This document shows positions 1-26,016 of a stretch of 26,016 nucleotides of DNA, piece after piece. The stretch's first letter is position 1; each line of letters opens with the position of its first letter. The stretch lies in IMG/VR virus record IMGVR_UViG_3300023210_000186, positions 1-26,016 of that record; one strand, given 5' to 3'. The stretch comes from a virus (lineage: Duplodnaviria > Caudoviricetes). A model generated the notes under the pieces. It was not told the DNA's origin and did not search any database. It was given only the letters and a program-made list of their open reading frames with translations. The position numbers and the translations under genes are program-made.

Positions 1-609
1 GACCACGTATTTAAACAGGAGTATCTAGCAGAGTTCTTAGATAATGGCTCTAGTGTATTCCGAAATATAAAAGAATGTATTAAAAGCTCTGTAAATACGT
101 CTAGCCTTTATGCAGGGATAGACTTAGGTAGGTCAGATGATTATACAGTACTAACGATAGTCGATAGTAATAACATAGAGGTCTATTCTGAAAGGTGGCG
201 ACACATGGAATGGAGTGCTATAATTAATAACATTGTAGAGCAGCTAAATAAGTACAGACCTAATACCTTAGTAGAAAGTAATGGAGCGCAGGATGCTATC
301 TTTGAACAGATACGTAATAAGGTAGCTTATAATAAGAACTCTATACAGCCTTTCGTTACTACTTCCAAAAGTAAGCAGAATATAGTAGAGGATTTAATAG
401 TACAGTTTGAGAATAAAGAGATAGGTATAATAGGACACGACTGGCAGATTAATGAGCTAGAGGTTTTTACCTATGAATACAACCTAAAGACTAGAGCAAT
501 TAAGTACAGCGCACCTACAGGACTCCATGACGATTATGTAATGAGTAGAGCAATAACTAACCATGCTCTTAAAACCATGAAAAGCTCAGGCAAGTATTTT
601 GTGTATTAA
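1..609 (+). CDS. terL: Terminase large subunit, C-terminal nuclease domain (5'-truncated by window)
   Basis: Frame is open from base 1 (DHVFKQEYLAEFLD...YAGIDLGRSDDYTVL...) into the 205..609 ORF ending ...GLHDDYVMS. FxQEYxAEF, GIDLG and HDD are typical terminase RNase H-like nuclease motifs. Confidence 0.9.
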   Translation, partial: DHVFKQEYLAEFLDNGSSVFRNIKECIKSSVNTSSLYAGIDLGRSDDYTVLTIVDSNNIEVYSERWRHMEWSAIINNIVEQLNKYRPNTLVESNGAQDAIFEQIRNKVAYNKNSIQPFVTTSKSKQNIVEDLIVQFENKEIGIIGHDWQINELEVFTYEYNLKTRAIKYSAPTGLHDDYVMSRAITNHALKTMKSSGKYFVY

Positions 610-657
610 CGTTAATTACTTCAATGCACTAATTCAATTAATATTAATTGCTTTAAT

Positions 658-694
658 TATACAACTAAACAATAATTTTACAATAGACAATATG
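658..694 (+). promoter_or_regulatory. Putative phage late promoter, copy 1 (TATACAACTAA-N11-ACAATAGACAATATG)
   Basis: One of four copies with identical 11-nt spacing; ends on ATG 692 of the tail chaperone gene. Confidence 0.75.
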
Positions 695-1372
695 AGAATA
701 CCCAAAAGCCTAAAAGAGGTACTTGTAAAAGACTACATTCAGATTAACAAAATACGTAGTGCAGAGTACGACAATCCTTTTACTAGGACTATCGACCTGC
801 TTTGTATTTTCAATGACAGAGAGGCGGTTTTAAAGTGCAAACCTGCTGAGTTAGCTGTAGACCTTAGCCACTTATTAGAAGAGCCTAGTAGAGTGCTTAA
901 ACAATACTTCACTATCAACGGCAAGAGATACGGAATAGTAAACCATGTTAATGATTTAGAAGCAGGGCAGTATATGAGCTTTACTACTTATTTAAAAGGC
1001 TTTGCAGATAACCCAAATGTACATATAGACCAAATGCCTGACATTCTAGCGAGTGTTATATTTCCAGTTGATAAGAACAATAAGGTAATGGCAATAGAGC
1101 CGAGCTATTTTCGTAACCTCGCAGAGGATATAAGAAACACAATGTCAATAGAAGATGCTTATCCGATAGCGGTTTTTTTTTGCAATCTATCTCGGAGCTT
1201 AACGAAATGTACTCAGGACTATTTGAACACCAAACTGGAGAAGATGACAGAGGAGAGCAGGAACGCGATTTTGGAAGTAGCGAAGGATTTGGAGAGCGAT
1301 GGGGTTGGATTGCCACACTCGATAACCTCTGCAATGGAGATTTTACAAAAAGACCCTACTACGAGAAAATGA
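692..1372 (+). CDS. Tail assembly chaperone (gpG-like), 226 aa; start moved to ATG 692
   Basis: ORF 599..1372, but 610-691 is palindrome/promoter-rich intergenic-like DNA and the conserved motif ends on ATG 692 (MRIPKSLKEV). Contains an AVFF slippery site. Confidence 0.65.
   Translation: MRIPKSLKEVLVKDYIQINKIRSAEYDNPFTRTIDLLCIFNDREAVLKCKPAELAVDLSHLLEEPSRVLKQYFTINGKRYGIVNHVNDLEAGQYMSFTTYLKGFADNPNVHIDQMPDILASVIFPVDKNNKVMAIEPSYFRNLAEDIRNTMSIEDAYPIAVFFCNLSRSLTKCTQDYLNTKLEKMTEESRNAILEVAKDLESDGVGLPHSITSAMEILQKDPTTRK
1171..1183 (+). other. Slippery site GGTTTTTTTTTGC (T9) for a -1 frameshift
   Basis: 0-frame reads GCG GTT TTT TTT TGC; the -1 frame continues TTG CAA TCT... and is open to 1467. Confidence 0.7.
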
Positions 1373-1467
1373 ACGTAATAGAGTTTCTAAATATATGCTC
1401 ATTCGTTAAAGAGAAGCAGAAAGCAGAAGCAGCACAGCGTAGAATGGATGAACTTAAAAGAAGATGA
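1180..1467 (+). CDS. gpT-like -1-frame extension of the tail chaperone (GT fusion about 258 aa)
   Basis: ORF begins exactly at the T9 run, looks protein-like (FGERWGWIATLDNLCNGDFTK...EFLNICSF) and its stop overlaps the next start (ATGA 1464-1467). Confidence 0.7.
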   Translation: MQSISELNEMYSGLFEHQTGEDDRGEQERDFGSSEGFGERWGWIATLDNLCNGDFTKRPYYEKMNVIEFLNICSFVKEKQKAEAAQRRMDELKRR

Positions 1468-2027
1468 GCGAAGGACTAGTAACACCACATAGCACAATTA
1501 CAGAAGTACTTAAAGCATTCGGCTTAGAGATGCAAAAGGATTTAAGAGCTGAGCTAGTAAAAGACCATGCTTATGTTTCAGGAGATTTAGCCGAGCAAAT
1601 AGAGTTTACTACTGTAGTAGAGGGTACTGCTTTTGTATCTTCTCTTAGATTAAAAGATTATTACGACTATGTTAATAAAGGGGTAAACGGTACTAGGTCA
1701 GTTAAGAATAATACTCCTTACTCTTATATGCAATCTAGTAAAATACCTTTTTACTTTGCTAAACAATGGATGAATGCTAAAGGTTTATTTGTAGATAAAG
1801 GAACTACGTTAACAAGTCTAGCAGGTAATAAATACAAAGCAGGTAGTAAAGATAGTCAAGCGTTTGCAATGGCTAGGAGTTGGAAAGAAAAGGGTACAGA
1901 AGGCAATCACTTTTATGACAAGGTAGTAACACAGGCAAGACTAGATAAGCTCAGTAAAGACTTAGCAAGTGCAGCAGCAGGAGATTTAAAGATAGCATTA
2001 ACAGACACATTCAAAAGACTTAAATAA
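1464..2027 (+). CDS. Putative neck/tail-completion morphogenesis protein (HK97 gp10-like)
   Basis: 187 aa, SGDLAEQI...YYDYVNKGVNG...GTEGNHFY pattern; structural context. Family is inferred. Confidence 0.5.
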   Translation: MSEGLVTPHSTITEVLKAFGLEMQKDLRAELVKDHAYVSGDLAEQIEFTTVVEGTAFVSSLRLKDYYDYVNKGVNGTRSVKNNTPYSYMQSSKIPFYFAKQWMNAKGLFVDKGTTLTSLAGNKYKAGSKDSQAFAMARSWKEKGTEGNHFYDKVVTQARLDKLSKDLASAAAGDLKIALTDTFKRLK

Positions 2028-3235
2028 TGGCAATAACTATACACGCAACTCCTAAAGACTTTGCACCTGTTTATAACAAAATGGAGTACCTAATAGAATC
2101 AACTAATTATACAGAGCCAAACTTTGCATACTTAGTAGACATCTATATAAATGGTTCAGGAACTAAGACAGTACGCCTAAGAATACCCGTTAGACCTTCT
2201 GACAATTACGGTAAGGTAGATATCCATAGAGTACTAGAATCTGCTCTTACTAGCGATGTAGGTAACCCACTAGGAATACTAGGAACGTATGAAGCTCCTA
2301 ATAGCTCACTTTCTTATATTGTAGAATTTGGAGAGGAGTATGGAACTACAGTAGTACAATATCCAAACCTTACTACTGATATAAGTAGAAACGCTATTAA
2401 TAGCTCTTTAGAGAAAGCTGAGTTTATAAATTGGGATGTAACAGAATACGAAATGGATGGTATTACTAAGAAGTTTCTAACTAATATGCCTGACAATAAT
2501 AAGGTATCTATTAACTCTCATGGATGGCTTTATTGTAAGCCGATTATACCGTTAGCTAATTGTACAGTAATTACAAAAGATAGCGCAGGAGCTACTATTA
2601 ATACTTTTGAAATAAATATATCAGGAGGTGCTACAGACATTAAATTTATACCTACCGCTCCTGCTTCATTAAATAACATAGATAATGCTAATATAACAGT
2701 AGGAGCGCAACCTATTATTACATCCGATGTAGCGTCTTATGAGTTGTATTTAGTTAAATTCTTTTTACCTGCTCCAGTATCCGAAACTAGAACTTTTGTA
2801 ATAGAGGAAAATTGTAAATACAATGTTAACACATTAATCTTTCAAAACAATCTAGGAGGGTTTGATAGCTTTACATTCTACTTAGGAGATATGTCTACAA
2901 CAGCGATAGAAAAAAAGGACATGAAGGTAAACGTAGATACGGTTGTGGGTACTGACATAGTCTACTCAATGAATGAGCGAGAGAAAGTAACCTACTATAC
3001 AAAGAATACACCTAGCCTTAAATTAATGTCTGACTGGATAACAGAGGAGGAGAGCAACTGGCTACTAGAGTTAATGTCAAGTCCTGAGATATATCTACAG
3101 AGTGGTAATGAATTAATAGCAGTAGCTAAGATTAAAGCGAGTAGCTACACTAAAAAGAAAGTAGTACGTGATAAGCTATTTAAACTAGAAGTAGATTTAG
3201 AGCTAGGATACGATAACTACAGACAAAGAATATAA
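2027..3235 (+). CDS. Virion structural protein (probable tail/baseplate)
   Basis: 402 aa, translationally coupled (TAATG), beta-rich, C-terminal FQNNLGGFDSFTF...WLLELMSSPEIYL; lies next to the large tail protein. Confidence 0.55.
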   Translation: MAITIHATPKDFAPVYNKMEYLIESTNYTEPNFAYLVDIYINGSGTKTVRLRIPVRPSDNYGKVDIHRVLESALTSDVGNPLGILGTYEAPNSSLSYIVEFGEEYGTTVVQYPNLTTDISRNAINSSLEKAEFINWDVTEYEMDGITKKFLTNMPDNNKVSINSHGWLYCKPIIPLANCTVITKDSAGATINTFEINISGGATDIKFIPTAPASLNNIDNANITVGAQPIITSDVASYELYLVKFFLPAPVSETRTFVIEENCKYNVNTLIFQNNLGGFDSFTFYLGDMSTTAIEKKDMKVNVDTVVGTDIVYSMNEREKVTYYTKNTPSLKLMSDWITEEESNWLLELMSSPEIYLQSGNELIAVAKIKASSYTKKKVVRDKLFKLEVDLELGYDNYRQRI

Positions 3236-6175
3236 ATGACTACAGAGAAGCTAATAATAGAAGGGGTTACTATACCAATAGACAAGGGTATTTCTACGGT
3301 GCTAACTTTTAGCATTAAAGATATACAGCAGCCCGATAAGGTAAAGTCTAGTTTTAGTAAGACTATTAAGTTGCCTGGAAGTAAAGCAATAAATGATAAG
3401 CTAAATTTTATCTTTGAAGTTAATTCAGATTCTACATTTAACCCTAACTTAAAACTAGATGCTGTTTATTACCAAAATGATATAGCAGTATTTAGTGGCT
3501 TTATTCAGTTAAAAGATATAATTAAAAAGGACTATAATCAGGTAGACTATAGTGTGGTATTATTTGGAGAAACAGCTAACATCTTTAGAGAGCTAGGTAA
3601 CAAGTTTCTAAATGATGCAGGAATGTTATGGAGTAATTTAGACCATGACTATACAAGAGTAATACAAGAGAATAGTTGGGATACTTCATATATTCTAAAT
3701 GGAGTGGTTACACCGTTTCAATACGGAACTGGATATACTTATCCTATGATTAACTATGGCAATGATACAGACATAAATGTATATAATGTTAATGAGATGT
3801 TTCCTGCTGTATATGCTAAGGAGTATATCGATAGAATGTTTGCAGATTCAAGCTATACATATACATCTAATTTCTTTAATGCTTCTTTATTCAGACACTT
3901 AATTATTCCTTTTAACGGTAAAGAATTTAGCCCTTTGCAGTCTACTCTACTAGCTAAGAGGGTAGAAGCTGATGCTCCTTTATTTTTGTCTAGTGGCTTA
4001 GACAATTATACTTTAGATGCTTCTTTATACCCTGAGTCAGTTTGGCAATCAAACACTATAAGATTAAGCAATGAGTTAGTAGATGCAGATAACCAATATA
4101 ACCCTGCTACAGGAGAAATAACAGTAGGCGAAAATGGGATATATAAGTTATCTTTTAACGTAACTTTACAAATAGACACTACTCCAGATGCAGGAGCAGC
4201 GGCAGTAGGAGGGGTTGTAGGTGGAGCTGACTATCCTTTATTTATTAATAAATTTGGTTTGAAAGTTAACGGAGTAGATGTTAATACATCAACTGCTCAC
4301 GCTTATGCAACTAACTTAACTCCTGCAACAACCTATTCAACAGCAAACCCAACTACCTACCCCGATACTAATTTTAGAGATAGCGATGGATTAACAGATA
4401 GAAATGAAAACCCCCCTAATAAGTACCTGCTAAATGTAGACATACAATTACAAGCAGGAGATATTATTACTATAGATTTACTTTCAAAATGGGAAGGGAT
4501 AGCGTATGAAGATAACTCAGTAACTCCTAGCATATACTATCCTTATATAGATTCTAATCTTAGTAACTTTCCAAACTTAGGGTACTTTGCAGACTTCAAG
4601 ATTACAATGTCAGATGCTAACCTTTCGCTTAACGTGATAGATTCTTTTTATGCAGAAGGCGATGCTATTAATATGTTTACAGCTATTCCAGATAAAGTAA
4701 AGCAAAGAGATTTTTTAACATCCATTATTAAGATGTTTAATCTGTATATGATACCCGATACAGAGAACCCTAAGAATATAATAATAGAACCTAGAAAAGA
4801 CTTTTACACTACTGATATAGTAGACTGGAGCAGTAAGCTAGACTATTCTAAAGAGCATAATCTTACACCTACTGCTGTAACCAATAAGCAGAAATATATA
4901 TACACCTATAAGAAAGATGCAGATTATTACAATAAGAAGTACGAAGCAAGTTGGTTAGATATTTATGGAAGTAGAAATGTGTACTTAGAGAATGACTTTA
5001 ATAAAACAGAGCATAAGACTGAGCTTATATTTTCTCCTACTCCAATGGTAGGACAATTAGCAAACAGCAGAGTAGTAAGTACTATTATAGATGTAGATGC
5101 AACCTTACAGCAAAAGACTATTAAATCTAATATTAGAATATTATATTACGGAGGTCTAAAAAATAGTAGTGACAACTGGATACATGAAGCTCTAGCAGGA
5201 AATGTATATAGAGGCGAGTATCCTTATGCAGGGCATTTTAATACTCCTTATACCCCGACTATTGATATTAATTTCGGGCTGCCTAGAGAGATATACTACG
5301 ATAACACCTATGGAACTATTACGATAACCAATGCGAATCTTTACGAAACATATCACAGAAAAGAATTAGAGCAGCTAACGGATAAGGATAGTAAGATATT
5401 TACAGGCTACTTTCTACTGAACCCAGTAGATATTGCAAACCTATCTTTTAGAAGTTCTTATTGGTTTGAAAATGAATATTGGACTCTACATAAAGTAATG
5501 TACAGTAGCTCAGTTTACCAACCTAGTAAATGTGAGTTCTTAAAGTTAAAGGCAGTACCTACTCCAACGGTAATAACTGAGGAGATAATAGGAGTAGGGT
5601 TTAAGTCAATAGGAGATGAAGAGCTTCCTAAGATACATCAAAACATACTTTCAGGAGATAATGTACTAAATATGAAGTCTAGCCACGTAGATGGATTAGA
5701 TAACTTTATAGATAAGACTGCAATGTTTGTAGACATCAAAGGAGATAGCAATAAAGTATTTACAGGAAGTAAAAACATAACTATACAAGGCGATAATAAT
5801 GTTATAGAATCTAACCTAGAAAACATAACTCTTATAAACACCAATAATGTAACAGTAACAGAATCTAATGTAACATATATAAACGGAGAAATAATAGGAA
5901 CTGGTAGCGTTATAACTATTAACTCAAATACTACAGCAGACGAGAAAGTAAGCACTTATTTATGTGATACCTCAGCAGGGAGTATATCAATTTCATTACC
6001 TGACTCGCCAACAGTCGGAAAGATTTGGAACTTTAAAAAGATAGCTATAAATAATAACCTGCAAATAAGAGTATCTGCTCCCAACTCAATAGATGGGCAA
6101 CTAGTTAAAAACATAACAGCACTTAACAACTCCTATACTTTACAATTTGATGGGTTAACTTATAAGATAATATAA
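3236..6175 (+). CDS. Large tail/baseplate hub-like structural protein
   Basis: 979 aa; N-terminal SIKDIQQPDKVKSSFSKTIKLPGS is typical of phage tail-tip proteins; C-terminal Asn/Ile-rich beta-helix-like repeats (IKGDSNKV, IQGDNNVI). Confidence 0.6.
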   Translation: MTTEKLIIEGVTIPIDKGISTVLTFSIKDIQQPDKVKSSFSKTIKLPGSKAINDKLNFIFEVNSDSTFNPNLKLDAVYYQNDIAVFSGFIQLKDIIKKDYNQVDYSVVLFGETANIFRELGNKFLNDAGMLWSNLDHDYTRVIQENSWDTSYILNGVVTPFQYGTGYTYPMINYGNDTDINVYNVNEMFPAVYAKEYIDRMFADSSYTYTSNFFNASLFRHLIIPFNGKEFSPLQSTLLAKRVEADAPLFLSSGLDNYTLDASLYPESVWQSNTIRLSNELVDADNQYNPATGEITVGENGIYKLSFNVTLQIDTTPDAGAAAVGGVVGGADYPLFINKFGLKVNGVDVNTSTAHAYATNLTPATTYSTANPTTYPDTNFRDSDGLTDRNENPPNKYLLNVDIQLQAGDIITIDLLSKWEGIAYEDNSVTPSIYYPYIDSNLSNFPNLGYFADFKITMSDANLSLNVIDSFYAEGDAINMFTAIPDKVKQRDFLTSIIKMFNLYMIPDTENPKNIIIEPRKDFYTTDIVDWSSKLDYSKEHNLTPTAVTNKQKYIYTYKKDADYYNKKYEASWLDIYGSRNVYLENDFNKTEHKTELIFSPTPMVGQLANSRVVSTIIDVDATLQQKTIKSNIRILYYGGLKNSSDNWIHEALAGNVYRGEYPYAGHFNTPYTPTIDINFGLPREIYYDNTYGTITITNANLYETYHRKELEQLTDKDSKIFTGYFLLNPVDIANLSFRSSYWFENEYWTLHKVMYSSSVYQPSKCEFLKLKAVPTPTVITEEIIGVGFKSIGDEELPKIHQNILSGDNVLNMKSSHVDGLDNFIDKTAMFVDIKGDSNKVFTGSKNITIQGDNNVIESNLENITLINTNNVTVTESNVTYINGEIIGTGSVITINSNTTADEKVSTYLCDTSAGSISISLPDSPTVGKIWNFKKIAINNNLQIRVSAPNSIDGQLVKNITALNNSYTLQFDGLTYKII

Positions 6176-6176
6176 C

Positions 6177-6326
6177 ATGACATACATACCCGACATATAC
6201 AGCGGAGTAAATTACATAGCTCCTAATAACATTCTAACAATTATCCAATATAGTCAAATGATTAACTACGGAGGTTTAGCAATTAGTGGGGTTCTAGTTA
6301 TCAATGGAGATTTAATATTAAAATAA
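6177..6326 (+). CDS. Small hypothetical protein, 49 aa (MTYIPDIYSG...GDLILK), not in ORF track
   Basis: ATG 1 nt after the upstream stop, TAA at 6324-6326; fills the gap exactly. Confidence 0.65.
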   Translation: MTYIPDIYSGVNYIAPNNILTIIQYSQMINYGGLAISGVLVINGDLILK

Positions 6327-6332
6327 TAAACA

Positions 6333-6995
6333 ATGGCACACATACAAATAGGAACAGCAGATGGCTCTACGCTAGGTAATCCAATAGTAGGAGATTTTTA
6401 CATCTTTATAGATAGTAATAACGCTAACAAATATACGCTAAGAAATAGCGCAGGAACAGATACTATCTTAGGCGGTGGAGTAGCTGCTACTCTTTACGGG
6501 TTATATTCGCAAACGGCAAATAGTTCAACTATTAACACAACCGGCGAACAGTCAATTGTTGGAAGCGGTGTTGGTTCTTTATCAATTCCGGCTGATGCTT
6601 TTGTTGTTGGTGATTCTTTCCACGCTAAAATTGGCGGTGTTTTAAATGCAACCGGTGGTGGTGGCCGTTCAGAATTGATTGTAAAAATTAAAGCCGGTGC
6701 AACTGTTTTGGCTACAACCGGTGTTTTTGATTTAGACAATGCAAACAATCAAGGTTGGGAATGCGAATTGGATTTTACAATTACGGTAATCGGTGCAACC
6801 GGAACAATTTGCACGAATGGAAATTTTGCCTATGTGAAAGATAATGACCGAAAAGTGAGCGGATATATCTTCCAAGATGCACAAACAATAGATACGACCA
6901 TAAGTAACACCTTAGATATAACCGTTGAATGGAATGTATTAAATGTAGGAGATGACATTTATAGTGCAAACTTTGTATTATTTAAAACTTACTAA
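6333..6995 (+). CDS. Gly/Thr-rich beta-structured virion protein (fibre/appendage candidate)
   Basis: 220 aa, located between the baseplate-like gene and tape measure; middle part has anomalous composition. Confidence 0.5.
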   Translation: MAHIQIGTADGSTLGNPIVGDFYIFIDSNNANKYTLRNSAGTDTILGGGVAATLYGLYSQTANSSTINTTGEQSIVGSGVGSLSIPADAFVVGDSFHAKIGGVLNATGGGGRSELIVKIKAGATVLATTGVFDLDNANNQGWECELDFTITVIGATGTICTNGNFAYVKDNDRKVSGYIFQDAQTIDTTISNTLDITVEWNVLNVGDDIYSANFVLFKTY

Positions 6996-6998
6996 GAT

Positions 6999-9362
6999 AT
7001 GGCAGACGATAAAATAGCATTAAGTATAGAGATAGAAGCTGACAGAGCGCAGATGTCTCTAGGCGAATTAGAGGAGGGCTTTGATGGTTTAAGGGAGAAA
7101 CTTAAAGCCACTAATAGAGGTACTGAGGAAGGTAGAAAACAGTTTAAAGAGCTATCTACTCAAATGGCTCAAACTAGCGCGGAAATTAAAAACATAGAAT
7201 TAGCTTTTGAAGGATTAGACAGAGAGCAGGTTGCCAGTGAACTCGGCTCTGTGGCGGGGGGTATTTCTGATGTAACAGCTAGTCTAGTTTTGATGGGTGG
7301 CGAGAATGAAACTATAGAGCAAATGGCAGCGAGTATAGAAACTGCTATGGCTATTTCTATGGGAATGAAGGGAGCTATAGAAGGGTTAAGCTCAGCAAAG
7401 AAACTATATAACAATCTACTTGAAAACGGTAAGATTGCACAAATAAAAGATACTATAGTAACCTCAATAGCTACAGCTAAAACTTGGCTTTTAAATACTG
7501 CTAAGAAAGCAGCTGCTACGACTACAGGAGTATTAACTGGAAAGATTAAAATAGCAACTGTAGCGACTAGAATATGGAATGCTGTTTTAAAAGCTAATCC
7601 TTTAGGGATATTGGTTACTGTAATTGTAGCAGCAGGTGCAGCCTTATTAATATTTGCTAAGAACACAGGAAAAGCAGCTAGAGAACAAAAGGCACTAGCA
7701 GATAGTTTAGAGGCTGTTTCTGGGGAGATTACTTCTGTATATGAGGAAGTTAATAAAATGGAAAGTTCTTTTGAATTGGCGAGGAAGGGAGTAATAAGTA
7801 AAGAGGATGCACTTAAAACTTATAACGAAACAATAGGGCAAACAATAGGAGAGGCAGAAACTTTAGAGGAAGCAGAAGCTAGATTTGATAAAAATACAGG
7901 AGCGTATATAGAGGCAGCTATTGCAAGAGCCCAAGCTCAGGAACTTATTAAAATGGCAGCAGAGGAGCAGACAGCAGCACTCTTAGCAGGAGAGGACGAC
8001 AATAGAGCATGGTACGAAAGTACGATAGGTTTTATAAACGATGCAGGAGCAGCCTTTGCAGATTACTCCACTTTAGGAGTTTTTGAATTAGGTAAGGCGA
8101 GCGATAAATTAAACGACAAATTAAAAGAGGGAGCTACTGAAAGGTTAGTAAATGAGAAGGAGGCCAATGCACTTTCTTATAAAGAACTAGCTAAGAGTTT
8201 AAATGAGAAAGCTGCTTTAATTGAAAAGGATAATGGGTTTATATCTGATGCAGCTAAGAAGGTAGCAGATGATAAAGCTAAGAAGGAAGCAGATGATAAA
8301 AAAGAAGCTGAGAGGAAAGAAAAAGAAAGAGCAGATGCAAGAGCAAAAGAAAAAGAAAGACTAAGATTAAAAGAAATTGCAGATGCTAAAACTTTAGCAG
8401 AATTTGAGGAGGAACAAGCAAAGACAAAGATAGCACTTATCCAGGATGAAGGAGAACGGAAAAGGGCAGAGATAGATTATAACACCCAGTTAGAACTGGA
8501 GGCTTTAGAAAAGAAAGGGCAATTAACTTTTGATGCTCAGATGTTAATAGCTCAAAAAAAGAATAAAGCATTAGCAGACTTAGAGAAAGAGGAGGACGCT
8601 AAAAGATTTGCAGCAGAGCAGGAAGCTCAAGTAAAAAGAGATGAATACGATAAACTACTATTTGACGCTAAGGTAGCAAATGAGGTAGAGGAAACAGAAA
8701 GACAAAGACTACAGATAGAGGAGGACTTTCAAAACAACTTAGCAACTTTAGAGGAGCAAGGGCTTTTAACAATGGAGCTAGAGTTTGAATTAATGTACGC
8801 TAAAGAACAGGCTTTAGCAGATATTGAAAAGGAGTTTAGAGAGAAAGCAGCAGCAGAGAAACAAGCTCAAAGAGATAAGGACTTTGCACTAGCTACAGCA
8901 TTAGTAAGCTCTTTATCTGCTTTAAACGATGCAGCCTTAGCAACAGACTTACTTAATGCAGCAGGAGACGAGGAGAAAAAAGAGAAAATAAGAAAGGCAA
9001 GTTTTGAAAGACAGAAAAAACTTAATATAGCAATGGCTGCAATTAATGGAGCGCAAGCAGTACTAGCAGGATTTGCTCAGGGAGGTTTACCGATGGCTAT
9101 AATAGCAGGAGTTACAGCAGCAGCGCAACTAGCAGCAATAGTAGCAACTACTTATCAAGGTGGAGGTAGTGCAGCAGAAGTAGAAACACCAACTCAAGAA
9201 CTTAGACCCGATGGAGCAGGTGGCGGTGGCGGTGGTGTACAATTAAGCCCAGTAAGTAACACTAGCACAATATTAGGAAATCAGCAAGTATTCGTAACTG
9301 AAACAGACATAACAGAAACACAAAACAACGTTAGCGTAATAGAAGAAAGCGCAACTTTTTAA
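6999..9362 (+). CDS. Tail tape measure protein
   Basis: 787 aa, Ala/Glu/Lys-rich helical; RIWNAVLKANPLGILVTVIVAAG hydrophobic segment, long charged coiled coil, C-terminal AIIAGVTAAAQLAAI and VFVTETDIT. Confidence 0.85.
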   Translation: MADDKIALSIEIEADRAQMSLGELEEGFDGLREKLKATNRGTEEGRKQFKELSTQMAQTSAEIKNIELAFEGLDREQVASELGSVAGGISDVTASLVLMGGENETIEQMAASIETAMAISMGMKGAIEGLSSAKKLYNNLLENGKIAQIKDTIVTSIATAKTWLLNTAKKAAATTTGVLTGKIKIATVATRIWNAVLKANPLGILVTVIVAAGAALLIFAKNTGKAAREQKALADSLEAVSGEITSVYEEVNKMESSFELARKGVISKEDALKTYNETIGQTIGEAETLEEAEARFDKNTGAYIEAAIARAQAQELIKMAAEEQTAALLAGEDDNRAWYESTIGFINDAGAAFADYSTLGVFELGKASDKLNDKLKEGATERLVNEKEANALSYKELAKSLNEKAALIEKDNGFISDAAKKVADDKAKKEADDKKEAERKEKERADARAKEKERLRLKEIADAKTLAEFEEEQAKTKIALIQDEGERKRAEIDYNTQLELEALEKKGQLTFDAQMLIAQKKNKALADLEKEEDAKRFAAEQEAQVKRDEYDKLLFDAKVANEVEETERQRLQIEEDFQNNLATLEEQGLLTMELEFELMYAKEQALADIEKEFREKAAAEKQAQRDKDFALATALVSSLSALNDAALATDLLNAAGDEEKKEKIRKASFERQKKLNIAMAAINGAQAVLAGFAQGGLPMAIIAGVTAAAQLAAIVATTYQGGGSAAEVETPTQELRPDGAGGGGGGVQLSPVSNTSTILGNQQVFVTETDITETQNNVSVIEESATF

Positions 9363-9373
9363 AATATAAGAAT

Positions 9374-10597
9374 ATGGAAAAGATAGAAGTATTTGAGTTG
9401 GTAATAGACACCGACGATGAAAGCGGAGTTACTGCCATCGCACTAGTAGACCAACCTGCAATAGAGTCAAACTGGATGGCGTTCAGTCAACAGACAGAAC
9501 ATAAGTTTAAAGTAGCTGACGAAGAGAAAAGAACTATAGAAGGTTATTTTATGGTAGCTGACTTATTAATCCCAAGAATAGACCCAGACACAGGAGCTAA
9601 ATTCTTTGTTAAATTCTCAGGAAAGACTATAGAATTAATAAGAGAGAAGCAATCAAAGAACGGATTAACTAACAACTTTAATTTAATGCACGACCCTAGA
9701 CAAATAGCTGAGGGTGTATTCATGTTAGATAACCTTATAATTGATAACGAACGCGGAAAGGTAGCACCTAACGAATTTGAGAAAGTACCTAACGGTTCTC
9801 TTTGGGGTTCTGCTAAAGTTGATAACGATGAAATTTGGGAGCAAGTAAAGAACGGAACTTTTAAAGGTTTTAGCGTAGAAGGGATGTTTAAACAACTTGA
9901 GCCTGTAACAATGGATGAAGATGTAATTAACAAAATAATCAAAACTATACAAGACTTTGAAAAAAGTATAGAGGATAATGTACAAGTAACAAATAAACAA
10001 ACAATAGATAATATGAGCAAAGAAACATTAGACAAGGTTAAGAAATTAATCTTTGGAGAAGAAACAGTAGAAACACCTACTGAAGTAATCGAGGTAAAAT
10101 TAATGAGCATGGAGCTTGCAGATGGCACTATGGTAAACATCGAACCTGCATTAGAAGTTGGTGCAATGGTAACTGTAGAAGTAGAGGGTGTAGTAGCTCC
10201 AATACCAAACGGTGAATATCCTTTAGCAGATGGAATGATTATAACTATTTCAGAAGGTGCTATTTCAGACATCAAAGAAGTAGAAGCAGAGGAAGAGGAA
10301 GCAATGGAAACAGAAGCAACTCCACAAGCAACTACTGAAACAGTAACAGAAGCTAAGATTAGAAAGATTATCGAATCTACTGAAACAGTTTTCGCTAAGG
10401 TTGAAACTTTAGAAACTGAATTAGAAACTGTAAAAGCAGAATTTGCTAAATACAAAGAGGAAAGCGATGCAAAAGAGAAAGCAATGTTTTCAGCAGTAGA
10501 GGAGTTAGCAACAGAAGCTAGTGTAGCACCAGTTAAGAAAAAAAGAAGTGGAGTAATATCTGCTAAAAAGAAATCAATTTTTACAGTAAACAAATAA
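9374..10597 (+). CDS. Prohead serine protease (XkdF-like) fused to scaffold domain
   Basis: AIALVDQPAIE, FNLMH and IWEQVKNGTFKGFSVEG motifs; acidic coiled-coil C-terminal half; immediately upstream of the major capsid gene. Confidence 0.8.
   Translation: MEKIEVFELVIDTDDESGVTAIALVDQPAIESNWMAFSQQTEHKFKVADEEKRTIEGYFMVADLLIPRIDPDTGAKFFVKFSGKTIELIREKQSKNGLTNNFNLMHDPRQIAEGVFMLDNLIIDNERGKVAPNEFEKVPNGSLWGSAKVDNDEIWEQVKNGTFKGFSVEGMFKQLEPVTMDEDVINKIIKTIQDFEKSIEDNVQVTNKQTIDNMSKETLDKVKKLIFGEETVETPTEVIEVKLMSMELADGTMVNIEPALEVGAMVTVEVEGVVAPIPNGEYPLADGMIITISEGAISDIKEVEAEEEEAMETEATPQATTETVTEAKIRKIIESTETVFAKVETLETELETVKAEFAKYKEESDAKEKAMFSAVEELATEASVAPVKKKRSGVISAKKKSIFTVNK
9979..10015 (+). promoter_or_regulatory. 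Putative phage late promoter, copy 2, inside the protease CDS (TGTACAAGTAA-N11-ACAATAGATAATATG)
   Basis: Same motif and spacing; terminal ATG 10013 is in frame with the protease (codon 214). Confidence 0.75.
10013..10597 (+). CDS. Nested in-frame scaffolding protein, 194 aa (MSKETLDKVKKLIFG...)
   Basis: In-frame ATG at the end of the conserved motif; acidic coiled coil with basic C-terminal tail; analogous to lambda C/Nu3. Confidence 0.65.
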   Translation: MSKETLDKVKKLIFGEETVETPTEVIEVKLMSMELADGTMVNIEPALEVGAMVTVEVEGVVAPIPNGEYPLADGMIITISEGAISDIKEVEAEEEEAMETEATPQATTETVTEAKIRKIIESTETVFAKVETLETELETVKAEFAKYKEESDAKEKAMFSAVEELATEASVAPVKKKRSGVISAKKKSIFTVNK

Positions 10598-10612
10598 TAA
10601 AAAAAAAGAATT

Positions 10613-11554
10613 ATGGCATTTGACGTAACAGCATTATCAGCATACATAGAAGACCAAGACTTTCCATTAATTGCACAGATGCAGGCGACAGGAGGATTGG
10701 CAGAAGTAGCTAACATTCAAACAGGAATTAAAGGCTCTTCTAATTTACAATTCTTAGACACAGGAGTTACATTTGGTAGCGATTCATGTGCTAGAACTCC
10801 ATCAGGAAATGCAGTATTTTCACAAAGAACAATCACAGTAGGAGCTATCGCAGTATCTGAAGATTTATGTGTAAAAGACTTAAACGGATATTGGGCGCAA
10901 GTTCTAGTTAAAAAAGGAGCAGCAGGAGAAGAGGAACTTCCTATGGAGATTGAAGCGGTTTACATGGCAAAGAAAATGAATGCAATGGCTAACGCTTTAA
11001 CTTTAGCAGACTTTCAAGGAGACACAGCTTCAGCAACTAACAACCTATCTTACTACGATGGTCTTTTGAAAATTGTAGATGCAGGAGCACCAGTAGATGG
11101 AAACACAGGAGCTGTAACAGTAGCGACTACTATTTCAACTTCTAACGTACTTGACATCTTGGATGGAATGTGGGAGTCTATTCCTGACAATATCTCAGAT
11201 GCAGAAGATTTATCTTTATGGGTACCGACATCAGTTTACAAAAAATATGTAGTAGCACTTAAAAACGCTAACCTATTTCATTATTCAGCAGATGGAGAGC
11301 AAGTAAAACTTTATGGAACTAACGTAGCTTTACGTTCTACAGTTGGACTTCCAGGAGCAGCAGGAACAGAGAGAATGATTTTAACTAGAGATTCTAACAT
11401 CACTATCGGAATGGATGGAGATGCTGACGAGGATGCAATGAAAGTAAGACTAGACCCTGTTTCTGAAAAAAGCATTTTCTTTGACGTTACTTTCAAAAGA
11501 GGCGTACAGTTAAATTTCATTGACGAAGTAGTAGAATTTACATTAGTACCTTAA
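10613..11554 (+). CDS. Major capsid protein
   Basis: 313 aa, after protease/scaffold and followed by a strong terminator; FSQRTITVGAIAVSEDLCVKDL pattern resembles Bacteroidota phage capsid proteins. Confidence 0.85.
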   Translation: MAFDVTALSAYIEDQDFPLIAQMQATGGLAEVANIQTGIKGSSNLQFLDTGVTFGSDSCARTPSGNAVFSQRTITVGAIAVSEDLCVKDLNGYWAQVLVKKGAAGEEELPMEIEAVYMAKKMNAMANALTLADFQGDTASATNNLSYYDGLLKIVDAGAPVDGNTGAVTVATTISTSNVLDILDGMWESIPDNISDAEDLSLWVPTSVYKKYVVALKNANLFHYSADGEQVKLYGTNVALRSTVGLPGAAGTERMILTRDSNITIGMDGDADEDAMKVRLDPVSEKSIFFDVTFKRGVQLNFIDEVVEFTLVP

Positions 11555-11578
11555 TAAGTACTTTAACAATAACTTAAG

Positions 11579-11611
11579 AAGGGGTGGGTAAAATACCTTA
11601 CCCCTTTTTTT
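11579..11611 (+). terminator. Intrinsic terminator after the capsid gene
   Basis: AAGGGGTGGG...CTTACCCCTT stem followed by a T-run. Confidence 0.85.
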
Positions 11612-11684
11612 ATAACAAAACAATAATAATAACTTAAAGTTATAGTTTAACTAAATACTGTAACTTACTAAAAATCAATAAGAT

Positions 11685-12203
11685 ATGGCGTGCAATTTGA
11701 CACAAGGTAGAGCAATAGACTGCCGAAACAGTACAGGAGGAATTGAGGAAGTTTTAATAGCTAACTTTGATGACATAACTATCACATCTGTAGCAGCAGG
11801 AGTATTAACAGGATTAACTCAAGCAGCAGCTACTAGCTTTTATCGTTACTCCTTAGAAAAGGAAAACGGTTCTTTAGTAGAAACACATACAGGGTCTTTA
11901 GAGAATGGAACTAATGTTTATGATTCTGTCTTAGACTTTAACACTAAAAACTTAACAGCATCAGAAAGCGAGGAGCTAACACTTTTAGACCAAGCTAGAT
12001 TGTTCGTGATTGTAAAAGATATGAATGGAATTTATTGGAGCGTAGGCGCATATCACGCAGCAGATAAATTGACAGGAACATCTGTAACAGGTGCAGCGTT
12101 TGGAGATTTGAATGGCTACACATATTCAATTTCGGCTAAAGAGTCTGTTCGAATGTTAGAGGTAGATGCATCTACTGTAATTGCAGGGTTAACAATTTCA
12201 TAG
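11685..12203 (+). CDS. Major tail (tube) protein
   Basis: 172 aa, MACNLTQGRAIDCRNSTGGI...TGAAFGDLNGYTYSISAKE; size, beta-rich pattern and flanking terminators fit a high-copy tube protein. Confidence 0.7.
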   Translation: MACNLTQGRAIDCRNSTGGIEEVLIANFDDITITSVAAGVLTGLTQAAATSFYRYSLEKENGSLVETHTGSLENGTNVYDSVLDFNTKNLTASESEELTLLDQARLFVIVKDMNGIYWSVGAYHAADKLTGTSVTGAAFGDLNGYTYSISAKESVRMLEVDASTVIAGLTIS

Positions 12204-12220
12204 TTTTAAACAACTAATTA

Positions 12221-12254
12221 AGAGAGGGCAGTATTAATTTATTGCCCTTTTTTT
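12221..12254 (+). terminator. Intrinsic terminator after the tail tube gene
   Basis: AGGGCAGTA-TTAATT-TATTGCCCT followed by a T-run. Confidence 0.85.
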
Positions 12255-12262
12255 GTTTATAC

Positions 12263-12299
12263 TATACAACTAAGTAAAAAAATTACAATAGATAATATG
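12263..12299 (+). promoter_or_regulatory. Putative phage late promoter, copy 3 (TATACAACTAA-N11-ACAATAGATAATATG)
   Basis: Directly after a terminator; ends on ATG 12297, which opens the portal operon. Confidence 0.8.
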
Positions 12300-12470
12300 G
12301 AACTAAAAAAAGAGTTTTTAAAAGGCGGTACAGTTTGGCACAAAGTAGTCGGGCACGTTACCATAGTGAACGATGAAAAACAGTTTGCGAAGTACAAAAA
12401 ATTAGGGTTAGATGTTTTTAAAGTTGAGAAAAAAAAGAAGGAAAAGAAAGACAAAAGCGATTCTGAATAA
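12297..12470 (+). CDS. Small Lys-rich hypothetical protein, 57 aa (MELKKEFLKGG...KDKSDSE), not in ORF track
   Basis: Starts at the motif ATG; stop overlaps the next start (TAATG). Confidence 0.7.
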   Translation: MELKKEFLKGGTVWHKVVGHVTIVNDEKQFAKYKKLGLDVFKVEKKKKEKKDKSDSE

Positions 12471-12865
12471 TGCCAATTTTAATAAACCAAAATACAACAA
12501 ACAGTCTGACGTTTACACTAAAGGAAAAGACTACATTATCTTCTCCAGTCTACCTATTTCAATTTAGGAACGTAACAGAGAAAGTAAGTTACTATTGTAT
12601 AATGGCTGACATCTCTTTATATAAAGATAGGTATAACGAATTTGTATTTACAGAAGGAACTAACCTACCATTAGTAGGCGAGCTTATACTAGGAGCAGGC
12701 GGACAATATGAGTACTTTGCTTATGAGCAAACTAGCACTACTAACCTAGACCCTACACTTGCAACTGGCTTAGTAGAAAGCGGTCTAATGACACTAGAGA
12801 GAGGTAGTACTACTTACTCAGAACATACGATAGACCAAACATATAAAACACATCAGGTAACATGA
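12470..12865 (+). CDS. Hypothetical beta-rich virion protein
   Basis: 131 aa, coupled to both neighbours. Confidence 0.6.
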   Translation: MPILINQNTTNSLTFTLKEKTTLSSPVYLFQFRNVTEKVSYYCIMADISLYKDRYNEFVFTEGTNLPLVGELILGAGGQYEYFAYEQTSTTNLDPTLATGLVESGLMTLERGSTTYSEHTIDQTYKTHQVT

Positions 12866-14781
12866 TGAACAAAGAAAATATTTTAATCTTTAACTTTGAA
12901 GCTAATAAGCCTCCAGTATTTAAAGAGGAAAGAGGTAAAGACTATATTGTATATGGCACAGAAGCACCTTGGAAAAATTTATATCCAGACTATTTAGTTG
13001 AGCTTTACAATACTTCAGGAAAGCACAATGCTATAATCAACGGTAAGACTAACTACATAAGTGGTAGAGGTTGGAAAGTAGACCAAACTGTAAGAACACT
13101 ACAGGACAAAGTAAAGCTAGAAAACTTTATTAATAATCCTGGAAACGATTCACTATTTGAACTTACTAAAAAGATAGTAAAAGACAATGAGCTTTATGGC
13201 GGTTATGCTTTGGAGGTTATTGTAACTAAAGATGGCAAAGGATTAATTATTAATCATATTGATTTTGGATATATTAGAGTAGGAGTAGAGGAGGATACGT
13301 ACTTTTATACAGACGATTGGGCAAGTAGAAAGCCTACATCAAATGATGACTTTGAAACATTAATCCCGTTCCCTTTTGATGGTTCAGCAGTAAGAGGACA
13401 GAGATACATTTGCTACTATAAGAGCTATAGACCAAACTTAAAAGAATACCCTTTACCAAATTACGTGGCAGGAGTACCGTATATAAGTGCGGACTATGAA
13501 GTAGCTAACTACGTGTTAAACAATACTAAGAACGGTTATTCAGGCGGCACGATTTGGAACTTTCACAATGGGCAACCTACTCAAGAAGCTCAAGCATATA
13601 TTAAAAAACAAATTAAGAATAAGCATCATGGTTCAAATAATGCAGGTGAGCCAGTTATAATCTTTGATGACGGAAAGGACAAAGGAGTAGAAATAATTTC
13701 TACTAACCCAAACGGTCAAGATGACAAGTTTATTAACTTAAACCAACAGATACAAGATGAAATCTTTACAGCTCATGGAGTAGATGCTTCTGTATTTATT
13801 AAAACAATAGACACAGGGTTTAGTAATAACGCAGATGAATTAAGAGTAGCTATTGAGGCAATGAATAGCTCATACATCGAACCTAACCAACGATTATACG
13901 AAAAGCTATTTAATGACTTTGTTGTATTACTTGGAATGCCTAGTGGTCTTAAAATAGAAAAGGTATTACCTATCTCTACTCCACTATCTGAAACTGCTTT
14001 AACTGCTGTAATGACTACAGCCGAAATAAGAGATATGGCAGGCTTACCGCCTTTAGCGGGTGAGGAGAAATCAGCAGGAGGAGCAGCAGACAAACTAGCT
14101 ACACTATCTCCTTTGGTTGCGACTAAGGTATTAGACAAGATGACTGATGAAGAGATTAGAGGCTTGATTGGTTTAAGAGGTAGAGGTCCAGTAGTAACAG
14201 AAACAGAAACTAGGTTTAGTAGTGATGAAATAGACTTAGCATTTAGTAAGATAGGTTATACAGATGACCAAATAGAAGTTATAGAGGTATTCGATATTGA
14301 CTATAACCCTTTCGACTTTGCGGATATGTCAGCAATAGATAGCCAAATAATAGACATCGTTAAAGCTAATCCCAAAACTACAGTACCTGAGATAAGCGAC
14401 CAAGTAGGAGAAACTCCTAGCGAAGTTCAAAAGAGAATAGATAGACTAGTTAAGAATGGATTGTTAGACCTACAGAAAACTAAAATAAAAGTAACTGAGG
14501 AAGGGGAGCAGGAAGTTTCAGAACTTATCACAGTTTACAAATACCAAAAGAGAGCCGACATAAGCGGTAGCGAAATAATCGCAGGTACTAGAGATTACTG
14601 TAGAGATATGTTAGCTAGGGATAAGAGCTACACTAGACAGGAGCTACTAGGAATGGTTAACGATTTTGGACAAAGTACATTTACTCACAGAGGAGGATGG
14701 TGGAATAGGAACGGAAACAGAGTGCCTTACTGTAGGCACGTATGGTCTGCTAGAACGGTCAAACTTAAACAAAATGCTTAG
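12862..14781 (+). CDS. Portal protein with C-terminal winged-HTH and MuF/gp7-like extension
   Basis: LYNTSGKHNAII, GSNNAG, QIQDEIFTAHGV and MTTAEIRDMAGLPPL are portal-like motifs; C-terminus ends ...RDYC...GGWW...YCRHVW. Confidence 0.8.
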   Translation: MMNKENILIFNFEANKPPVFKEERGKDYIVYGTEAPWKNLYPDYLVELYNTSGKHNAIINGKTNYISGRGWKVDQTVRTLQDKVKLENFINNPGNDSLFELTKKIVKDNELYGGYALEVIVTKDGKGLIINHIDFGYIRVGVEEDTYFYTDDWASRKPTSNDDFETLIPFPFDGSAVRGQRYICYYKSYRPNLKEYPLPNYVAGVPYISADYEVANYVLNNTKNGYSGGTIWNFHNGQPTQEAQAYIKKQIKNKHHGSNNAGEPVIIFDDGKDKGVEIISTNPNGQDDKFINLNQQIQDEIFTAHGVDASVFIKTIDTGFSNNADELRVAIEAMNSSYIEPNQRLYEKLFNDFVVLLGMPSGLKIEKVLPISTPLSETALTAVMTTAEIRDMAGLPPLAGEEKSAGGAADKLATLSPLVATKVLDKMTDEEIRGLIGLRGRGPVVTETETRFSSDEIDLAFSKIGYTDDQIEVIEVFDIDYNPFDFADMSAIDSQIIDIVKANPKTTVPEISDQVGETPSEVQKRIDRLVKNGLLDLQKTKIKVTEEGEQEVSELITVYKYQKRADISGSEIIAGTRDYCRDMLARDKSYTRQELLGMVNDFGQSTFTHRGGWWNRNGNRVPYCRHVWSARTVKLKQNA

Positions 14782-14929
14782 TAGTTACCAACGGTTAAAG
14801 TTTAAAAAGGATTTAGCGGTTAAAGTAGCTGAGGAATTAAAAGAGGATATTGAGTTTGTGATATTATACCCACATACAGCAAGAGCAAAGAATATAAGAA
14901 GGGAAGTAAAAGAGAAAAACAATGGCTAG
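14774..14929 (+). CDS. Hypothetical protein, 51 aa (start moved to ATG 14774)
   Basis: In-frame ATG within ORF 14666..14929 gives 8-nt overlaps with both neighbours. Confidence 0.55.
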   Translation: MLSSYQRLKFKKDLAVKVAEELKEDIEFVILYPHTARAKNIRREVKEKNNG

Positions 14930-15476
14930 AACATTACTTATAGATATGGACTACATAAAGGATAACTCTATCCTAGATGACAATGTAGACGAGCGACTTA
15001 TGGTAGATGCGCTCTGGACTTCGCAACGTGAATACATTAAACCGATTCTAGGAACTGATTTATTCGATGACATTATAAGCAAAGCAGGTTTAGGAACTCT
15101 AGCAGGGAATGATTTAATCTTAGTTAATACTTATATAGCTCCATGCTTATTAAAGTACTTAGTATTTGAGATGACACCGATACTAGCTTACAAGTACAGA
15201 AATAAAGGAGTAGTACAGCAGAACTCAGAGAACAGCCAAGTAACTTCATTCGATGACCTTAACCATTTATTAAATAGGTGGCGAGATAAAGCAGAGATGT
15301 TTGCAGAGGACATAATTAGTTACCTATGTGCTAACTCTACACTATTCCCATTATATACTAGCAACTCAGATGCAGATGACATCTATCCTAGCAACTCTGC
15401 TTTTACTGGTGGCTTATATTTAGGTAATGGAAAGTCTAGGGGTGGCTTTGACTACTTAAGAGATTGTTGCGATTAA
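14922..15476 (+). CDS. Putative head-tail adaptor
   Basis: 184 aa, helical, downstream of portal (DNVDERLM...QREYIKPILGTDLF). Inferred from position and pattern. Confidence 0.55.
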   Translation: MARTLLIDMDYIKDNSILDDNVDERLMVDALWTSQREYIKPILGTDLFDDIISKAGLGTLAGNDLILVNTYIAPCLLKYLVFEMTPILAYKYRNKGVVQQNSENSQVTSFDDLNHLLNRWRDKAEMFAEDIISYLCANSTLFPLYTSNSDADDIYPSNSAFTGGLYLGNGKSRGGFDYLRDCCD

Positions 15477-15540
15477 AATATGGGAAAAAATAAAGTAAAG
15501 AAATTTAGTATAGTTGATAAGAAGCTAAGAAAGTTTAGAA

Positions 15541-15996
15541 ATGAAGATAACGTACAATCAAATAATAAAACAATTCGAGGACTTCGCAACAGCTCACAAA
15601 CAAATAAATGAGTTTGGAGTAGGAGATTTGTGGGAAGTAGTACAGCATGATTCTTTATTAAAGGACTTTAACTACCCTTTATTATTTGTCCAGGATAGCC
15701 CTGCAAGTGTAGGCGATGGCTTTATAACTAACAGCTTTAACATCCTAGTAATGGATAAAGCTAATGAAGGTACTATCGAAACAGAAGTAAAGTCAGATAC
15801 CTTGTTAACCTTATTAGATGTATTGGCTTACTTTGATAAACTCTATACAGATAATTGGAAGTTTGTAAGCCTACAAAAGAATGGAAGTGTAAGCAGTTTT
15901 ACAGAGAGATTCGATGACACATTAACAGGATGGACAATGTCTATCCAATTTACACAGCCACTAGCATACGATGAATGCCAAATACCACAAAATTAA
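15541..15996 (+). CDS. Putative tail terminator/completion protein
   Basis: 151 aa, acidic, YPLLFV...FTERFDDTLTGW pattern. Confidence 0.55.
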   Translation: MKITYNQIIKQFEDFATAHKQINEFGVGDLWEVVQHDSLLKDFNYPLLFVQDSPASVGDGFITNSFNILVMDKANEGTIETEVKSDTLLTLLDVLAYFDKLYTDNWKFVSLQKNGSVSSFTERFDDTLTGWTMSIQFTQPLAYDECQIPQN

Positions 15997-16008
15997 TAAA
16001 TAAATAAA

Positions 16009-16281
16009 ATGACAAACTCAGGAGAATTAATCGCTATCAATGGCGTAATTGTAGTAAACGATACAGTAGAGAATACAACCCATGCAGACTCTTACTACGT
16101 AGCAGAAGATACAGTAATAGCAAGTATCAAAATTAACGGAGCAGCGACAGATGTTAAAGCTACTTATATTTCAGCACCTGCAACAGCAGTAAAAGGAGGA
16201 GTATTAATAACACCACAAAGCGGTGCTTACTTTTCAGGAATAACTTTAACAAGCGGTTCGGTAGTAGTAATCTTAAAATAA
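16009..16281 (+). CDS. Small beta-rich virion protein
   Basis: 90 aa ending ITLTSGSVVVILK; precedes the candidate RBP. Confidence 0.55.
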   Translation: MTNSGELIAINGVIVVNDTVENTTHADSYYVAEDTVIASIKINGAATDVKATYISAPATAVKGGVLITPQSGAYFSGITLTSGSVVVILK

Positions 16282-16287
16282 GTATTT

Positions 16288-17124
16288 ATGTATGGATACG
16301 GTTACAGATATAACAGCGGTCTAGTAGTAAGTGGAGGCGGTGGAGGCGGTGCTTCTTATTTAGTAGATGACTTCGCTCCTTACATAGCTTATGATTTGCG
16401 TAAAATTTCAAGCACAGCAACTAATTCTATAAGGGTTAGGAGGCTTAGTGATAACACTGAGCAAGACATTGGTTTTAACGGAGATGCTTTAGACGAGTTA
16501 GCTTTAACTACATTCTGTAGTGGAACAGATGGCTTTGTAACTACCTTCTACGACCAAAGTGGAAACTCTTTAGATGCTGTAATGGCTACTGCTTCAAGTC
16601 AACCACGTATTTGTTTAAATGGCGTTATTGACTCTGTTAACGGTAAACCTGCTATTTTAGGAGATGGGGTTAACGATAGCTTAAGGGTTGCAAGTTTAGT
16701 TGGCTCTTTACCTAATACTCAATTTACACTTTACGACAAGGTAGGAACAAGTGGTTATTTTGGTGCTTTTGACAATACTAATGTAACTGGTTTTGGTCTT
16801 GGTGCAAATGGTTCAAGAATTTATCAAAATGGCGCAGCGCTTAGTCCTTTTTCAACTTTGAATACACAAGCGTTATTAATGATGAAATCAACAGAATTAA
16901 CTACTTCGGATTGGAAATTTTATGAGAATGGTAGCGAAATAACTAATAGTGGTGTAGATATAGGCACATCTATTTATAATAACATTAGTCTATTTGACCG
17001 TTCAAATAACCAGTCAAGATGTAATATGTATGTTCAGACTTACCTAATGTTTAATTCAGACGAATCAATAACAAATAGAATAGCTATTCAAGACAATATA
17101 AACACTTATTATACAATTTATTAA
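16288..17124 (+). CDS. Candidate receptor-binding/fibre protein with ConA/LamG (arabinofuranosidase-B-like) domain
   Basis: MYGYGY...GGGGGG linker, then AYDLRKI...IRVRRLSDNTEQDIGF...FVTTFYDQSGN, a pattern seen in ConA-like domains of phage fibres. Confidence 0.6.
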   Translation: MYGYGYRYNSGLVVSGGGGGGASYLVDDFAPYIAYDLRKISSTATNSIRVRRLSDNTEQDIGFNGDALDELALTTFCSGTDGFVTTFYDQSGNSLDAVMATASSQPRICLNGVIDSVNGKPAILGDGVNDSLRVASLVGSLPNTQFTLYDKVGTSGYFGAFDNTNVTGFGLGANGSRIYQNGAALSPFSTLNTQALLMMKSTELTTSDWKFYENGSEITNSGVDIGTSIYNNISLFDRSNNQSRCNMYVQTYLMFNSDESITNRIAIQDNINTYYTIY

Positions 17125-17125
17125 T

Positions 17126-17368
17126 ATGATAGTTACTGGATATAAATTTTTAACAATAGAAGATTTTAATACTTCTAATTATTTACTGAATAATCATTAT
17201 GGGATACCTGTAAATGATACAGATACTACTCGAAATTGGATAGCTTACTCAATAAGTTACAATCTTAATAATTCGGTTGATTTTTATTATTGTATTTGCG
17301 ATGAGACAGCAATTTTAGGCGCGCCAACAGAATTTGAAGTTCGCAATATGATAGATATGTTAAAATAA
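17126..17368 (+). CDS. Hypothetical protein (possible fibre-associated chaperone)
   Basis: 80 aa, starts 1 nt after the RBP candidate. Confidence 0.5.
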   Translation: MIVTGYKFLTIEDFNTSNYLLNNHYGIPVNDTDTTRNWIAYSISYNLNNSVDFYYCICDETAILGAPTEFEVRNMIDMLK

Positions 17369-17386
17369 ATTAAAACAATTTTAGGA

Positions 17387-17701
17387 ATGGAGGGGATGGA
17401 GGCTACTTTTATTTTAAAAGATGTTATTTACATAGTTGTGGGAGTTGGCTCTGCTTTGGGCTTCTATTGGAAAATGGTTATTAGCGACAATAGGCAAGAC
17501 GATAAGATTAAACAGATGAAGAAAGACATAGAAAAGAATGAATCTGTAATGTTTAAGAAGTTCTCAGGCATACATTCACGAATGGAAAAGAACGAGGAGA
17601 AAACTAAAGAAACTAACGACATCTTTAATAAAGAAATAAACGAGGTTAAAATAGGCATCTCCACAATTAACGGAAAGTTAGACATTCTAATAAACAAATA
17701 A
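17387..17701 (+). CDS. Single-TM coiled-coil membrane protein (holin/antiholin candidate)
   Basis: TM VIYIVVGVGSALGFYW followed by a coiled coil; coupled to the endolysin. Confidence 0.55.
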   Translation: MEGMEATFILKDVIYIVVGVGSALGFYWKMVISDNRQDDKIKQMKKDIEKNESVMFKKFSGIHSRMEKNEEKTKETNDIFNKEINEVKIGISTINGKLDILINK

Positions 17702-18135
17702 TGTATAGATTTAGCAAAAGAAGTTTAGAACGTATTGAAGGGATAAACCCTTTATTAATTACTATTTTAAAAGAAGCTATTAAAGACAGCCCTTATGACT
17801 TTGGCATTCCTAGAGATGGAGGCTTTAGAACCTACAGAAGGCAGGAAGAGCTTTACGCTAGAGGTAGAACTACAAATGAGTTAATTGAAAAGGGTATTGT
17901 AGGCATAGAGGGTAGACCTGACAAAAGCAGGATTACATGGACACTTAAAAGCTATCACATGACTGGAAATGCAGTAGATATATACTGCTACTTTGATAAT
18001 CGGGCAAATTGGGATTTAAAGTACTTAGAACCGATAGCAAAACATTTAATAGAAGTAGCGGCAAAGCATGGAGTAATTTTAAGTTGGGGTCAAGACCTTT
18101 GGGGTAAGGATGGCGCACATTTTCAAATAGATTAA
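17701..18135 (+). CDS. Endolysin, M15 family (L-Ala-D-Glu peptidase-like)
   Basis: GFRTYRRQEELYARGRT, SYHMTGNAVD and WG...DGAHFQ Zn-peptidase motifs. Confidence 0.9.
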   Translation: MYRFSKRSLERIEGINPLLITILKEAIKDSPYDFGIPRDGGFRTYRRQEELYARGRTTNELIEKGIVGIEGRPDKSRITWTLKSYHMTGNAVDIYCYFDNRANWDLKYLEPIAKHLIEVAAKHGVILSWGQDLWGKDGAHFQID

Positions 18136-18185
18136 TAGTAACTTATAAGTTACATATACATATAATTTAATTTAAAAAAGCATAC

Positions 18186-18365
18186 ATGAAAGGAAAAATA
18201 GATAAATTTTTAGGGTATTTTATTAGTAAGAAGCTGAGCGTTTTTATAGTTGCTAGTTTCTTTGTAGGGTTCGGAATGATAGCTTCTACTGAGTGGGTAG
18301 ATGTCGCAGTTCTTTACATAGGAGGCCAGGCGGTTGTAGATGCTGTAGCTAAATTAAGAAAGTGA
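18186..18365 (+). CDS. Putative holin, 59 aa (MKGKIDKFLGYFISKKLSVFIVASFF...), not in ORF track
   Basis: Two hydrophobic segments and a basic C-terminus; stop overlaps the spanin start (GTGA). Confidence 0.65.
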   Translation: MKGKIDKFLGYFISKKLSVFIVASFFVGFGMIASTEWVDVAVLYIGGQAVVDAVAKLRK

Positions 18366-18787
18366 AAGGCTTAATACTTATACTTATATTTCTAACATCC
18401 TGCTCTCCACAAAACAGACTTAATAGAAAAGTAAAGAGAGCAGAGAATTACGCTTATAAACATGGGTTAGTTATTAAAGATACTATTAAGGTAGTTGATA
18501 CTGTAGTAATAAACAACTATAGAATAGACACGCTAAACACATTTACAAGACACGACAGCACCGTAGTTTTTAATACGGACAAAGTATATCTAAAGTATTT
18601 TTACGACACTCTAAGGCAAGAGATTTATCACGAGGTCGAATGTAGAGGAGATACAATAATTAGAGAGGTATTAGTCCCAGTTGATAAGGTCAAAGTAATA
18701 GAAAAGGATAATAGGTATATGATTATTTTGATTGTCTTATTAGCTGCTTTGTTTTTTGTAATTCTCAGGAAAAATTATGTAAGATAG
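18362..18787 (+). CDS. Unimolecular spanin (u-spanin) candidate
   Basis: Lipoprotein signal with LTSC lipobox, beta-rich middle, C-terminal TM YMIILIVLLAALFFVIL plus basic tail; lysis cassette position. Confidence 0.7.
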   Translation: MKGLILILIFLTSCSPQNRLNRKVKRAENYAYKHGLVIKDTIKVVDTVVINNYRIDTLNTFTRHDSTVVFNTDKVYLKYFYDTLRQEIYHEVECRGDTIIREVLVPVDKVKVIEKDNRYMIILIVLLAALFFVILRKNYVR

Positions 18788-18793
18788 ATTTAG

Positions 18794-18801
18794 TATATTT
18801 A
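18794..18801 (+). promoter_or_regulatory. Bacteroidota-type -7 promoter element (TATATTTA)
   Basis: One mismatch from TAnnTTTG; intergenic, 20 nt before ATG 18822. Confidence 0.45.
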
Positions 18802-18821
18802 CGCAAATTAAAAACTAGATT

Positions 18822-19871
18822 ATGCAGCATAGAAACACTAAAAGACTAAGGCTAAAAGATGACGAGTTCGACCTTATCCAAAAGTACAGAAGGATAAAAG
18901 AGGAAAGTATAGCAGCAGGGATTAATCCAGACGATGTTAAACATGGATGGCTTAAAACAGATAAGAGTAGTCTGTTCTTTAAGAACCCAAACTTTAAGAC
19001 AGAAGAAAAGAATAAATTTGCTGAGGACTTAATAAAAGAGCTAGAACAATACTCTCCAAATTATCCAACTATAAAAAGAACTAAATCTAATGATGGGCAT
19101 TTACTAGTAATTGATATAGCCGACTTGCATATAAACAAGTATGCAGAAGCTCACTTAACAGGAGCAGACTATAATAGTAAGATAGCAGTAGATAGAGCAA
19201 TAGAAGGAACTAAAGGACTTATTCAAAAAGCTAGTGGCTTTAATATTGAAAAGGTTGTATTTGTAATAGGTAACGATGTATTAAATACAGATAATCTTTC
19301 TAGGTCAACTACTAAATTTACTCCACAGGATACGGATGTTAATTGGTTTAAAGCCTTTAATATTGCAAAGGATTGTTATATTAAATGTATAGAGTTATGT
19401 ATGCAGGTTGCAAATGTAGACATAATCCATTGCCCTAGTAACCATGACGAAATGAGTGGTTGTCTTTTAGCTTCTGTATTATCTGCATGGTTTAGAAAGA
19501 GTAAAAATATTACATTCGACATAAGCCCAAAGTATAGAAAGTACTACCAGTTCTATAATTCAATGCTAGAGTTTGAACATGGACACAAAGGCAAAATGTT
19601 AAACCTACCTTTACAAATGGCTAACGAACAGCCACAGATGTGGGCAAGCACTAAGTTTAGATATGCTTATCTGCACCATGTACACCACCAAGACAAGACA
19701 CAATTCAAATCTGGTAAAGATTTTACAGGATGCAATGTAACTTATTTACGTTCTCCTAGCTCAGCAGATTTATGGCACGCAGAAAGTGGGTATAGTAATA
19801 TGGTTGCTTGCGAGGGCTTTCTACATTCTAAAGACATGGGTAGAGTTTCACACATAACACATTATTTTTAA
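18822..19871 (+). CDS. Calcineurin-like metallophosphoesterase
   Basis: Ordered motifs ADLH, GND, SNHD, HGH and HHVHH. Confidence 0.8.
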   Translation: MQHRNTKRLRLKDDEFDLIQKYRRIKEESIAAGINPDDVKHGWLKTDKSSLFFKNPNFKTEEKNKFAEDLIKELEQYSPNYPTIKRTKSNDGHLLVIDIADLHINKYAEAHLTGADYNSKIAVDRAIEGTKGLIQKASGFNIEKVVFVIGNDVLNTDNLSRSTTKFTPQDTDVNWFKAFNIAKDCYIKCIELCMQVANVDIIHCPSNHDEMSGCLLASVLSAWFRKSKNITFDISPKYRKYYQFYNSMLEFEHGHKGKMLNLPLQMANEQPQMWASTKFRYAYLHHVHHQDKTQFKSGKDFTGCNVTYLRSPSSADLWHAESGYSNMVACEGFLHSKDMGRVSHITHYF

Positions 19872-20053
19872 TGATACGAATAGAACTATCGGATAATGAA
19901 ATAGAGTATAGTACTTACTTTCCTATTGACGACCCCCACGACATAATGTATAGCTTTGAAGAAATGGTAAGAATGTACACCAAAGCAGACCTAGAAGTTG
20001 ACAGCTATATTCTACAGAGAGCAAAAGAAATTAAATTAAAAAATAGTAATTAA
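19871..20053 (+). CDS. Hypothetical protein, 60 aa
   Basis: TAATG-coupled to the upstream gene. Confidence 0.6.
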   Translation: MIRIELSDNEIEYSTYFPIDDPHDIMYSFEEMVRMYTKADLEVDSYILQRAKEIKLKNSN

Positions 20054-20064
20054 AATAAAAGGGT

Positions 20065-20072
20065 TATATTTA
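20065..20072 (+). promoter_or_regulatory. Bacteroidota-type -7 element (TATATTTA) upstream of the sRNA candidate
   Basis: Same element as 18794, with no + strand ORF between it and the terminator. Confidence 0.45.
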
Positions 20073-20075
20073 CAG

Positions 20076-20138
20076 CTTCATAGTTAGTTTTAGTTTGGTT
20101 CGGGAGGGATAGCATTAATTTGTTATCCTTCTTTTTTT
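20076..20138 (+). ncRNA. Candidate ~60-nt sRNA antisense to start-codon regions
   Basis: Promoter-like element, unstructured 5' arm CTTCATAGTTAGTTTTAGTTTGGTT, then terminator hairpin; the arm is complementary to AACTATGAA starts of early genes. Confidence 0.5.
20102..20138 (+). terminator. Intrinsic terminator at the late/early boundary
   Basis: GAGGGATAGCA-TTAATT-TGTTATCCTTC followed by T7. Confidence 0.85.
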
Positions 20139-20228
20139 GCTTAATTTTAAAAATAAGTACTTAAAAATTTTTTTATTCGAAAACTTATATTTAATATTGT
20201 TGAAAACTTATTAACTAAATTAAACACT

Positions 20229-20414
20229 ATGGAAAAGAAAAGATTAAATGACATTAACACTTTTATGTCAACAGACACTAACGAAACTATACTACAAGGT
20301 ACTGACGAATATGGCGAGGAGTTCAGTATTACATTTGATACTATCGAACTACTAGACTGGCTAGATATTGAACACATGAAAAACAAAGCTAAAACTTATA
20401 TTAACAATCTTTAA
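20229..20414 (+). CDS. Hypothetical early protein, 61 aa
   Basis: A-rich leader; first gene after the AT-rich intergenic region. Confidence 0.7.
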   Translation: MEKKRLNDINTFMSTDTNETILQGTDEYGEEFSITFDTIELLDWLDIEHMKNKAKTYINNL

Positions 20415-20424
20415 AACTAGAACT

Positions 20425-20511
20425 ATGAAAAACAAAGCAGCATTAATATCCTTTTGGGATAACTTCAATACAGAGCTATATTATAAATATCTTAAAGCTA
20501 GACAGAAATGA
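20425..20511 (+). CDS. Small protein, 28 aa (MKNKAALISFWDNFNTELYYKYLKARQK), not in ORF track
   Basis: A-rich leader; ATGA overlap with the next gene; fills the gap. Confidence 0.6.
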   Translation: MKNKAALISFWDNFNTELYYKYLKARQK

Positions 20512-20693
20512 AACAGAAACTAACTCACTCGCTTTACGAAGCTAAGAAAGTACAGAAAGACTTATACGAAGTATGTACTACCAACTACTGGAATAACGGA
20601 ACTTATACAGTAAAAGATATTTCACACCACAGTACAGAGCGAGAAGCTCAGGAACAAAAAGAAATTAATAAACATAAAAACCAAATCAAATGA
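20508..20693 (+). CDS. Hypothetical protein, 61 aa
   Basis: ATGA-coupled at both ends. Confidence 0.65.
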   Translation: MKQKLTHSLYEAKKVQKDLYEVCTTNYWNNGTYTVKDISHHSTEREAQEQKEINKHKNQIK

Positions 20694-21202
20694 AAAACTT
20701 ACTAAAATCATTATCGGAATTTCAGAATGAAGTACCAACTATCCACGAGGAAACAAAAGGTTTCAATTACACTTATTCAAACCTCAACTCTATTTTTAAA
20801 GTAATTAAACCACTATTAAAAAAACATGGCTTAGGCTTCTACCAAAACTTAGATGCACGTAGTTTAGTTACTACTGTCTTTCACGTAGAAAGCGGAGAGC
20901 AAATACAGAGCAGCTCTGCAATACCTGAAGTAACTCTTAAAGGAATGAATGACTTCCAAACTTTGGGAAGTGGTATAACCTATTTAAGACGTTACAGCCT
21001 TAGCACAATTTTAGGGCTTATCACAGATAAGGATGTAGATGCCTGTGGAACTCAAGAAACTAAGCCAGTAGGTAAAAAACCCTTCACAGCTAAAGATGCA
21101 GTAGCAGAGAAGCTAAAGGGTACTGAGGGCAAAGACTTAAAAGATAAGTACATCTGTACAAACATTCAGATAGCTAAGTATAACGAATTAAAAACTAAGT
21201 AA
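20690..21202 (+). CDS. erf: ERF-family ssDNA annealing protein
   Basis: GSGITYLRRYSLSTILGL...DVDA matches the ERF signature. Confidence 0.85.
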   Translation: MKNLLKSLSEFQNEVPTIHEETKGFNYTYSNLNSIFKVIKPLLKKHGLGFYQNLDARSLVTTVFHVESGEQIQSSSAIPEVTLKGMNDFQTLGSGITYLRRYSLSTILGLITDKDVDACGTQETKPVGKKPFTAKDAVAEKLKGTEGKDLKDKYICTNIQIAKYNELKTK

Positions 21203-21378
21203 TGGAAACTATATTAAGAAGTGAACTGGAAACAGCAGACAAAAGAATAATAGTATTAGAAAGTACTATAGATACTTATAAGCGAATACTAGATGCTCAA
21301 GATGAACGAATAGAACTAATGGAGAAAAGCCATAAGTTTGAATTAGAAAACTATTACACTAAAAACACAGAACTATGA
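21202..21378 (+). CDS. Coiled-coil hypothetical protein, 58 aa, not in ORF track
   Basis: METILRSELE...TKNTEL; TAATG and ATGA overlaps. Confidence 0.7.
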   Translation: METILRSELETADKRIIVLESTIDTYKRILDAQDERIELMEKSHKFELENYYTKNTEL

Positions 21379-22013
21379 AAATAAGATGCAGCGCACTAGG
21401 TAAAATAATGACAAACCCTAGAGCTAAAAGTGAAACATTGTCAGCAGGTTGCAAGACCTATATAAAAGAATTAGTAAAAGAGGATTTGTTTGGTTACAAG
21501 TCTACAATAGATTCTAAATACCTAACCAAAGGAATAGACTTAGAAGATACCTCTATCGACCTTTACAATGAAGTGCATGGTACTTTGTATCTAAAGAACA
21601 CAGAAAGGCTCTCTAACGAGTTTATAACAGGCGAGTGTGATATTAATGCAGAGGATAAGATAATAGATATTAAGACATCTTGGAGTTTAGAAACTTTTCC
21701 TGCTGCTGTAGATGACATTAATAACAAAGATTACGAATGGCAACTACGTTCTTATATGTGGCTCTACGATAAGCCTAAAGCAGAACTCGCTTACTGTATG
21801 GTTTCAACTCCAGACTACTTATTAAAAGACTGGGATAATTATAAGATACACAAAGTTGATAAGTTCGACCCATTTCTAAGAGTTACTACTATTTCATTTG
21901 AACGTGATACAGAAAAGGAGCAACTAATAAAAGAGCGAGTAATAGAATGCGGAAAGTTTTACATTGAGTACAGAGATTCGATTCTAAACAAGCAATTAAT
22001 ACTAAGCGAATGA
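21375..22013 (+). CDS. PD-(D/E)xK exonuclease (YqaJ/lambda-exo-like)
   Basis: GECD...IIDIKTSW...YEWQLRSYMWL; lies near the ERF recombinase. Confidence 0.85.
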   Translation: MKIRCSALGKIMTNPRAKSETLSAGCKTYIKELVKEDLFGYKSTIDSKYLTKGIDLEDTSIDLYNEVHGTLYLKNTERLSNEFITGECDINAEDKIIDIKTSWSLETFPAAVDDINNKDYEWQLRSYMWLYDKPKAELAYCMVSTPDYLLKDWDNYKIHKVDKFDPFLRVTTISFERDTEKEQLIKERVIECGKFYIEYRDSILNKQLILSE

Positions 22014-22231
22014 GAAAGGAGGATAGATATAAACCTTACATTTACAAGACTAGAAATAAACAAGGAAAGCTAGAGGAGTATAGTAGGTACTACAAGACTA
22101 AAAGAGAAGCTGTGTACTGGTATAAGACTCAGGGCAAATGGCTAGAAAAACACCTCAACAGAAAACTAATATTAATCGACACAGATATAAACTTATTCAC
22201 TTATGTACCACGCGCACTACTTAACAGATAA
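22010..22231 (+). CDS. Basic hypothetical protein, 73 aa
   Basis: ATGA-coupled; Lys/Arg/Tyr-rich. Confidence 0.6.
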   Translation: MRKEDRYKPYIYKTRNKQGKLEEYSRYYKTKREAVYWYKTQGKWLEKHLNRKLILIDTDINLFTYVPRALLNR

Positions 22232-22601
22232 AGGAGTAAAGAGCTACCTTAAAACAATAGATGAGGAAGTCTATAGAAAATATAAACAAATGTATTTAAA
22301 CAGAGATAAACACATCGAGAATATATGCAGGATAGTATTTGCTTATTTTGATGTGCCACTAGAAAAGATAAAAGAAAAGAACAGACAAGCTCAAATAATA
22401 AGAGCTAAACAATTTACTACTTATTTTCTAAGGCGAGAAGTAAACAAAACATCGTTAAACGAAATAGGTAAAATATTTGACTTGGATCACGCTACTATAT
22501 TACATTCAATAAATAAGATAAAAGGAGTTATAGAAGTAGACAAAGAATATAGAAACTATCACAATGAGTTAAGCTCTAAGATGATGGAATTATATAAATA
22601 A
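22203..22601 (+). CDS. DnaA C-terminal (domain IV)-like HTH protein
   Basis: SLNEIGKIFDLDHATILHSINKI matches the DnaA signature SLxxIGxxFxRDHxTV; no AAA+ domain. Confidence 0.8.
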   Translation: MYHAHYLTDKGVKSYLKTIDEEVYRKYKQMYLNRDKHIENICRIVFAYFDVPLEKIKEKNRQAQIIRAKQFTTYFLRREVNKTSLNEIGKIFDLDHATILHSINKIKGVIEVDKEYRNYHNELSSKMMELYK

Positions 22602-22607
22602 AAATAG

Positions 22608-22615
22608 TATATTTG
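22608..22615 (+). promoter_or_regulatory. Bacteroidota -7 promoter element TATATTTG
   Basis: Exact TAnnTTTG match, intergenic before the SSB gene. Confidence 0.6.
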
Positions 22616-22636
22616 TAACCAATTAAAAATTAAATT

Positions 22637-22978
22637 ATGGAATTAGAAGTAAAAGGAACTCTAACCAAAATAGGAGAAACAGTTACAGGAACTGGAAAGG
22701 ATGGCACGCCTTGGCAGAAGCTAACTTACACAGTAGAAACAGACCAAACGTATAACAACCTATACGCTTTTGAAGTATTCAGTCAAGAGAAAGTAGAGCA
22801 GTTTAAAAAATACAATACTGAGAATACTAAAGTTTGTGTAAAATTTAACGTCAGTACAAATGAATGGAAAGGTAAATATTTCACAACGTTGCAGTCTTGG
22901 AGATGCACAAAAGACGATGCTCAGGATCCAAAGAAAGAGACTGTACAGGCTACGACAGAGGATGACTTACCCTTTTAA
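22637..22978 (+). CDS. DUF3127-like OB-fold ssDNA-binding protein
   Basis: MELEVKG...FNVSTNEWKGKYFTTLQSWR and acidic C-terminal DDLPF tail. Confidence 0.8.
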   Translation: MELEVKGTLTKIGETVTGTGKDGTPWQKLTYTVETDQTYNNLYAFEVFSQEKVEQFKKYNTENTKVCVKFNVSTNEWKGKYFTTLQSWRCTKDDAQDPKKETVQATTEDDLPF

Positions 22979-23026
22979 GAAGGTAATACAATTATTTTTA
23001 AGCAGAGGATACAAAATAAAATAGCT

Positions 23027-23034
23027 TATATTTG
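23027..23034 (+). promoter_or_regulatory. Bacteroidota -7 promoter element TATATTTG
   Basis: Exact consensus; overlaps late-motif copy 4. Confidence 0.6.
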
Positions 23035-23069
23035 TACAACTAAGGAAATTTATTACAATAGATAATATG
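23033..23069 (+). promoter_or_regulatory. Putative phage late promoter, copy 4 (TGTACAACTAA-N11-ACAATAGATAATATG)
   Basis: Same motif and spacing; ATG is followed immediately by TAG. Confidence 0.75.
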
Positions 23070-23170
23070 TAGGCTGAACCGCAAAAGCAGCTACACATAA
23101 ATATTAATAAGATTAAACCCTTTAATGGTTAGTAGAGTTGCGGTCTCGAAAGCTATTAAAGGGTTTTTTT
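23067..23170 (+). ncRNA. Structured RNA / attenuator: two hairpins, kissing loops, loop-E motif, terminator
   Basis: P1 23068-76/23088-95; P2 16 bp 23115-30/23151-66; AGTA/GAA internal loop; GAG/CTC stem; loops ACCGCAA and TTGCGGT are perfectly complementary; T7 tail. Confidence 0.7.
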
Positions 23171-23182
23171 ATACACAATATT

Positions 23183-23818
23183 ATGGCAAAAGACTTACCT
23201 TATTTTAAGTTCTTCTGTTCCGAGTGGAACGATGGAGATATAACCCTAGAAGATTACGAGATACAAGGATTATTTATTAATATCTGCTCCTATTACTGGA
23301 GTAGTGGTTGCGAAATTTCACTACAAAAACTAAAAAAAAGATTCAGAAATCAGGATAAAAACATAAATTATCTGTTAAAAACTGAAATAATTAAGAGAAA
23401 AAATAAAAATATTTCTATAAATTTTTTAGATGAACAATGGATTGAAAGACAAACCAAAAGCAGTAAGAACTCAGCAGCAGCAAAGGCTAGATGGGATAAG
23501 CAAACGCAATGCGAACGCAATGCGAACGCATCAGAAATGCAATGCGAAAGTGATGCCATTAAGATAAGAGAAGAAAAGAAAAGAAAAGATAAGATAAGAG
23601 AAGAACTTTTTAACTCTCAAGTTTGGAAGGAAGGAATAGCTAAATTAAATAAATGTAAATTAATTGAGGTAGAAAAGTTTTTAGTTATATTTTTGGAAGG
23701 TCAAGAATTAGATGACAATTTAGACAGAGATTTACAGGAGGTTAAAAAACACTTTCGAGCGTGGTTTAAAAAACAAGACTTTAAATCTGACAAACCAAAA
23801 AGAACTATAGCACTATGA
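23183..23818 (+). CDS. Replication initiator-like protein (YdaU/DUF1376-like N-terminus); start moved to ATG 23183
   Basis: MAKDLPYFKFFCSEWNDGDITL...QGLFINICSYYW, SSKNSAAAKARW, internal DNA repeats; directly upstream of the primase-helicase. Confidence 0.7.
   Translation: MAKDLPYFKFFCSEWNDGDITLEDYEIQGLFINICSYYWSSGCEISLQKLKKRFRNQDKNINYLLKTEIIKRKNKNISINFLDEQWIERQTKSSKNSAAAKARWDKQTQCERNANASEMQCESDAIKIREEKKRKDKIREELFNSQVWKEGIAKLNKCKLIEVEKFLVIFLEGQELDDNLDRDLQEVKKHFRAWFKKQDFKSDKPKRTIAL
23503..23605. repeat. Five in-register 11-bp repeats plus purine tract; putative replication origin
   Basis: AACGCAATGCG x2, AACGCATCAGA, AATGCAATGCG, AAAGTGATGCC, then AAGATAAGAGAAGAAAAGAAAAGAAAAGATAAGATAAGAGAAGAA. 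Confidence 0.65.
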
Positions 23819-25578
23819 ACAACTTTATAGAATGGAATACGCTTAACTTTAAAAAGGACAAAGGACAAGAAAAGATACGCTGTCCTGAGTGCGATAACTC
23901 CAGAACAGACAAAACAGACAAGAGCTTACAGATTAATCACAATGGAGGATATGGTAAATGTCATTACTGTAGTGCTTTAACTTTTAGAGATAAGAACGAA
24001 TACGAGCCAAAGGTAATACTACCTAGTCAAGACTGGCAGAACTTTACTAAACTATCTGAGGGGATGGTTAAATGGGTAGAGAATGAAAGAGCAATAGGAC
24101 AGCACTCACTTATTCAGTTAGGAATAACAGAAGAAAAACAATACCAACCACAACTAAAAAAAGAATGTAGCAATATTGTATTTAATTATTTTGAGGGAGA
24201 TACTGTAGTAAATAAAAAATATAGGTCAGCTCAAAAGAACTTTACACAAACAGCAGGAGGTAAAAGTATATTTTATAATATTAATTCTGTAGTAGGAGAG
24301 TCTGAGGTTTGGATCTTAGAGGGCGAATTTGATGTTTTAGCTCTGCATCACATAGGTATAAAGTCGGCTATAAGCGTTCCTAATGGAGCAAATGACAATG
24401 ACGAATACTGGAAGAACTCCGAGAAGTATTTAAAAGATGTAAAAAAGTTTATTATAGGAGTAGACAACGACACAAAAGGAAATGAGCTAAAGGATAAAAT
24501 AGCACATCGTTTAGGTAGGTGGCGCTGCGAGTTTGTAGAATGGCAGAACAAAGACGCAAACGGAGACTTACAAAAAGGAGTATTAAAACAATCTGTAGTA
24601 AATAGAAATAAGTTTCCAGTAAGTGGAACGGTTACTATTTCAGATTTAAAAAATGAAATATTTGACTTTTATAATAATGGACTACCCGAAACAATTAAAC
24701 CAAAAGCAGAATGTTTTAAAGATATAAACAGCTTTTTTAGTTTAATGCGTGGACATCTTTGTACAGTTACAGGAATACCCTCTCACGGTAAAAGCGAGTT
24801 TACAGAATGGTATGTTATGAACTTAGTAAAAGACTTTAAAATGAAAGCTAGTTTCTTTACTCCTGAACACGCTCCATTTGCACTACATCAAACTAGGTTT
24901 ATTCCCAAAGCAATAGGAAAACCATTTTGGAAAAGTCAAGGCGATAGGATAACTCCTGCTGACATTGAAAGATATGTAACTTGGGCAGACCAAAAAATAT
25001 ACTATACTATGCCAAACTCAGGAGAGGTCGCAGACTGGAATTGGATACTAGATACTTTTAAACAGCAGATGTTTAGCTATGGAGTAGATATATTTGTTAT
25101 AGATGCTTTTAACAAAGTAGTCGGAGCATCTGACAAAAAAGATATAGACGCAGTATTAACTAGGCTTACAATGTTTGCACAAACTAACAATGTTATAATA
25201 ATGTTAATAGCACACCCTACAAAGATGCGAAAGGAGGAGGATAATACTTTTAGCGTTCCTACCCTTTACGATGTTTCAGGTAGCGCAGACTTTAGAAATC
25301 AAACTCACGATGGTTATGTAATACATAGAGACTTTAACGATAACTCTGTAATGTTTCAGAACCTAAAAACTAAGTATAATTTTCAGGGCGATATAGGTAA
25401 GAATTGTTTTCTAAATTATGACATACCTACAGGCAGATATTATACAGCAGGAGGTTATGTTCCTACATTTGATTTAACAAAAGATTTTGATAGTCAAGAA
25501 AAACAACTATCTTTAAAACCAAACGCAGACTTTGACTTTTTACCTAGCGAGGATGAGCTAGAAGATTGCCCATTTTAA
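23815..25578 (+). CDS. Bifunctional primase-helicase (T7 gp4/Twinkle-like)
   Basis: Zn finger CPEC...CHYC; TOPRIM EGEFD, DND, KDAN; Walker A GIPSHGKS; FVID; AHPTK; DVSGS. Confidence 0.92.
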   Translation: MNNFIEWNTLNFKKDKGQEKIRCPECDNSRTDKTDKSLQINHNGGYGKCHYCSALTFRDKNEYEPKVILPSQDWQNFTKLSEGMVKWVENERAIGQHSLIQLGITEEKQYQPQLKKECSNIVFNYFEGDTVVNKKYRSAQKNFTQTAGGKSIFYNINSVVGESEVWILEGEFDVLALHHIGIKSAISVPNGANDNDEYWKNSEKYLKDVKKFIIGVDNDTKGNELKDKIAHRLGRWRCEFVEWQNKDANGDLQKGVLKQSVVNRNKFPVSGTVTISDLKNEIFDFYNNGLPETIKPKAECFKDINSFFSLMRGHLCTVTGIPSHGKSEFTEWYVMNLVKDFKMKASFFTPEHAPFALHQTRFIPKAIGKPFWKSQGDRITPADIERYVTWADQKIYYTMPNSGEVADWNWILDTFKQQMFSYGVDIFVIDAFNKVVGASDKKDIDAVLTRLTMFAQTNNVIIMLIAHPTKMRKEEDNTFSVPTLYDVSGSADFRNQTHDGYVIHRDFNDNSVMFQNLKTKYNFQGDIGKNCFLNYDIPTGRYYTAGGYVPTFDLTKDFDSQEKQLSLKPNADFDFLPSEDELEDCPF

Positions 25579-25601
25579 ACTACATAAAAACAAATAAAAC
25601 T

Positions 25602-25970
25602 ATGAAACTATTAAAACAATGCTCCTTAGATGGAGTAACAAGACGAAAAGACAAGAGCTTAAAGATTTCTTTTATTACAACTATAGAGCAATCCAGTAAT
25701 GAACTAATGGAAATAGATAAGCTACTAGACTCAAACGGAATACTTTACTTTAAAGATAGTGAAGGACTAAGCACAGATGAAATAAACCAAATAGATAAAG
25801 TAGTACTGGATAAACCAAACGGAAAGACTCAGAGCGAAAGACTTAGAAATGTGTTGTATCTTTACTGTAAACAGAAGATAGGTAAAGAACCAACTAAGGA
25901 ACAGTTTGCTGAGTTCTACCAAAAATATACAGAGAAGTATATCCAATATATTAAAGACCAATTAAATTAG
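25602..25970 (+). CDS. Hypothetical protein, 122 aa (start moved to ATG 25602)
   Basis: A-rich leader before MKLLKQCSLDGV; avoids overlap with the helicase. Confidence 0.7.
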   Translation: MKLLKQCSLDGVTRRKDKSLKISFITTIEQSSNELMEIDKLLDSNGILYFKDSEGLSTDEINQIDKVVLDKPNGKTQSERLRNVLYLYCKQKIGKEPTKEQFAEFYQKYTEKYIQYIKDQLN

Positions 25971-25972
25971 AT

Positions 25973-26016
25973 ATGGCAAAAGGAATAGATAAAAAATTAG
26001 ACGATGCTTGGAGCTT
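25973..26016 (+). CDS. 5' end of a CDS (MAKGIDKKLDDAWS...), possibly NinG-like
   Basis: ATG 2 nt after the upstream stop, open to window end; only 14 codons visible. Confidence 0.35.
   Translation, partial: MAKGIDKKLDDAWS

Follow-up and report, generated by a model that had tools for sequence, protein, structure and literature searches.

Among the regulatory RNAs described so far, the guanidine-IV riboswitch (GGAM-1/mepA) and Gd4v consist of two hairpins joined by a loop-loop pseudoknot (PMC9788692), and for guanidine-IV it has been proposed that the kissing hairpins stretch the linker between them, so that the outer pairs of the terminator fail to form (PMC7736828), growth of the second hairpin, P2, being described as competing with the kiss in smFRET (PMC11611296). 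A loop-mediated pseudoknot also lies 5' of the initiator genes repZ of the IncI-alpha plasmid ColIb-P9 and repA of IncB, where control is described as translational and as depending on an antisense RNA as well as on a leader peptide (PMC4705826). In the satellite phage P4, the CI RNA pairs with the sequences seqA and seqC in the leader of the replication operon, leading to premature termination (PMC4825925), and for the fhsA motif, a weak riboswitch candidate, the terminator loop has been proposed to pair with a preceding hairpin and to prevent termination (PMC11109978).

The leader analysed here lies in a stretch of 26,016 nucleotides, referred to below as the window, whose virus record is 26 kb long and 79% complete. 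It is flanked on its 5' side by an ssb gene (DUF3127, phrog_4932) and on its 3' side by a 211-aa open reading frame (ORF), which is followed by a primase-helicase gene. To our knowledge, the timing of DNA replication in flavobacterial phages has been little studied.

The two-hairpin leader and its surroundings

The nearest cultured relatives of the window's replication proteins are phages of Flavobacterium, Cellulophaga and Leeuwenhoekiella, and the host is therefore likely to be a (marine) flavobacterium. Judging from weak initiator-like matches and from its position, the 211-aa ORF is a probable replication initiator, and in this sense the placement of the element before an initiator and a primase-helicase, as originally predicted, holds. 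About four iteron-like 11-nt direct repeats occur within this ORF at about 23503-23550, which is reminiscent of lambda-type initiator genes, as these contain their own origin. Every base-level coordinate of the original prediction was reproduced when the sequence was checked again, including the terminator-like hairpin with its run of seven T and the seven-pair complementarity between the two loops, which in relatives is kept as a co-changing pair (Table 1).

Table 1. Features of the leader region and of the genes behind it, in window coordinates
Feature	Position	Strand	Basis or remark
Bacteroidota sigma-A type -7 box TATATTTG	23027-23034	+	sequence; predicted start near 23039
Copy 4 of the clade-specific TACAA-N15-ACAATAGAYAATATG motif	23035-23069	+	ends where P1 begins
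ATG-TAG	23067-23072	+	overlaps 5' arm of P1; no conserved mini-ORF
Hairpin P1 with loop 1	23068-23095	+	arms 23068-76 / 23088-95, G23072 bulged, loop 23077-87
Kissing segment of loop 1, ACCGCAA	23078-23084	+	exact complement of loop 2 TTGCGGT
A-rich linker, 19 nt	23096-23114	+	family median 17 nt
Hairpin P2	23115-23166	+	16-bp lower stem, AGUA/GAA internal loop, 3-bp upper stem, loop 2
P2 lower stem	23115-30 / 23151-66		16/16 paired, 2 G-U
P2 top	23131-34, 23138-44, 23148-50		AGTA, loop TTGCGGT and GAA, respectively; GAG/CTC upper stem
U7 tract of predicted intrinsic terminator	23164-23170	+	first 3 T shared with P2 stem
Probable replication initiator, 211 aa	23183-23818	+	phrog_29280 E 2.6e-18; phrog_9327 primosomal protein E 8.5e-5; precedes primase-helicase; ATG 16 nt beyond P2 stem
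Primase-helicase	23815-25578	+	phrog_239 E 2.3e-81; Toprim; 57% identity to Flavobacterium elemo phages

P1 and P2 form when the region of 159 nt is folded (z-score -2.92, 2/200 shuffles being equally good), and both kissing 7-mers are single-copy on the + strand of the window. P2 is predicted at -21.7 kcal/mol and the kiss helix at about -6.5 to -10.7. The features of an intrinsic terminator, i.e., a stable predicted hairpin and a U tract, are present, and a strict terminator scan does not report the P2 hairpin because it permits loops of only 3-8 nt. Of 15 sequencing runs considered as evidence of expression, 8 are on record as RNA and all consist of assembled contigs; a contig of a relative in X5 and X7 spans the element and the contigs of X1-X4 do not cover it; contigs reveal neither RNA ends nor strand, and therefore the results from X1-X5 and X7 count neither way.

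A covarying leader family in phage genomes

The original prediction had named the regions upstream of homologous initiator genes, and covariation within them, as a means of checking it. Among 37 loci fetched via the initiator, ten (L001-L010) retain the whole element, and their loop pairs change together (ACCGCAA/TTGCGGT, GGTACAA/TTGTACC, GGTGCGG/CTGCACC, AATGCAA/TTGCATT and AGTGCAA/TTGCACT). One of these, L001, whose initiator is 100% identical to that of the window, represents the window in all later counts. Near-identical leaders stand before different initiator proteins when L001 is compared with L008-L010, L065, L104 and L086, so the replication module is swapped directly downstream of the leader.

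Viral, genome and metagenome collections were scanned with sequence patterns, which gave at least 328 distinct TAGTAG-N11-CGAA contexts, 8 matches near locus ends being skipped. Among the matches listed, 42 contexts have a lower stem of at least 10/12 pairs, and upstream of these a perfect 7-base complement of loop 2 is found in 34, a 6/7 complement in 6 and a 5/7 complement in 2, the last two also being without an upper stem; among the weaker-stem contexts listed, a 7/7 complement occurs in only 6/286. The working set, likewise drawn from the matches listed, comprises 42 members, namely 40 with both stems and 2 bulged-stem loci with a perfect kiss, three of 45 candidates (L053, L068 and L073, which have 5-6 pairs, a 9/12 stem and no U tract) having been left out before the counts on the 42 were made.

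Within this set, 22 loop-2 sequences occur and all 7 loop positions vary. A perfect upstream complement is present in 36/42 members, two of which were admitted for that very match, against 0.05 expected with non-cognate loops. Columns 1-6 of the kiss are paired in 42/42 members and column 7 in 38/42, across 23 loop haplotypes, of which 21 are fully paired (permutation mean 2.0, maximum 8). Loop 1 was chosen as the best complement, so the weight is carried by the controls, that is, by the 6/286 in stemless contexts and the 0.05 for non-cognate loops. As for P2, 13 of the 15 modelled pairs change on both sides, with 94.6% of cells paired; both its upper and its lower stem covary, none of 500 shuffles scored as high and slid controls came nowhere near. 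Relatedness inflates these counts, although the pair types per column are numerous nonetheless.

P1 is less uniform: a stem of at least 4 bp around the kissing segment, which was forced to be unpaired, is found in 39/42 members and is weak or missing in 3/42. At least 5 U lie in the 8 nt past the last G-C pair in 40/42 members, a run which most scan patterns imposed, though the one pattern without that demand gave members that also have it. The linker motif A[AG]ANATT, picked after the alignment had been viewed, occurs in 23/42 members against 6.0 in shuffles, and an RNase E-like linker pattern was discarded as too common to be of use (36/42 against 23 in shuffles). The scan of the genome collection gave at least nine matches, two of which are members, one being a contig of 2 kb whose bin carries the label Erysipelotrichaceae; this label was not accepted as identifying a host. 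A search of 87 genomes with the P2 model gave three matches, namely the seed itself, a single new member and an ordinary terminator, and BLASTN of two leaders against cultured phages gave chance matches only. The leader is thus a real, strongly covarying phage RNA family.

The sequence AGUA-GAA has been listed as one of four sequences of the sarcin-ricin motif (PMC1865062), and the leader shares with the sarcin-ricin/loop E (bulged-G) motif an internal AGUA/GAA loop between helices, its three-dimensional fold being predicted from sequence only. The scan patterns fixed AGUA/GAA, and therefore the 42-member set cannot prove its conservation. It is kept in all ten protein-anchored close loci; of six further members found with the P2 model, all with a kiss (6-8 bp, read by eye), three have AGUA/GAA, one has CGA/GAA and two have neither. 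In the working set, the U that flanks the internal loop faces A in 21 members and C in 21. The original prediction of a loop-E sequence stands as regards its canonical form and its retention among close relatives, but related leaders in the same place lack it, and AGUA/GAA marks a subtype rather than the whole class of leaders. The sarcin-ricin loop of rRNA is capped by a GAGA tetraloop, whereas in the leader 3 bp and a kissing loop of 7 nt close off the internal loop; because the leader has no GAGA tetraloop, the idea of a ribotoxin decoy was dropped.

A wider class was sought among 33 loci chosen by protein alone (27 distant initiator loci and six cultured phages). In 18 of them, a terminator-like hairpin lies within 750 nt 5' of the initiator, its loop forming at least 7 Watson-Crick pairs with a preceding segment; these 18 include three duplicates or near-duplicates and one locus, L017, that has no promoter and is possibly a chance match. 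Counted by hairpin, 19/48 have a preceding complement, against 1.26 by swapping. Cultured carriers of this looser leader are elemoA, morran9-1 and Nekkels_1, together with phi19:1 by eye, whereas the P2 model found no AGUA/GAA-type member in ten cultured phage records, its weak matches including phi19:1 and Nekkels_1. Six loci (L012, L019, L029, L032, L535 and L532) form a second kissing-leader subfamily with GTGAGA-type loops and GAA/UGA-like purine internal loops, which also occurs in cultured Flavobacterium phages.

The genes behind the leader are diverse. The first downstream ORFs (33 scanned of 39 called) encode, among others, NUMOD4/HNH, GIY-YIG, Prim-Pol, PriCT, DUF6291/DUF7833, HTH, Bro-N and methylase products, and 16/33 have no match at E<=0.001. 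More widely, the leader belongs to initiator-helicase or primase operons, or is attached to nuclease genes that lie either in the ninB-ninG or in the ssb-ninB interval. In L513, L515 and L511, it has been inserted there together with an HNH or endonuclease VII-like gene, and it may travel with mobile nucleases. Three phage records hold two leader copies each, the loops differing within each pair. In L408, L444 and L465, a second complement of loop 2 just past the U tract contains ATG-CAG-TAA, one base past which a TTG appears to open a primase-like gene; translational coupling gated by loop 2 is possible at these loci.

With regard to transcription start, the Bacteroidota -7 box TAnnTTTG is described as occupying positions -12 to -5 (PMC9723704). 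An exact match lies within 55 nt 5' of loop 1 in 34/42 members against 2.4 expected, and in most members outside the window's clade it directly adjoins P1, so that P1 would begin at the transcription start. A second TATATTTG box is found at 22608-22615 of the window, immediately 5' of the ssb gene and without a kissing leader. In the window's clade, a 30-nt motif intervenes between promoter box and P1. This motif, TACAA-N15-ACAATAGAYAATATG, was matched solely in that clade and is present in four copies in the window (660-694, 9981-10015, 12265-12299 and 23035-23069) against 0.24 expected, the same four syntenic copies being found in the relative G011 (L527, L528 and L509). In both genomes, its ATG precedes three structural ORFs at a constant 7-8 nt, and it is likely to be a phage late promoter or activator site yielding nearly leaderless mRNA; copy 4 may be a late promoter starting RNA at P1. 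Elsewhere in the window, and likewise in G011, a motif copy leads to an in-frame internal start (10013-10597, 194 aa) inside a 407-aa ORF before a capsid-like gene, which suggests a separately expressed scaffold protein.

Possible functions of the leader

Of the alternatives put forward in the original prediction, an attenuator deciding read-through into initiator and primase-helicase is the best reading of the covariation, context, geometry and folding, and we lean, by a modest degree, towards the view that the leader is a transcription attenuator acting in cis, in which the kiss between loops 1 and 2 holds the terminator stem open and allows read-through into the replication genes. RNA would start near 23039 from the host-type promoter, P1 would fold first, and loop 2, lying 14-23 nt before the end of the stem, would clear the polymerase just before the U tract. 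Once the kiss had formed, a rigid stack of P1, kiss, upper stem and bulged-G loop would stretch the linker of 17-19 nt, the outer pairs of the 12-16 bp stem could not close, and read-through would follow with the start region free; if the kiss were absent, the stem would close, transcription would terminate near 23170 and an RNA of 105-130 nt would be released. The default would be a kinetically set fraction of read-through keeping initiator, primase and nuclease genes low, which could be shifted by a protein on the AGUA/GAA loop, by an RNA in trans or by a ligand.

Several lines of evidence point to such an attenuator. Nested minimum-free-energy folds of growing transcripts prefer the loop 1-loop 2 helix as long as the 3' end lies at 23144-23156, and the terminator once it has reached 23159. 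The median linker of 17 nt compares with a median stack of 34 bp, and at a median ratio of stack to stretched linker of 0.96 (calculated with rough constants) the linker is about the shortest able to span a coaxial stack; it is from these two results, together with the topology shared with guanidine-IV, that we infer attenuation in cis. The leader, moreover, always stands 5' of mutually unrelated genes, as a cis element would, and the unrelatedness of their products makes feedback by the product of the first gene unlikely, just as the presence of two copies with different loops in each of three records argues against one shared RNA in trans. Against the attenuator, the terminator greatly exceeds the kiss in predicted stability, so that antitermination could only be kinetic or assisted; longer stacks do not go with longer linkers (rho -0.47, in part an artefact of end calling), and the same geometry fits a compact fold in which every helix is formed. 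The latter would correspond to a stable non-coding RNA, with all helices and the kiss coexisting and the A-rich linker docked along P2, whose terminated form, serving as a decoy or protein scaffold, would be the actual product and whose read-through would be no more than leakage. Covariation of the upper and lower stems alongside the kiss, the conserved length and motif of the linker, and the retention of AGUA/GAA in 3/6 members found without a fixed pattern would all suit such an RNA, but we regard it as improbable, given that the leader always lies between promoter and start codon, at 9-51 nt from the ATG, that it heads differing replication or nuclease genes, and that related leaders in the same place lack AGUA/GAA.

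A self-quenching timer is unlikely, though not to the same degree as the compact RNA. The terminated short RNA would build up and, in trans, bind newly made transcripts at loop 1 or loop 2; either contact would prevent the kiss in cis and promote termination, with allele-specific shut-off, or the exclusion of related phages, as the outcome, much as P4 CI RNA acts. The multiplicity of loops is in keeping with this, 22 alleles occurring in 42 members and only 22/504 non-cognate combinations pairing at 7/7. L001 and L008 differ at 4/14 loop sites and at one other site, and in the window's clade loops diverge faster than the rest (24/112 against 51/648 sites, p 5e-5, in a post hoc comparison that counts paired sites twice), but across all clades they do not (0.124 against 0.113, p 0.57), and general diversifying selection on the loops is therefore not supported. 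The clade motif ending exactly at P1 could supply the short RNA late, and a second complement of loop 2 at the start region, resembling the seqC of P4 (PMC4825925), exists in 6/42 members from two lineages, although this downstream complement is absent from the window and from 36/42 members. A tyrosine integrase is encoded in 2/11 leader-bearing records (2/9 of the near-complete ones) and is absent both from the window's own 79%-complete record and from the 99%-complete relative G011, and a serine recombinase was found in 0/9 near-complete leader-bearing records, so lysogenic immunity is probably not general. The partner in cis should also usually beat a 7-bp contact in trans. It is doubtful that widespread ligand-free kissing-loop attenuators head both Bacteroidota phage replication operons and portable nuclease cassettes, with their own terminated RNA feeding back in trans; were it true, an RNA-only timer and an allele-specific exclusion code would be contained in 7-base loops.

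Control might instead be mainly translational, the closed lower stem masking the ribosome landing region on read-through RNA and the kiss opening it, in favour of which the ATG lies within 15 nt of the last stem G-C pair in 13/39 members with a called ORF, and in two lineages the start region offers loop 2 a further pairing partner. We give this little credence in view of the U tract after the stem in 40/42 members and of the distance to the ATG, which is 16 nt past the stem in the window and at least 27 nt past the last G-C pair in six members. A small-molecule riboswitch of guanidine-IV-like build, sensing a nucleotide or a stress signal, would share the topology of guanidine-IV and Gd4v (PMC9788692) and could use the invariant purine-rich internal loop beside the kiss; this is very unlikely, since guanidine-IV binding is described as needing highly conserved loop nucleotides (PMC7736828), whereas every loop position of the leader varies, and since no metabolic or transporter genes lie downstream (sugE, GNAT, MATE and transaminase genes: 0 among 33 first downstream ORFs and 68 neighbours).

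Least credible of all, and in our view barely plausible, is a switch worked in IncI-alpha style by a ribosome on the ATG-TAG mini-ORF or by an antisense RNA from the other strand, the mini-ORF and the IncI-alpha parallel having been raised in the original prediction. In the window, as in 7/9 close relatives, the ATG-TAG does overlap P1's 5' arm, but it is missing in L009 and replaced by a 9-codon frame in L086 with the structure intact in both, its spacing varies (4-6 nt) and the motif that carries it is matched only in the window's clade; the ATG of motif copy 4 seems to come along with the motif as a by-product. As to antisense transcription, TAnnTTTG, the only promoter type scored, occurs on the opposite strand within 200 nt downstream in 5/42 members against 6.4 expected, and none is found on the minus strand near the element in the window. 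With ATG-TAG not conserved and the antisense box not enriched, both proposals were rejected, and the likeness to IncI-alpha/IncB control fails on the antisense promoter and on a leader peptide overlapping the hairpin.

Comparison with known systems

That the element belongs to no named family, as the original prediction supposed, agrees with searches of Rfam 15: cmscan of the window at E<=5 gave only SNOR75 (E 3.6), outside the element, and at E<=3 no match fell on the leader in 14 related loci (11 of the 33 protein-anchored loci, that of phi19:1 and two model-found members), where one tRNA with its reverse-strand match and one match of E 1.7 were obtained. A literature search, covering few subscription papers, gave no account of this RNA. 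Candidate RNAs that precede NUMOD4, GIY-YIG and Prim-Pol genes are listed in PMC10690425, and the leader may sit unnamed in the candidate sets of PMC10690425, PMC5737381 or PMC11109978. What is new is probably a strongly covarying phage leader family without an Rfam entry and with a predicted function, kissing-loop attenuation itself being known. Found ahead of the initiator in roughly half of the related loci that were examined, it provides a concrete control point, which cultured phages with the looser leader (elemo, morran9-1, Nekkels_1 and phi19:1) make testable, and its many natural loop alleles, most of which do not fully cross-pair, could serve as parts for gene control in Bacteroidota.

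The fhsA motif, by its description, is set apart from the leader in belonging to Leptotrichia and lying upstream of a formate-THF ligase gene. With IncI-alpha/IncB plasmids the leader has in common a pseudoknot upstream of a (here probable) replication initiator, but there the stop of the leader peptide exposes the pairing partner, whereas here a terminator-like hairpin supplies the partner with its loop, and in place of a conserved peptide or an enriched antisense promoter there is only, some 110 nt upstream, the unconserved ATG-TAG. The leader recalls P4 CI RNA (and Gifsy-1 IsrK) in that RNA pairs with RNA ahead of phage replication genes, in P4 with premature termination as the result; CI, however, is a processed RNA acting in trans with targets on both sides, whereas the downstream target exists in only 6/42 leaders and not in the window, and most near-complete leader carriers lack an integrase. 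The guanidine-IV riboswitch, together with Gd4v, comes closest, each having two hairpins, a loop-loop pseudoknot and a 3' hairpin that is terminator-like (Rho-independent in guanidine-IV). The leader differs from guanidine-IV in its hypervariable loops, those of guanidine-IV being conserved, in the AGUA/GAA under loop 2 and in preceding phage replication or nuclease genes rather than sugE, GNAT or MATE genes. If the leader is indeed an attenuator in cis, the mechanism proposed for guanidine-IV, in which a kiss opens a terminator, would be extended to a ligand-free or factor-gated setting in phages.
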